Source: Enterobacter phage vB_EclS_CobraSix
Sequence record: NC_071003.1
Length of the DNA stretch: 47,816 nucleotides
Direction: 5' to 3' (one strand)
Part shown: piece by piece, positions 1 through 47,816 of the stretch
Layout: the number at the start of each line of letters is the position of its first letter
Position numbering within the stretch: the stretch's first letter is position 1
Notes under the pieces: model-generated
Told to the model about the DNA's origin: nothing
Databases searched by the model: none
What the model saw: only the letters and a program-made list of their open reading frames with translations
Made by a program: the position numbers and the translations under genes

Positions 1-420
1 ATGGCAAGTCTGACAATTAAGCAAGAGGCTTTCTGTCAGGCATACATCGAAACGGGTAATGCTTCAGAGGCTTATCGGACGGCGTATGCTGCTGACAAGA
101 TGAAGCCAGAAGCAGTGCACGTAAACGCCAGCAAACTTCTGGATAACGCTAAGGTAGCACTAAGGGTGAAAGAACTTCAGGGAGAGATTAAGCAGCGCCA
201 TAACGTTACTGTCGATTCTCTCCTGGCTGAATTGGAAGAGGCCAGGCAGAAAGCCTTGAGCGCAGAAACGCCACAATCATCAGCTGCTGTGGCTGCGACA
301 ATGGGCAAGGCCAAGCTGGTTGGACTGGATAAGCAGATTGTCGATCACACCTCATCCGATGGAACCATGACTCCGAAGCCAACCGTGATCCAGCTACTCC
401 CCGTTGAGCCCAAATCATGA
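1..420 (+). CDS. terS: Terminase small subunit
   Basis: 139-aa ORF whose stop overlaps the start of the large terminase (ATGA). The N-terminal helix-turn-helix-like region resembles phage small terminases. It occupies the first position of the packaging/head module. Confidence 0.65.
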   Translation: MASLTIKQEAFCQAYIETGNASEAYRTAYAADKMKPEAVHVNASKLLDNAKVALRVKELQGEIKQRHNVTVDSLLAELEEARQKALSAETPQSSAAVAATMGKAKLVGLDKQIVDHTSSDGTMTPKPTVIQLLPVEPKS

Positions 421-1670
421 GTAACGCCGTTCAGTTGCCAATCCCCGCAAAGCTTGCGCCACTGTTCACCGCGGTGAATAAGCGTTATCGATGCTCGCAC
501 GGTGGACGTGGCAGCGCCAAGACCCGCACATTCGCGCTGATGACTGCCGTAAAGGCGTATCAGTCGATGATGAACGGTGAAAGCGGCGTGGTGCTCTGCG
601 CGCGTGAGTTCATGAACTCACTGGAAGAGTCTAGTATGCAGGAGGTGAAACAGGCGATCCTGTCTGTACCGTGGCTGGCTTCCAACTTTGATATCGGCGA
701 GAAGTACATCCGCACCATCGACAAGAGCGTTAACTACGTGTTCTGCGGTCTGCGGCATAACCTCGACAGCATCAAGTCGAAAGCGCGCATCCTGCTGTGC
801 TGGGTCGACGAGGCTGAATCAGTCAGCGAAATAGCCTGGCAGAAGCTGAGCCCAACCGTTCGTGAGGAAGGTTCAGAGATTTGGGTGACATGGAACCCGG
901 AGCGCGACGGTAGCGCCACGGATAAGCGTTTCCGTAAAGAGGCCGGCGACGACTGCATCACCGTTGAGATGAACTACACGGATAACCCGTGGTTCCCGGA
1001 CGTGCTGGAAGGCGAGAGGCAGAATGACGAGCGCCGCCTCGACCCGGCAACATACGCATGGGTGTGGGAGGGTGCTTACCTCGAAAATTCCGATAAGCAG
1101 GTGCTGGCCGGGAAATACCGGATCGCTGAGTTCTCAGACGAACTATGGAAAGAGGCCGATCGCCTGTTCTTCGGAGCTGACTTCGGTTTCGCTAAAGACC
1201 CCAACACGCTAGTTCGCTCGTTCATCCTGCACAACCGGCTGTACATCGAATACGAGGCATACGGTCAGCAGACAGAGCTAGACCATATGCCTGAACTATA
1301 TGACACGATTCCCGGTTCGCGTGACTGGCCCATCAAGGCCGACTCCGCTCGACCCGAGACGATCAGCTATCTCAAGCGGCAGGGCTTCAACATCTCAGCC
1401 GCCGAAAAATGGCAGGGTAGCGTTGAGGACGGGATCGCGCATCTTCGCGGCTTCGACGAAATCGTTATCCACCCACGCTGTAAGAACGTGGCGCGAGAGG
1501 CCCGCATGTGGTCTTACAAAACGGACCGCATCACTGGCGAGGTGTTGCCGAAATTGGCCGACGGTTACGAACACTGCTGGGACGGTATTCGCTACAGCCT
1601 TGACGGACACATTAAGCGTAAGGGCCAAATGGCCGGGATGATGATTCCTAAACGCTTACGCACAAGATAG
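417..1670 (+). CDS. terL: Terminase large subunit (ATPase + nuclease)
   Basis: 417 aa with a Walker A-like motif (GGRGSAKT). Translationally coupled to terS and followed by the portal gene. Confidence 0.85.
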   Translation: MSNAVQLPIPAKLAPLFTAVNKRYRCSHGGRGSAKTRTFALMTAVKAYQSMMNGESGVVLCAREFMNSLEESSMQEVKQAILSVPWLASNFDIGEKYIRTIDKSVNYVFCGLRHNLDSIKSKARILLCWVDEAESVSEIAWQKLSPTVREEGSEIWVTWNPERDGSATDKRFRKEAGDDCITVEMNYTDNPWFPDVLEGERQNDERRLDPATYAWVWEGAYLENSDKQVLAGKYRIAEFSDELWKEADRLFFGADFGFAKDPNTLVRSFILHNRLYIEYEAYGQQTELDHMPELYDTIPGSRDWPIKADSARPETISYLKRQGFNISAAEKWQGSVEDGIAHLRGFDEIVIHPRCKNVAREARMWSYKTDRITGEVLPKLADGYEHCWDGIRYSLDGHIKRKGQMAGMMIPKRLRTR

Positions 1671-1739
1671 GTGATGGTTAATTATCATGATAACAGTGTA
1701 AACTCTCTCGCCTCAGCACTGTCATGGAGATAATAAATT

Positions 1740-2156
1740 GTGGTATGGGCAACGTTTTGGTCTGCTGCGTCAGCTATTGCTACAGCAGTCGCTGCGTTAA
1801 TTGCTGCTTGGGCAATGTTTAGGTGGAAGAAGCAGGATGAATTGAAGGCTAAAATGGCATTTAAACTAGCCATTGCTGATTACAAATACTTGATCTTGCA
1901 GATGCCACCTCAGCTAGATACTGATGAGCTACGAGATAAGCACTCCAATGATATAAAAAAACTTACTGACCTTCTTTCTGCTTGTAACCATGCATGGCTC
2001 GTCACAGAAAATTTATTACATTCAAATGATGTAGTTGTTTCTAGCTGGCAAAATATCTTGGACACTCACGGGAAGTACCTTCAAGGTTTCAGATATTCGG
2101 AAGAGTTAGTGATGTATTGCGATGCTATTCTTGCAAGGAAATTTATTTTTACTTGA
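1740..2156 (+). CDS. Membrane-anchored hypothetical protein (AT-rich moron between terminase and portal)
   Basis: 138 aa with a GTG start and an N-terminal TM helix (WSAASAIATAVAALIAAWAMF). The region is AT-rich relative to its flanks and ends in its own rho-independent terminator. Confidence 0.5.
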   Translation: MVWATFWSAASAIATAVAALIAAWAMFRWKKQDELKAKMAFKLAIADYKYLILQMPPQLDTDELRDKHSNDIKKLTDLLSACNHAWLVTENLLHSNDVVVSSWQNILDTHGKYLQGFRYSEELVMYCDAILARKFIFT

Positions 2157-2173
2157 ACGTAAAATATACATAT

Positions 2174-2200
2174 GAGGTCGCTCCGGCGGCCTTTTTTATT
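2174..2200 (+). terminator. Rho-independent terminator (family A: GGTCGCTCCGGCGGCC + T-run)
   Basis: GC hairpin followed by TTTTTTATT. Near-identical copies occur at 9443-9467 and 44247-44270. Confidence 0.6.
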
Positions 2201-2226
2201 GCCTAAATTCCACTAACGGACAATCC

Positions 2227-3576
2227 ATGACTGACAAATTAACTCTCGCCGTCAACCATGCGTTGAACGATGCGCGGATGGCTCGCGCCCGAATGGGGCT
2301 GATGGCGCCTACAATGGGGCTGGACAATAAGCGTCATTCCGCATGGTGCGAATATGGCTTCCCTGAGCAGGTAACCTACGAAAACCTCTACGCCCTGTAC
2401 CGGCGCGGAGGTATCGCTCACGGTGCAGTTGAGAAGCTGGTGGGTAAGTGCTGGCAGACGAACCCGGAAATTATCGAGGGTGACGACGCCGACGAGAGCG
2501 AGGACGAAACCACCTGGGAGAAGAACACCAAAAAGGTTTTCACAAAGCGCCTATGGCGGGCTTTTGCTGAAGCAGACCGCCGCCGCCTGGTTGGTCGCTA
2601 TGCTGGTATCTTGCTGCACATCAATGATTCCAGATCGTGGGATCAGCCAGTTATTCGCGGAAAGTCACTCAAAAAGGTAACGATCGCATGGGCTGGATCT
2701 TTAACTGTTAATCAGTGGGTAACTGACCAGAATTCGGCAGATTACGGACAGCCAAAGCAGTGGAAATACGTTGAGAGCTTGCCAAACGGCGGAACTAATC
2801 AGCGCTTTGTGCATCCTGATCGCGTCTTCATCTTGGGAGACTACTCGAATGATGCCATTGGCTTCCTTGAACCACCTTATAACGCCTTTGTCAGTCTCGA
2901 AAAGGTAGAGGGCGGGTCTGGTGAATCGTTCCTGAAAAATGCCTCAAACAAGCAGGCAATAAACTTTGAAAAGGACATCGACTTTGCGAATTTGGCTTCT
3001 CTGTATGGCGTCTCGGTAGATGAACTTCAGGAGCGCTATAACGAAGCTGCCAGAGAGCTGAATGTTGGTAACGATGTACTCCTGATCACCCAGGGTGCGC
3101 AGGTTACGTCGATGGTCTCTGCTGTTTCTGACCCTTCGCCTACTTACAATGTCAACCTTCAGACAGCCTCGGCTGGGGTGGATATTCCGGCGCGTATTCT
3201 TGTCGGCAATCAGCAAGCTGAGCGTTCAAGCACTGAAGATCAGAAGTATTTCAACGGTCGCTGCCAGTCACGGAGAGGTGACCTGTCATTCGAAATTGAA
3301 GACTTCAGTGACAAGCTCATTGACCTGAAAATCATTGATGCTGTCAGCGAGAAGACGGTTATCTGGGATGACCTCAACGAGCAGACAGGAACTGAGAAAC
3401 TCGCCAATGCCAAAACCATGGCAGAGATTAACCAGACGTTCCAGGGCAGCGGAGAGAATCCGGCATTCAGCCGCGAAGAAATTCGCACAGCTGCCGGTTA
3501 TGAAAACGTCGATGAATTCCCGTTAGGAGAAGAGGATGGCGACGAAGAAGACGAAGCCACCGATTCTGCCGCGTAA
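2227..3576 (+). CDS. Portal protein
   Basis: 449 aa, located immediately after the terminase, with an acidic C-terminal tail (EEDGDEEDEATD). Position and size are typical of a portal. Confidence 0.7.
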   Translation: MTDKLTLAVNHALNDARMARARMGLMAPTMGLDNKRHSAWCEYGFPEQVTYENLYALYRRGGIAHGAVEKLVGKCWQTNPEIIEGDDADESEDETTWEKNTKKVFTKRLWRAFAEADRRRLVGRYAGILLHINDSRSWDQPVIRGKSLKKVTIAWAGSLTVNQWVTDQNSADYGQPKQWKYVESLPNGGTNQRFVHPDRVFILGDYSNDAIGFLEPPYNAFVSLEKVEGGSGESFLKNASNKQAINFEKDIDFANLASLYGVSVDELQERYNEAARELNVGNDVLLITQGAQVTSMVSAVSDPSPTYNVNLQTASAGVDIPARILVGNQQAERSSTEDQKYFNGRCQSRRGDLSFEIEDFSDKLIDLKIIDAVSEKTVIWDDLNEQTGTEKLANAKTMAEINQTFQGSGENPAFSREEIRTAAGYENVDEFPLGEEDGDEEDEATDSAA

Positions 3577-4462
3577 CTATCAGGATCCGACCGGGGCCGA
3601 TGCGCTGGAACGCCGGGCAATGAAAGACTTCGCCAGGCGAATGAATAAGATTGGCAAAGCGTACAAATCAGCACTCGACAAAATACCTTCCTCCCTTGCA
3701 GTAAACGCCAGATACGAATACCAGCTAAACCCAACGCTACTCTCCATCATTCTGAACGATGCCAGTTACCTGGTGGATCAGGTGCTGCTTGAAGGTGGCG
3801 ATTACGACCTGTGGTTTTACGAGTACATCGACCTGGCATCAGAGAAAGGTACCGGGCAGTCGTTTTACAACCTCAGCCAGCAATCACCGGCTTATGCCGC
3901 TGGGCGTGAATCTCTCGCCTCTATCCTCGCAAGTGACCCATATCAGCAACGAATGGCGCTGGTTCACGCGCGTGTTTTTGAAGAGATGAAAGGTCTAAGC
4001 GCAGATGTTAAGCGCGACATGGCGCGCGTGCTGACTGATGGCGTGGGACGTGGGCTCAATCCGCTGGACATTGCCCGCAACCTGACAGACCAGACCGGCA
4101 TCGAGAAGCGCCGGGCAAACCGTATAGCACGCACTGAAGTGACTACCGCGCTGCGCCGGGCGAAGTGGGATGAAGACCAGGAGGCGAATGACCTTTACGG
4201 CCTTAAAACGCTTCTGGTTCACATCTCGGCTCTGTCACCGACAACGCGACATACCCACGCAGTGCGCCATGCCCACCTATACACCAATGAAGAGGTCCGT
4301 GACTGGTACAGCAAGGATGGCAACTCCATCAACTGCAAATGCAGCCAGCAGTCGGTGCTGGTGGATGCGGACGGTAAACCGGAATACCCGGACGCCATCA
4401 CGAAACTCAAACAGGAATACAAATCGATGCAGGCGCGCGGTTACGCCTGGGCGGAGGAATAA
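3536..4462 (+). CDS. Head morphogenesis protein (SPP1 gp7 / Mu F-like)
   Basis: 308 aa overlapping the portal stop, in the position of a minor head protein. Confidence 0.6.
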   Translation: MATKKTKPPILPRNYQDPTGADALERRAMKDFARRMNKIGKAYKSALDKIPSSLAVNARYEYQLNPTLLSIILNDASYLVDQVLLEGGDYDLWFYEYIDLASEKGTGQSFYNLSQQSPAYAAGRESLASILASDPYQQRMALVHARVFEEMKGLSADVKRDMARVLTDGVGRGLNPLDIARNLTDQTGIEKRRANRIARTEVTTALRRAKWDEDQEANDLYGLKTLLVHISALSPTTRHTHAVRHAHLYTNEEVRDWYSKDGNSINCKCSQQSVLVDADGKPEYPDAITKLKQEYKSMQARGYAWAEE

Positions 4463-4464
4463 CT

Positions 4465-5730
4465 ATGCCTATGCAGGTCAACATCACCACGAAGGTGAAC
4501 AGTCAGTCTATCCGGCGCGAAACACATAACGGTCGGGAGCATCTGGTGCTGCCGAGCTATACGCTGCCGGCCAACGTAGTCATGAACGGCGGTCTGTACA
4601 CGGCGGAGGAAATCGACGCCCACTATCAGGGTCTGGAAGGTACCCTGGCGCCACTGGGTCACCCGCAGGTAAACGGTGAATTCGTATCTGCTTTCTCACC
4701 GGAGGGGCTTGTTGTTGGATTTGTAGGTGCCTGGAATCGCAACGTCAAGAAGTCCGGCAATCGAATCTACCTCGAGAAATGGGTTGATGTATCTAAAGCT
4801 GAGGAGTCACCAGGTGGTCGCGAGCTACTTGAGCGTGTTGCAGCTATCGAGCGTGGCGATGACGTACCGCCCATTCATACCAGTGTCGCCGCTTTCCTCG
4901 ACCAGCTTGAGCCTAACGAACAACAGAGAGCTACGGGCGCCGAGTGGGTGGCGAAGATTCACAGCATGGACCATGACGCCATTCTGTTGCATGAGGTTGG
5001 CGCGGCGACACCAGAGCAGGGCGTGGGCCTGATGGTCAACGCAGACCTCGCGCAGCCTTTGAGGGCTAATTCAGGCGCGTTGGTGGGTGAATCCTACCGT
5101 GAGCGTGAACAGCGTCTCGATCGCGCAGCCAAAGCGAAGTTTGCGGCTGGCGCGGATGAATACGCCTGGATTGCTGACTTCACTGACTCGCAAGCGGTAA
5201 TCATCCGCAACGGCGGCACCGCTGAGGTGTTTAGCTACAAGTCTGAGGGCGGCGTTATCACCTTCGATGATACCGGCACCGCAGTGGCGCGCCAGGAGTC
5301 GTGGGTCGCAGTCGTGGCTAACAAATTCAAAGCTCTATTCACACCGCAGGAACAGCCTGCACCAAACCACAAAACGGAGGGCGACATGCCTTTAACCACT
5401 GAAGAGAAACAAGAGCTGATCAGCGAAATCGGTAAAGGCCTGGCCGCAAACTTCGCCGAAGCCCTGAACCCGATTAAGGATGCGATCACCGGCCTACAGG
5501 CCAATCAGGACAAGCTTGCTGAAACGCTAACTGCAAACTCTCGTGCGGAAGAAAAAACAAAGCGTGATGCGGTTGCTGCGGTTCATGGCGACATCGTGGC
5601 TAACGCACTGTCAGGCGAAGCGCTGGACGCCATGTTCAAGTCGCTGGGCGAAGCTGCTCCGCTGGGTGCTAACAATGCACAGCAGAACAAAGAAACCGGC
5701 GCACCTGCCGCTGACGAACACTTCAAGTAA
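4465..5730 (+). CDS. Putative prohead protease/scaffold protein (DUF2213-like)
   Basis: 421 aa sitting between the morphogenesis protein and the capsid gene. Has a coiled, charged C-terminal half and a good SD (GAGGAA). Confidence 0.5.
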   Translation: MPMQVNITTKVNSQSIRRETHNGREHLVLPSYTLPANVVMNGGLYTAEEIDAHYQGLEGTLAPLGHPQVNGEFVSAFSPEGLVVGFVGAWNRNVKKSGNRIYLEKWVDVSKAEESPGGRELLERVAAIERGDDVPPIHTSVAAFLDQLEPNEQQRATGAEWVAKIHSMDHDAILLHEVGAATPEQGVGLMVNADLAQPLRANSGALVGESYREREQRLDRAAKAKFAAGADEYAWIADFTDSQAVIIRNGGTAEVFSYKSEGGVITFDDTGTAVARQESWVAVVANKFKALFTPQEQPAPNHKTEGDMPLTTEEKQELISEIGKGLAANFAEALNPIKDAITGLQANQDKLAETLTANSRAEEKTKRDAVAAVHGDIVANALSGEALDAMFKSLGEAAPLGANNAQQNKETGAPAADEHFK

Positions 5731-5742
5731 GGAGCCGGAATA

Positions 5743-6192
5743 ATGCCACGTTATCGTCGCGTTAATATCGACGGTCAGTCTCTGTACAAGACCGAAACCC
5801 GCACTACGGCCGCCGCGCTGCTTCCGGGCACCGCCGCAACCATCAACTCTTCCGATAAGTTTGCACAGGCCACCGCGCTAACCGGCCGCCTGTACATCAT
5901 CGATGTCGGTTATCACCAGGGCCTGACCATCACCGAATCAATCCCAGCCGGTGATTCGGCAGTAGGCAACTACGTCGAAGAAGGTCGTGAGCTTGCGCTG
6001 CGTTGCCTGCCTGGTGCGTATAAAAAAGACAGCCCGATCAAGCTGGGTACTGCCGGTCAGTTTACCCTGGCAACCGATGACACTGATTCAGTGATCGGAT
6101 ACAGCCAGGATGAATACACCATCGCGGCCAGCACCACCGACTTCATCCGCGTGCGCATGCGCGTTGGCACTGCCGCCGCTGCTGGCGCGTAA
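5743..6192 (+). CDS. Head decoration/structural protein
   Basis: 149 aa immediately upstream of the major capsid gene, Ala/Thr-rich, with a strong SD (AAGGAG). Confidence 0.4.
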   Translation: MPRYRRVNIDGQSLYKTETRTTAAALLPGTAATINSSDKFAQATALTGRLYIIDVGYHQGLTITESIPAGDSAVGNYVEEGRELALRCLPGAYKKDSPIKLGTAGQFTLATDDTDSVIGYSQDEYTIAASTTDFIRVRMRVGTAAAAGA

Positions 6193-6209
6193 CAAAAGGA
6201 CAAAAACAT

Positions 6210-7286
6210 ATGTACTTCTCAAAAGAGACGCTGGCGACTAACTCCCGCCTTGGCGGGCACTGGAGTGAGCTGTGGGCAAACCGCAACATGTGGAACCTAC
6301 AGAACGATTCCATCATTGCGGCTAACCGCGCAATCATGACGCCTGACATGCTGGCCTGTAACGCCGTTGGCGGTTTTTCCCGTGACTTCTGGGCTGAGAT
6401 TGACAACCAGGTGCTGCAACTGCGGGATCAGGAAGTTGGCATGGAAATCGTGAACGACCTGATCGGAGTTCAGACGGTGCTGCCGGTCGGTAAAACCGCC
6501 AAGCTGTATAACGTGGTTGGCGACATCGCTGATGACGTGTCAGTAAGCATCGATGGCCAGGCGCCGTTCTCCTTCGACCACACTGACTACGCGAGCGACG
6601 GTGACCCGATTCCGGTGTTCACTGCTGGCTACGGTGTTAACTGGCGTCATGCTGCTGGCCTTAACTCTGTAGGCATTGATCTGGTGCTGGATTCGCAGAT
6701 GGCGAAGATGCGCAAGTTCAACCAGAAGCGCGTCAACTACTACCTGAACGGCGATTCAAAAATTCAGGTTCAGTCCTATCCTGCGCAGGGCATCAAGAAC
6801 CACCGCAACACCAAGAAGATTAACCTCGGATCTGGTGCTGGTGGCGCGAACATCGACCTGACCACCGCTGACATGACTGCGATCTTCGCATTCTTCGGTA
6901 AAGGGGCATTCGGTACAACCGCGCGCACCAACAAAGTCGCCGCATACGATGTGATGTGGGTTTCCCCGGAAATCTGGGCAAACCTGGCGCAGCCGTACGT
7001 GGTGAATGGCGTTGTAAGCGGCACTGTATTGCAGGCGGTTCTGCCGTTCGCGCCGGTGAAAGAAATCCGCATGAGCTTCGCGCTGACCGGTAACGAGTTT
7101 ATCGCGTACGTTCGTCGCCGTGACGTGATCTCTCCACTGGTGGGCATGGCCGTAGGTGTTGTTCCGCTGCCGCGCCCAATGCCTAACGTTAACTACAACT
7201 TCCAGATCATGTCTGCTGAAGGTCTGCAAATTACCGCAGACGATCAGGGCCTGTCCGGCGTTGTCTACGGCGCTAACCTGGCGTAA
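6210..7286 (+). CDS. Major capsid protein
   Basis: 358 aa at the canonical position after scaffold/decoration genes, with a strong SD (AAAAGGA). Confidence 0.7.
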   Translation: MYFSKETLATNSRLGGHWSELWANRNMWNLQNDSIIAANRAIMTPDMLACNAVGGFSRDFWAEIDNQVLQLRDQEVGMEIVNDLIGVQTVLPVGKTAKLYNVVGDIADDVSVSIDGQAPFSFDHTDYASDGDPIPVFTAGYGVNWRHAAGLNSVGIDLVLDSQMAKMRKFNQKRVNYYLNGDSKIQVQSYPAQGIKNHRNTKKINLGSGAGGANIDLTTADMTAIFAFFGKGAFGTTARTNKVAAYDVMWVSPEIWANLAQPYVVNGVVSGTVLQAVLPFAPVKEIRMSFALTGNEFIAYVRRRDVISPLVGMAVGVVPLPRPMPNVNYNFQIMSAEGLQITADDQGLSGVVYGANLA

Positions 7287-7295
7287 GGAAACAGC

Positions 7296-7589
7296 ATGGC
7301 TAAATACGAAGTTGTCCGCCCATGGTTCGGCGTGAATGTTGGCGACGTGGTGGAGTTGAAAGAGCTTCACCCGGCGTTGAAGTCTAACGTTCGGCTGATG
7401 AAAGGTGAGGCTGGTGGTGAGCTGAAACCTGCGACACCTGATGCCGGTACCAGTGAGAAATCTCGCAAAGAGATTATTCAGAACCGCCTGACTGAACTGG
7501 GCATTGAGTTCAAAGGCACCCTGGGCGCTGAAAAGCTCAGTGAGCTGTTGCCGGATGGCGAACTCGAAAAGCTTTTTCCTGCTGAATAA
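7296..7589 (+). CDS. Small head-associated protein with HeH/SAP-like C-terminal motif
   Basis: 97 aa. The C-terminal region IIQNRLTELGIEFKGTLGAEKLSELL resembles a HeH/Rho-N fold. Followed by a terminator. Confidence 0.4.
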   Translation: MAKYEVVRPWFGVNVGDVVELKELHPALKSNVRLMKGEAGGELKPATPDAGTSEKSRKEIIQNRLTELGIEFKGTLGAEKLSELLPDGELEKLFPAE

Positions 7590-7591
7590 CA

Positions 7592-7634
7592 GCCGCCGCT
7601 AAGGCGGTTTTTTATGCCCCGCTCCGGCGGGGTA
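7592..7634 (+). terminator. Tandem hairpins / terminator after the capsid operon
   Basis: GCCGCC-loop-GGCGG + TTTTTTAT, then a CCCCGCTCCGGCGGGG hairpin. Confidence 0.5.
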
Positions 7635-7737
7635 ATAATGATTAATATCTGCGCTAATGGTAAAATAAGCGAGCCGGGGAATGCGTCAACATTGCCCCGG
7701 CCCTAACCAATTATTTACCTATAGCGGAGGTAAAATC

Positions 7738-8229
7738 ATGGCGAAAATCATTCTATCCGAATTTCTTGTTTACGATCCAACATCTGATACTGGCTTGAGG
7801 TGGAAAACTAAGCGAGGAAAGATGAAGGCTGGATCTGTCGCTGGAAGCTATAGCTCTACTCGTGGAGACTATGTCGTTTGGCTGTTTGGGAAACGGTATG
7901 CTGCGCATCGCATAGTTTGGGAGCTGAATAATGGCTCAATTCCTGATGGTCATGATATTGATCATGCGGACGGTGATAGAAAGAACAACGAGATACGCAA
8001 CCTTAGAATAGCTACTACATCGCAAAACCTCTGGAACATGAGAACCCCTTCCCATAATACCAGCGGAGTTAAGGGCTTGTGTTTCGTGAAGTCATCAGGG
8101 CTTTGGCTTGGGCAAATTGTCGCTAATGGTGTCAGCCATAAGAAAAAATCAAAGTCCAGACAAGTGGTTGAGGAATGGCTTTTAGAAACAAGAAATAAAG
8201 TCCATGGCGATTTTGCCAGACATGAATAA
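7738..8229 (+). CDS. HNH homing endonuclease (HNH_3 + AP2-like domain)
   Basis: Motif DGHDIDHADGDRKNNEIRNLRIATTSQN with an SD GGAGGT. Inserted between head genes and flanked by terminator hairpins; lower GC than its surroundings. Confidence 0.8.
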   Translation: MAKIILSEFLVYDPTSDTGLRWKTKRGKMKAGSVAGSYSSTRGDYVVWLFGKRYAAHRIVWELNNGSIPDGHDIDHADGDRKNNEIRNLRIATTSQNLWNMRTPSHNTSGVKGLCFVKSSGLWLGQIVANGVSHKKKSKSRQVVEEWLLETRNKVHGDFARHE

Positions 8230-8234
8230 ACAGA

Positions 8235-8259
8235 AACCCGCTCCGGCGGGTTTTCTTTT
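8235..8259 (+). terminator. Rho-independent terminator (family B: AACCCGCTCCGGCGGGTTTTCTTTT)
   Basis: Perfect hairpin plus a T-run. An identical 25-mer occurs at 10343-10368. Confidence 0.6.
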
Positions 8260-8272
8260 GAGAGTGGTTACC

Positions 8273-8674
8273 ATGGTTACTATAGAAGAAGCCACTGAGT
8301 ACTTATCGAGTGTCGGCATTGAGTTGCCAAATTTTGTTCTTCAGGCTCTCGTCGACCAGGCCAACAGCATCCAGGAGTGTCTTGATGCGCATTATCCGGC
8401 ATCGACCGCTCTGCTGATTCAGCTCTATCTGCTGGCGCTTATGGGACTCGGGCAGGGGGACAAATACATCTCCAGCCAGACGGCTCCAAGCGGGGCGTCG
8501 CGCTCTTTTCGGTATCAGTCGTTCACCGATCGCTGGAAAGCATCAGTGAACCTGCTGCGCGGGCTGGATAAGTACGGCTGCGCCACTGCCCTTATTCCTG
8601 CCGACCCTACCGCCACCCCGGCATTCGCTGGTATTTGGATCGGGAAGGGCGGCTGCATGTGCGGCGACAAGTGA
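8273..8674 (+). CDS. Head-tail connector / head completion protein
   Basis: About 133 aa starting at the ATG after the terminator hairpin, in the connector position. Confidence 0.45.
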   Translation: MVTIEEATEYLSSVGIELPNFVLQALVDQANSIQECLDAHYPASTALLIQLYLLALMGLGQGDKYISSQTAPSGASRSFRYQSFTDRWKASVNLLRGLDKYGCATALIPADPTATPAFAGIWIGKGGCMCGDK

Positions 8675-8676
8675 TG

Positions 8677-8844
8677 ACGTACAAATCAGTTAAGCACGGG
8701 CTACCGCGCTCGTTCACCCGCGTCTGGGTGATGACCGACACAGGGCGGGAGACTACCGGCTACGTGAAATCGGACGGCGAGTGGCATATCAACTGCGCGC
8801 GCATCCGGGCGACTGGCGCGAAGGTATTGAGATGGAGGGAGTGA
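8677..8844 (+). CDS. Small hypothetical structural-module protein
   Basis: 55-aa ORF between connector genes. Weakly supported. Confidence 0.3.
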   Translation, partial: TYKSVKHGLPRSFTRVWVMTDTGRETTGYVKSDGEWHINCARIRATGAKVLRWRE

Positions 8845-8965
8845 TGCAAAAGAACGGTCAGCAAGCAGAGGTCGAGACTTTGGTTTTGGATCCAGCCAGG
8901 CATTCGCTTTTTATTGGCGGGCAGAAGTTACCCGGCGTTACGTCGATTCAGATGGAGGTTCGCAG

Positions 8966-9315
8966 TGAGCAATGTTGCGAATTGGAGCTACACCGCGACA
9001 GCGACCATCTGGCGCAAGCTGGAAGTCAATGACGAATACGGAGACCCGCTGGGCTATGCCGAACCTGAGCAAATCCTCTGTGATTACGAAGGCGGGCTCA
9101 GCAAGAAGTTAGCCAGCCTAGGTGCAGAAATCGTCGTGAAGAACACCGTCTGGACGGAGTTCGCGCTGGCGGCCGCAGGTGATTACCTGCTGATAGGCGT
9201 GTCTACTGAAGCTGACCCGGTTGTGGCCGGGGCTGACGAGGTGCGGCAGGTGATCCGCTATGCCGACACGTTCGAACGGCTGACTGATGATTACGCGATA
9301 CTAACTGGCGTATGA
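8966..9315 (+). CDS. Head-tail joining protein
   Basis: 116 aa from a GTG preceded by GGAGGT, in the head-closure position. Confidence 0.45.
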
Positions 9316-9335
9316 TTTCAACGGAGGTGCTCTGA

Positions 9336-9443
9336 TGTGGATCAGCTTGACAGTTATAATTCTCGGTGTTGCAACTATCGCGATTTCCTCCAGAAGCATT
9401 TACGAGATGTGGCGATGGCTACGCGAGAATCAGAAAAACTAAG
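9336..9443 (+). CDS. 35-aa single-TM peptide (moron)
   Basis: MWISLTVIILGVATIAISSRSIYEMWRWLRENQKN. SD ACGGAGGTG lies 6 nt upstream, and the stop runs straight into a family-A terminator. Confidence 0.4.
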
Positions 9444-9467
9444 GTCGCTTCGGCGGCCTTTTTTCTT
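9443..9467 (+). terminator. Rho-independent terminator (family A copy)
   Basis: GGTCGCTTCGGCGGCC + TTTTTTCTT. Confidence 0.6.
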
Positions 9468-9481
9468 GCCTGGAGAAAACT

Positions 9482-9946
9482 ATGGGCATCAAAGTGAAGG
9501 GCATCAGCCAGGCGAAGAAGCACCTTAACGATGTCATCAACGACGTTAAGGGGCGCAAGGTAATCCGTGCCCTCCAGTCGGCGATGATGCTTATCGGCAC
9601 CCGGGCGGCCTATTACACTCCGATCGACAGCTCCACGCTGATTAACAGCCAGTTTCGGGAAATCGACGCTGGTGGCGTGCTCATTACAGGGCGCGTCGGT
9701 TACTCGGCCAACTATGCCGCGTACGTGCATGAAGCGTCAGGCAAACTGAAAGGTCAGCCGCGCGCGCACTTCGGTATAACCAGCAACCGATCTGAGTTCG
9801 GTCCGCAGAAACCGAAAGAGTTCGGCGGCGGCACCGGAAAGGGCAACTACTGGGATCCGCATGGTGAGCCGCAATTCCTGACCAAAGGCGCGAATGACGA
9901 GCGCGATAACGTTGATGCGGTGATGCGCAAGGAGCTTTCGCTATGA
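9482..9946 (+). CDS. HK97 gp10-family tail/head-tail adaptor protein (lambda gpZ position)
   Basis: 154 aa with a good SD. Confidence 0.55.
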   Translation: MGIKVKGISQAKKHLNDVINDVKGRKVIRALQSAMMLIGTRAAYYTPIDSSTLINSQFREIDAGGVLITGRVGYSANYAAYVHEASGKLKGQPRAHFGITSNRSEFGPQKPKEFGGGTGKGNYWDPHGEPQFLTKGANDERDNVDAVMRKELSL

Positions 9947-10326
9947 CACCCATGATGCACGAGCGGGTGCGCAACATGTTCGGCGACGCCGGGCTAACTA
10001 CCGGTTTCACGGTGCAGCAGTTGATGTACGACGACCCGGGCGACCTGTCGAAGGCGATCATGGTATTCAGGCCAAACGGCGGGTCGAACATCCGCACTGA
10101 CCTCGGTTCTGAGTATCACGTCCTGGTCGACGTTGTCGGCGCAAAGGACAAGCGCAAAGACGCGCTCAACGCCGTGCAGCGCATCGTCGATTACGTCCAG
10201 GCAAACCCCATGGCTGACGAGTGCGTCGGCTACATCCAGAACATGGGCGCAATTCCCGCGCCGGTGCTCACAGAAGAAGGGCGAATAGTCTTCCGACTCC
10301 AGTTCGCCTGCACTTACGGCGAATAG
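9943..10326 (+). CDS. Tail terminator-like protein (gpU position)
   Basis: 127 aa, overlapping the previous stop and directly upstream of the major tail gene. Confidence 0.45.
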   Translation: MTPMMHERVRNMFGDAGLTTGFTVQQLMYDDPGDLSKAIMVFRPNGGSNIRTDLGSEYHVLVDVVGAKDKRKDALNAVQRIVDYVQANPMADECVGYIQNMGAIPAPVLTEEGRIVFRLQFACTYGE

Positions 10327-10342
10327 CCATTCCCAACCAAAT

Positions 10343-10368
10343 AACCCGCTCCGGCGGGTTTTCTTTTA
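10343..10368 (+). terminator. Rho-independent terminator (family B copy)
   Basis: AACCCGCTCCGGCGGGTTTTCTTTT. Confidence 0.55.
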
Positions 10369-10389
10369 TACGTCAAAGAGGAGTTTCAC

Positions 10390-11133
10390 ATGGCTAATTG
10401 CCAGAACTCGAACGAGCGCCTGTTCGGCGGTGCGGTCGTGCTGGAAGTCGCCGATGGCTGCCCGGACGTCAAACCACTCGAAGGTGAGTGGATGGCGCTG
10501 GCCGCTGGTACGTCGAAGGGCTTCGACTTCAACCCTAACTCGGTTACCTCTGATGCGGATGACGGCGGCGGCTATGTCGAGACCATCATCACCAACAGTG
10601 ACTTCACGCTGAGCTTTGAAGGAGAGGTGCGCAAGAAGGATAAGCTGGATCAGTACGGTGTCGGCAAGTTCATCAAGTATTTCGCTGACGAGCTGAAGGC
10701 CAAGCGCCAGCCTGGTATCTGGGTGCGAATGGACTACGGCCCGGTCGAATTCATCGGCTACATGAACATCACGGCGCTGAGCTCTGACGGCGGCACCAAC
10801 GACATCGTCACGTTCTCGACTGAGTTCAAAGTCGGCGACGCGAGCACCATCGAAGTGAACGAACTGACCTCAGTAGCAGTGACTGGCGTGACGGTAACTC
10901 CGACAACCAGCACCGGCACGGCAGGCGGTACCAGCACCTTCACGGTGAACATCGCACCAACCGGCGCTACCAACAAAGACTTCACTGTAGCGACTACTGA
11001 TGCGACCAAAGCAACGGCCGCCGCCTCCGGCAACACCGTTACCGTGACGCGTGTCGCCACCGGCAGCGCGCAGATCATCATCAACACCGAAGACGGCAAC
11101 TTTGTAGCTGTGCATACGGTTACCGTTACGTAA
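10390..11133 (+). CDS. Major tail protein with C-terminal Ig-like (Big_2) domain (gpV-like)
   Basis: 247 aa. The C-terminal segment VTGVTVTPTTSTGTAGGTSTFTVNIAPTGATNKDFTVATTD...TVTVTRVATGSAQIIINTEDGN is a Big_2-type domain. Strong SD AGAGGAG. Confidence 0.75.
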   Translation: MANCQNSNERLFGGAVVLEVADGCPDVKPLEGEWMALAAGTSKGFDFNPNSVTSDADDGGGYVETIITNSDFTLSFEGEVRKKDKLDQYGVGKFIKYFADELKAKRQPGIWVRMDYGPVEFIGYMNITALSSDGGTNDIVTFSTEFKVGDASTIEVNELTSVAVTGVTVTPTTSTGTAGGTSTFTVNIAPTGATNKDFTVATTDATKATAAASGNTVTVTRVATGSAQIIINTEDGNFVAVHTVTVT

Positions 11134-11190
11134 CGGACATTCCAAAGGGCAGCATGCTGCCCTTGATAATGACCGTTTACTGGAAGGCCT

Positions 11191-11862
11191 ATGACCGCTT
11201 TAACCGATATTGGCGAACTCTCTATCAGCGACAGCCGCGAGGGCGGGAAAGATTACCTGCTGCGACCTTCATTCGAGGCAATGACGAGGATCGGCACTCC
11301 GGAAGAAATTGTGCAGGCATACGCCACCATCCACGGCAATGACGTCGCTCAGCTGATTGAGGTGTGCGCTGGAACGCTGGGGCGTTTTCCTGACTGGCTA
11401 TCTCCATCATTCAACCGCGCTGCTGAGAAGCTGTTATCAACGAGCATGCTGGTGCTGCAGGCATGCTGCGAGGAAGACCTGACGCCCATGATCGGCGAGT
11501 GGAAAGGGTGGCGGCATTGTGTCGTCTACCGTCCTGGCCAGATGCCGAAGAACGACATCATCGTGCTGGCGCAGCACCTCATGCAGCACGGCGTCGTCGG
11601 CAAAGCTAAGGTCCGTCAGTTGCAGCGCCACGAAACAGGTGAACGCACAACAGAGTTTAAAGCCTTCGACTACATCAGCGCGGCACGCAGTCACTTCGGC
11701 ATGAATCGCGCCGAAGCCGCCCAGTTAACGATGACCGAATTTCAGATGCTGCTGGCTGCGAAATACCCGGATCAGAAAGGCTTCACACGCGAAGAGTACG
11801 ACAGTATCGCCGACGAATACCTGGCTAAACAGGCCGCACGCAGGGCTAAAGCAAAGCAATAA
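11191..11862 (+). CDS. Tail assembly chaperone (G/GT position)
   Basis: 223 aa sitting between the major tail and tape-measure genes. Confidence 0.5.
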   Translation: MTALTDIGELSISDSREGGKDYLLRPSFEAMTRIGTPEEIVQAYATIHGNDVAQLIEVCAGTLGRFPDWLSPSFNRAAEKLLSTSMLVLQACCEEDLTPMIGEWKGWRHCVVYRPGQMPKNDIIVLAQHLMQHGVVGKAKVRQLQRHETGERTTEFKAFDYISAARSHFGMNRAEAAQLTMTEFQMLLAAKYPDQKGFTREEYDSIADEYLAKQAARRAKAKQ

Positions 11863-11874
11863 CCGGAGAATGAC

Positions 11875-14800
11875 ATGGCAGGTGAGAAAGACGCCGGTAG
11901 CATCGTCTATACAGTAAGCGCTGATATAGCTCCATTACTTCAGGCTGGCCGACAAGCCATTGAGTCGCTTGACGGAATGGGTGATGGCGCAGGTAAAGCC
12001 GCCGATAACTTTTCCGGGCTTGAAAAATCTGCTGATAAATCTGGCAAGTCGATCGCAAGGGCTGCGGATGACGCGAGCAATGCAGCCAAAATCATGGAGC
12101 GGCTTGGTAACGAAATAGCAGTTCTTGAAGAGGCAAATAAAAATGGTGCCCGCAGCGCTGCCGCCCTCGCAGCTCAAATTGCAGCGTCAGGTGATGCGTC
12201 AGAGGCGCAGAACAGGGAGATTGGAAACCTTGCGGTAAAGCTTTTTGACGTAAAGCAGGCAGCCATCGATGCAGCAAAGGCGAATAGTGATAGTGCTGCT
12301 GCTTTCAGAGCATCAGAATCGGCGATCTCATCCCTTGAAGGTGAGTTGTCCGTCCTTAATGCTGAGATGATTGAGGGATCTCGAAGCGCCGCTATTCTGT
12401 CTGCCCAAATGAAAGCGGGGAATGGGGCAACTGACGAGCAAAAGGCGCGAATTTCTCAACTTGCCGGCCAGTTGTATGACCTCAAATCTGCTCAAAATGC
12501 GTCAGCAAAAGCATCGTCTGAAGCAGCGAAGCAGGCTGCACAGCAGGCCAATGACGCGGCAAGATTGCGCTCAATTTCTCTGAGCCTTACGCAGCAGATC
12601 GCTGTTCTCAATGAAGAGCAGAAGAATGGCGCGAGAAGTGCGGCAATGTTATCTGCCAGGCTCCAGGCTGGTTCATCTGCTACTGCGGCTCAAAGAAAAG
12701 AAATTGGCGAGCTTGCCGGGAAATTATACGACCTCAAGCAAGCGCAAAATCAGACAGCAAAATCTTCTGTCGGATTAAAGACAGGACTGTCTGCAATAGC
12801 TTCCGCGATCGCCGTATCCCAGGTAGTTGATTATGGTAAGCGCTTCCTTGAAGCGGCTGACGCCATGTCTCAAATGCAGGCCAGGATCGAGAGGTTAACC
12901 GGCAGCGCCGCGGCCGCCACCCAGACAATGCAGGGCTTAATGCGCATAAGCTCGGCAACGGGTGGTTCGCTACAGGATACAGCAAAGCTGTGGGAGACTC
13001 TCAGCACGGCGTTGCGTGATACTGGAGCGACTAACGGCCAGATCATCCAGCTCACCGAAACACTTCAGAAAATCGGTCGCATTGGCGGATCTTCGACAGA
13101 AGAAATGGCGAATGCTCTTCGTCAGTTCGGTCAGTCGATATCCTCGGGCACTATCCGGGCTGAGGAATTCAACTCCATCCTTGAACAAATGCCTGAACTG
13201 GCGCGTCAGATTGCTGCTGGGATGGGTGTAAGTATTGGAGAGCTTCGCCAGCTGATGCTGGATGGAAAGCTGACTGCTGAAGACGCACTGAACGCCATCC
13301 AGAAACAAACCGGCTCAGTAAATTCAGAGTTCGAAAAACTTCCCCGTACTCTGGCTCAAGCCAATAACGCTTTGACTAACTCATTCCTGTCGATGATTGA
13401 CTCTGTTAACCAGGCGACAGGCGCAAGCACAGGACTGGTTGCGGTTATCGACTCGATGACGGCAGCGCTCGACAGGCTGGTTGGTAAAGCTGCGTCGGCA
13501 GATGCTCAGATATCGGATCTGAACAGCACCGCTGAAATGTTTACCCGCCGCGCGCGCACCTGGTCATGGCTTGGGCTTGATGGCTGGGAGGCGCAAAACA
13601 AAGCGCTGGCCGGGCTGAGTAATAAAGCCGCCATGCTGGTTGGCGACCTGGCCGCTGTTTCCAAAGCGTCGCAGACCGCGGCTAACACAAAGCCGATCGA
13701 GATTAAAACTACCGCCTCAGCTACAGGCAGCAAAGCGAAAGGCGGAAAGTCTGCGGCACAGAAAGAAGCTGAGCAATACGCCAAAGCTCAAGAAACTGTT
13801 AATCAAAAGCTGGATGAACTGAGGCAGAAGGCCGAGCTGTCAGCTGGCAGTGTCGGTGAACTGTCGAGAGCGCAGGCCGTGCTTAATGCGCAACAGTCTC
13901 TCGGTAACACAGCCACGCAGGAACAACTTCTGCTGGCCGGTCAACTGGCAGGAAAAGCCTGGGACAATGCCAACGCATTGCGTGAGCAGGCCAAGGCTGA
14001 ACGGGAGCGCACAGACGCGTCCAATAAGTTCAGCGCAATCCAGGGTAAAACCAGCAAAACCGCAGGTCTGGATAGCCAGTATCAGAAAGACATTGCTGAC
14101 ATCCAGCTTTACGCCCAGCTTTACCCGCAAAAAATCGGAGAGGCCGAAGCCGCGCGTGCGGCTATTGAACAGCAGTATCGTGATCAGCGTAACGCTGCAA
14201 TGTGGGAAGAATGGGCGCAACAGAACGCGGCCACTCAGGCAGCGGCGGCGGCTTTCGACTCTCTTGGTTCGGTGGCCAGCAATGCGCTGACTGGCATTGT
14301 CACCGGAAGTATGTCGGCCAGCGATGCTATGCGCAGCATCGGCATGACCGTGCTGAACAGCGTTGTTAACTCGTTCGTTCAGATGGGCATTGAGTGGGTT
14401 AAGTCGGCCATTATGGGCCAGACGGCCACTACCGCGGCGGTTGCAGCATCCACCACCGCACAGGTGGCAGGCATCGCAACCACGACGGCGACATCTACCG
14501 CGGCGGCGGCGGCCACAACGGCAGCATGGACTCCGGCGGCCATCATGTCGTCCGTGGCTTCATTCGGTGGTGCGGTGGCTATTGGTCTTGGCGCGATGGC
14601 TGGCATCCTGGCACTGTCAGGAAAGCGTAAAAACGGCGGCCCTGTATCGGCTGGTGGGATGTATCAGGTCGGCGAAGGTGGCATGCCTGAGATTTACCAG
14701 GCCAGTACCGGTAAGCAGTACATGATACCGGGCGACAATGGCAGGGTGATCAGCAATAAAGAAATGACTGCTGGTGGAGGTGGAGGGGTGGTAATCAACA

Positions 14801-14964
14801 TCCAGAACTACACGTCATCCTCGGTCGATGCTCAGGCCGGTACGGATGCTAATGGCGGAGTGACTGTGGATGTAATTGTCGCTGACCTAAACAACGGCGG
14901 GCCAATCAGTAACGCCATCACAAGCAACATGAACGTTAAACGCACGCCGAGGGGACAGAGCTGA
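11875..14964 (+). CDS. Tail tape measure protein
   Basis: 1029 aa, Ala/Gln-rich coiled coil, with three tandem ~58-aa repeats near the N-terminus, a C-terminal hydrophobic glycine-rich segment, and a conserved lambdoid tail-module position. Confidence 0.9.
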   Translation: MAGEKDAGSIVYTVSADIAPLLQAGRQAIESLDGMGDGAGKAADNFSGLEKSADKSGKSIARAADDASNAAKIMERLGNEIAVLEEANKNGARSAAALAAQIAASGDASEAQNREIGNLAVKLFDVKQAAIDAAKANSDSAAAFRASESAISSLEGELSVLNAEMIEGSRSAAILSAQMKAGNGATDEQKARISQLAGQLYDLKSAQNASAKASSEAAKQAAQQANDAARLRSISLSLTQQIAVLNEEQKNGARSAAMLSARLQAGSSATAAQRKEIGELAGKLYDLKQAQNQTAKSSVGLKTGLSAIASAIAVSQVVDYGKRFLEAADAMSQMQARIERLTGSAAAATQTMQGLMRISSATGGSLQDTAKLWETLSTALRDTGATNGQIIQLTETLQKIGRIGGSSTEEMANALRQFGQSISSGTIRAEEFNSILEQMPELARQIAAGMGVSIGELRQLMLDGKLTAEDALNAIQKQTGSVNSEFEKLPRTLAQANNALTNSFLSMIDSVNQATGASTGLVAVIDSMTAALDRLVGKAASADAQISDLNSTAEMFTRRARTWSWLGLDGWEAQNKALAGLSNKAAMLVGDLAAVSKASQTAANTKPIEIKTTASATGSKAKGGKSAAQKEAEQYAKAQETVNQKLDELRQKAELSAGSVGELSRAQAVLNAQQSLGNTATQEQLLLAGQLAGKAWDNANALREQAKAERERTDASNKFSAIQGKTSKTAGLDSQYQKDIADIQLYAQLYPQKIGEAEAARAAIEQQYRDQRNAAMWEEWAQQNAATQAAAAAFDSLGSVASNALTGIVTGSMSASDAMRSIGMTVLNSVVNSFVQMGIEWVKSAIMGQTATTAAVAASTTAQVAGIATTTATSTAAAAATTAAWTPAAIMSSVASFGGAVAIGLGAMAGILALSGKRKNGGPVSAGGMYQVGEGGMPEIYQASTGKQYMIPGDNGRVISNKEMTAGGGGGVVINIQNYTSSSVDAQAGTDANGGVTVDVIVADLNNGGPISNAITSNMNVKRTPRGQS

Positions 14965-15461
14965 TGCCAATTATCGACTATCCCGACTGGCTGCCGCTGG
15001 CGCAGAAGGCCAGCAAAAACATGACGCTCGATACCGGGTTCCAGACCGATCAGCCAGCGGTCGGCCCGGCTATCTTCCAGAACCTTACCGACGACCTGAA
15101 AGTGACCTGGTCCCTGACGTGGATTTTCACCCTGGCTGAGGAACGAGCATTCCAGCAGTGGCTACGCAGCCCAAACTATCTCAACCGGGGCCTGAACTGG
15201 TTCAGGATGAACATCAATCTGGGCGGTAGTGGACTGCAACTCCAGGAGCTTCATTTCACCCAGATGCCGGTGCAAACCAGTATCGACGGCGGGGTGGTGA
15301 CCTGGACGGGAACCGTTATTGCCAACCACCTGTACAATGCCGATGACGAGTTTGACGACGCAATTGTTGAGTTGCCGCCGCCATGGCCTTCAGTGTTGGA
15401 TATCGTTGTCACTGGTTATCCGGACAACAGGGACCCAGAATCACTACCGAGGGTGCCTTAA
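14964..15461 (+). CDS. Minor tail protein (gpM position)
   Basis: 165 aa, ATGA-coupled to the tape measure stop. Confidence 0.5.
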   Translation: MPIIDYPDWLPLAQKASKNMTLDTGFQTDQPAVGPAIFQNLTDDLKVTWSLTWIFTLAEERAFQQWLRSPNYLNRGLNWFRMNINLGGSGLQLQELHFTQMPVQTSIDGGVVTWTGTVIANHLYNADDEFDDAIVELPPPWPSVLDIVVTGYPDNRDPESLPRVP

Positions 15462-15931
15462 TGCCGAGCTTCAGGGAATACAAGCAGCAGCGCCCGACAC
15501 GAGGCCTTTACGACACTATCACGTTCTACCATCCATCATTTGGCTACGTCCGCCTTGTCGATAAGCAGTTCTTCCCGAAGACGCTTGGCGGCCAGACGTT
15601 CACGCCAGCGCGCTTTGAAATCGAAGAGAGTCAGCAGAGCGGTACTCCGGTGATCGACGCGACGGTGAAGTTAGGGCGGCTGTCGTCGGACATCAAAGCT
15701 CTGATGAAGCAGTGGAAGGGGGCTGCCCGGCTAACGGCCATCACAGCCACTAGGCAGATCTTCGACAGCGGCGACGTGTCTGTGCCGATTAAGTCCTGGC
15801 AGCTTTACGTCAAGACGGTGGACATCGACGCCGACGCCGCATCGGTCACTCTGTCTGTCACCAACCCGCTGAACAACAACATCGGAAGGCTCTATGACCC
15901 AACGGAATACACTGGCCTTCAGTACCTCTGA
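15461..15931 (+). CDS. Minor tail protein (gpL position)
   Basis: 156 aa, starting at ATG 15461, which overlaps the upstream stop. Confidence 0.5.
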   Translation: MPSFREYKQQRPTRGLYDTITFYHPSFGYVRLVDKQFFPKTLGGQTFTPARFEIEESQQSGTPVIDATVKLGRLSSDIKALMKQWKGAARLTAITATRQIFDSGDVSVPIKSWQLYVKTVDIDADAASVTLSVTNPLNNNIGRLYDPTEYTGLQYL

Positions 15932-16310
15932 TTTTATCAGCAGGATGATCGGCGTGCCGTGGGCTAACCGGGCCTGTTCGTTCGAAAAGGTGGATTGCTG
16001 GGGGCTGGTGGTGCTGTATTACCGGCACGTTCTCGGTATAGAGCTGCACCAGACACCGGACTACGAAGCCGGTGAGGACTTCTTCACCTGCTATCAGGGT
16101 GACGTCGTCTTCTGGCGCCAGGTCGATAAACCGATCGAAGGCGGGATATTCGTCGGGTACCGAGGCGCGCAACCGGCGCATGTTGGCCTGGTGCTGAACC
16201 GAAAAGCCATTCATGCACGCGGGGAAAACGGAAGCGTGAAAGAGGATTCATTGCTGGTCATTCAGCGGGCATTCACCAAAGTGGAGTTTTTCGAATATGG
16301 CGCTGGTTGA
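15894..16310 (+). CDS. Tail assembly protein, NlpC/P60 (C40) peptidase family (gpK-like)
   Basis: Conserved Cys in ...EKVDCWGLVVLYY... and His in ...AHVGLVL... Confidence 0.6.
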   Translation: MTQRNTLAFSTSDFISRMIGVPWANRACSFEKVDCWGLVVLYYRHVLGIELHQTPDYEAGEDFFTCYQGDVVFWRQVDKPIEGGIFVGYRGAQPAHVGLVLNRKAIHARGENGSVKEDSLLVIQRAFTKVEFFEYGAG

Positions 16311-18774
16311 GATATCGAATTTTCCAGGAACGCCTAAGCTGCGTTGCAGGGTGCCAAACGGCACCCTTTTTTATTACTGGCTGGTGGCCAATGACGCTAC
16401 CTTTCACCGCGATCTGCTGATCGTCCGCAACGGCGTAAAGCTGGGTGACGATGATGAGCTGGCGTTTGAGCTGAGCGAGCTGGACCACATCCAGTTATTC
16501 GACCAGCCAAAGGGCATTGTCGGCGACATCCTGAGCCCGATCTTTAAAGTGGTTGGCCAGGTATTTTCGTTCCTGGCGCCAAAGCCCGCTATAGCAAACA
16601 ACGGCGGTAATACCGTCGACTCGCCCAACAATAGCCTGACCGGTCAGACAAATACCGCTCGCGTTTACAAGGCAAAGCCGGACATTTACGGGCAGATTCG
16701 TTCGTTCCCGGATCTGATTCAGGAGTCGGTATTCGAATACGTACACCAAACTTCCACAGACGGCGGCCTGAAGTACGTCACTGAATGGATGTGCATCGGG
16801 ATCGGCAAATACGATTACGAGTCTGTGCGCTACTCAGAATCAAGCTTGGGCTCTCTTGCAGGCGCTGAATTTCAGTTCTTCCAGCCTGGCGAAGTAATCC
16901 CGCAGATCGTCGAAGGCTACGGGTTCGATGACGTTGACGGTCAGGAGGTCCCCGGGCAGAACGAAGCCAGCGACTTCCCTATCGAAACAGCAACGGCAAA
17001 CACGGTGGTCAGCGGAACGTATTCCGGCGGACAGATAGCGATGAAAATCGTGAAACAAGCTGAGTTCGATTACTTTATGGGCCTGGTGCTGCCGCACGCT
17101 GTGACTTTTACCATCAACGTTACGTACAACACAGCATCAGGCAGCGTCACCACTGACGCAAATTTCTCCGGCACGTTGATTTCCGCCGTTGAAACAAACG
17201 ATGGCGCTGTGGTTAACCCGGTGCGCTGGTACACGTTTACGATGAACCAGCTGGAGGGGCCGCAGGATATTCCGGCGAATGCCACGATCAACACCACGAA
17301 ATTCATCCTTAACGATAACGAGGCGCTGGTGGTTGGGCCGTTCTTTTCCCCGGTCGAGTCAACGCAGCTGTGGCTGCATACTCAGTCCAGCCTCGGCGGG
17401 AAGAAAGAGACCAACTGGAAGGTTGTCATCTGGAAAATCGACGACGACTACAACCAGGTGCCGGGAACGCAGCAGACGTTTACGTACCGGCAGACGACGC
17501 CGCACCAGTCGACGAGTGAGGTATTTTATCGCACTGACAAGATCACACCGACGGGCGGCTTCGGGAAGTACGCGGTCAGCTTCCAGCGCACGGACAACTC
17601 TGGCGACGCGTCACTTCTGAAGGTCGAAGAGATCCACAGCATTAACATCCGTACGAATGTCGTCCACCCGACCGACACGCTGGTGCGCGTAAAAGTCAGG
17701 GCGACAGAGAATGCCCTGGGCAGCCGTGAGCGCAAATATAACGCCCTGGTGACGCGCCACACCATCACTTACGACCTGGACACGCAGGCAGTGGATTACA
17801 CACTGCGGCCGTCGCGATCGTTCGCTGATGCGGTTGCGCATACCTGGCTGATTATGGGCGAGCAGCCGGTAAGCAGCATTGACCTGTACGGGCTGTATTC
17901 GATCGCTGAAAGCCTTCCTGATGAGCGACTGGGTTACTTCGACTATACGTTCGACGACGAGAACGACTCACTGGGCGACCGGGTGCAGGCGATCTGCAAT
18001 GCGGCATCTGTTGTGGCGTACTGGGATGACGGCGTACTGACATTTACCCGTGATCAGAAAGTTGACTACCCGGCGGCCGTATTCAACCGGGCCAACATGA
18101 AGACGGACGAGTACAAAATGACGTACGAGGCCACGCTTCCTGGCGGCTACGACGGCGTACAGGTGTCCTACGTCCACCCGACCACGAACAATAAGACGTA
18201 CATCAACTACCGCGTGCTGAACGGCGCCATCGTCGAGCAGGAAGCGGAAAACCCGAACAAGCTGGAGATAGTCGGCTTCCGTAACGAGTATCAGGCCCGG
18301 GAGCGCGCATTACGCGAAACCAAACGCCTGATCTACTCGCGCGTGAAGATGAACGCCAAAGTGTTTGAGGACGGCATTATTCAGGTCGGTAGCGTCATCC
18401 AGATGCCAGACATCTACGACAGCAACCAGCAGGGTGGTTACGTCACCGGCCGCTCCGGGAATGACTTCGATACCAGCGAGCCGATCACGTTTACCGGCTC
18501 GATGTATGTGCTGGTGACCGACAGTCTGGGCAATCCGACACTGCGCTATCCGGCGACTGCACGCAGCGACACGAAGTACGGTTTCACCGCGGCGATACCC
18601 GACATTCAGCTCAATATCTGGAACGGAGACACTGTGCAACTCCCGTCGCGCTATCTCATTGCGACAGTGGATGAGTTGGACAGTCAGCTATGGACGGTCA
18701 ACAGCATCAAACCGAACACAGATAACACGGTATCTCTGACCGTCGCAGAATACAGCGACGCCATCTACCAATAA
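16297..18774 (+). CDS. Tail tip / host-specificity protein
   Basis: 825-aa large distal tail protein following the K-like gene. Confidence 0.6.
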   Translation: MALVEISNFPGTPKLRCRVPNGTLFYYWLVANDATFHRDLLIVRNGVKLGDDDELAFELSELDHIQLFDQPKGIVGDILSPIFKVVGQVFSFLAPKPAIANNGGNTVDSPNNSLTGQTNTARVYKAKPDIYGQIRSFPDLIQESVFEYVHQTSTDGGLKYVTEWMCIGIGKYDYESVRYSESSLGSLAGAEFQFFQPGEVIPQIVEGYGFDDVDGQEVPGQNEASDFPIETATANTVVSGTYSGGQIAMKIVKQAEFDYFMGLVLPHAVTFTINVTYNTASGSVTTDANFSGTLISAVETNDGAVVNPVRWYTFTMNQLEGPQDIPANATINTTKFILNDNEALVVGPFFSPVESTQLWLHTQSSLGGKKETNWKVVIWKIDDDYNQVPGTQQTFTYRQTTPHQSTSEVFYRTDKITPTGGFGKYAVSFQRTDNSGDASLLKVEEIHSINIRTNVVHPTDTLVRVKVRATENALGSRERKYNALVTRHTITYDLDTQAVDYTLRPSRSFADAVAHTWLIMGEQPVSSIDLYGLYSIAESLPDERLGYFDYTFDDENDSLGDRVQAICNAASVVAYWDDGVLTFTRDQKVDYPAAVFNRANMKTDEYKMTYEATLPGGYDGVQVSYVHPTTNNKTYINYRVLNGAIVEQEAENPNKLEIVGFRNEYQARERALRETKRLIYSRVKMNAKVFEDGIIQVGSVIQMPDIYDSNQQGGYVTGRSGNDFDTSEPITFTGSMYVLVTDSLGNPTLRYPATARSDTKYGFTAAIPDIQLNIWNGDTVQLPSRYLIATVDELDSQLWTVNSIKPNTDNTVSLTVAEYSDAIYQ

Positions 18775-18796
18775 GAACCGTCCCCGACCAACCATA

Positions 18797-18821
18797 CCCG
18801 GCCACCGCGCCGGGTTTTTTT
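18797..18821 (+). terminator. Rho-independent terminator
   Basis: CCCGGCCACCGCGCCGGG + TTTTTTTAT. Confidence 0.6.
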
Positions 18822-18832
18822 ATGGAATCAAT

Positions 18833-20890
18833 ATGGCTACCACACCTACTCAGAAACCGGTCCCGAGCGAATCACCGATTGATCTGAAATACAACGCCGG
18901 GAAAATTGACGAGTTCGTTACCTCGATGGGATGGACTTACATTGACCGTTTCGGCAATAAGCATTATACGATCGAGGGCCTGCGCTGGCTGGCACAGCAG
19001 GCCATCTCCCAGTTCGGGTATATCACCCTGGACAGCTTTGAAGGCGGAAATACGCTTACGCTTCCAAACCAGGTTCTGCGACTTGAAGCGACCGGCGAAT
19101 ATTATCGCTGGGACGGTCCTTTCCCGAAGGTGGTATCTCCTGACTCCACTCCAGAATCTACAGGCGGCATAGGTCCTGGAGCATGGTTAAGTGTTGGTGA
19201 CGCATCTCTTAGAACACAATTGGGAAATAATGATGGGTTCAGGCTTCTTGGTGAGTGCCCAGATGTAGCCACCCTCCGTCAAACTGAACCCAAGAGCATT
19301 GGCCAGTTGATCCGGGTACAAAATTATTACTCAGACAAATTTGGTGGTGGGGGATTCTTCCGCAGTGTTAATCCCGGATCGCTGGTAGACGATGGCGGTC
19401 TTTATATCAAAACGTCCGGCGGAGCTGTGTGGCGTCGGTGCGTCAAAAATAAACAGGTCAGCACAGAAGAATATGGATGCTGGGATGGGAATACAGGATC
19501 TGACAACTCTGCACGCCTGTTGAAAGCATGCGCCTCTGGTCTTGACGTGAAAATGATGGGGGAGAATTATAATGTCGTTAGCATCCCTTCAAGTCGCTTC
19601 AGCCTGACCGGTAGAATGAAAGCCTCTACTACTGATTTTTCCACAGCATACGGTCGTACGCTCCTGACATTGACCGGAGCGAATGTAACTTATGATATCG
19701 ATATCGACATGCAGAATTTCGGCGCTGGTGGTTTTATCAACCAGGGTACAGACACTGTTGGTCGCATCAAGGTTTCGAATATCTATGGTGCTAACAGAAC
19801 GACTTATGGCCTCCAGAACGCAGTAACGGATGAAGGAACAAGAAACACCATTTCTGCCATTATTCGTAATATTCAGAAGGGGGATACTGGTGTTGATCCG
19901 CAGCCTGCTGCATTCACCGTAGGTGCTACAGCTCAGCGAGGAAACTACCCAGATGTTAACATCTATGACAGTCAAGGTGGGGTAATCGTTGCAGCCACCA
20001 CTGAAACGGTATTCGGTGTTATCACTGCCAGGTTGATCCACGATAATGGAATTTACTGCCTTGATGGTAGTCGCGTTTCGATCTCTGAAATGGTTGTTGA
20101 TAACGGATTAGGCGAGCCCGTTGTAAATGCTGGCGGGATAGTAAACATAGGGGTTCTGCGTATCAGAGAGTGCTCTGGATATGGCATTACATACTCGTAT
20201 AGTGGAACAATGCGCATCGATGCCCTGTATATCGACAACACCCTAAGTTCATCTATTATGCCAATTCTTCGTAGCAGGCCTGATAATGTTAGCAGCACAA
20301 TCCGGATAGGCCGAATCGAGGGAACATGCGTTCTTGCTGGAGTTACTGCTAGCATTCTTCATTCTATGTTCTCTATAACGCAGGGTGTGACAGATTTGTT
20401 CATTGGCGATGTAAACCTGCGAGTGAATTATGTAACCGGATCATATCTTGGCATGGCAGATTTCTCGGGTTGCTCAAGGATCCAGTTAGGTAACTGGACG
20501 ATAGATTTCAACGACACCACAGGCACACTCACATCAGCAAGCATCGCTTACTTCGCTCTACCTTCGACAGCTCAGCTCGCCGGTTCTCAGGTTGGGTATC
20601 AGAACTACAGATCAACCACAGCCACAGTGCGAATGACTAATGTCGGCAACGACACAATAGATTTTGCTGTAGGTCAGGCGCTACAGGTAAATGCAGGACC
20701 CTACATCAGTAGCGCCGTTACAGCCAACTGTCGCATATTTCACGCGGCGGCAGTACCAACAGCAGGCAAGTGGTATAGTGGAGATAAGATATTTATCATC
20801 ACTCCGGGTACAGCAGTGAAACTTGGCTGGGTTTGCACGCAAACTGGAGACTTCTCAGGCACTGCGCCGACATTCCAGTTGATGGTGTAA
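18833..20890 (+). CDS. Tailspike / tail fiber with beta-helix (pectate-lyase-like) receptor-binding/depolymerase domain
   Basis: 685 aa with an N-terminal anchor domain. The C-terminus carries repetitive beta-helix-like motifs (NGIYCLDGSRVSISEMVVDNGLGEPVVNAGGIVNIGVL...). Confidence 0.7.
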   Translation: MATTPTQKPVPSESPIDLKYNAGKIDEFVTSMGWTYIDRFGNKHYTIEGLRWLAQQAISQFGYITLDSFEGGNTLTLPNQVLRLEATGEYYRWDGPFPKVVSPDSTPESTGGIGPGAWLSVGDASLRTQLGNNDGFRLLGECPDVATLRQTEPKSIGQLIRVQNYYSDKFGGGGFFRSVNPGSLVDDGGLYIKTSGGAVWRRCVKNKQVSTEEYGCWDGNTGSDNSARLLKACASGLDVKMMGENYNVVSIPSSRFSLTGRMKASTTDFSTAYGRTLLTLTGANVTYDIDIDMQNFGAGGFINQGTDTVGRIKVSNIYGANRTTYGLQNAVTDEGTRNTISAIIRNIQKGDTGVDPQPAAFTVGATAQRGNYPDVNIYDSQGGVIVAATTETVFGVITARLIHDNGIYCLDGSRVSISEMVVDNGLGEPVVNAGGIVNIGVLRIRECSGYGITYSYSGTMRIDALYIDNTLSSSIMPILRSRPDNVSSTIRIGRIEGTCVLAGVTASILHSMFSITQGVTDLFIGDVNLRVNYVTGSYLGMADFSGCSRIQLGNWTIDFNDTTGTLTSASIAYFALPSTAQLAGSQVGYQNYRSTTATVRMTNVGNDTIDFAVGQALQVNAGPYISSAVTANCRIFHAAAVPTAGKWYSGDKIFIITPGTAVKLGWVCTQTGDFSGTAPTFQLMV

Positions 20891-20893
20891 AAG

Positions 20894-20920
20894 AAAAGGC
20901 GGCTAATGCCGCCTGTCTTT
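20894..20920 (+). terminator. Rho-independent terminator after the tail operon
   Basis: AAAAGGCGGCTAATGCCGCCTGTCTTT. Confidence 0.6.
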
Positions 20921-21011
20921 CGATGCGAAGAGGACATGCTTTGACTAGATTTGGCTTTACTTGCAATCGGCATGGGATACAATGCGGTGATTTGCTGTCT
21001 GGTGCTTGCAA

Positions 21012-22304
21012 ATGTCAGATTACACATCGATATTTACGTACATATTTCCGATCATATACTTTACTATACTTTTCTTTCTTGCTGCTCATTCTTTCATCAG
21101 GAACGGGATCAGATTCAAATCTGTAGGTCTGATGTTCCTTGTGATAACTCATTTCGTTGGCTACGCGTCTTTACCTTTCCGTGTTGATGCGCTTGTTCCC
21201 GCTGATGTATATATGCCAGTAGAGTATATAAATGATGTTTCACTAAAATCATTCATCGGAATCATAATATTTTATCTGGCATCTCATTTACTATCGCCAA
21301 AGCCAAGAGGAATGGCGAGAGGGAAGATTTTTTTCGGATCTGCAAACTTATTTGTAGCAATATCGTTGTCGGTATCTATCCTTGCAATGATCATCTTCTA
21401 CATAACCAAAGGTTCATCATTCGACTCAGATAATTACGCATCTAAATTAGGGGAAAATGCGGGGAGCGGGCTTTTGCTTATGCCTATGTCAGCTTTTGTT
21501 CCCGCCGTTATTGTCTATAGCTTCACATCTAAATCAAAATATGCATTTGCTAAGTCATGTGGCATTTCTATCCTGTTTGGTGTTGCTTTTTATATACTCA
21601 TAGGTGGCTCAAGAAACGTAATGTTCTCAGCATTATTAATGGCGACCTTGATATGCTTCGTAACAGGAAAGATAAATAAATTCAAGTTCTTGATTATTGG
21701 ATGCATAGGGCTTTTCCTTGTGGCGGCGCTCGGGATGCTGCGCTACTCAAACTCCATGTCCAGTTCAGGAGCAGCGCTAAGTTTGGCTATACAGTATCTG
21801 ACTGACAGTCTGTCCCCAATAAACTACCAGTACGAGGCGGTAAAATATTACGACAACACAACAAATCCCGACGCTGTTGGCGGAATATATTACATGTTTA
21901 GCCAGTTTTCTGGATTTGTGCCGCGCTTCCTTTGGGAGGAAAAGCCAATTGTTACAATGAACAGCTCATACTATTTTACGACTAACATACTAGGTATGAG
22001 TAGCGGATTGAACATGGCCTCGACTTTGCTAGGATCATCACTAGTGTTGTTCGGCGGATATTTTTATTGGCTGGCTTATGCGTTATCAGGTCTGGTTGTA
22101 AGGATGTTGGATATAATAATAAACAGCAACAAACTTACGGTTATGTCAATAGCTGGTTTCGTAACGGTGCCTTTCACTTTCTTTATGGCCCGAGAAAGCG
22201 TTGAGCTATTTATGTTCATCTACTTTAAAAACCTAATTGTCGTAAGCTTTGTCTACCTTTTATTCAAAGTAGCCTCATCTATTATCCCAAAGAAAGCCGC
22301 TTGA
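21012..22304 (+). CDS. Polytopic membrane protein, Wzy/EpsG-like (putative O-antigen/polysaccharide polymerase; lysogenic conversion)
   Basis: About 430 aa with more than 10 predicted TM segments. Very AT-rich (foreign), carries its own promoter-like TTTACT-N17-TACAAT, and sits directly after the tailspike. Confidence 0.4.
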   Translation: MSDYTSIFTYIFPIIYFTILFFLAAHSFIRNGIRFKSVGLMFLVITHFVGYASLPFRVDALVPADVYMPVEYINDVSLKSFIGIIIFYLASHLLSPKPRGMARGKIFFGSANLFVAISLSVSILAMIIFYITKGSSFDSDNYASKLGENAGSGLLLMPMSAFVPAVIVYSFTSKSKYAFAKSCGISILFGVAFYILIGGSRNVMFSALLMATLICFVTGKINKFKFLIIGCIGLFLVAALGMLRYSNSMSSSGAALSLAIQYLTDSLSPINYQYEAVKYYDNTTNPDAVGGIYYMFSQFSGFVPRFLWEEKPIVTMNSSYYFTTNILGMSSGLNMASTLLGSSLVLFGGYFYWLAYALSGLVVRMLDIIINSNKLTVMSIAGFVTVPFTFFMARESVELFMFIYFKNLIVVSFVYLLFKVASSIIPKKAA

Positions 22305-22340
22305 CCTATTAATTCACCCCTCAAATATCGAGGGGTGCAT

Positions 22341-22496
22341 CTAACCCTTCATCTTATTAGTTACTTCAAGCGCCAGCCAGGCAGCGATAAGCAGCAAGAA
22401 TATGGCAACAACCCACTTGTTATCCACGGACCCGGTGACGAGAAGGCACACCATTGAGACACCCAACACTCTTGGTATGTTTATCCCGTCCTTCAT
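22341..22496 (-). CDS. 51-aa membrane peptide
   Basis: MKDGINIPRVLGVSMVCLLVTGSVDNKWVVAIFLLLIAAWLALEVTNKMKG. Its start overlaps the stop of an upstream 21-aa ORF (ATGA). Confidence 0.35.
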   Translation of the reverse strand: MKDGINIPRVLGVSMVCLLVTGSVDNKWVVAIFLLLIAAWLALEVTNKMKG

Positions 22497-22558
22497 ATAT
22501 CAGTACCGGGCAGCGCAAAGACGAACAGCACAACAGCCATGATAAGTAGCCACTCCAT
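22497..22558 (-). CDS. 21-aa hydrophobic leader-like peptide
   Basis: MEWLLIMAVVLFVFALPGTDI, with a perfect SD AAGGAG 8 nt upstream and an extended -10 (TGGTAAAAT) further upstream. Confidence 0.25.
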
Positions 22559-22632
22559 CTTTTTCTCCTTTAAAAAAATCATTTTACCACATGGTTGAGA
22601 ATGATCACTTGATCAGTTCTTCTGAATGATAA

Positions 22633-22652
22633 TACTGTATTAATATACAGTG
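22633..22652. promoter_or_regulatory. LexA (SOS) box TACTGTATTAATATACAGTG
   Basis: CTGT-N8-ACAG palindrome lying 20 bp upstream of the umuD'-like start. Confidence 0.75.
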
Positions 22653-22673
22653 GCGTTTTAGGGGGGGTGGGAC

Positions 22674-22979
22674 ATGGAGGCAAAAGCACAGAGATACAGG
22701 CTTGAACAGTTATGTGGGGTTAACCGCTACTCATGCCTGGTTGAAACGTCAGGCGGTTATGCGCTTTTTCAGCCTGATCTTGTGCCCGACAACGGAACGC
22801 GCGTGCTGGTGCATGCGTTCGGACAACTACAGTTCGCGGTCGTTATGGGCGGGGCGCTCATCACCGAAGACGGTGAAAGCATAGAAGGCGATGGTTTAGA
22901 TGAAGTTGAAGTCATGGGAGTGATAACCTTCTTTATAAATGGCGCTGCGGCGTTCACAGACGACAATCCGGTGATGTGA
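22674..22979 (+). CDS. UmuD'-like polymerase V accessory subunit (truncated S24-family)
   Basis: 101 aa, stop ATGA-coupled to umuC. Shows weak similarity to the UmuD core (QRxxLxQL...ETSG). It lacks the N-terminal arm, and the catalytic Ser/Lys appear substituted. Confidence 0.5.
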   Translation: MEAKAQRYRLEQLCGVNRYSCLVETSGGYALFQPDLVPDNGTRVLVHAFGQLQFAVVMGGALITEDGESIEGDGLDEVEVMGVITFFINGAAAFTDDNPVM

Positions 22980-24247
22980 TGTTTGCCCTGGTCGATGTGA
23001 ACTCATTTTATGCGAGCTGTGAGACAATATTCAGGCCCGATCTGCGCGGAAGACCTGTTGTCGTTCTGTCGAATAACGACGGTTGCGTAATAGCACGTAG
23101 CGCCGAAGCAAAGGCTGTCGGGATAGCGATGGGTGAGCCGTTCTTCAAGCAGAAAGAGCTGTTCCGGCGGGCTGGCGTTGTTTGCTTCAGCAGCAACTAC
23201 GAGCTCTATGCAGACATGTCCAGCCGGGTAATGACTACGCTGGAAGAAATGAGCCCGCGCGTGGAAATTTACAGCATAGACGAAGCCTTTTGCGACCTGA
23301 CCGGCGTAAGAAACTGCCGTGACCTGACTGAATTTGGTAAAGAAATCCGCGCGACCATTTTACAGCGGACGCATCTCACAGTTGGCGTCGGCATAGCCCA
23401 GACCAAGACGCTGGCGAAGCTGGCTAACCATGCTGCGAAAAAATGGCAACGGCAGACTGGCGGGGTGGTTGACCTCTCAAACGTCGACCGGCAGCGCAGG
23501 TTAATGGCACTGGTGCCGGTAGAGGATGTCTGGGGCGTTGGCCGGCGCATCAGCAAGAAACTGAACGCTATGGGCATCAAAACGGCACTGGACCTCTCAG
23601 AACAAAGCACGTGGATTATCCGCAAGCACTTCAATGTCGTGCTGGAGCGAACCGTCCGGGAACTGCGCGGCGAGCCATGCCTGGATCTGGAGGAGTTCGC
23701 GCCGGTGAAGCAGGAAATTGTATGCAGCCGATCTTTTGGCGAACGCATTACTGACTATGAGCAAATGCGGCAGGCTATTTGCAGCTACGCGGCCCGTGGT
23801 GCTGAAAAGCTTCGCGGCGAGCACCAGTATTGCCGTTTTATATCCGCCTTCATTAAGACCTCTCCGTTTGCCCTTAATGAGCCGTATTACGGAAACAGCG
23901 CATCGGTAAGGCTGCTCACGCCAACGCAGGACAGCAGAGACATCATCAACGCCGCGGTAAAGTGTCTGGACAAAATCTGGAAGGACGGTCACCGGTACCA
24001 GAAAGCGGGTGTCATGCTGGGCGACTTCTTCAGCCAGGGCGTGGCCCAGCTCAACCTTTTCGATGACAGTGCACCTCGAGCTGGTAGCGAGAAGTTAATG
24101 GAAGTGCTGGATCACCTGAATGCAAAGGACGGAAAGGGCACGCTCTATTTTGCCGGGCAGGGTATACAGCAGCAATGGCAGATGAAGCGTGAAATGCTGT
24201 CGCCTCGATACACTACGAGATTTTCAGATTTGCTTGTTGTCCGATAA
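22976..24247 (+). CDS. umuC: Error-prone DNA polymerase V catalytic subunit UmuC (Y-family)
   Basis: 423 aa. N-terminus MFALVDVNSFYASCE...SNNDGCVIARS...YSIDEAF is a highly conserved enterobacterial UmuC sequence. Confidence 0.9.
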   Translation: MMFALVDVNSFYASCETIFRPDLRGRPVVVLSNNDGCVIARSAEAKAVGIAMGEPFFKQKELFRRAGVVCFSSNYELYADMSSRVMTTLEEMSPRVEIYSIDEAFCDLTGVRNCRDLTEFGKEIRATILQRTHLTVGVGIAQTKTLAKLANHAAKKWQRQTGGVVDLSNVDRQRRLMALVPVEDVWGVGRRISKKLNAMGIKTALDLSEQSTWIIRKHFNVVLERTVRELRGEPCLDLEEFAPVKQEIVCSRSFGERITDYEQMRQAICSYAARGAEKLRGEHQYCRFISAFIKTSPFALNEPYYGNSASVRLLTPTQDSRDIINAAVKCLDKIWKDGHRYQKAGVMLGDFFSQGVAQLNLFDDSAPRAGSEKLMEVLDHLNAKDGKGTLYFAGQGIQQQWQMKREMLSPRYTTRFSDLLVVR

Positions 24248-24249
24248 AA

Positions 24250-24547
24250 GAGGTGCGCACCTGATAAATCTTACAATCGGATCGGCGGTGATTATGCTGA
24301 TGACAGAGGTAGGCGTAAAGCTGCGTGTTACAAAACTGGAATGAGCTACGCAAAGTTGAGGCGATGGGGCATATATGGGGCATGAAACAGCACTCGCTCT
24401 AAGGTGAACTCAGACGACTGATGTTTTCTACGACTATAACCATCTGTTATTTGGTGCGCTCTTGGACGATCTTTGTCGATTATGAAAAATGTATGCTCAT
24501 GTGATGGGCATGCAAGTTTAGGTTATCTAACCTAATGATATTTATAA
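24250..24547. other. attP region
   Basis: Noncoding stretch between the cargo and the int 3' end. Direct repeats ATGGGGCAT at 24364-24372 and 24375-24383, and TGGGGCAT/ATGGGGCAA at 24573-24591. An 18-bp palindrome TTAGGTTATCTAACCTAA at 24518-24535. Confidence 0.5.
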
Positions 24548-25843
24548 TTAATAACCATCCGATCCCACGGCGTGGGGCATGGATGGGGCAAACTCACTCA
24601 ATTTCTGGTTGAGAATGAGTACTTGGTCCTGGTTATTTTCAGCCATCCAGGATCCGTACACCCGGTAAACCATTTGCGCGTCGGTGTGGCCCATTTGCTT
24701 CGCGATGAAGTTCGGGTTTGCACCGGCAGCTAACGACCAGCATGCATACGTGTGTCGGGACTGGTATGCTCTGCGATAGCGAATCCCGGCGCGTCGCATT
24801 GCCGCTTCCCACGACTGGTTAATCGACCCCACTGCGTAATGATGCCCGGCACGGCCATTACGTGATGCGATCTGCGGGTTGAACACGAACGTGCACGGAT
24901 GCACATCTGTACGGCCATACTCGCGCAGTTTCACCTCAACCTGATACTGCTTACCCAGGCGTGTCAGTTCTGCCTGACTCTTCAGCACGTCGATCGCTGG
25001 CTGAATGAGGTTGATGATACGGTCCGTCCCGGCCTCTGTTTTCGGAAGGGTGAACTCCTTCGTTAACGTGTGGTTCCGGCGGATCATCATCGTACCCGCT
25101 TTCAGGTCGATATCTTCCCAGGCCAGCGACACAAGTTCTCCGTGGCGCACGCCAGTGTAGACGGCCAGCGACCACATGTTTTTCAGCTGCTGGTGGGCGC
25201 AGGCATTAATCATCCTGACGAACTCCTCTCGCGTCAGCGGGTCCGGCTCGCAACGGGAGCGCTTGAGAAGGGCGATCCCATTAAAAGGACTGACCTTCAC
25301 ATACCCACTGTCGGCAGCGAACTTAAACATTCCGCTCATGGTCTTCATGTAGTTGTTGACCGTTCTGACTGAGCGGCCCTTAACAGGCGTTTTCTGCCCG
25401 ATTTTCAGCGTGTGATAACCGGTCAGCAATTCCTTCCTGATAAACAGCAGGTCTTCCTGTGTCACCGCAGAAACAAGCCTGTCCCCGCCAATTCTCGGCA
25501 CCATATTGCGCACTATAGATGTATAGCGTGACATCGCATTGGTGCTGATCTCCATGCGCTTCAGCTCCAGCCATTTATTAGCCAGTTCGAGAACGGTTAT
25601 CTCCTTGCTCTCCACGCCAAACCTTCTCAGGTTCGGTGAATCAGGGAACTGGGCCGCATAATTGAAGTTGCCTGTCTTTATCGCGAAGCACACCGAAGCG
25701 CGCAGCTCGCCAGCGACCTTTCTATTTTTTGGTGTATCCGGCACTCCGAGGCTTTCACGCACCCGGCTGCCTTTATAGATGAACCATATGCGGAGCGTAC
25801 CGCCATGGTTTTCCACGCCTGTTGGGTATGCTGACTTAGCCAT
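24548..25843 (-). CDS. int: Tyrosine integrase
   Basis: 431 aa. C-terminal catalytic region (...HTYACWSLAAGANPNFIAKQMGHTDAQMVYRVYG...) and a strong SD GGAGGG. Confidence 0.9.
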   Translation of the reverse strand: MAKSAYPTGVENHGGTLRIWFIYKGSRVRESLGVPDTPKNRKVAGELRASVCFAIKTGNFNYAAQFPDSPNLRRFGVESKEITVLELANKWLELKRMEISTNAMSRYTSIVRNMVPRIGGDRLVSAVTQEDLLFIRKELLTGYHTLKIGQKTPVKGRSVRTVNNYMKTMSGMFKFAADSGYVKVSPFNGIALLKRSRCEPDPLTREEFVRMINACAHQQLKNMWSLAVYTGVRHGELVSLAWEDIDLKAGTMMIRRNHTLTKEFTLPKTEAGTDRIINLIQPAIDVLKSQAELTRLGKQYQVEVKLREYGRTDVHPCTFVFNPQIASRNGRAGHHYAVGSINQSWEAAMRRAGIRYRRAYQSRHTYACWSLAAGANPNFIAKQMGHTDAQMVYRVYGSWMAENNQDQVLILNQKLSEFAPSMPHAVGSDGY

Positions 25844-25888
25844 TATTCCCTCCTGACGTCCAAGAGCCCGCTAAGCATAAACGGATCT

Positions 25889-26134
25889 TCATTGGCGCGC
25901 ACCCGGCTGTTTCTTTGACATGCTCTCAACCCACTGGTCGACAGCCTTTCGGTTGTACATGCACTCACTGTTTTCTTTTGGATTTCCGTCAGGTGCAACG
26001 TGAAGATATTCGCGTCCAACCATCCAGGACTTTTTACGAGCTGCCTCGATAGTTCCCGGGCGAAGTCCGGTAATCTCGACGAGCTTCTCTTGTGTTACCC
26101 AGTCGTTGGGCACAATTAAGGTCATTTCGCTCAT
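25889..26134 (-). CDS. xis: Excisionase
   Basis: 81 aa immediately upstream of int, with an MerR/Xis-like HTH (LVEITGLRPGTIEAARKK). Confidence 0.6.
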   Translation of the reverse strand: MSEMTLIVPNDWVTQEKLVEITGLRPGTIEAARKKSWMVGREYLHVAPDGNPKENSECMYNRKAVDQWVESMSKKQPGARQ

Positions 26135-26149
26135 GGTTGTCTCCAGGCA

Positions 26150-26180
26150 AAAAGAAACCCGCTCGATGGCGGGTTTAATA
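26150..26180 (-). terminator. Rho-independent terminator (minus strand) after a moron
   Basis: ACCCGC-loop-GCGGGT hairpin, followed by TTTCTTTTTG on the minus strand. Confidence 0.45.
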
Positions 26181-26202
26181 TTAAGAGATTTTGATTAAGT
26201 GC

Positions 26203-26736
26203 TTAGTTAATTTTTAATTCGCGCTTGGCTTCTGCGACTAAATTACTAAGCAACTTTTCCGAGAGAGTGAGATCCTTTTCTGACGCTTCATAACTTTCTA
26301 TAGCATCCTCATGCCAATCATCCATCATTTTCTTTCTCGCATTAACATAAGCATCGAGCAAGCTTTTAACTTTGCTTGTTAATGTGAAGTCAGCTAACTG
26401 CGCTATCCTTTCAAGCTCTTGAAGATCAAGCCAATACTCAGTTCGTAACTTATCTTCAATGTCTTTCGGATGTGGTTTGAACCTAGACTCACCAGGTTCC
26501 ATTTGCGCATATTCGCAACGGAGAAAGTAGTCATTGCTCATCTTAATCCGATACGCAATATTGATGATTTCTGTGAACGCTTCCAATCGTTTTTCCCACC
26601 ACTTCTCTTTGTAAAATTTATTCAAAGCAAACTTGGTAGAGAAATATGCTGCTAGCGCAGCTACAAGTAATGGAACAAAAAATTTTGATAGAACATCCGT
26701 TAAATCCAGCGTTGTTTGCACAGGCATGGCGGTCAT
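26203..26736 (-). CDS. Membrane-anchored hypothetical protein (AT-rich moron)
   Basis: 177 aa with an N-terminal TM (FFVPLLVAALAAYFSTKFAL) and a charged helical cytoplasmic domain. AT-rich relative to flanks. Confidence 0.5.
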   Translation of the reverse strand: MTAMPVQTTLDLTDVLSKFFVPLLVAALAAYFSTKFALNKFYKEKWWEKRLEAFTEIINIAYRIKMSNDYFLRCEYAQMEPGESRFKPHPKDIEDKLRTEYWLDLQELERIAQLADFTLTSKVKSLLDAYVNARKKMMDDWHEDAIESYEASEKDLTLSEKLLSNLVAEAKRELKIN

Positions 26737-26779
26737 TTCATATCCTTAAATCATTAAAACTGTACTCATCATAACTTGA

Positions 26780-26992
26780 TCATCGAATATGTTTAAGCGC
26801 ATGTTCTTTTCTTTCCTGGCACTCCGCGCACGTCTGGCAGCCGGGAACGGCAGCGCGCCTCGGCTCGGGAATTGGTTCGTCGCATTCTTCACAACGCTCA
26901 GCTGATAAGGCGTTGCGGTTCAGTCGGTGAGCGGAAAGGGCAGCGTTACGCTGAAGTTCTTCAATCTCTGCTGCTGTGTCGATGATATCCAT
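26780..26992 (-). CDS. TraR/DksA-family C4 zinc-finger protein
   Basis: CEECDEPIPEPRRAAVPGCQTCAECQ. Confidence 0.65.
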   Translation of the reverse strand: MDIIDTAAEIEELQRNAALSAHRLNRNALSAERCEECDEPIPEPRRAAVPGCQTCAECQERKEHALKHIR

Positions 26993-27002
26993 GATTCACT
27001 CC

Positions 27003-27143
27003 TTAAAGTCTTCACCAGCCTTTTTCCCGGCTTTCCATGCCAGCCAGATAAGCGCTGTTACATCGTCTGAGGGTGCATCTTCTACACACCATCCAGTTTC
27101 TTTTTCGTACCAGTCTTTAAATTCCTGTGTCATTTCGTCCATA
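27003..27143 (-). CDS. Small hypothetical protein
   Basis: About 46 aa in the early-left operon. Confidence 0.25.
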
Positions 27144-27230
27144 GTTATTCCTCGAAGAGTCGATTAATGCGGTTGAAGGTGAATGCCAGCAATAAAAAAG
27201 GCCGCGATAGCGACCTTGTTATTTGGGATG

Positions 27231-27461
27231 TCATGGCTGTATCCACCCCTTGCCTTTGACGTGCTGGATGACACCAAGCTTCCTGAGCGACTGGAGTCGG
27301 CGGTCAAGGATGCGGAATACGTCCATCGGGTGCTTTCCTTCTGCTTCAGCAATGACGAGGCACTCCTGTCTGACGGAAGGGCTAAATATCTTCGAAAACG
27401 AGGTTGGCTGAGCGCCGATAGCGCTTAACACTTCGCTATCAAGCTTCGCGTATTTGGTCAT
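27231..27461 (-). CDS. Hypothetical early protein
   Basis: 76 aa, overlapping its neighbour. Confidence 0.35.
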   Translation of the reverse strand: MTKYAKLDSEVLSAIGAQPTSFSKIFSPSVRQECLVIAEAEGKHPMDVFRILDRRLQSLRKLGVIQHVKGKGWIQP

Positions 27462-27649
27462 GCTGCACCGCCTTCATTCTTCTCTGCTTCGACTGCCATC
27501 TGCTCAAGCCGTCGAGATAGCTCGGCGGCCAGTGTCTGGAAATCTTCCTCAGACGCCACCGGAATCGGCACGAAGCGAATCCCGATGTGCGCGAGGTTAT
27601 TGGCTATTTCGAGGCTTTTTCTCAAATCAACGGGCGAGGGTCTGTTCAT
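27458..27649 (-). CDS. Hypothetical early protein
   Basis: 63 aa, start/stop overlaps with neighbours. Confidence 0.35.
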   Translation of the reverse strand: MNRPSPVDLRKSLEIANNLAHIGIRFVPIPVASEEDFQTLAAELSRRLEQMAVEAEKNEGGAA

Positions 27650-28257
27650 GCGGAGCGCTCCGCCATTATTTCGGCCTTCTGCTCGTCGTTGAGCATGTCA
27701 TCAGAGACGATCGCAACGCGATTGCTGGCGCTCCACGATACTGGAGCACTTTCTTTCAGCGCCTTATTCAGCGCCTCAGCAGCATCACGCAAAGCTTGCG
27801 GCAAGCAGTAATAGTCATCACCATCAGGCATTATCTCTTCGCAGTGCTGCTCCAGATCGAACTCCGGCGGGTAGTTAGGTTCGCAGATCATTAACTGCAA
27901 CTCGCTCGGCAGCAGGGAGTGCTCATAGCAATAGTCGGCCAGCGATTCAGCGTCGAAAAAGTACTGGTCATCATCAAAGATAACTAGCGGCTCTCCGGCC
28001 CACACAACGCGCTCAAAGATGGAGAACTTCGCCTGGCGGCTTTCGCGGTGGCATTCTTCGCAATAGCCATGAGTGCTATGAATAGGGTGTTCGTCAGGTT
28101 TGTTTTTACACTTGCGATGAGTAGCGCCACACCAACGCGCCTGGTGTTCATCTTTACCCCAGAAACGGCCGTGGCGGTCCACCCAGCCGGTTATAGTCTG
28201 GATGCTGGCCGCTTCATCGCTGTCCATCATCACGATTTTTTCAGTTTTCATATTCAT
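27646..28257 (-). CDS. Cys/His-rich hypothetical protein
   Basis: 203 aa, including a CGATHRKCKNK...HGYCEECH cluster. Confidence 0.45.
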   Translation of the reverse strand: MNMKTEKIVMMDSDEAASIQTITGWVDRHGRFWGKDEHQARWCGATHRKCKNKPDEHPIHSTHGYCEECHRESRQAKFSIFERVVWAGEPLVIFDDDQYFFDAESLADYCYEHSLLPSELQLMICEPNYPPEFDLEQHCEEIMPDGDDYYCLPQALRDAAEALNKALKESAPVSWSASNRVAIVSDDMLNDEQKAEIMAERSA

Positions 28258-28472
28258 TGCTCGGCTCCAAACCGCCCGTTAAGGCGGCCAGTTTTGACGA
28301 CGAACTCCAGGAGGCTAATTCCAAGAGCTTCAATTTTCTTGTGATGCTTGTTGATGATGGGAGGCACCGTTTCGTTCCAGTTAGGCCTTGGTTTCTTGCG
28401 CATGGCTTGTTGTATTTCCTCGGTGCAGCGGCGGCAGGCGGCGCGGATGGCGTTTTCATTTGCTGGCGTCAT
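28254..28472 (-). CDS. Hypothetical early protein
   Basis: 72 aa, coupled to the downstream gene. Confidence 0.35.
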   Translation of the reverse strand: MTPANENAIRAACRRCTEEIQQAMRKKPRPNWNETVPPIINKHHKKIEALGISLLEFVVKTGRLNGRFGAEQ

Positions 28473-30382
28473 GCGGCCTCCCGGCGGGCGAGAAATTTCG
28501 CCCCGAAAGCCATCAGCTCGTCCCGGTCCACCGTTGCGAAGTGGCAGTGTGTACGCGGGTACGGTCGCCAGATGATGAGCATCGACCCTTTGTTGTTTCC
28601 CGATACTGGCTTACCGCTGACTGGGTTGATAAACGCCAGCCTCCCGGCGGTAATGAATCGAACTTCGCTGGCGGTCTGAATAGCTTCCTTGAACCAGCCA
28701 ACCGAAGTGTCTGCCGGTACCAGCATCACCGTGCCGATCTGATTGGCGCTTTCAGCTGCGGCCTTTTTAACGAATGGTGTGATGTCGCTATATGGTGGAT
28801 TGAGCCAGACGTAGCCTGGCACATTCAGATAATCAGCCCACGGCGTTTCCAGTGTATTCTGCTCGGCGGTGATGAACTTCCGGCACAGTGCGTTATGAGG
28901 CGCCGCGGCGGCATCAAGCTGGAAGCAGAACTCAGCATCAAGGGAAGCGAAGATGGCTGGTGGGGTGCGCCAGAGGTCGCGCTGATCAAGCGGGGTTTTA
29001 CTTCCGCCATAATCACCATTCAACTTCTCTGCTGGCAGCGCATCGCCGATGCGCTCTCCGATCCAGCGCATAACCGGTACTGCCATACTATTGCCAATGG
29101 CTTTATAGCGTGGGCCATCAGGGCATTCATCAGCATCCTTCCCGCGCCAGCCGATCAGAGTGTGATTATCAGGAAAGCCCTGAAGGCGCTCGCACTCAAT
29201 CGGTGTTAGGCGGCGAACATCCATATTTTTTAGAACAAATGCACCGTTCTGCGTTTCGCCATTACCTTGGCCAGCTGATTTAGTTAACGTTGATGAGATG
29301 TTGTCGGCCTTGAAATGACCAATGGCAGGGGCCGTATAGGTCATAGCTATAGCTGGAGGCTGTCCGCTGTTAGCATGGCTTTTATCGTGGTTTCCTGCGC
29401 GAATCGTTGGCGATAGATCCGACGTCGCATCAGCTCCGCTGTCTTTGTAGCTAAATGCGATGCAGGCGTTTTCTTGTCCGTTGTTGCGCCCAAGTGTGTG
29501 TGCCAGTTCGCAATTGGTATCTGGATCCTGCGTGCCGTGCACTGCGAAAGTCTCGGTATCAAAATCCAATCTGATCCCATGCGCGGTGCAGGCGGTCGCC
29601 ACATCAATATGGCCGGCAGTATTGCCACCGCCAAAAGCAATCAGATGTCCAGCTTGTGCCTGGTTGTCGTCTGCGCCACACGTTCCAACGCCTCGTGCAG
29701 TAAGGGCGGCAACAGCCTTTTGCGTTTCTCGGCGCGGCGCAGAATCCCGGCGCATGCTGTCGAACTCAAAAAGTACTTCTGCGGGATCGAATCCTTTTCG
29801 AGCACTTGCGACAACGAACACACGGCGGCGTCGTTGGGCCACTCCGAAAAATTGAGCATCAAGGACGCGCCAGGCGATAACCCTTTCTGGTCCAGACACA
29901 CAACCTGCGTGCGTCCATTTTCCCCCTGCTGGCTGCAACTCACTGCTTTCTCCGGCAAGCCCTGCCAGAAAGCACCCGAAGGCATTGTCTTTGCTGCTGA
30001 GCACGCCGGGGACGTTTTCCCAGACGATAATTGCTTCTGGTTCACCGCGTTCGCGGCGCTTTGTGTCGATTGCATTGGCTAATTCCACGTAAGAAAGAGT
30101 TAATTGCCCGCGGTCGTCAGACAGGCCTTCGCGTAAGCCGGCGATGCTGAATGCCTGGCAGGGCGTACCACCGACCAGAACATCAGGCGCTTCGACATCA
30201 CCAGCGCGGACCGCATCGGCGATTTTGGTCATGTCGCCGAGGTTGGTTACTTCCGGCCAGTGATGGGCGAGAACAGCTGAAGGGAAGGGTTCGATTTCAG
30301 AGAACCAGGCAGGTTTCCAGCCGAGAGGTTCCCACGCTTTACTGGCAGCTTCGATTCCGCTGCACACGCTTCCGTATTTCAT
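28469..30382 (-). CDS. Fused DNA methyltransferase: N-terminal C5-cytosine MTase + C-terminal phage Dam-type N6-adenine MTase
   Basis: 637 aa. C5 motifs are SVCSGIE (I), GTPCQAFS (IV), ENV (VI), QRRRRVFVV (VIII), and IX/X RLTPIECERLQGFPDNH...GNSMAVPV. The C-terminal part carries WRTPP...DAAA...WLNPPYS (NPPY). Strong SD. Confidence 0.85.
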   Translation of the reverse strand: MKYGSVCSGIEAASKAWEPLGWKPAWFSEIEPFPSAVLAHHWPEVTNLGDMTKIADAVRAGDVEAPDVLVGGTPCQAFSIAGLREGLSDDRGQLTLSYVELANAIDTKRRERGEPEAIIVWENVPGVLSSKDNAFGCFLAGLAGESSELQPAGGKWTHAGCVSGPERVIAWRVLDAQFFGVAQRRRRVFVVASARKGFDPAEVLFEFDSMRRDSAPRRETQKAVAALTARGVGTCGADDNQAQAGHLIAFGGGNTAGHIDVATACTAHGIRLDFDTETFAVHGTQDPDTNCELAHTLGRNNGQENACIAFSYKDSGADATSDLSPTIRAGNHDKSHANSGQPPAIAMTYTAPAIGHFKADNISSTLTKSAGQGNGETQNGAFVLKNMDVRRLTPIECERLQGFPDNHTLIGWRGKDADECPDGPRYKAIGNSMAVPVMRWIGERIGDALPAEKLNGDYGGSKTPLDQRDLWRTPPAIFASLDAEFCFQLDAAAAPHNALCRKFITAEQNTLETPWADYLNVPGYVWLNPPYSDITPFVKKAAAESANQIGTVMLVPADTSVGWFKEAIQTASEVRFITAGRLAFINPVSGKPVSGNNKGSMLIIWRPYPRTHCHFATVDRDELMAFGAKFLARREAA

Positions 30383-30531
30383 GCCACCTCCTGCCTTTCC
30401 CGATATTCCTCAGCGAGCCGCTGCGCCTTTAATGGATTGCTGACCACTTCACCCCATGGCATTAGCCAGCCGTTACCAATGAAGGGAAGGCACAGTGTGC
30501 CAACCCTGATGTCGTCGTGAGCGTGAGTCAT
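30379..30531 (-). CDS. Small hypothetical protein
   Basis: About 50 aa with an ATGA overlap to the MTase. Confidence 0.25.
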   Translation of the reverse strand: MTHAHDDIRVGTLCLPFIGNGWLMPWGEVVSNPLKAQRLAEEYRERQEVA

Positions 30532-30962
30532 AGGATGGACTCCATTTCGTCGATGTACAGGCCCTGAGCAATCAGGCGGCGACGGCGTGCTGCACGTTCA
30601 ATGCACTCCTGCCGTCTGCCTTCCTGCGATTGCTCTATAGCGCGCCGAGTGAACAGCCGCGATTTACCCTGCGGCGTTACGACCTTTGGCTTCGTGACCA
30701 GGTCGAATGTCCGGTCGCAGATGCCGTCCCCGTTGACCCATTTTCCCGACTCAACGATCTGCGCTATCTGTCCGGAGCCGCGGGTGATGCCGTTGGCGAC
30801 CCGGTTAAACTCGATGAGCGTTACGCCGAACTTCTCGGCGATTTCGCTGCCGGTGACCGGGCGGCCGCGCGTCTGGATCATCCAGATAACGCGCTCACGA
30901 AGGCCGGAGAATTGCCCGGTTCGCCCGGGCCTGCGGTAGAATGGCGTACGTTTCATTTCCAC
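30528..30962 (-). CDS. Hypothetical protein, possible winged-helix DNA-binding
   Basis: 144 aa, with an HTH-like stretch [20 protein letters not shown]. Confidence 0.4.
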
Positions 30963-31633
30963 TGCTCCCCGAACCTGAAGCCGATCTCCGCCAGCGCCTC
31001 GTCCATCTTCTCGATGAACTCCGGCACCATTTCGTTGAAATCGGACATGTACTGCGGATCCCGCTCAACGACGACGTGGTGAATACCTTCGCGCTTCATG
31101 CGCGGGTCATAGTTGGCAAAGAACCAGGCGTCTTTGCCGGTCACCCACATGCTGTACTGCACTTGGGCCATGTACGCAGACTTGATGGCTTCGAAACCGC
31201 CAAGGCGGAATTTCATGAAGTCGCGGGAGGTGAACGGGCATTTCAATTCGAGGCCGAATCCGTTACTGCACAGGCCGTCAGGAGAGCACGCAGTGCGCAT
31301 GCTCTCGTCACGGAACAGGATCGGAGACTCCGTGACTTTTACGTTCGTTGTGAACTCGAAGAGAGCACGGGCGTCTTCTTCATACTGCTTGCCCCAGGCC
31401 AGCGCCTTGGCGTTAACCTCTGGCGCGACGCCTGTGCATACCTCGGCGAGCAGCGTGTGGAAGTAGGACATTTTCATGTCTGTCCACTTCTTTCCCGATC
31501 TTGGCTTGGCGATGACGTTGTGCACTTCAGAGGCGGTGATAACGCCGAGGCGCAGCCGGTGCCATGCCTCGTCTCCTTGCTGGATAGTAGTTACGTCGAT
31601 ACCGGTCCGGGCCAGGATAATTTCTGGTGTCAT
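30953..31633 (-). CDS. YqaJ-like viral recombinase exonuclease (lambda Exo-like)
   Basis: 226 aa. N-terminal motif [19 protein letters not shown] and an ELKCP motif. Confidence 0.8.
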
Positions 31634-32547
31634 GCTGCCGCCTTTTGCCTGAGGAACCCGAGAGCCTTAACACCTTCCACTTCTGTTAGGTCGGCTGGCT
31701 GCGAGATAGCGCGTTTGAAAATGCGTGAACAGAGAGGGAGAAGATCGGCATCCCATGTCTTATCCAGAGAGACGAGTAGGTCGTTAATCTCTTTCTGAGT
31801 GGTTTCGCTAAGCGGCGTTATATCGCGCTCTGGCTGGCGTTCTGCTGCAAAGTTGATACCTTCTTCGCCCTCGGTATTAACGTGGTCGATAGCGGCATCC
31901 AGGCGCTCACGGCGAGGCCAGTATTTTGCTGCCTGCTTTACGACCGTCTTGAGGATCATCTGTTCTTCGTCAGTGACCCATGGACACTTTTTACTGTTGT
32001 CAGATTTGTACTTCTTCCATGCTTCAGACCGGTCACGGATGGAGTAGATGGCATCGATGCGCATCGTATGGGTGAGATAATCACCATCGTCAGTTTTTAC
32101 CGTTACATACGCGCCTACGATGTCCCCGCGCTGCTCTTCAGTATCGAAGTCGTTGTAGATGTGGATCGGCGGCTTATCGAGCCCCTCGCGGCGGAACTGG
32201 TCGTTTCTGCGAACAATTGCCGACTGGCACCACTTAATGGCGCCAGACTGCTGTGCAATATGCATCAGGCCCATGTAACTGATGTCGAGGCAAATAGCCC
32301 CTTTACGCGGAACCAGGTAAGCCAGCTTCTGAGCTGGGTTTAGCGAAATACCGATAGCTGCAACGTTGATGATCGCATTCTGCGTGCTGGTCTGGTTTTG
32401 GAATGCAACTTTGGCGAGGTAGTCGTTGTTCTGAAATAGTTGGATGGCGAACTGACTTTCCTTCGCCCACACCATCCGCTCGTCTGTGGCCGCCTTAATG
32501 AAAAGCGGCTCCTGTTGTTTGACGAAATCAACAAGGGTTAAGCTCAT
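31630..32547 (-). CDS. recT: RecT-family ssDNA annealing protein
   Basis: 305 aa, coupled to the exonuclease, with a strong SD AAGGAGGGG. Confidence 0.8.
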
Positions 32548-32556
32548 AGCCCCTCC

Positions 32557-32838
32557 TTAAAATGGGCAGGTTGGATGAAGGCGATCCCACTCTTCTTCGG
32601 CGCGGTCGTAACAGATGCGTGTGACATAGTCGTTATAGGCTTCCTCTGCCTTTTCACCGACTAGTGCCATTTGCGCTTCTTTTGGGAGAAACAGGCTACT
32701 CATTTGCAGAGCATATTTCGGGAACATGGCGATCAGTTCTTTCGCCCGGTTGTCGATCCACTTCTCCTTCTCGTCGGTGAGTTGCTGCTCAACCCAGCGC
32801 CGATCTTCGATTCGGTCGTAAGTGAGGTATGCGTTCAT
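32557..32838 (-). CDS. Hypothetical early protein
   Basis: About 94 aa, starting at the ATG with SD AGGAG. Confidence 0.4.
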   Translation of the reverse strand: MNAYLTYDRIEDRRWVEQQLTDEKEKWIDNRAKELIAMFPKYALQMSSLFLPKEAQMALVGEKAEEAYNDYVTRICYDRAEEEWDRLHPTCPF

Positions 32839-32908
32839 GGCTGAACTCCTGAATTTGGATGTGCAGATCCCGCCCGCGTAATGCCAGGCCGATCGGTTGA
32901 ATAGGTGA

Positions 32909-33118
32909 TTAGTGCTGGATAGGGTTGCCGTGACCGTCCAGAAGAACGTCAATCACGCAGTCACTGAGGCGGATGATTTCTGCATCGGTGTGCAGGTAAA
33001 CCCATTTGCGCTCCTGAATGACCGCTGAGACCCGATATGTTCGGCCTTCATGCATTGCCATCATGCCAGGAGTGACGCACTGACGAATGAGCGGGGTGGT
33101 GCCGTAGTGGTGCATCAT
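32909..33118 (-). CDS. Hypothetical early protein
   Basis: 69 aa with SD GAGGTGAAGG. Confidence 0.4.
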   Translation of the reverse strand: MMHHYGTTPLIRQCVTPGMMAMHEGRTYRVSAVIQERKWVYLHTDAEIIRLSDCVIDVLLDGHGNPIQH

Positions 33119-33276
33119 ACCTTCACCTCAACCTGTTCCAGGAGGCCAGCCAGCTTCATGTGCCAGCGGGTCATTGTCAGCTTGTCGCGTGGTGCTGATA
33201 CCGACGTCAGCTGCCACTCGTTATCGTTGAGCTTTTTGGCTGTGTACTGCTTGCCGTAGTGGGTGACTGTCATGAT
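33117..33276 (-). CDS. Small hypothetical protein
   Basis: 52 aa with SD GGGAGG. Confidence 0.3.
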
Positions 33277-33527
33277 GCCTCCCGGGCGCGGAGCATTGCG
33301 TCAGCTATCTGGTATGCTTCGGTTGCCGTGCGGTCATCGCTACACAACCAGTCAGGATTCGCTAATCGACCCTGCATAGCCTTAGCCGCGAAGTAATCTC
33401 GCAGCGTCATGCCACCAAAGTCAGCTGTCTTACCAGGAGCCAACTCAATGCCGAATGTGTTCATTGTCTCGCTGGAGTTGTTAACAAGTACGTATGGGAA
33501 TGCTGGGCCGCCTGCCTGAATTTTCAT
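33270..33527 (-). CDS. Hypothetical early protein
   Basis: About 86 aa, starting at MKIQAGG with SD GGAG. Confidence 0.35.
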   Translation of the reverse strand: MKIQAGGPAFPYVLVNNSSETMNTFGIELAPGKTADFGGMTLRDYFAAKAMQGRLANPDWLCSDDRTATEAYQIADAMLRAREAS

Positions 33528-33671
33528 AATCATCTCCGCGCTTAAGGCCGCGCCGCCGAACGTTAAAAAAGACTTCTGCGCTTGCAAAAAAATGTGAGGG
33601 CGGTGGATGGCCGCCAGCTTCATAACTAACCGCACTCATCGAGAACGGTGAGGTATGAAAAAAGCCGCTGG

Positions 33672-34310
33672 TTAGGCGGCTTTGATTGCTCGAATTGTTG
33701 TCCAAGTCACGGAGTGCTCCGCCGTCAGTTTGAAGTGGCGCTCGCACTCATGGCATTGATGCTCTTCTTGGCAGGCGTCGTATGATTCATCGGTGGAAAT
33801 TTCAGCCTTACACCATGGGCAGCGAGCCTCATCTTCGTGCCAAAAATCCATCTCATCATATTCATCATCAGGAACGATCCGCGCCTCTGCTTCTGCAAGA
33901 CGCTTTTTGTTAATTTGTTCCTGACAGTCATTGCAACGCCATCCTTCACTGCAACCCCAAACAGCACCAATTCCATCAATGCCTGGAGATTTAGCTGCAC
34001 GCTCTCTATCTACACCACAATCAACGCAGACATCATGCTTGTCACAGCGAACATAGGCCCATTTAATAGGTTGGCCATTGCAATGATCACAACCCTCAAC
34101 CCAATGCCAAACCCCATCAATTTCCTTTGAGTACCAACTCCTTTCTGGTGGCGTGATTTCAAAGTCGCATTCCTGGATGCACTTTCCACCCTGGACAATC
34201 CGCTTTCCAAACATCTGAACTCTGCCGCTTCTGACACGTTCGATTCCTGAGAAGAGTCGAGGGTCGTTAATAACGCCCCGGATAATCTCCCCATCAATTC
34301 GTTTACACAT
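33672..34310 (-). CDS. Multi-zinc-ribbon Cys-rich protein (first gene of leftward operon)
   Basis: 212 aa with at least 7 CxxC pairs, and SD GAGGGTAAGGG. Confidence 0.5.
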   Translation of the reverse strand: MCKRIDGEIIRGVINDPRLFSGIERVRSGRVQMFGKRIVQGGKCIQECDFEITPPERSWYSKEIDGVWHWVEGCDHCNGQPIKWAYVRCDKHDVCVDCGVDRERAAKSPGIDGIGAVWGCSEGWRCNDCQEQINKKRLAEAEARIVPDDEYDEMDFWHEDEARCPWCKAEISTDESYDACQEEHQCHECERHFKLTAEHSVTWTTIRAIKAA

Positions 34311-34604
34311 ACCCTTACCCTCTGTCGTTACCCGCTGATGCGGGAGAAATGCTTAGGTGGTGAGCACAGCCGGGCGACTAACTCCGGTCGCGTACTCATT
34401 GCCAAGCGCCTTCGCCGAGAAGGTTTGCTTCTGCACTCACCCCAAAACATTCCAGTTACGCACCATTGCCGCTCTCCCTGAGCCCGCCGGGCGTCCGACG
34501 CATGGTTTACTGTCGCGCCGTTCGACTGACCGAATGTCCACTTCGCCGCTGGCTAACTTCGCTCAGCTGTCGATGTTTCGTTTCGATGGATTAAAGATAC
34601 AGAT

Positions 34605-34640
34605 AAAACTGTATTATCGTCAACAGACAAAACTGTATTT
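34605..34640. promoter_or_regulatory. OL operator cluster
   Basis: ATACAGATAAAACTGTAT and CAGACAAAACTGTAT palindromic sites downstream of the cI 3' end. Confidence 0.5.
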
Positions 34641-34744
34641 AATGGCGTGCGAAACATATGTTTCTGTATTTGTGGGTAATTTATTTTGTAAGGACGAAAA
34701 AAAACCGGCATAAGCCGGTTTGTTTAGACGTTTGAGAGGGGGTT

Positions 34745-35377
34745 TTAGCGTTTGCGGCGGTAAATTCGGTGCTCAATCATTACACCGATAATGGTTAAAG
34801 GCTGGTGATCGCTGTTAATGACAGGGTAGTCGTCATTCAGTGGGACCAGTTCAAAGTGCTGGCAGCCGAGAGGGTCTACCCATGTCGGGCGGTATTTTTT
34901 GAAGGTTGCCTGTGTTCCGCCGTTCTTCGCAACAACAAATTCCCCAGGCGTGGGTTCTACCTCAGGGTCGACAATAATAACGTCACCAGCCTTAAAATCT
35001 GGTTCCATTGAGTCGCCTTCAATACGCAACGCAAAGGTGTGCTGGGACACATCCAGATCAGTAAGTATGTATTCAAGGCTGCCATCGAAAGCCTCGATAG
35101 GGTTTTTCTCAGCCAAGGCTCCTGCCTGTACGTAGCTTATCAACGGAACTCTCCTGCTGTTGATCTCTGCCATCGGCATAAACGCGCCGCCGTTCATTAG
35201 CCAATCGGCATCGCATTTAAGCGCCTTGGCTATTCCAATTATATTACGTGGCTTGAGAGTTTTCCCATCTTCAATGCTCTGCCATGACTGCTGCCGAATA
35301 CCGGCCTTCTCAGCAGCTTCTGTCTGGGTTAATCCCAGCTCAATTCTTTTTTGTTTAACGCGATCCGCAAGGCTCAT
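34745..35377 (-). CDS. cI: CI-like repressor (HTH_XRE + S24 LexA-like autopeptidase)
   Basis: N-terminal HTH LGLTQTEAAEKAGIRQQSWQSIE, then GDSMEP (Ser) and FKKY (Lys). Confidence 0.85.
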   Translation of the reverse strand: MSLADRVKQKRIELGLTQTEAAEKAGIRQQSWQSIEDGKTLKPRNIIGIAKALKCDADWLMNGGAFMPMAEINSRRVPLISYVQAGALAEKNPIEAFDGSLEYILTDLDVSQHTFALRIEGDSMEPDFKAGDVIIVDPEVEPTPGEFVVAKNGGTQATFKKYRPTWVDPLGCQHFELVPLNDDYPVINSDHQPLTIIGVMIEHRIYRRKR

Positions 35378-35404
35378 AAATCCCTCTCTCTGTATGCCTT
35401 GATA

Positions 35405-35470
35405 GTCACAGTTAAAACTGTAATTGACAAACAGAAATAACTGTCACAGAATACAGATAAAACTGTGGAG
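35405..35470. promoter_or_regulatory. OR operators with divergent PRM/PR
   Basis: Three ACAG-N-CTGT type sites, including ATACAGATAAAACTGTGG. TTGACA lies at 35424-35429. Confidence 0.5.
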
Positions 35471-35475
35471 GTGAT

Positions 35476-35697
35476 ATGGAAACAATTTCTCAACGCCTCA
35501 AGCAAAAACGTGAAGAGATGAATCTGTCTCAGGACCAGTTAGCAAAACTGGCTGGCATGAAACAGCAATCACTTCAGGCCATCGAGGCCGGGACTACTAA
35601 GCGTCCACGTTATTTGGTTGAGCTGGCTCGGGCTCTCAAATGTGAACCTGAATGGCTTCTTTTTGGCGATGAGCCGAATAAAACAACAGCCGCTTAA
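35476..35697 (+). CDS. cro: Cro-like HTH_XRE repressor
   Basis: 73 aa, LSQDQLAKLAGMKQQSLQAIE, divergent from cI. Confidence 0.75.
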   Translation: METISQRLKQKREEMNLSQDQLAKLAGMKQQSLQAIEAGTTKRPRYLVELARALKCEPEWLLFGDEPNKTTAA

Positions 35698-35726
35698 CGG
35701 CGGCCCTAACCACGAAAGGGAAAGCA

Positions 35727-36269
35727 ATGCATTCACTTGCGTATCAACACAATACCGGAATACACCCGGGAGCGATGATAAACCGCGCTCAAGCTAAAGC
35801 GGCGCCAGACCACGAAAAGATCCGCGATGCGGTCCGGGCATGGTCATCGGCGCTGGACAATCAGGACGTCGTTTCGGCGCTGATCATCAACGAGTACAGG
35901 GAGCAGGGCGGGACCGCCATCAGCTTCCCGGAAGACATCAGCCGGGCCCGCCAGAAGCTGTTCCGCTTTCTGGATAACCGTTTCGACTCTGAACAGTACC
36001 GCGAGAACGTGCGCCAGCTGACACCGGCAATCATGGCCGTCCTGCCTCTGGAGTATCGCCATCGACTTCTTCCCGAGGACAGTTTCATGTCCCGCTTAGC
36101 TCGACTTGAGAAGGAAACGAGCGAGGCGAAAGTGGCCGTTGCGATGAACGCCCCGCGTCACCAGAAGCTCAAGGAACTCAGTGAGGGGATTGTAGAGATG
36201 TTCCGTGTCGACCCGGACCTGACCGCGCCGCTGATGGCCATGGTCACTTCGATGTTAGGGGTTATGTGA
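35727..36269 (+). CDS. CII-like regulatory protein
   Basis: 180 aa, located immediately after cro. Confidence 0.45.
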   Translation: MHSLAYQHNTGIHPGAMINRAQAKAAPDHEKIRDAVRAWSSALDNQDVVSALIINEYREQGGTAISFPEDISRARQKLFRFLDNRFDSEQYRENVRQLTPAIMAVLPLEYRHRLLPEDSFMSRLARLEKETSEAKVAVAMNAPRHQKLKELSEGIVEMFRVDPDLTAPLMAMVTSMLGVM

Positions 36270-36497
36270 TGGGAAGTATCAAAAATGGCGAAAGCCAGTC
36301 TGCGTCAACAGAACTGGCCTTCAGATGCAAATCGTGTGCTCTCATTGCAGGAGGAATAATGGCAAAAAATCCACGCTATTACCATACCGCTGTACATAAA
36401 AACATAACCCGCGACCGCTTCATCCGCTCGGTTAACCCGATTGTGGCAGAGAAGATGCGCGCCATTCTTGAAGAACTGAAACGTAAGGAGAGTGGCC

Positions 36498-37397
36498 GTG
36501 GGTAACGTATCCAATTTAGCCGAAGCCAGAGAGGCCAGAAGGCTCCAGAAACCGCGCACGAATGACGGTAAGGGGTTTGCCTTGCTGCACCGTAAAATTA
36601 TGGATGTGCCGTTCTATAAGGACGCTGAGGCGGCTCATTTATGGGTTCACCTGCTCCTGCGCGCTAATCACGAACAGACACTGGTATCTACTGATGTTGG
36701 CGATGTGATCTGCGAGCGCGGAGAGTTCATTACCGGTCGAAACACACTGGCAATGGAAACGGGTTTGACCGCTGATCGCGTTAAATCACTTCTCCGTAAA
36801 TTCCAGAATCTGGGCATGATCACCACCAAATCGAACAACCGTTTTACTGTTCTAAAAGTGGTCAAATATGACGAATATCAGTCAAATTTTTGTCCAGCCG
36901 ATGTCCAGCCAGTGTCCATCCCAAACGCAGTCGTACCAATGCCTGCGGAGGTGGAGTGTCCAGCCGATGTCCAGCCAGTGTCCACAGATAACAATATATT
37001 AAATAACTTACTACCTAACGGTAGTAAGTATGTCGCAAATGACCAGAAACCCGCTGAAGAGAAAAAGTCACGTTTGTCATGCGATGAAGTATGGCAATGC
37101 CTGAAAGACGAACTGCCTGAAGCACGGGGATGGAGATGCCTCACTGATGAGCGACGCAATCTGATCCGCACCTTCTGGGGTAAGGCTAACAAAATTGCCC
37201 GCAACCTGGACGGCAAGCCGATGGATATGGACGGTTTCAGAAGCTATCTGCGCTACATCGCTCAGAACTGCCGCTGGATGCTTGAAGACCGACCAGACCA
37301 GAAATCCGGGAAGACCTGGCGCCGCATGAAATTCGATAAGTTCCTGACCGAAAAGCTCTACATCGAAGTGCGCGAGGGGGATCGTGATGACCGCTGA
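36498..37397 (+). CDS. Replication initiation protein (lambda O-like, with internal origin)
   Basis: About 300 aa, coupled to the helicase, and carrying iterons inside the ORF. Confidence 0.65.
   Translation: MGNVSNLAEAREARRLQKPRTNDGKGFALLHRKIMDVPFYKDAEAAHLWVHLLLRANHEQTLVSTDVGDVICERGEFITGRNTLAMETGLTADRVKSLLRKFQNLGMITTKSNNRFTVLKVVKYDEYQSNFCPADVQPVSIPNAVVPMPAEVECPADVQPVSTDNNILNNLLPNGSKYVANDQKPAEEKKSRLSCDEVWQCLKDELPEARGWRCLTDERRNLIRTFWGKANKIARNLDGKPMDMDGFRSYLRYIAQNCRWMLEDRPDQKSGKTWRRMKFDKFLTEKLYIEVREGDRDDR
36893..36984. repeat. Iterons (ori)
   Basis: TGTCCAGCCGATGTCCAGCCAGTGTCCA occurs twice, giving about 6 copies of the GTCCAGCC-like unit. Confidence 0.6.
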
Positions 37398-38820
37398 ATT
37401 CATGGCTGTACCACAAAACATCGAAGCAGAGCAGAGCGTTATCGGTGGCCTGCTGCTGGATGATGACAACAGCGAGCGAGTCCAGAAGGTTCTGGCGATG
37501 CTCAAGCCTGAGTCGTTCTACAGCCGACCTCACCAGCTGATCTTTGCCGAGATGCGCCAGATGTTCCGCGACAACAAGCCAGTCGATGGTCTGACACTGT
37601 TCGACGCGCTTGAAGGCAAAGGGCTCGCGGAGCAGGTAGGTGGCTTTGCTTACTTGGCTGAGATCGCCAAGAACACTCCAAGCGCTGCAAACATCGTGGC
37701 ATACGCAGCATCAGTCCGGGAAGCCGCAATGGAGCGCTACGGTATCAACCGCCTGACCGAAGCTACCGAGCTGCTGTATTCCCGTAACGGCATGAGCGCT
37801 ACGCAGAAGTATGAGGCCATTCAGGGTATTTTCACCCAGCTCGCAGACCATTCAAAAACCGGCAGTCGCCGTGGGTTGAGATCGTTTGGCGAGGTTATGG
37901 ATGACTGGGTAGCGGATCTGGAGAAACGGTTTGACCCTTCAGGCGAACAGCGCGGCATGAGTACCGGTATCCCGTCACTTGACCGGCTGCTGGCGCCGAA
38001 AGGTCTGGTTAAAGGCTCTCTGTTCGTGATTGGCGCAAGGCCAAAGATGGGCAAGACAACCCTGTACGGGCAGATGGCGATCAACTGCGCGGTTCGTGAG
38101 AAAAAGCCAGCGCTGATGTTCAGCCTCGAAATGCCTGGCGACCAGATCCTTGAAAAGCTGGTTGGTCAGAAGTCCGGCATTAACCCGAGCATTTTTTACA
38201 TGCCCGCCACGGATGACGCCGATGACCAGTACCAGGGCGACTACGACGGTGACTTTAAGAAGGCGATCGCCACAGCTGGGAGACTGAGTGAAATCGACAT
38301 GCTGTACATCGACGACACTCCTGGCCTGTCACTGGCGCATATCGTTACCGAATGCCGTCGAATTAAGCGCGAGAAAGGCTGCGTAGGCATGATTCTGGTT
38401 GACTACCTGACGCTGATGACCGCCGAAAAAGCCGACCGTAATGACCTGGCCTACGGGATGATCACCAAAGGGTTGAAGAACCTCGCCAAAGAGCTTGGCT
38501 GCGTCGTCGTGCTGCTGACCCAGCTTAACCGCGAACTGGAGAAGCGAGTGAATAAACGCCCGTTACCGAGCGATTCCCGCGACACAGGACAGATTGAGCA
38601 GGACTGCGACTACTGGGTTGGCATCCACCGGGAAGGTGCTTTCGATGACAGCGTGCCGCCGGGCGAAACGGAGTTAATCCTTCGACTCAACCGCCATGGC
38701 AGCACCGGCACGGTTTATTGCAATCAGCTCAACGGTGCAATTTACGACACAGACCAGCAGGCCGCCGCCGCAGAACGCCGCGGGCGCGAGCAGCAGCCGA
38801 AAAAGAAAGGGGGCTTCTGA
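37387..38820 (+). CDS. DnaB-family replicative helicase
   Basis: Walker A GARPKMGKT. Confidence 0.9.
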   Translation: MTAEFMAVPQNIEAEQSVIGGLLLDDDNSERVQKVLAMLKPESFYSRPHQLIFAEMRQMFRDNKPVDGLTLFDALEGKGLAEQVGGFAYLAEIAKNTPSAANIVAYAASVREAAMERYGINRLTEATELLYSRNGMSATQKYEAIQGIFTQLADHSKTGSRRGLRSFGEVMDDWVADLEKRFDPSGEQRGMSTGIPSLDRLLAPKGLVKGSLFVIGARPKMGKTTLYGQMAINCAVREKKPALMFSLEMPGDQILEKLVGQKSGINPSIFYMPATDDADDQYQGDYDGDFKKAIATAGRLSEIDMLYIDDTPGLSLAHIVTECRRIKREKGCVGMILVDYLTLMTAEKADRNDLAYGMITKGLKNLAKELGCVVVLLTQLNRELEKRVNKRPLPSDSRDTGQIEQDCDYWVGIHREGAFDDSVPPGETELILRLNRHGSTGTVYCNQLNGAIYDTDQQAAAAERRGREQQPKKKGGF

Positions 38821-39119
38821 TGAAAGGCAAACAGGCAATTCTGCGTTATCTCGAAACGCACCGGACCTTCACCGCGAAGGATGTGGCCACAGAGTGTGGC
38901 ATGACCATCAACTGCATCACAAAGAACGCTATCGATCTGGAGCGGGCCCGCAAGATTGTCCGGGTGAACAAGGTCTGGCGAACGGTGACTTATCGCCTGG
39001 CGACGCCAGAAGAACAGGATGGCACCGCGCGCAGCTGCACCAACGGAATATTTCAGGAGTGCCGCAACAGTCCGGCGATGAAGCGAGTATTGATGGTTTG
39101 GGGGAGGGTAGGGGTATGA
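38820..39119 (+). CDS. Hypothetical winged-helix protein
   Basis: 99 aa, ATGA-coupled. Confidence 0.4.
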   Translation: MKGKQAILRYLETHRTFTAKDVATECGMTINCITKNAIDLERARKIVRVNKVWRTVTYRLATPEEQDGTARSCTNGIFQECRNSPAMKRVLMVWGRVGV

Positions 39120-39538
39120 AACAGAAATTTATCGAGTGGTTTACCAAGAACAACAACGGCTGCTCGCCAGCGATGGAAGGCGACAGAAGCTTTGTGCGCG
39201 AGAAGACACGGCATATGTTCGAAGCGTACCAGGCAGGCGTGGCAGAAGGTGAAGCCAGATGCGCTGCTCTGGCTGCGGAGAATGCGGGGCTGAAGGCTGA
39301 GCATGAGCTTGCTGTGCAGTACATGGAAGAGTTGCGGGCAAATTTCACTATGTACAAAAAATTCAAATGCCAATCCCAATCGGATGTTGCAACTCCGGCC
39401 ACCGACGCTTTCCTGGCTGAAATGCGGGCGCAGGGTGTGGAGATGTTAACTGCTGATCGCAGATCCGAGTGGATGGATTCGTATATCGACGATGCCAACG
39501 AGTTCGCCGCCCAGCTTCGCAAAGGAGTGCAGTCATGA
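39117..39538 (+). CDS. Hypothetical nin-region protein
   Basis: 140 aa, coupled. Confidence 0.4.
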
Positions 39539-39801
39539 AGCCTGAATTCGAATTTGGTGATTATGCGCTGATTGAGCAAAAGCGCTTTGGTGTTCCAAAC
39601 GAAATGTTTGTCTACAAAGTCGTTAGCCAGATCAGCTCAAACACCTGGGTTGAAGTGCCTGTCACCGTTGGCAAGAAAGAGGAAATTCACTCCGAATCTG
39701 AGCCTGTTTGTCTCTGTATTTGCTGTGGTGTTGATGAAACAGAAGTCAGGCGCTATCGCGTTAAAGACATGCAGCATTATCCACGGGAGGCCGCCCAATG
39801 A
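39535..39801 (+). CDS. Hypothetical protein with CxxC motif
   Basis: 88 aa, CLCICCG. Confidence 0.35.
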   Translation: MKPEFEFGDYALIEQKRFGVPNEMFVYKVVSQISSNTWVEVPVTVGKKEEIHSESEPVCLCICCGVDETEVRRYRVKDMQHYPREAAQ

Positions 39802-40238
39802 GCAACATCGACAAAAGCTCTTTAGCAAAGACGAGAGAGCTGGCCACGCTGATGGTCGAGCGTATCAGCATGAATCCTGTCAGCTGCAAATTGCTGAATG
39901 AGGCATGGAAAAAAGAATTTCCTGACGAAGTGGCTATCGCTGATCGAATGCTGGCGCTGCTGGATGAGCTGGAATCCGAGACATCATATCGTGAAGGTGC
40001 GTTTATCGCATGTAATCGCTGGCATGACAAATTCAGGGAGTCCGAAGCAAAGCTGGAAGCCGCAGAGAAGCGGATTGCTGAGCTGGAGGAGAGGATGGTG
40101 AAACTGCCTGAGCGTTACGAGGTAGACATGTGTCCTACTCCTTCCCCTAACGGGGAGTGGTTTTCTCGCGAAGATGTATTGGCGGCCCTGGTATCTGCTG
40201 ACGTCAGCTACGCCGCTGTCAACGGTAAAGGAGAGTGA
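39798..40238 (+). CDS. Hypothetical nin-region protein
   Basis: 146 aa, coupled. Confidence 0.4.
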   Translation: MSNIDKSSLAKTRELATLMVERISMNPVSCKLLNEAWKKEFPDEVAIADRMLALLDELESETSYREGAFIACNRWHDKFRESEAKLEAAEKRIAELEERMVKLPERYEVDMCPTPSPNGEWFSREDVLAALVSADVSYAAVNGKGE

Positions 40239-40240
40239 GC

Positions 40241-40385
40241 ATGGCTAACATGAAGCAGTTTTGGAAAGAGTGGGGCTATATGAGCCGAGTGACTGGCAAG
40301 CGCCACACGCGAACCTACGTTGGCAAACCTAAATTTCACTATGGTGCCCTGAGTCGCTACCAACAAATTGAATGGCTGGACTAAC
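40241..40385 (+). CDS. Small hypothetical protein
   Basis: 48 aa. Confidence 0.25.
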
Positions 40386-40387
40386 CC

Positions 40388-40876
40388 ATGATCACACTTA
40401 CCAAAGAATGGCTATTGAAGACCATCGCGGAGCTTGAAGAAGAGCGCGATGCGACGCCCGGAGCAGTAAACGAAGACGCGGCCAAGGCGCTTGCTGCGAT
40501 GAGGTTAGCGCTGGCATCGCTCGAAGCGAATGGTGCAATCGCCAATGAAGGCACCATAACAGCCACGCAGTTTAAGCCGGTAGCAGACCTCTACGAGGTA
40601 ACCGTACCTAGCGGCAGGTCGACAACTTTCACAAAGGATGCTGCTGAGGCATCGGACTGTAGAGTAATGGGATGGTCTGTGCAGGAATATGTCAAACTTG
40701 AGCGCTATCAGGCCGCAATGCTTCAGGGTGCGGATGGCAACTCTCCGGTGATTCCGGATGGCTACGTACTGGTGCCAGAAGAACCCACCCATGAAATGCT
40801 TGAGGCTGGTGATGAACAATTCGGAACTTACGATGTGTATCGCCGGATGATAGCAGCATCACCGCAGCAGAAGTGA
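40388..40876 (+). CDS. Hypothetical nin-region protein
   Basis: 162 aa. Confidence 0.4.
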   Translation: MITLTKEWLLKTIAELEEERDATPGAVNEDAAKALAAMRLALASLEANGAIANEGTITATQFKPVADLYEVTVPSGRSTTFTKDAAEASDCRVMGWSVQEYVKLERYQAAMLQGADGNSPVIPDGYVLVPEEPTHEMLEAGDEQFGTYDVYRRMIAASPQQK

Positions 40877-40909
40877 TCTATAATCCCCTCAAATAACCGA
40901 GGGGGTTTT

Positions 40910-41092
40910 ATGTCTAACGAAGAAATGACTCCAGCAGAAAAATATAAAGCTTCAATGAAAAGACATAAAAAGTTCTGGAGGAAATCACAAATTGCAAATG
41001 CGAAACGGTTTGATGCTGGAGAGGTTGAATCTGTTGATGGTTTTAGATCTCCTTATGAGACCAGAAAGAAGAGAGGGAGGACTGCTGACTGA
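40910..41092 (+). CDS. Small basic hypothetical protein
   Basis: 60 aa. Confidence 0.3.
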
Positions 41093-41334
41093 TGTCTGAC
41101 TGGAACATTGCTGCAAAGCCGCAGGAAGATCGCGATAAGGTTAACGTTGACCTGGCAGCCTCCGGAGTGGCGTACAAAGAGCGCTTGAACATGCCCGTTA
41201 TCCCCGAGGCGGTGATGCGCGAGCAGCCCGAGCATTTGCGTGATTATTTCCTTGAGCGCCTTAAGTTTTATCGTGAGAAGTCGATAACTTTGCCGAAAGG
41301 TAGCGATCCGGTTTACCTGAAACAGGATGACTAA
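41092..41334 (+). CDS. Hypothetical protein
   Basis: 80 aa, coupled. Confidence 0.35.
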
Positions 41335-41336
41335 AA

Positions 41337-41558
41337 ATGAAAGTTGCATTACTAAAGAACCCAAAAATCGTTATGGAAGCAATATTCACTGACGGATCGC
41401 CGGAAATGTTAGTTTTCCTTAAAGACTCAGTCACGGAAGTCATTTTTGACGGCGCCGCTGATGATGAGCTGTTCGAGTTCATTTTCGATGAGAGAACAGC
41501 CAAAGGATTTTATTTCCATGATTTTGACGGAGAAAAATATACTTTCCTCGGAGAATAA
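41337..41558 (+). CDS. Hypothetical protein
   Basis: 73 aa. Confidence 0.35.
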   Translation: MKVALLKNPKIVMEAIFTDGSPEMLVFLKDSVTEVIFDGAADDELFEFIFDERTAKGFYFHDFDGEKYTFLGE

Positions 41559-41742
41559 TCAGACTTTGATTTTCTGGAATCAAGCAGCCATAATCATGTC
41601 ATCGGAGCCTGAACAACTTCGATGACTTCTGCGCATTTAAGGGGACTTAAATGCGACCACAATCTGAACTCCTCACCTTGTCACAGATGCAGAAATGCAC
41701 CTGCGATTTTCTGCATTCTGCGGTTTCCGTTAAGGAGGCCGT

Positions 41743-42198
41743 ATGACTCTGCCCGTAGACGGCATCAAACTCCATCGCGGTAACTTCGCGGCCATAGGCC
41801 AGCAGATTCAGCCATTGTTGGATGCAGGGCAATGCTTCCGCCTTCAGGTTAAGCCATGGCGCGAGAAGCGCAGCCTGTCGCAGAACGCGCTCAGCCACAT
41901 GTGGTACACGGAAATTAGCGAGTACCTGATCGCGCGCGGCAAGACCTTCGCTACGCCTGAGTGGGTCAAAGACGCGATGAAGCACACCTATCTCGGCTAC
42001 GAAAGCAAGGACCGTGTAGACGTCGTGTCTGGCGAGGTCACCACCGTCCAATCTCTACGTCATACGTCAGAGCTGGAAACGGGCGAGATGTACATTTTCC
42101 TGTGCAAAGTCGAAGCCTGGGCGATGAATATCGGCTGCCACCTGACCATCCCGCAGAGCTGCGAGTACCAGCAGCTGCGCGATAAGCAGGAGGCCTGA
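41743..42198 (+). CDS. ninB: NinB/Orf-family recombination mediator
   Basis: SLSQNALSHMWYTEIS is similar to the lambda NinB core. Confidence 0.65.
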   Translation: MTLPVDGIKLHRGNFAAIGQQIQPLLDAGQCFRLQVKPWREKRSLSQNALSHMWYTEISEYLIARGKTFATPEWVKDAMKHTYLGYESKDRVDVVSGEVTTVQSLRHTSELETGEMYIFLCKVEAWAMNIGCHLTIPQSCEYQQLRDKQEA

Positions 42199-42368
42199 TG
42201 TCTACTCCACTTTCCCGCGTCATCACCAACGAAATCTTCCGCGTTCCGGCGCGCCGCAAGCGTAAGCCCGCGGTTAAGCCGTCCGACATCCCGACCTTGA
42301 AAGGCTACACCGCCCGCCCGGTGGATCAGAAATGGCTGCGTCTCGCGGCGAGGAGAGGTCATGCGTAA
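42198..42368 (+). CDS. Small hypothetical protein
   Basis: 56 aa, coupled. Confidence 0.25.
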   Translation: MSTPLSRVITNEIFRVPARRKRKPAVKPSDIPTLKGYTARPVDQKWLRLAARRGHA

Positions 42369-42972
42369 ACCATCCCGCCGTAAGTGCAAAGTATGCGGTG
42401 AATACTTCGTGCCCAAATTCCACGACATCCGGATCCGCTGGTGCTGCCCGGAGCACGGCACAATCCTCGCGATGGAAGAACGAGAAAAGGAGAAGGTGAA
42501 AGCCGCAGCTAAGCGCATCAAGGAGCAGAAAGAGGCAGAGAAGGCCGGGCGCCAGCGCCGCGCAGAACTCCGTAATGAGCTGAAGCCAATCCGCCACTGG
42601 GTGCAGATGACTCAGCGAGCTTTCAACGACTGGCGGCGTGAAATGCTGCTGGCCGCCGGGCACGGCTGCATCTCATGCGGCACTAAGAGCGCTTTTGTAT
42701 GGCATGCCGGACATTACCGCACCACAGCGGCTGCACCTCAGCTGCGCTTCAACCCAGATAATTTGTGGTTACAGTGTCCAGTCTGCAACGTTCATAAATC
42801 AGGGAATATCGAGGCCTATCGTGCAGCCTTGGTCGAGCTGATCGGTGAAGAACGCGTACTGGCCCTCGAATCAAACAACGAAAACCACCGATATACCCGC
42901 GAAGAACTGGACGGCATCCGCGCCAAAGCCAGGGCAGATCTTCGCGCTCTAAAACAGCAGGAGGCAGCATGA
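42361..42972 (+). CDS. ninG: NinG/Rap recombination protein
   Basis: CISCGT...WHAGHYRTTAAAPQLRFNPDNLWLQCPVCNVHKSGN closely matches lambda NinG. Confidence 0.8.
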   Translation: MRKPSRRKCKVCGEYFVPKFHDIRIRWCCPEHGTILAMEEREKEKVKAAAKRIKEQKEAEKAGRQRRAELRNELKPIRHWVQMTQRAFNDWRREMLLAAGHGCISCGTKSAFVWHAGHYRTTAAAPQLRFNPDNLWLQCPVCNVHKSGNIEAYRAALVELIGEERVLALESNNENHRYTREELDGIRAKARADLRALKQQEAA

Positions 42973-43109
42973 AACCAGAAACGCTTGAGATACTCCGCAC
43001 GCGCTGGCAGCGCCTCCGGATTTACCGCCGCCCGGGTTCCGTGCTGGTGGATTACCGCATTCTCCGTAACTTCGTTCGCATCTATCACCCAGCAGGAGCC
43101 GCACAATGA
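42969..43109 (+). CDS. Small NinH-like protein
   Basis: 46 aa between ninG and Q. Confidence 0.3.
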   Translation: MKPETLEILRTRWQRLRIYRRPGSVLVDYRILRNFVRIYHPAGAAQ

Positions 43110-43795
43110 ACAGTCAGCAACTGGAATACGTACGTCAGCAGCTCATTGTGGCGACCGCAGATCTGAGCGGTGCGACGAAAGGGCAACTGGTAGCTTTCGC
43201 CGAAAATGCGCAGTTCACAGCGACGGCGCGCAGCCGGGGCCGGAAGAAAATCACCGACCCGGTCACCGGCCGGAAGGTTAACCCCGACGGCCCGGCGATG
43301 AGTGGCAGCCAGTCCCGCGCCAAAGGATCATCCATCGCGCTGGTTGGGCCGGTGGAGTTCTTGACCGCTTCCTGGCGTCGCGCCGTGCTGTCTCTGGAAG
43401 ACCACCAGAAAGCTTGGCTGCTGTGGAACTACAGCGAAAACGTTAGTTTTGAGCACCAGGTGGCGATCACTCAGTGGGCTTGGGCAGAGTTCCGGGAACA
43501 ACTCGGTGCGAAGAAAGTAGCCGGCAAGACGATGGAGCGCCTGAAGAAGCTGATATGGCTGGCGGCTCAGGACGCGAAAGCGGAGCTGGCGGGTAAGGAT
43601 GTGTATCAGCATCAGGACTTGGCGGCCCTGTGTGGCGTTAAGCCTGATAACTGGTGCCATAACTATGCCGACTACTGGAGGGCCATGCGTGCTATCTTTA
43701 AGCGGCTTGATGGTGATTCTCTTCTTTGCGCCGTGAGAACACGATCACAACAAAAGGCGACTTTTTCGAAGCAGGGTGTTGCAAAAGTCAATTAA
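43106..43795 (+). CDS. Late antiterminator Q
   Basis: 229 aa, located after the nin genes and followed by a promoter-like region and a terminator (PR'/tR' arrangement). Confidence 0.6.
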   Translation: MNSQQLEYVRQQLIVATADLSGATKGQLVAFAENAQFTATARSRGRKKITDPVTGRKVNPDGPAMSGSQSRAKGSSIALVGPVEFLTASWRRAVLSLEDHQKAWLLWNYSENVSFEHQVAITQWAWAEFREQLGAKKVAGKTMERLKKLIWLAAQDAKAELAGKDVYQHQDLAALCGVKPDNWCHNYADYWRAMRAIFKRLDGDSLLCAVRTRSQQKATFSKQGVAKVN

Positions 43796-43861
43796 ATAGC
43801 ATACATTTCATGTAAATCTGATATCGTCGCTATAGCTTCGTAGGTCGACAAAGAATTAAGA

Positions 43862-43892
43862 GCCTCGCCACCGTGCGGGGCTTTGTTTTTTG
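43862..43892 (+). terminator. tR'-like terminator
   Basis: GCCTCGCC-loop-GCGGGGC + TTTGTTTTTTGT. Related hairpin at 46126-46152. Confidence 0.5.
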
Positions 43893-43984
43893 TGCTTTAT
43901 GTAAACCAAGTGGTCTTTAAAAGTTAATAATCTTTTTTTACTTATGTAAAATATGGCCTCCAGTGAAAACAGAGAGGCCTCATC

Positions 43985-44227
43985 ATGAAGAACTTCCAGC
44001 TTTATGTTGGCGGCACTAACAACATCACCTATCGTTACGAAATCAGAAAGGTGGATGATGCTTTTAGTGTTCGAATATTCAACGTCAAAAACAAGTTGCA
44101 CAAAGAGGTCGGTTGTAAGTCGCTTCGCTTTGTGTCAGCTCATGATGTCATTGATGAGTGCACATCGCATTACAGGAGACACGCTCAAGGCTTCAAAGGC
44201 TTTATACGTGGACTTATTATGCGGTGA
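43985..44227 (+). CDS. Hypothetical protein (AT-rich moron)
   Basis: 80 aa, followed by a family-A terminator. Confidence 0.4.
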   Translation: MKNFQLYVGGTNNITYRYEIRKVDDAFSVRIFNVKNKLHKEVGCKSLRFVSAHDVIDECTSHYRRHAQGFKGFIRGLIMR

Positions 44228-44246
44228 AGGTGAAAATCAACAAACA

Positions 44247-44270
44247 GGTCGCTCAGGCGGCCTTTTTTAT
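44247..44270 (+). terminator. Rho-independent terminator (family A copy)
   Basis: GGTCGCTCAGGCGGCC + TTTTTTATT. Confidence 0.55.
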
Positions 44271-44345
44271 TGCCTGTAGCTCAGAGGAAAGAGCAACCGC
44301 CTTCTAAGCGGTTGGTCGCTGGTTCGAATCCAGCCAGGCGAGCCA
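44270..44345 (+). tRNA. tRNA-Arg (anticodon UCU)
   Basis: Manually folded cloverleaf: acceptor TTGCCTG/CAGGCGA, D arm GCTC-AGAGGAAA-GAGC, anticodon arm ACCGC-CTTCTAA-GCGGT, T arm GCTGG-TTCGAAT-CCAGC, and an encoded CCA. Confidence 0.8.
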
Positions 44346-44781
44346 TCAGCAAAACAAGTCGTCATCGCGGCGGCTTTATCTTGCATCAGGTGCATAACTG
44401 AATTCGCGAATACGTTATGCCGTCCGCTCCACGAAACGGAGTGCACAACAGGAAAGAGCATTTGTAGGGTTCGACTCCCTGCCGTGGGGTTGCGCCACAT
44501 GATGCGAGTCATGAGTGCTCTGTCCGTTGTGGTGAATGTCCTGATGGCGTCGTAAAGCGATAGCCGTGAATGCCGGATAGCAGCGCCGGCCACCACAAAC
44601 CAAACCCACTACCTGGGACCCTTCGGCCAGAGAGCCGACATTGCCTTACCCTCATCTTCCTGGCTTGTCGCCAGGTTTTTTATTCCAGGCCGCAGACAAT
44701 CAATTCCAGATGCCACGTAGCTAACGTGTCTGACGGCCTTTCCCCTACTACCACACAGCACCCCGGAACCGGAGGTGTGGA

Positions 44782-45102
44782 ATGCAACGTATGAACCCAA
44801 CAGATGGACACAATCTGCCTTACTGGTGGTCAACTCTTCTGGGGTTATTTTCCGTTCTCAGTTTACAGGACTACGTCTTTATTCTCGGCGCGCTGGTCTC
44901 TGCATACTTCACGATTAAGACCTATTACGCGAAACGGAAAGAAGAGCGTGAACGGCTGGAAGAAGAAAAGAAACGTACACAGTTACTGGCTAAATACCTT
45001 GCTGAGGTAAGCGAGAAACCCCACTCCGAACGTCCGGCATCTGCCGAGGTTGTAACGGAGGCAATGCGGAGAATGTCCAGTGGCGAACTTGAAGCTGAGT
45101 AA
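44782..45102 (+). CDS. Class II (pinholin-like) holin with dual start
   Basis: Two TMs (YWWSTLLGLFSVLSL; YVFILGALVSAYFTI), an MQRM dual-start motif, and SD GGAGGTG. Overlaps the endolysin start. Confidence 0.55.
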   Translation: MQRMNPTDGHNLPYWWSTLLGLFSVLSLQDYVFILGALVSAYFTIKTYYAKRKEERERLEEEKKRTQLLAKYLAEVSEKPHSERPASAEVVTEAMRRMSSGELEAE

Positions 45103-45610
45103 GAAGAGTGGCGCGGCCGGGATCGTTTGTTCAGTGGCTACAATTATCGCAATCGTGATGAATGCGGGCCATGTCAGGACTAACGAGCGCGGGCTGGAGT
45201 TAATCGGCAACGCTGAATCTTGCCGACGAGATCCATATGTCTGCCCGGCCGGTGTGCTGACTGACGGTATGGGGAACACGCATGGCGTGAAGCTTGGCAC
45301 CGTTAAGTCTGACCAGCAGATAGCAGCCGAATGGGAGCGCAACATCCTTGATGCTGAGTCCTGCGTTAACCGTTACGGGAATGGCAGAAAGCTATCTGAC
45401 GATACTTTCTCAGCAGCTGTATCGGTAACGTTTCGTGCTGGCTGTGGGAACATGCGCACCTCCACGATGTTCTCTCTTCTCAGAAGTGGAGACATCACGG
45501 CGGCATGCAACCAGTTCCCTCGCTGGGTATGGGGAGGCGGCAAGGTTCTGCCTGGTCTGGTAACTCGAGCAGGGAAAGAAAAGGCGCTCTGCCTGGAAGG
45601 TGTAAAATGA
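45080..45610 (+). CDS. SAR endolysin (GH24 phage lysozyme, P21 R-like)
   Basis: N-terminal SAR domain [19 protein letters not shown], and a catalytic region similar to R21 (...NFRTSTM.....GD...AC.Q...W...GGK...GL..R...E...CL). Confidence 0.85.
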
Positions 45611-45984
45611 GCCGGTTAACAGCAATCATCTGTGCTTTCGTTATCTGTCTGCTGGTCTCCATGGCCTGGATGATTAACCATTACCGCGACAACGCCATCA
45701 CCTACAAGGACCAGCGCGACAAGGCGACGGTCCGGGCAAACACATCAGAGGCGATCACCAACAACGTGATCACCACGATGAACATCATCCGTGACATCTC
45801 ACAGGCTACCCAGAATGCAAAGAACGAACTGGCCAAAAAAGGCGAGACGCGCATTGTCTACATCAGGCAGGCGCTTGAAGGCGATCCGTGCGCTAACCAG
45901 CTTGTTCCTTCTGCCGCTGCTGACAGCCTGCGGGAATACGCAGACAGTTTACGTTCCGGCCCCAGCGGTGCCGATAAGCGCTGA
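45607..45984 (+). CDS. Rz i-spanin
   Basis: N-terminal [20 protein letters not shown] with a coiled-coil periplasmic domain. Confidence 0.7.
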
Positions 45985-46138
45985 CCTGACCGCAGACACA
46001 CCGATCCCCGGAATGGTGGTTCCGTTCACATGGCAGGCAAGTCTCGAGTTAAACGCTCAGCTCTACACGGCGCTGGGGCAGTGCAATCTGGATAAGGCAG
46101 CAATCAGGAAAATCGAATCATCAAGAGCCTCGCAATAG
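45875..46138 (+). CDS. Rz1 o-spanin (lipoprotein, +1 frame)
   Basis: TTG start giving (M)[18 protein letters not shown] (lipobox LTAC) and a Pro-rich mature part. Extends past the Rz stop. Confidence 0.5.
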
Positions 46139-46152
46139 CGGGGCTTTTTTAT
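46126..46152 (+). terminator. Late-operon terminator
   Basis: GCCTCGC-AATA-GCGGGGC + TTTTTTAT. Confidence 0.55.
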
Positions 46153-46280
46153 GCGCATCTCACGCGCACATCAACGAGAGCCTTTCAGTAAGCGAGCCTG
46201 AGAAATGCCGTTATAGGTGGCGACCTCTCTCGGGCGGCTTTTCTGTGAGACAGGCTCACTTTCTAAAAGGTAAAGACGCT

Positions 46281-46799
46281 ATGAATCATCAATTGGCTAA
46301 TCTCGATTTCCGGGACATGGTGGCTGTTTCTGGTGATCGCGTGATCACAACCTCCCGCAAGGTGGCGGCTTACTTCGACAAGCAGCATCACCACATCATT
46401 CAGAAAATCGAAAAGCTAGACTGTTCGGATGAATTTCTAACCAGCAACTTTTCGCGGGTTACCTATGAACACAAGGGTAATCAGTATGTTGAATATGAAA
46501 TCTCCAAAGACGGCGCGATGTACATCATTATGTCGTTTACCGGCAAAAAAGCTGCCGCCATCAAAGAGGCGTTTATCAAAGCATTTAATTGGATGCGTGA
46601 CAGGCTGATGGAGCTGGCTCACTCATACCAAAGAGAGCACAACGAGTTAATGCTGGAGTTCATGAAGGAAAAGGATGTTGCCAGTATGTCAGGCCGCTTG
46701 CTGAACCGCTGGGGCAGAGTGAAGAAGCCACAGCTCATAGCAAGAATCGAAAGACTTGAGCAACAGGCACAGATAACGATCCCTGGCTTGCCAAAGTGA
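46281..46799 (+). CDS. Rha-family phage regulatory protein
   Basis: N-terminal VITTSRKVAAYFDKQHHHIIQKIEKL, typical of Rha/Bro-N-like regulators. Confidence 0.6.
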   Translation: MNHQLANLDFRDMVAVSGDRVITTSRKVAAYFDKQHHHIIQKIEKLDCSDEFLTSNFSRVTYEHKGNQYVEYEISKDGAMYIIMSFTGKKAAAIKEAFIKAFNWMRDRLMELAHSYQREHNELMLEFMKEKDVASMSGRLLNRWGRVKKPQLIARIERLEQQAQITIPGLPK

Positions 46800-46927
46800 C
46801 CATTACAAAGCTCATCTGCTGGTGGGCTTGATAATGGAAAAACAGTGATGCCTATAAGTTTTGGTAATTAGAAAAAACCTCAGATAAGTGCTAAAAATTT
46901 GCCCAGTAAACAATGATGAGATGAAGA

Positions 46928-47191
46928 ATGAAAATCCTGGGATTTGATGAGCACAGAACAAAACGTGGGAGTGGTGCATTAAAGTTCTTTGAGCTGGAGC
47001 GTGTACCAAGCAGTGACTGGGTAAAGATATTCGAAAGCCTGTTCACAAAAAGTGGTGATGAGGCGTGGGTTGAGGGGTATTGCATAGTGACGAACTGCCC
47101 AAGCAGTGACATAGCTGAAAGGCTAGTGCAGTTACAATCAAAGTGTGAAGAAGCAAACACAATATTCAGAACTAAGAACTCAACTCTTTGA
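46928..47191 (+). CDS. Hypothetical protein (AT-rich moron)
   Basis: 87 aa with its own terminator. Confidence 0.4.
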   Translation: MKILGFDEHRTKRGSGALKFFELERVPSSDWVKIFESLFTKSGDEAWVEGYCIVTNCPSSDIAERLVQLQSKCEEANTIFRTKNSTL

Positions 47192-47198
47192 ACAGTAA

Positions 47199-47225
47199 TC
47201 GCCGCCTCCGGGCGGTTTTTTGTTG
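47199..47225 (+). terminator. Rho-independent terminator
   Basis: GCCGCCTCCGGGCGG + TTTTTTGTT. Confidence 0.6.
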
Positions 47226-47266
47226 CCATCACCATGGGCAGGCTCATCGTAATGGCAACATCTCAA

Positions 47267-47380
47267 TCATACTAATGGAACACCAGTTATCATGTAATGG
47301 ATAACGCTCAGAGAAAACCAGACCAGAATGTATGTGATAGGGGCTTGCAGAATCGCAACCCAGCCCTGGGAAGTAAGCAT
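47267..47380 (-). CDS. 37-aa hydrophobic peptide
   Basis: MLTSQGWVAILQAPITYILVWFSLSVIHYMITGVPLV, with a perfect SD AAGGAG 7 nt upstream on the minus strand. Confidence 0.35.
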   Translation of the reverse strand: MLTSQGWVAILQAPITYILVWFSLSVIHYMITGVPLV

Positions 47381-47595
47381 TTTATCTCCTTTTCAAAATT
47401 TGAAAGTAATGGCCGCGATTTGGCCTTCAATAGTGGTCTCTAATTCGCAAGGGCAGGGATTTGCGATTTTGGGGAGGAAAGAATGCCAGTTTTGTCTAAC
47501 GCTGTTAGACATGACCTCTCTAATAGTGGGCTTTAATCCAATCCCACAGCTGATAGTAAAACAGACATCATCTAAATCGGATGGGAGATTCCTAA

Positions 47596-47813
47596 TGTCC
47601 GACACCTACATTATCAAACTGACGACGAACGACGGCGGCGAGTACACGGGCAAGATGTCACGACGTCAGCCTGAGCTGGTGAACGGCTTTGTGCCGCTGG
47701 CGACGGAGACAGGAGAGTGGCTGTATTTCGCTCCGGCCGATGTGAAGCGCGTGCAGTTTACGCCGGTACCGGCAGAGCAAACCGAACAGCCAGAAGAACA
47801 AACAACGGAGTAA
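47596..47813 (+). CDS. Hypothetical small protein upstream of terS
   Basis: 72 aa with SD GGGAG. Confidence 0.3.
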
Positions 47814-47816
47814 AGA

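Follow-up and report, generated by a model that had tools for sequence, protein, structure and literature searches.

A short cassette at a late-gene junction of an ES18-like Enterobacter phage carries a conserved gene for a predicted single-helix membrane peptide

Between a head-tail gene (phrog_797) and the Neck1/tail-completion gene of Enterobacter phage vB_EclS_CobraSix lies a reading frame of only 35 codons (ORF35), and the locus raises the question of whether this frame is a gene and, if so, how it reached its place, from which transcript it is read and what its product might do. The window analysed here is the whole stretch of 47,816 nt in record NC_071003.1, which represents a temperate siphophage of the ES18-like/lambdoid kind with Enterobacter-type hosts: the head genes are ES18-like and the tail genes are closest to those of Enterobacter phages ENT1 and BHUENT3/6. 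The initial annotation, made from the letters of the sequence, described ORF35 as one of four related small hydrophobic peptide genes carried in morons. The 35-aa frame is present, and its sequence in both the DNA and the list of open reading frames is MWISLTVIILGVATIAISSRSIYEMWRWLRENQKN; its ATG starts at 9335, one base ahead of the position 9336 originally given. The GGAGGT Shine-Dalgarno (SD) sequence ascribed to it is found 6 nt ahead of the ATG, and the terminator said to end it within the head-tail cluster is likewise in place (Table 1). Only 19 nt separate the stop codon of the upstream gene from the ATG of ORF35, and the ORF35 stop codon TAA (9440-9442) lies inside the 5' arm of the terminator stem. 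Further upstream, terminator-like hairpins at 7591-7609 and 8234-8253 flank the HNH endonuclease gene.

Table 1 Positions of the features discussed in the text, numbered from the first letter of the window
Feature	Position	Strand	Context
138-aa N-terminally anchored protein, phrog_6169	1740-2156	+	separate insert between terminase and portal
Second terminator copy	2174-2197	+	3' of the 138-aa ORF; near-identical to that of ORF35
Major capsid gene	6210-7286
HNH homing-endonuclease gene, GC 44%	7681-8229	+	inserted between capsid-proximal and head-tail genes
Head-tail genes	8273-9315		upstream of ORF35
Inserted cassette, 166 nt	9316-9481	+	between the phrog_797 head-tail gene (stop 9313-9315) and the Neck1/tail-completion HK97 gp10-like gene (ATG 9482)
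Shine-Dalgarno sequence GGAGGT	9323-9328	+	6 nt 5' of the ORF35 ATG; from sequence
ORF35, predicted single-helix membrane peptide gene, 35 aa	9335-9442	+	N-terminal TM, conserved ISSRSIYEMW, basic tail
Intrinsic terminator, 8-bp stem, UUCG loop, U-run	9441-9464	+	ORF35 stop in 5' arm
GGAG ribosome-binding site of the Neck1 gene	9472-9475	+	supplied by the 3' end of the cassette; from sequence
Neck1/tail-completion gene	9482-9946		followed by tail terminator and major tail protein (Pfam labels)
51-aa two-TM peptide gene	22341-22496	-	followed by a hairpin
21-aa hydrophobic peptide gene	22493-22558	-	ATGA overlap of its stop with the 51-aa gene start
UmuD-like gene	22674-22979	+
UmuC-like DNA polymerase gene	22976-24247	+
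Fourth terminator copy, more diverged	27194-27216	-	after a 76-aa early-region gene
Q-like antiterminator gene	43106-43795
Third terminator copy	44246-44268	+	after an 80-aa ORF (43985-44227), before tRNA-Arg
Holin, endolysin and spanin genes	44782-45984
340-nt segment, GC 42.8%	47255-47593		carries ORF37; absent from ENT1
ORF37, candidate 37-aa hydrophobic peptide gene	47267-47380	-	AAGGAG SD at 47391-47386

Comparison with related loci shows ORF35 to be a real and conserved phage gene, with a tiny membrane peptide of one predicted helix as its product. About 30 such loci were found, among them 12 viral loci from a pattern scan of viral contigs, two (L221 and L223) from the junction survey described below and 6 from metagenomes. 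All of them hold an open frame of 35-41 aa, with no frameshifted orthologue, and each family member has, besides the intact frame, both an SD and a terminator, the SD being kept even where the upstream contexts differ. Among the closer copies the variable columns fall 18, 7 and 1 times on codon positions 3, 1 and 2, respectively, and the other five frames at the locus contain stop codons or have gained them in relatives. A comparison of substitution rates, which had been proposed as a check on the frame, gave pairwise dN/dS values of 0.03-0.25, indicative of purifying selection; the window and locus L007, for example, differ by 12 synonymous and 4 non-synonymous substitutions. The core ISSRSIYEMW hardly varies among members that differ at about half of their residues, and L10, G11, I15, R20, I22, E24, M25 and W26 are identical in all members. 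In the copy of E. coli phage HK639 the DNA of the N-terminal half can no longer be aligned by blastn, and a hydrophobic helix is still encoded there. Finally, when the window was filtered for ATG frames of 30-60 aa with a 5-mer SD and a hydrophobic 19-mer, only ORF35 and ORF37 (see below) passed, against 0.16 such frames expected per window in random first-order Markov sequences, the filter thresholds having been chosen post hoc.

By sequence searches, the family appears to be small and narrow. A large protein collection, queried with ORF35 padded with 10 in-frame upstream codons (and with ORF37 padded likewise), holds 6 clusters of ORF35, each exactly 35 aa long, from Enterobacter hormaechei and E. 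kobei, all under the sole name 'Uncharacterised protein'. An exhaustive phmmer search of 1.84 billion representative proteins added one relative, the divergent 41-aa protein P0007; because this is the single extra representative in so large a set, the independent lineages of ORF35 must be few. No relative was found among the species-representative genomes scanned or, by tblastn, among plasmids; blastn of the ORF35 region against 5,426 E. coli genomes matched the flanks and the terminator and nothing else, and full-text literature searches on the ORF35 motif and on HK639 yielded nothing about the peptide. In the HK639 record the 38-aa homologue at 4785-4901 (2444-2560 in the corresponding locus L002) is unannotated, and the adjoining terminator at 4901-4922 is annotated. 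Standard annotation overlooks ORF35 as a conserved micropeptide gene.

The product is predicted to comprise an N-terminal transmembrane (TM) segment and a basic, Trp-rich cytoplasmic tail. AlphaFold models a single helix over residues 2-34 (pLDDT 85), in which residues 2-19 are hydrophobic (Kyte-Doolittle 2.05 over 19 residues), and the tail RSIYEMWRWLRENQKN is positively charged overall; the positive-inside rule then places the N-terminus outside and the C-terminus inside. The conserved residues L5, I8, G11, I15, S18 and I22 recur at a spacing of 3-4 residues and therefore fall on one helical face, and we infer that the helix packs against another helix, either of a partner or of a second copy of itself. 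Bacterial small membrane-protein regulators such as AcrZ, MgrB, MgtS and SgrT belong to a size class of ~30-50 aa and, compared by description, resemble ORF35 in size and in having a single TM helix; they differ in that no sequence relation is known and in that ORF35 is phage-borne and sits in a late operon. The conserved face of its single TM helix, together with the juxtamembrane motif, suggests that ORF35 may act by binding a larger membrane protein.

Searches of Pfam, PHROGs, NCBIfam, PADLOC and PDB sequences gave no significant match and no characterised homologue of ORF35. Sub-threshold matches to PMP1_2, MamI and phrog_27976 were rejected as reflecting TM composition. We also rejected a type I toxin, there being no toxin family match in Pfam or NCBIfam and no promoter-like sites; in the window Rfam matches only a tRNA and an isrJ RNA and hence no known type I antitoxin sRNA, undescribed antisense RNAs being beyond its reach. 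Nor is ORF35 a plausible holin or antiholin, as it has no holin match in PHROGs or Pfam and lies outside the lysis cassette.

How ORF35 reached its position is indicated by the empty site of phage ENT1, where the junction reads TAGccATG, with the upstream stop codon and the Neck1 ATG 2 nt apart, and where homology to the window resumes exactly at 9482. The cassette has a GC content of 43.5%, compared with 57.3% and 57.4% in its flanks. In a survey of the Neck1 gene's 80 closest relatives (loci L147-L226), the junction is empty, with a gap of 5-8 nt, in 62, and it holds ORF35 in 2, a two-TM protein of 95-106 aa in 7, a 56-aa TM protein in 1, a small soluble protein in 2, an HNH endonuclease in 3 and other DNA in 3. 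The junction ahead of the Neck1/gp10-like gene is therefore an insertion hot spot for unrelated cargo; in E. coli prophages it is filled by a 95-aa or a 62-aa TM protein, and in four loci (L007, L008, L243 and L244) the 62-aa type and ORF35 stand in tandem. Although this other cargo (the 95-106-aa two-TM proteins, the 62-aa TM protein, as in E. coli FDAARGOS_1277, and the HNH endonucleases) occupies the same junction as ORF35, and often shares its terminator and the 3' junction gcctggagaaa..ATG, from which the Neck1 gene takes its ribosome-binding site, the proteins themselves are unrelated to ORF35. The commonest cargo, the conserved two-TM family of 95-106 aa, has a weak DUF2542-like match in Pfam (E 0.027).

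ORF35 is found in a second slot as well: in HK639 and loci L012-L016 a unit of ORF35 plus terminator is inserted between the genes for head morphogenesis and scaffold. Upstream of it the three contexts have no sequence in common, and the mobile unit begins at the SD. On this comparative evidence, the SD-ORF35-terminator cassette is a compact, horizontally mobile accessory unit at a late-operon junction, and the head-tail junction of these phages a hot spot for exchanging small membrane-protein genes. The filled and empty forms of the ORF35 junction offer a clean comparison for experiments.

The terminator at the end of the cassette consists of AAGGTCGC-TTCG-GCGGCCTT followed by six Ts (-16.5 kcal/mol), that is, the GC-rich hairpin and U-run on the sense strand that characterise Rho-independent terminators. 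Four copies of the motif AGGTCGC-N4-GCGGCCTTTTTT are present in the window (at 2175, 9442 and 44246 on the plus strand and at 27194 on the minus strand), with none expected, and the motif is found in at least 120 viral contigs. Among the matches listed, it follows head-morphogenesis, tail-completion, HNH endonuclease, early-region and various membrane-protein genes, and on this distribution we regard it as a generic terminator that marks gene boundaries in this phage group. The initial annotation had correctly noted that the 138-aa ORF at 1740-2156 ends in the same type of terminator, of which it has a near-identical copy, and had mentioned this next to a resemblance between its product and that of ORF35. 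Because the terminator follows such diverse genes, structural and HNH genes included, sharing it implies no kinship between the genes upstream of it, a correction that applies to these phages generally. The resemblance seen between the two proteins (...EMWRW... in ORF35 and ...AMFRW... in the 138-aa protein) extends over 9 residues with 3/9 identical (BLASTP E 0.1, hhalign probability 0.24%), and ORF35 has no match to phrog_6169; the p of 0.006 from a Smith-Waterman shuffle overstates the similarity, since shuffling the whole sequence breaks up the blocks of TM segment and tail. We therefore reject homology between ORF35 and the 138-aa protein. The 138-aa protein itself has a weak, sub-threshold NCBIfam match to SLATT_1 (E 0.013), one of the SLATT domains, which serve conflict systems as membrane effectors.

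Members of the ORF35 family share one hairpin stem and differ in the loop (TTCG, CACG, TACG, TCAG, TCTT, TCCG, TAAA and GAAA), which is the pattern expected of a functional hairpin. In every member the hairpin contains the stop codon, which falls in the loop in L012 and L015 and in the 5' arm in the others, whereas most other genes with this type of terminator, among the matches listed, have their stop codon 17-24 nt upstream. A ribosome terminating at such a stop would mask the hairpin. This arrangement lends some colour to the idea that ORF35 is a cis-acting leader, in which translation up to the buried stop prevents the hairpin from forming, the peptide is irrelevant and termination before the tail genes depends on translation. 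Such a device would not account for the selection on the amino-acid sequence that is evident in the low dN/dS and the preserved 10-residue motif, nor for a hydrophobic N-terminal half that persists where the DNA has diverged beyond blastn detection, and most relatives manage without any device at the Neck1 junction. We consider the leader quite improbable and treat the embedded stop as compaction, with a cis-regulatory role as its minor rival. Even less can be said for a chance frame in a spacer that happens to hold a terminator. That the frame is short, unannotated in the HK639 reference record and without a family match would fit such an origin; the codon-position bias of the substitutions, the low dN/dS, the intact frames in about 30 loci and two genomic contexts, and the low number of such frames expected in random sequence all oppose it. 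The conservation refutes this explanation, to which we attach hardly any weight.

More serious is the question of whether ORF35 is a moron. It was described as one, and the description holds in so far as the cassette is extra DNA between genes that are adjacent in relatives, differs from its flanks in base composition and has its own factor-independent terminator; it fails on the promoter, as the cassette has none of its own that we could detect. A consensus scan, of limited sensitivity, found no sigma-70-like promoter upstream of ORF35 in the window, in HK639 or in L012, and the 19 nt upstream leave no room for one, so that ORF35 misses the strict definition and is better called moron-like than a canonical moron. 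As far as the account of Juhala et al. 2000 in PMC3594210 goes, lambdoid morons share with ORF35 the extra DNA relative to syntenic relatives, the deviating GC content, the terminator and the horizontal spread between phages and slots; what ORF35 lacks in that comparison is the promoter that defines an independent transcription unit, which makes it a promoter-less mini-cassette dependent on its host operon. Morons are described there as carrying their own promoter and terminator, and gp15 of HK97 as an inner-membrane superinfection exclusion protein (PMC3594210). The gene of HK97 gp15 (62 aa, with an N-terminal TM helix) lies among tail genes and has an SD and a terminator, and it is the closest parallel in layout: in both small proteins the N-terminal TM helix is joined to a cytoplasmic tail that is polar and basic, and both genes are compact late-gene inserts in which a strong SD is followed by the coding sequence, an intrinsic terminator and the next gene start. 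The differences are that the two proteins share no sequence similarity (hhalign probability 0.25%), that gp15 has 62 residues and ORF35 has 35, that gp15 lies near the tape measure gene and ORF35 uses slots in the head and head-tail genes, and that ORF35 has no detectable promoter of its own. A canonical moron for lysogenic conversion, made in the repressed prophage and protecting the lysogen, for example by superinfection exclusion in the manner of gp15, is accordingly our second-ranked reading: the extra DNA, its GC content, the terminator, which would end an autonomous transcript, the position at a junction of a morphogenetic operon and the gp15-like layout all favour it, and since a consensus scan may miss a weak promoter within the upstream gene, expression from the prophage is possible. 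We nevertheless judge it rather unlikely, given the 19 nt upstream of the ATG, the lack of anything conserved upstream across three contexts, the missing sigma-70-like site and the absence of any relation to gp15, including any Pfam match to a YebO domain at E<=1.

The reading that we rank best, and think reasonably likely, is that of a late-expressed accessory membrane peptide carried on a promoter-less mobile cassette. The Q-like antiterminator gene and the holin, endolysin and spanin genes lie upstream of ORF35 on the same strand, which places ORF35 within a Q-dependent late operon, and the Q-antiterminated late transcript is its probable mRNA. In our model of this late-expressed peptide, Q-modified polymerase would read through the ORF35 terminator, and ORF35 would be translated from the resulting polycistronic mRNA. 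The peptide would then enter the inner membrane with its N-terminus out and its basic, Trp-rich tail in the cytoplasm, and would make a helix-helix contact through the one conserved TM face and the invariant juxtamembrane RSIYEMW; the partner might be a host membrane protein or one that belongs to an incoming phage. By analogy with known small phage membrane proteins, the most likely roles would be superinfection exclusion through a block of DNA entry or the tuning of a host membrane protein or of lysis timing. Small accessory membrane-protein genes inserted in phage late operons are a well-known kind; the ORF35 family has not been described before and is for the most part missing from annotations, and it adds a small twist in its embedded stop and its lack of a promoter. 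It is tempting to speculate that ORF35 stands for a class of promoter-less 'micro-morons', units of SD, micropeptide and terminator that have their stop codon within the hairpin, hop between late-operon junctions and make a 35-41-aa membrane peptide only in lytic growth to act on a specific membrane target. We hold this generalization to be unlikely as it stands; were it true, such units might, for example, tune lysis timing, protect the producing cell from superinfection or disable a membrane-bound host defence.

The four peptides of 35, 37, 21 and 51 aa that had been grouped as one family do not belong together by sequence: all pairs score at the level of shuffled sequences (p 0.08-0.7). The 37-aa minus-strand frame (ORF37) is present with its AAGGAG SD, 5 nt upstream of the start at 47380, and is a plausible candidate peptide gene. 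It is called as a gene in the protein collection, and it is unlikely to have arisen by chance, since only 0.16 frames passing the filter are expected per random window. Its only relatives are 94-99% identical, with 3 substitutions in the ORF (2 synonymous and 1 L to M), and its strand shows neither a promoter nor a terminator that we could detect. Directly upstream, on the same inserted segment, a second minus-strand frame (47393-47605; 70 aa long if it starts at a GTG and 39 aa if it starts at an internal ATG preceded by GAGAGG) ends 12 nt before the ORF37 ATG, and the two might form a two-gene unit.

The claim that the 21-aa and 51-aa frames are genes was borne out by their conservation. The overlapping pair is kept in 11 viral loci, together with a conserved -10 element of the type TGnTAAAxT, and in comparison with locus L232 synonymous changes dominate, as under purifying selection: 20 synonymous and 3 non-synonymous in the 51-aa gene, counted over its ungapped first 41 codons, and 6 and 3 in the 21-aa gene. 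By these comparisons both are real conserved genes. Adjoining it, near the tail-fibre and integrase end, is a gene for a 432-aa polytopic membrane protein (21006-22304, plus strand) that looks like an O-antigen polymerase by eye and has no PHROG match; this region may serve lysogenic conversion. On the other side, a perfect LexA-box-like palindrome, CTGTATTAATATACAG, at 22635-22650 lies ~25 nt 5' of the UmuD-like gene, which suggests an SOS-controlled umuDC operon of the prophage, divergent from the 21/51-aa pair.

Two further observations concern other parts of the window. Directly after the Q gene, at 43811-43884, there is a match to the isrJ family of Hfq-binding RNAs (62.6 bits), presumably a short leader transcript of the late promoter; it is followed by the 80-aa ORF, a copy of the generic terminator and a tRNA-Arg(TCT) gene at 44270-44345. 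On the minus strand at 26203-26736, a 177-aa protein, to which NCBIfam and further family searches assigned no family, has an N-terminal TM helix followed by KFYKEKWWEKR, and homologues of ~170 aa with this type of motif precede the generic terminator in loci L038, L044, L050, L092 and L104.

Follow-up and report, generated by a model that had tools for sequence, protein, structure and literature searches.

A candidate two-peptide form of the phage seroconversion cassette, unrelated in sequence to known inhibitors, in Enterobacter phage vB_EclS_CobraSix

We identify a conserved pair of very small, overlapping genes beside the polymerase gene of Enterobacter phage vB_EclS_CobraSix, the phage that matches the stretch of DNA analysed here (47,816 nucleotides, NC_071003.1; hereafter the window) and in whose record both products are labelled hypothetical proteins. 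We propose, at a probability of roughly 0.55, that the two products are seroconversion peptides that would disable the resident O-antigen polymerase or its co-polymerase so that the phage Wzy takes over. We infer this function from genomic context, and the link to known inhibitors is one of function and position, not of sequence.

Both ORFs lie on the minus strand between a Wzy-like gene, which ends at 22304 on the plus strand, and a LexA box, as a first-pass annotation of the region had placed them. The elements it had described, namely ORFs of 21 and 51 codons, an ATGA overlap, an AAGGAG Shine-Dalgarno (SD) sequence and an extended -10, are all seen in the sequence. The extended -10 of the peptide operon (TGgTAAAAT, 22581..22589, minus) comes without a good -35 and predicts a transcription start at about 22574. 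The SD AAGGAG (22565..22570, minus) stands 6 nt 5' of the ATG of ORF1 (22493..22558, minus; ATG at 22558, TGA at 22493), which encodes the 21-aa peptide MEWLLIMAVVLFVFALPGTDI and is annotated as the 29-aa COBRASIX_28. ORF2 (22341..22496, minus; ATG at 22496, TAG at 22341) encodes 51 aa, is identical to COBRASIX_27 and starts within the ATGA (22496-22493) that it shares with the stop of ORF1. A GC-rich hairpin, CACCCCTC-N7-GAGGGGTG (22315..22337, no strand assigned), separates ORF2 from the convergent WzyE-like gene. Its folding energy is -18.8 kcal/mol on one strand and -14.7 kcal/mol on the other (z about -3.1). Every window-type locus keeps it 3' of ORF2, as does contig L017 at its end, and it is probably a bidirectional terminator with weak U tracts. 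The convergent gene (21006..22304, plus) encodes a WzyE-family oligosaccharide repeat-unit polymerase of 430-432 aa and lies 3' of the gene for a 685-aa tailspike (18833..20890, plus; Pfam Tail_spike_N), a marker of the part of the phage concerned with receptor recognition and seroconversion. On the other side of the pair, the LexA box CTGTATATTAATACAG (CTGT-N8-ACAG, 22635..22650, no strand assigned) stands 24 nt 5' of the ATG of a umuD'-like gene; the umuD'-like/umuC operon (22674-24247, plus) diverges from the pair and is followed by an integrase gene.

The association with a polymerase gene is the central observation. A Wzy-type gene lies directly 3' of the pair in the window and in 34 of the 34 related loci that reach far enough, counts that rest on related, recombining prophages and few independent lineages, because the peptide family is tiny and limited to the Enterobacter cloacae complex. 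Two arrangements occur. In 16 loci the gene is WzyE-like, convergent with the pair and located beyond the hairpin; in the other 18 it encodes a 401-aa Wzy-like protein (Wzy401), lies on the same strand as the pair and has an ATG that overlaps a 53-aa version of ORF2 by 10 nt (ATGCGATTAA), which makes three serially overlapping ORFs of 21, 53 and 401 aa. Across loci the second peptide of the module measures 51-53 aa. The WzyE-like protein of the window matches Pfam PF06899 above the cut-off (E 3.3e-18, 66 bits), and its NCBIfam matches, to the ECA polymerase and to TIGR04370, both fall under their own cut-offs; its gene is probably a phage 'new-linkage' polymerase. The 401-aa protein has no sequence relation to it. 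Several lines point to a Wzy-type polymerase here as well: sub-threshold Pfam matches to Wzy_C and O-antigen_lig, NCBI records within its 90%-identity cluster of which some read 'O-antigen ligase family protein', and homologues at 27-36% identity that sit within Wzx/Wzy-dependent capsule or polysaccharide clusters with glycosyltransferases, a flippase, Wzc and Wzi. Whichever the Wzy arrangement, the cassette has beside it a tailspike gene of a single family (68-99% identity), and this holds for all siphophage-type and epsilon15-type loci. The upstream neighbours differ, being a LexA box with a umuD-like gene, gtrB with a GtrII-type glucosyltransferase gene, or an acyltransferase-3 gene, and the glucosyltransferase or acyltransferase genes flank the cassette in many loci.

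Homologues of the window's WzyE-like protein at 55-57% identity were also seen in L048 (6001-7750) and L049 (2156-3740), each encoded directly 3' of a large gene. The L048 homologue, at 55% identity, lies 3' of the tailspike gene of a P22-like prophage, and in the short contigs L049-L051 the large gene is a 721-aa ORF. An unrelated ORF for a small TM protein is convergent with the polymerase gene in both L048 (118 aa) and L049 (45 aa), and a phage wzy accompanied by a small membrane protein may be a more general pattern.

Both ORFs behave as protein-coding genes. We compared 36 related loci drawn from assemblies, IMG/VR, metagenomes and one GTDB genome (E. hormaechei B56, CP170191.1); L033 was a spurious locus match, and further locus searches gave close relatives only. 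In all versions from these loci ORF1 is 21 codons long, the two ORFs overlap at ATGA and the reading frames are maintained. Variable sites favour third codon positions, numbering 12, 6 and 32 at the first, second and third positions of ORF2 and 11, 4 and 15 at those of ORF1. ORF1 occurs in 15 distinct DNA versions, each of 21 codons and each ending in LPGTDI with the ATGA overlap, and its dN/dS is 0.09-0.38. ORF2 occurs in 15 distinct versions of codons 1-42 and 17 of full length, with a dN/dS of 0.02-0.13 over codons 1-42 and pS reaching 0.56-0.68. Both ORFs are under purifying selection, and the conservation of the pair goes far beyond chance. Neither of the two findings named at first annotation as refuting the pair, broken ORFs in related phages or missing signals for transcription and translation, is seen in these sequences: frames, length and overlap are kept across loci, a stop in L013 belongs to a decayed remnant, the extended -10 is kept in siphophage-type loci and the SD in intact ones. 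The consensus TGnTAAAnT stands at -31 from the ORF1 ATG in every siphophage-type locus, even where the upstream DNA is unrelated and has no LexA box, and the SD of ORF1 is kept as AGGAG or GAGGA.

The decayed remnants, L013-L016, are prophage remains near yedD and fliE, with an IS transposase, that keep the 21-aa ORF, the 53-aa ORF and Wzy401 and have lost the tailspike. Only in these loci is the ORF1 SD mutated (to AAGAAC), and only in L013 is there a stop, at codon 3 of ORF1. Their ORF2 carries the additional substitutions R9G, K27R and L36H. In these remnants the peptides appear to be decaying while wzy is still intact.

The ORF1 peptide has one hydrophobic, TM-like stretch (GRAVY 1.87, hydropathy) and a conserved LPGTDI tail. 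Its most divergent version, the epsilon15-type MTIL(F/L)IMLVVLIVLMLPGTDI (pS about 0.63), keeps the same length and hydrophobic character, as well as the LPGTDI tail and the ATGA overlap. Because this version carries synonymous changes within the LPGTDI codons, selection on ORF1 acts on the peptide and not on the junction sequence alone. We rejected the 29-aa start of the database annotation and take 21 aa as the conserved form, since the upstream ATG sits inside the -10 element and is missing from other variants.

The ORF2 product is predicted to form a two-helix hairpin, with helices at residues 7-23 and 27-50 in an AlphaFold2 model of moderate confidence (pLDDT 71.6) and with hydropathy in agreement, so that its initial description as a single-TM peptide is probably wrong. 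ORF2 lacks an SD and its start codon overlaps the stop of ORF1; because of these two features we consider its translation probably coupled to that of ORF1 by termination-reinitiation. Fusion of the two ORFs by frameshifting was rejected, as the ATGA junction has no slippery heptamer.

Serial overlap of this kind could also mean that the ORFs are upstream ORFs that deliver ribosomes to wzy and that the peptides themselves have no function. The three overlapping ORFs of the Wzy401 arrangement, with neither ORF2 nor wzy401 preceded by an obvious SD, fit such a role. However, we consider it very improbable: purifying selection acts on the amino acids, the LPGTDI codons and the whole of ORF2 tolerate synonymous changes, and both the window type and L017 keep the pair with its own terminator and no downstream gene.

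A closer functional tie to the phage polymerase also has to be weighed, in which the peptides would be accessory or regulatory partners of that enzyme, such as an assembly factor, a stabiliser or a mini-Wzz-like modulator of chain length. In 18 loci the pair shares an operon with the gene for the 401-aa Wzy and overlaps it translationally, and the C-terminal tail of ORF2 tracks the Wzy type, reading ...ALEVTNKMKG with WzyE-like genes and ...TLEIYLKNKKCD with Wzy401. Yet a common peptide core is found with both of the unrelated polymerase families, the pair forms a separate, convergent transcription unit in the window type, and the difference in the tail can be put down to the overlap with the wzy start together with a recombination joint. 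We therefore judge the partner role unlikely. The joint itself falls within the 3' end of ORF2 (about 22341-22375, compared with L017 and L011), and the last 9-11 ORF2 codons swap as a block, with the downstream DNA, according to Wzy type. Between L017 and the window, the 5' part of ORF2 is divergent and the tail and hairpin are nearly identical. That these peptides occur with either of two unrelated Wzy families, and retain a terminator of their own where no gene follows, leads us to favour a host target over a dedicated partner.

Another role raised at first annotation, from the leader-and-peptide architecture, was that of a type I toxin locus, some of which are SOS-regulated; such a locus would have a leader ORF ahead of a small hydrophobic toxin and might be induced through the nearby LexA box. 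The pair does resemble tisAB, mok/hok and dinQ in having a small hydrophobic peptide with a coupled upstream ORF (in the manner of mok/hok or tisAB), some members of that group are LexA-controlled, and the box lies within 50-60 bp of the promoter. The distance between the box and the -10, initially put at about 60 bp, measures 46 bp from edge to edge and about 57 bp from centre to centre. In SOS-class toxins (tisB, dinQ) a LexA operator overlaps the promoter; here the box is 46 bp away, upstream of the -10, and only 24 nt from the umuD'-like start. A strict LexA box is present only together with a divergent umuD-like gene, and in gtr-type, oac-type and epsilon15-type contexts the box is absent or degenerate and the peptide genes are intact. 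Judged by this arrangement, the box is part of the divergent umuD'C promoter and is dispensable for the peptide pair, to which it does not belong.

The cis-antisense RNA that a type I system would need is likewise not apparent. The sole antisense promoter-like site (22454-22481, plus) loses its -10 in other variants, and an Rfam search of the locus gave no family at E up to 1; no conserved antisense or overlapping sRNA gene of the kind found in type I toxin-antitoxin loci was detected by these means. Because the box is limited to umuD contexts, the antisense -10 is not conserved and Rfam is empty, we do not count SOS control or a cis-antisense RNA among the features of the module. The SD of ORF1 is strong and unsequestered, PADLOC, Pfam and NCBIfam gave no toxin match, and the module is always linked to wzy and never occurs alone. 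Taken with these points, a type I toxin or SOS role is extremely improbable, and this alternative from the first annotation is not supported.

Several features of the neighbouring promoter region and integration end are recorded here in their own right. Two GATC (Dam) sites 8 nt apart (22603-22615; minus strand, cTGATCAagTGATCAtt) lie in the -35 region shared by the umuD' and peptide promoters; both are kept in LexA-box contexts, one remains in L032/L037 and neither is present in gtr-type contexts. Such a GATC pair recalls the Dam-dependent phase variation of gtr operons. A homopolymer at about 22652-22672 (poly-C on the minus strand, poly-G on the plus) occupies the SD region of the umuD'-like gene just 5' of its ATG and ranges from 6 to 10 nt among otherwise near-identical loci, differences that could reflect slipped-strand variation of umuD' translation or an assembly artefact. 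The UmuD-like protein of the window has 101 aa, belongs to phrog_3469 ('UmuD-like') and has no Peptidase_S24 Pfam match, and those of other loci are S24-type proteins of 127-129 aa. The window's protein, which we take to be comparable to P1 HumD, matches the NCBIfam HumD model at E 0.14, far under the cut-off, and looks like a pre-truncated UmuD' analogue. Host genes (yedD, DUF535, SRAP, tolA-like) lie directly 3' of umuC in prophage loci, and the phage attachment site is probably located between umuC and the integrase gene (window 24248-24547).

Known seroconversion systems offer a positional counterpart. In the epsilon15 record, gp22 (66 aa, two TM), whose role as 'serotype conversion: alpha polymerase inhibitor' is a GenBank annotation, is followed by gp21, 'serotype conversion: beta-polymerase', and then by a convergent tailspike gene. 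L038 shows the order lysis cassette, then, divergent from it, the 21-aa, 53-aa and Wzy401 ORFs, then a convergent tailspike gene. Across the integrase-lysis region L017 shares 81% identity with epsilon15, and the homology ends about 80-95 nt 5' of ORF1, where the gp22 cassette begins in epsilon15. Because L038 and L017 thus carry the pair in the slot that holds gp22 in epsilon15 (5' of a phage wzy, between the lysis cassette and the tailspike gene of Uetakevirus genomes), the pair is equivalent to the epsilon15 inhibitor gene in position and architecture. In the Enterobacter epsilon15-like phage BUCT554 the gp22/gp21 slot is taken by gtrABC. The likeness to gp22 extends to a small membrane peptide followed by a Wzy, to two helices with a basic C-terminal tail, although the two-TM form applies to the 51-aa peptide only and at moderate model confidence, and to an extended -10 TGgTAAAAT upstream in both. 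In contrast to epsilon15, the window pair adds a coupled upstream 21-aa peptide, its module also occurs in lambdoid siphophages and with a convergent WzyE-family polymerase, and its peptides have no detectable sequence similarity to gp22 (no BLASTP alignment at E up to 100; Smith-Waterman z 0.5). A class II holin or other lysis protein was considered for the pair and rejected: such a gene would belong to the late lysis cassette and run in the direction of the endolysin gene, whereas the pair and the lysis genes diverge in both L017 and L038, and in siphophage contexts the pair lies in an att-proximal moron region with its own promoter.

Phage D3 provides the second comparison. There a 31-aa Iap with one TM occurs with wzy-beta and an O-acetylase near the tail fibre gene, and published work describes Iap as a small TM peptide in competition with Wzz for Wzy (PMC12004945, PMC4815439). 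ORF1 is similarly tiny and hydrophobic with a single TM-like stretch, and it belongs to a tailspike- or fibre-proximal unit with an adjacent phage Wzy, which sometimes includes an O-acetyltransferase (here in L018, L031 and L032). Unlike ORF1, iap is a separate gene that is not coupled to a second peptide, and there is no sequence similarity between them. Against D3 Iap and E. coli WzzB and WzzE, the peptides scored z values of at most 1.2, and comparisons with the TM segments of WzzB/WzzE and with phage Wzy proteins were not significant; for mimicry of Wzz TM2 this is a weak test, as the Wzz proteins were those of E. coli and not of the Enterobacter host. The Iap-type role put forward in the first-pass annotation thus has strong contextual support in the Wzy adjacency, in the overlap with wzy in half of the loci and in the epsilon15 slot, and the similarity in sequence to Iap or gp22 that might have accompanied it is not found. 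Gnarl phage proteins of 40-90 aa also change the O-antigen (PMC12373910). They resemble our pair as small phage accessory proteins that disturb O-antigen synthesis, but they act as stand-alone effectors, whereas the window pair consists of membrane peptides tied to a phage Wzy.

Wider searches found the family only in its own kind. Locus DNA gave no matches against a phage collection (blastn) or E. coli genomes (megablast), tblastn of the peptide against phages gave none, and Pfam, PHROGs, NCBIfam and PADLOC held no family for either peptide. A profile HMM run against 1.84 billion representatives recovered the peptide family itself and one repetitive artefact, with no remote homologues. In Pfam and NCBIfam scans epsilon15 gp22 and D3 Iap did not reach any curated cut-off either.

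We propose that the module, comprising its own promoter, a 21-aa peptide, a coupled two-helix peptide of 51-53 aa and either a terminator or a downstream wzy, is a portable unit of lysogenic conversion. The peptides would be expressed in the lysogen from the extended -10 promoter and both would insert into the inner membrane. There, if D3 Iap and epsilon15 gp22 are a guide, they would put either the resident O-antigen polymerase or the Wzy-Wzz complex out of action. This would leave the phage Wzy to join the same O-units by a different linkage, and the converted lysogen would stop displaying the receptor for the phage's own tailspike. A point against this inhibitor reading is that nothing in the model accounts for there being two peptides.

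The peptides might instead be conversion factors with another target, for instance DNA entry in superinfection exclusion, or an envelope enzyme such as an O-acetyltransferase, WaaL or one of ECA synthesis, in which case a shared moron location would account for the linkage to wzy. Consistent with this, the module is mobile, with its own promoter and terminator, and it lies at a prophage end where unrelated morons such as umuD'C also gather. ECA is a possible polymer, since the adjacent polymerase belongs to the WzyE family. Classical epsilon15 conversion, moreover, includes an unassigned third inhibitory function. However, the adjacency of a Wzy gene in every evaluable locus holds across three phage backbones and several upstream contexts, and in half of the 34 loci the pair physically overlaps wzy. 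We regard a different target as doubtful.

A more specific version of the proposed polymerase inhibition is conceivable, and we put it forward as a speculative and rather doubtful idea. The pair would act as a two-component 'headless Wzz' decoy, in which the 51-aa hairpin mimics TM1/TM2 of Wzz and the 21-aa peptide completes the interface. Such a decoy would either deprive the resident Wzy of its co-polymerase or block Wzy itself, so that the incoming WzyE-family or Wzy_C-like enzyme takes over. If true, the module would act as a generic and portable 'polymerase-swap' switch, passed by recombination between siphophages and epsilon15-like podophages.

On balance the locus is somewhat better explained as a sequence-orphan, two-peptide form of the phage seroconversion cassette than as anything else. 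Silencing of the resident polymerase by a prophage that brings its own Wzy is known in only one or two phages (D3, epsilon15), and such silencing is an explicit open question for prophage-driven capsule conversion in Acinetobacter (PMC13228068). The pair represents a candidate family of inhibitors that is new and unrelated in sequence, from the Enterobacter cloacae complex, a group of clinical importance. Its architecture is unusual in that two peptides are coupled and occur with polymerases of two unrelated families. Confirmation of this role would add to the known peptide inhibitors of Wzy/Wzz, a class that has been proposed as a source of leads against O-antigen assembly (PMC12004945), and would make shifts in serotype and phage susceptibility easier to predict from genomes.

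Follow-up and report, generated by a model that had tools for sequence, protein, structure and literature searches.

The locus spanning positions 22633-24247 of the window (the whole 47,816-nt stretch of DNA that was analysed) is best explained as a two-gene operon that LexA represses and that an ES18/ENT1-like temperate siphophage of Enterobacter-type hosts carries as cargo. Its first gene is best explained as a miniaturised HumD-type relative of UmuD', which keeps the S24/LexA-like beta core and a ...DDNPVM tail, while the second encodes UmuC. With roughly even odds (about 0.5), the short protein acts as a cleavage-independent accessory subunit of UmuC. A pre-truncated phage UmuD' is already known as a concept from P1 HumD, and the family itself is already catalogued as PHROG 3469. 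The novelty is a strict dichotomy within this family, in which arm-less and arm-bearing members differ in their linkage to a LexA box and to umuC.

Organization and predicted SOS control of the operon

A LexA (SOS) box, TACTGTATTAATATACAGTG, lies on the plus strand at 22633-22652 and matches TACTGTAT-N4-ATACAGT perfectly, confirming the canonical box reported in the earlier note. This pattern occurs only once in the window, against 0.02 occurrences expected by chance. In a survey anchored on the aligned Met of the short protein, a CTGT-N8-ACAG box was found 32-40 nt upstream of this residue in 77/77 loci of the window type, in 18 sequence variants, and it is kept while the flanking DNA diverges. 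At the level of sequence, this points to LexA-regulated expression of the short gene and umuC. The looser CTGT-N8-ACAG pattern has one further match in the window, at 35441. This site, located between cI and cro among AACTGT repeats, was rejected as a second LexA box and probably serves as a phage operator.

A -35-like hexamer (TTGATCA) is present on the plus strand at 22609-22615, and its assignment to an SOS promoter is putative because a consensus promoter scan did not call it. In E. coli A14 the same element precedes the LexA box by 17-21 nt, and in one locus with two LexA boxes (L100) it lies upstream of both. Downstream, the box is followed after 21 nt by the ATG at 22674, and a G-rich Shine-Dalgarno-like stretch, GGGGGGTGGGA, lies on the plus strand at 22661-22671, 3-13 nt upstream of this ATG. 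The gene for the 101-aa arm-less, dyad-less HumD/UmuD'-like small subunit occupies 22674-22979 on the plus strand. An in-frame TAG at 22659-22661 makes an N-terminal extension of this ORF impossible, and the natural truncation proposed previously is therefore real: the protein has 101 aa compared with 139 aa for UmuD, which is 38 aa less, as had been estimated. The short gene is joined to umuC by a stop/start overlap, TGATG, at 22977-22981 on the plus strand, indicative of translational coupling. An overlap had been described before as ATGA; its existence holds, but the junction is TGATG, with a 1-nt overlap counted from ATG 22979.

The operon is followed by the umuC-int intergenic region (24248-24547), the probable attP side, then by a tyrosine integrase gene on the minus strand (24548-25843; Pfam Arm-DNA-bind_2 and Phage_integrase) and an excisionase-like DUF1233 gene at 25889-26134. 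From about 24357 to 24500, this region shows 94% identity to DNA that, in several E. coli genomes, is flanked by a HumD or S24-peptidase gene on one side and an integrase remnant on the other, and attP of mEp390 is annotated at the equivalent place. A position beside attP had been considered unusual, but the slot between the tail fibre gene and int/attP is normal for umuD-like cargo, as seen in mEp390, Oslo, PHB10, ENT39118, and 421 IMG/VR matches. The phage collection yielded no match to the region by megablast, and relatives were found by tblastn. The phage repressor (cI) combines an HTH domain with Peptidase_S24, and for this reason the prophage and the operon would share one inducing signal.

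The UmuC polymerase

The umuC gene (22979-24247, plus strand) encodes the 422-aa catalytic subunit of a Pol V-type Y-family polymerase. Its identification as UmuC, made in the earlier note, is well supported by the NCBIfam UmuC model NF002955, with 869 bits against a cut-off of 431, and by Pfam matches to IMS, IMS_C, DUF4113, and IMS_HHH. The mechanical ORF begins with GTG at 22976 and has 423 aa. Because residues 2-423 of this ORF align with positions 1-422 of the 422-position profile, and because UmuC homologs all begin with MFAL, the real start is almost certainly ATG 22979. The protein is intact and full length, with D6 (FALVDVN) and D101/E102 (SIDEAF), presumably the catalytic acids, QLNLF at 357-361, presumably the beta-clamp motif by established knowledge of E. 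coli UmuC, and an SDLLVVR tail. It is 91-93% identical to the UmuC proteins of phages Oslo and PHB10, and umuC dN/dS is 0.01-0.03. Sorting UmuC sequences by partner type revealed 9 discriminating positions, which are conservative and absent from the C-terminal tail; co-evolution of UmuC with the short partner was rejected on these grounds. In phages Oslo, PHB10, and ENT39118, the partner of this same UmuC is canonical UmuD.

Relationship of the short protein to UmuD and HumD

Profile alignment substantiates the kinship with UmuD that had been suggested from the sequence. Using a deep family alignment, hhalign assigns the short family a probability of 97.8% against UmuD and likewise against HumD. 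This homology is significant only from the deep alignment: a shallow profile of 19 close sequences gave an hhalign probability of 7.8% against UmuD and nothing among PDB sequences. Pfam returned no match for the 101-aa protein even at E<=10, with the gathering threshold of PF00717 not reached, and the S24 domain was not found by Pfam in ten longer relatives. The protein has the S24 beta-fold with its LexA-like core, and its homology to the UmuD' core is accompanied by a HumD-type DDxPVM tail, in which FTDDNPVM aligns with EFDDCPVM of HumD. This C-terminal tail has low pLDDT.

The Ser-Lys dyad (UmuD Ser60 and Lys97) is missing, as the earlier note had claimed, and the residues it had named in place of the dyad require correction. 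Lys97 corresponds to Ala55 in three independent alignments, where VKKL aligns with FAVV and not with ITED. Similarly, GDSM of the Ser60 loop is not replaced by GGYAL but falls in or beside an 11-residue deletion, without an equivalent Ser. The other two residues of the cleft, Thr95 and Glu93, correspond to Gln53 and Gln51. At the Lys97-equivalent position, Ala occurs in 78/92 and Gly in 11/92 representatives, and Lys never.

The N-terminus is equally altered. Met1 aligns with UmuD Ala31, and G25-A30 are absent, which places the start 6 residues inside the UmuD' arm and removes the conserved GFPSPA tip. The GFPSPAxDY arm, running from the Gly25 equivalent, is kept by HumD and arm-type relatives and is missing from the window type, along with the Cys/Ala-Gly cleavage site and the N-terminal tail; a distant relative (P0079, 141 aa) still carries a tail with the cleavage site. 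Window-type homologs all share one aligned start Met, and residues 1-8 are variable (MEAKAQRY, MHAAVPKL, MKPASQSY, and others), with the first 7-8 unconserved. The proposal that the protein starts near the cleavage point did not hold, and the missing arm tip means that the short protein is no straightforward mimic of UmuD'.

Selection and distribution of the family

The short gene is under purifying selection, with a median dN/dS of 0.16 among the 77 fetched loci, which contain 56 distinct intact alleles with amino acid identity down to 60% and dS up to about 1.9. These values bear on the idea that the ORF is a decaying umuD remnant without function, leaving UmuC wholly reliant on host UmuD'. 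Its size below that of UmuD', the internal deletion, the loss of catalytic residues, and the lack of a Pfam match would fit such a remnant, and decay does occur in a few loci, as a 56-aa truncated ORF (L030), a frameshift (L096), and a umuC remnant (L103). The dN/dS analysis effectively refutes a pseudogene. The many intact alleles, 24 invariant columns in the family alignment, the conserved start, stop overlap, and LexA box, and the 170 cluster representatives obtained in an exhaustive search also speak against decay, making this explanation highly improbable.

The 101-aa protein matches PHROG 3469, 'UmuD-like protein', with E=2.4e-33, residues 3-96 aligning with positions 10-103 of the 106-position profile. 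The family is widespread, with 421 IMG/VR matches and 170 clusters at 50% identity. Pfam and NCBI annotation models miss it, and PGAP labels its members 'hypothetical protein'. Two kinds of loci can be distinguished. Arm-less loci of the window type invariably have a LexA box upstream, and among the 67 with sufficient downstream DNA for the check, umuC abuts or overlaps the short gene on its 3' side in 62 and lies elsewhere in the same cluster in 4 more. Arm-bearing loci have an upstream LexA box in 2/22 cases and umuC directly downstream in 0/19. In four loci (L011 and L100-102) the short gene is followed by a full-length umuD and then by umuC, and the short gene and umuD each have their own LexA box upstream. 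L010, also of the window type, has a LexA box and no umuC.

Proposed role of the short protein

DNA damage would promote RecA*-dependent cleavage of LexA and derepress the operon, and the same signal would cleave the S24-type cI repressor of the phage. The short protein and UmuC would then be made together, the former serving as a UmuC-associated accessory subunit. Such a subunit would never need the slow self-cleavage, mediated by RecA*, by which UmuD becomes UmuD', and an early translesion capacity is therefore proposed, which would aid the phage or lysogen in replicating damaged DNA. The earlier note had envisaged an SOS-repressed mutasome that bypasses the activation checkpoint. The LexA box and the absence of a cleavable tail agree with this, but skipping cleavage would not remove every checkpoint, as Pol V still requires RecA-ATP transfer from the RecA filament.

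A functional link between the short protein and UmuC is suggested by the stop/start overlap, kept in 62/67 loci, and by the shared cluster in the 4 others. This conserved coupling is consistent with a protein that dimerises, binds UmuC, and supports SOS mutagenesis. The precedent of P1 HumD also counts in favour of the accessory subunit, as does the end-to-end alignment, tail included, with a HumD-family protein. According to PMC7092418 and PMC9603915, which cite McLenigan 1999, P1 HumD is a UmuD' homolog under LexA regulation that comes in activated form and supports mutagenesis. Other evidence argues against a subunit role. [quoted passage not shown] Armless UmuD', by the brief account of Peat 1996 cited in the same paper, dimerises and does not support mutagenesis. 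The subunit role is weakened because both UmuC-binding features of this model, the arm tip and the cleft, are absent from the short protein, because no co-adaptation of UmuC to its new partner is seen, because the same UmuC pairs elsewhere with canonical UmuD, and because four loci keep a canonical umuD beside the short gene.

A second explanation, held with less confidence and yet a serious competitor, is that the short protein may be a modulator or heterodimer partner of UmuC and/or an arm-bearing UmuD' rather than a stand-alone substitute for UmuD'. The UmuD' of a mixed small-subunit pair would come from the host or, in three-gene phages, from the phage itself; alternatively, the short protein might keep UmuC stable and low-mutagenic until UmuD' appears, so that Pol V is tuned or braked. 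Besides the missing arm tip and cleft residues that the Pol V model requires, the canonical UmuC C-terminal tail is kept, and the UmuC is interchangeable with UmuCs paired to canonical UmuD. The three-gene loci, in which umuD has a LexA box of its own, argue against mere redundancy of the short protein with UmuD'. Asymmetric roles of the two UmuD' protomers in the published model, and PolB2 mutasomes with duplicated small subunits of which only one copy keeps the arm, would also suit a modulator (PMC11791011). Against it, 62/67 loci hold no phage umuD, which makes this explanation dependent on host UmuD, and the short protein also lacks the cleft for the UmuC tail and thus has no obvious fit to either protomer role.

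A decoy for another SOS player, and not a polymerase subunit at all, is an unlikely third explanation. In one version, the non-cleavable LexA-like core would fill the RecA* groove and damp the cleavage of LexA, cI, or UmuD; in another, the acidic C-terminal tip DDxPx[M/I] would be a competitor for the protein partners of the SSB C-terminal tail. The SSB tip is DDDIPF, and one family member ends in DDDIPIM, which gives an impression of likeness. The tail is common to HumD and the short family, and its low predicted confidence is what would be expected of a linear motif. Arm-bearing relatives are orphans with respect to umuC and adjoin dinI in mEp390, and the window-type locus without umuC would also suit a decoy. 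This is opposed by HumD, the nearest characterised relative, which acts via UmuC according to the literature, and by the strict stop/start overlap of window-type genes with umuC, hard to explain without a joint function. The cleavage-independent accessory subunit is preferred.

Significance

In enterobacteria, SOS mutagenesis stems mainly from Pol V, which is restrained by several checkpoints, among them the slow cleavage of UmuD that depends on RecA*. Where mobile elements carry Pol V variants, the mutation supply can rise, and with it the evolution of antibiotic resistance in clinical Enterobacter, Klebsiella, and E. coli. The arm-less, umuC-coupled subtype constitutes a natural experiment on the role of the UmuD' arm and the former protease cleft in the mutasome, a question answered so far only by AlphaFold models and old genetics. 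It is possible, although rather doubtful, that the arm-less mini-HumD represents a distinct phage Pol V architecture, in which UmuC is permanently paired with a subunit missing both contacts. If such a pair were proficient in translesion synthesis, the arm-tip and cleft contacts would either be dispensable or have a substitute, such as the DDxPxM tail. Otherwise, the short protein would be a built-in, SOS-timed brake or hand-off factor, holding UmuC stable and non-mutagenic until an arm-bearing UmuD' takes the place of the small subunit or joins it. The anticorrelation between the arm and umuC linkage (0/19 vs 66/67) would then reflect two jobs within one family. Should the protein be an ordinary HumD-like activator, the result would be an improved annotation and one more case of a known strategy.

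Comparison with known systems

P1 HumD (NCBIfam NF051876, 129 aa) is phage-encoded and LexA-regulated like the window protein and, in the descriptions of it in PMC7092418 and PMC9603915, naturally lacks the N-terminal tail of UmuD and needs no RecA-mediated cleavage, which is also the case in the window. HumD starts exactly at the Gly25 equivalent and keeps the GFPSxAxDY arm and the Ser60-loop segment, whereas the window protein has neither, being 28 aa shorter and carrying the 11-residue loop deletion. It scores only 12.2 bits against the NCBIfam HumD model, with a cut-off of 120, and only its C-terminal 26 residues are matched. P1 has no umuC, in contrast to the window, where the short gene and its own umuC are translationally coupled. 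A HumD-family protein encoded by an E. coli prophage can be aligned from one end to the other with the short family (97.8%), shares the ...DDxPVM tail, and has T/Y at the Ser60 position and Met at the Lys97 position.

PHROG 3469, which includes mEp390 gp26, phiES15, and many Klebsiella phage proteins of about 106 aa, is the same sequence family as the window protein. Its members share the loop deletion, carry Ala/Gly where UmuD has Lys97, and have the same tail and the same slot between the tail fibre gene and int/attP. They typically start with MGFPSPAxDY[IV]E and thus bear the arm, whereas in the window subtype the match to the profile does not begin until position 10.

Canonical umuDC/mucAB-type operons of phages vB_SosS_Oslo (Salmonella), PHB10 (Escherichia), and ENT39118 (Cronobacter) occupy the same genome location as the window cassette and have the same order of LexA box, small subunit, and umuC. 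Their UmuC proteins are 75-93% identical to that of the window, and the umuC ATG is the exact point from which these phages and the window share DNA homology. Upstream of this point, their UmuD is full length, with the Cys/Gly cleavage site, GDSM (Ser60), and VKRL (Lys97) intact, and they keep RecA*-dependent activation, whereas in the window a short non-catalytic gene replaces umuD.

Finally, the YolD/YqjX subunits of the Gram-positive UmuC-like polymerases YqjW and UvrX are small, non-proteolytic proteins with a UmuD'-like fold, encoded in SOS operons with a Y-family polymerase, often on prophages (PMC6511836, PMC12926913). They belong to a different sequence family (PF08863), and they retain a conserved N-terminal arm predicted to bind the polymerase, the very element that the window protein has lost.

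An SOS-box umuC operon next to the integrase gene

The window represents a temperate siphophage, or prophage, of the ES18/ENT1-like kind, whose structural genes match those of Enterobacter phages ENT1 and BHUENT and Salmonella phage ES18 at 80-89%. The nearest relatives of the cassette proteins come from Enterobacter hormaechei. The region begins with a tailspike gene (18833-20890), followed by a gene for a 432-aa WzyE-like O-antigen polymerase (21006-22304, plus strand; Pfam PF06899, E=3e-18), the LexA-box/umu cassette (22609-24247) and the integrase gene (24548-25843, minus strand), beyond which lies an excisionase-like gene. The WzyE-like gene, placed between the tailspike and the cassette, is a probable lysogenic-conversion cargo; E. 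coli A14 carries an acyltransferase in the equivalent position. Between wzy and the umu promoter (22341-22560), small hydrophobic minus-strand ORFs, one of 51 aa (MKDGINIPRVLGVSMVCLLVTGSV..., 22341-22496) and a shorter one ending near 22500-22560, gave no Pfam matches.

The LexA box TACTGTATTAATATACAGTG (22633-22652, plus strand) matches TACTGTAT-N4-ATACAGT perfectly and is the single such site in the window, where 0.02 would be expected by chance. A short ORF of 101 codons (22674-22979, plus strand) starts 21 nt past the box, behind a G-rich ribosome-binding stretch, and its TGA overlaps the umuC ATG at 22979 (TGATG). All of the cassette elements listed in the earlier note (LexA box, 101-aa ORF and umuC) are thus borne out at sequence level. 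An in-frame TAG at 22659-22661 makes an N-terminal extension of the short ORF impossible, which disposes of the alternative, raised in the same note, that upstream sequence restores a full UmuD. The promoter scan made no call of hexamers for the cassette, which we infer.

The sole other CTGT-N8-ACAG match in the window (35441-35456) was rejected as a second SOS box, since it sits amid repeated AACTGT motifs (35400-35470) in the intergenic region between a cI-like repressor gene (34745-35377, minus strand; HTH and Peptidase_S24) and a small HTH-like ORF on the cro side starting at ~35477. These motifs are probably phage operators resembling LexA half-sites.

The downstream product had been named UmuC, and this identification holds: the NCBIfam UmuC subfamily model scores 869 bits over its full length against a cut-off of 431, and the Pfam domains (IMS, IMS_C, IMS_HHH, DUF4113) agree. 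In the protein one can recognize the catalytic acidic residues, the clamp motif QLNLF and a C-terminal tail of canonical form. The ORF finder's GTG at 22976 is unlikely to be the true start, because the model aligns residues 2-423 and homologs begin with MFAL. A dN/dS of 0.01-0.03 at dS ~0.3 indicates very strong purifying selection on umuC.

The small protein is a diverged UmuD'/HumD homolog

Profile comparison identifies the 101-aa protein as a diverged UmuD'/HumD homolog. It had no match in Pfam, nor any among PDB sequences with a shallow profile, and the NCBIfam HumD model reached 12 bits, matching only the last 26 residues. An exhaustive profile search gathered 170 clusters, mainly of 100-110 aa; distant members mostly start MGFPSPAxDYxE, which is how UmuD continues directly past its Cys24/Gly25 cleavage site, and one 141-aa member keeps a UmuD-like N-terminal tail. 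A profile of this broad alignment matched E. coli UmuD (E=3.2e-8) and UmuD' (E=1.8e-6), and hhalign gave 97.8% probability against both canonical phage UmuD (E=1.3e-12) and an E. coli prophage HumD-family protein (E=1.2e-12, end to end). The profile alignment suggested earlier as a check, carried out with HMMER and hhalign, therefore confirms UmuD/HumD homology. PHROGs family phrog_3469, 'UmuD-like protein', matches the window protein at E=2.4e-33, only from profile position 10.

In HMMER, MAFFT and hhalign, UmuD Lys97 falls opposite Ala55 (FTVKKL vs LQFAVV), and among 92 scorable family representatives this position holds Ala in 78, Gly in 11 and Lys in none. The Ser60-containing segment GDSMIDGGISD corresponds to an 11-residue deletion, and a serine equivalent of Ser60 was absent from every alignment made. 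With Lys97 replaced and the Ser60 segment deleted, the window protein is judged non-catalytic, as the earlier note had thought probable; the registers proposed there, GGYAL for GDSM and ITED for VKKL, are not upheld. The HumD-family sequence is dyad-less as well: T/Y stands in place of Ser60, and Met in place of Lys97.

The proposed start near the RecA cleavage point also has to be revised, as Met1 lies opposite UmuD Ala31, not Gly25, and the GFPSPA tip is missing. This arm-less, window-type subtype has its first 7-8 residues freely variable between close relatives, whereas the tip is near-invariant among arm-type members. The C-terminal tail DDxPx[M/I] is common to the short family and HumD but absent in canonical UmuD; it reads FTDDNPVM-COOH in the window (22953-22976, plus strand) and recurs in a HumD from a related locus (L003:2619-3008) and in the family member P0060. 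Predicted to be disordered (pLDDT 30-45), it may serve as a short linear binding motif. The P0060 tail, DDDIPIM, is similar to the SSB C-terminal tip, DDDIPF.

Linkage to LexA boxes and umuC in related loci

In all, 104 related loci were taken from GTDB genomes and from IMG/VR, which by itself contains 421 relatives, and were scored for N-terminal type, LexA box and downstream umuC. The set comprised 77 window-type loci (56 distinct alleles) and 22 arm-type loci (22 alleles), a ratio biased by the window-type-alignment patterns used to find them, with within-subtype associations unbiased. A CTGT-N8-ACAG box within 200 nt upstream was present in 77/77 window-type loci, at 32-40 nt and in 18 sequence variants, and in 2/22 arm-type loci. 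Where at least 1.2 kb of downstream sequence was available, umuC abutted or overlapped the short gene in 62 of 67 window-type loci, lay ~600 bp further in four and was absent from one; it was absent, in either arrangement, from all 19 arm-type loci. A role as a decoy unrelated to UmuC, suggested by the relatives that are orphans and by the tail's likeness to the SSB tip, fits poorly with this conserved umuC coupling and is unlikely. That the short ORF is a pseudogene has next to no probability, being excluded by purifying selection (median dN/dS 0.16 over 1,188 pairs).

In the four loci with the 600-bp gap (L011, L100-102), the intervening sequence holds a canonical umuD of full length, preceded by a TTGATCA promoter and a LexA box of its own. 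The order is arm-less short gene, umuD, umuC (L100:2986-5170), with a near-duplicate promoter and box before the short gene and before umuD. These loci look like evolutionary intermediates between canonical phage umuDC and the two-gene operon of the window.

Decayed versions turn up now and then: a Raoultella locus has a truncated 56-aa short ORF before an intact umuC (L030:2947-3117), another short gene is frameshifted (L096:3060-3305), and L103 has a mere umuC remnant, 2 kb away. Many arm-type orphans without a LexA box carry a recurrent CTGG-N8-CCAG-like palindrome, e.g. AACTGGCATTTCACCCAGGC, ~122-128 nt upstream, at a fixed distance in L012, L013, L017, L019, L020, L023, L108 and L109; it may act as terminator for the gene before it or as another kind of operator.

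Within the window's spacer between umuC and int, 24357-24500 is 94% identical to DNA at an integrase remnant in several E. coli genomes, where a gene of the HumD family, or one named 'S24 family peptidase', directly adjoins it (e.g. the L003 gene). Such neighbours indicate that the attP-proximal slot hosts different cargo between phages: HumD, arm-type, arm-less with umuC, or canonical umuDC.

Possible role in a phage Pol V

At the level of sequence it is firmly established that one operon under an SOS box encodes both an intact UmuC and a selected, non-cleavable, non-catalytic UmuD'-fold protein. The best explanation, with a probability of about 0.5, is that the small protein would act as the accessory subunit of UmuC in a phage Pol V that bypasses the UmuD-to-UmuD' step, providing early translesion capacity. 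As the phage's own cI-type repressor combines HTH and S24 domains, operon derepression and prophage induction would share the RecA* signal.

A serious caveat to the accessory-subunit reading is the published AlphaFold mutasome model (PMC11791011; also PMC12926913), in which one UmuD' arm lies next to the UmuC active site with its conserved N-terminal end and the UmuC C-terminal carboxylate docks on UmuD' S36/T71/K73/E69, equivalent, on adding 24, to UmuD Ser60, Thr95, Lys97 and Glu93. PMC11791011 also cites earlier work in which armless UmuD' formed dimers yet was inactive in mutagenesis. The window protein has neither the arm end nor any of the four cleft residues, and its UmuC shows no compensating change: no more than nine conservative substitutions, scattered and all outside the C-terminal tail, set UmuCs that have a short partner apart from those that go with canonical UmuD. 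These missing features, the unchanged UmuC and the three-gene loci make a modulator, brake or heterodimer partner a strong rival, which we consider possible but tentative. Residue 5 of UmuC (22991-22993), Val with an arm-less partner and Cys with canonical UmuD, adjoins catalytic Asp6, close to the modelled arm-tip site; this conservative change is the sole partner-specific substitution near that site.

Relation to known systems

The nearest characterised relative of the 101-aa protein is P1 HumD. PMC7092418 and PMC9603915 (citing McLenigan 1999) describe it as a UmuD' under LexA control that is made in the activated form and, together with UmuC, supports mutagenesis. From HumD the idea that a phage may bring its own pre-truncated, SOS-regulated UmuD' is known already, as are the sequence family (PHROG 3469; 'UmuD-like' in mEp390, phiES15 and others) and phage umuDC at the same locus. 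In the latter case, Salmonella phage Oslo, Escherichia phage PHB10 and Cronobacter phage ENT39118 encode, at the equivalent place, a UmuC 75-93% identical in amino acids; there the gene ahead of it specifies a canonical UmuD that retains its cleavage site, GDSM and VKRL. Their nucleotide homology to the window starts exactly at the umuC ATG, so the small-subunit gene is the exchanged module. E. coli A14 has the same two-gene cassette as the window, with a perfect consensus box and a short gene labelled 'hypothetical protein' by PGAP. No paper among the literature searched describes the short family, the dyad-loop loss or the two subtypes. Seemingly new are the points that an arm-less subtype exists, that it is obligately coupled to umuC and LexA, and that arm and umuC linkage are anticorrelated. 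As another HumD-like gene the 101-aa gene is ordinary; the arm-less subtype is also a natural experiment, already in place, on what the UmuD' arm and cleft are proposed to do.
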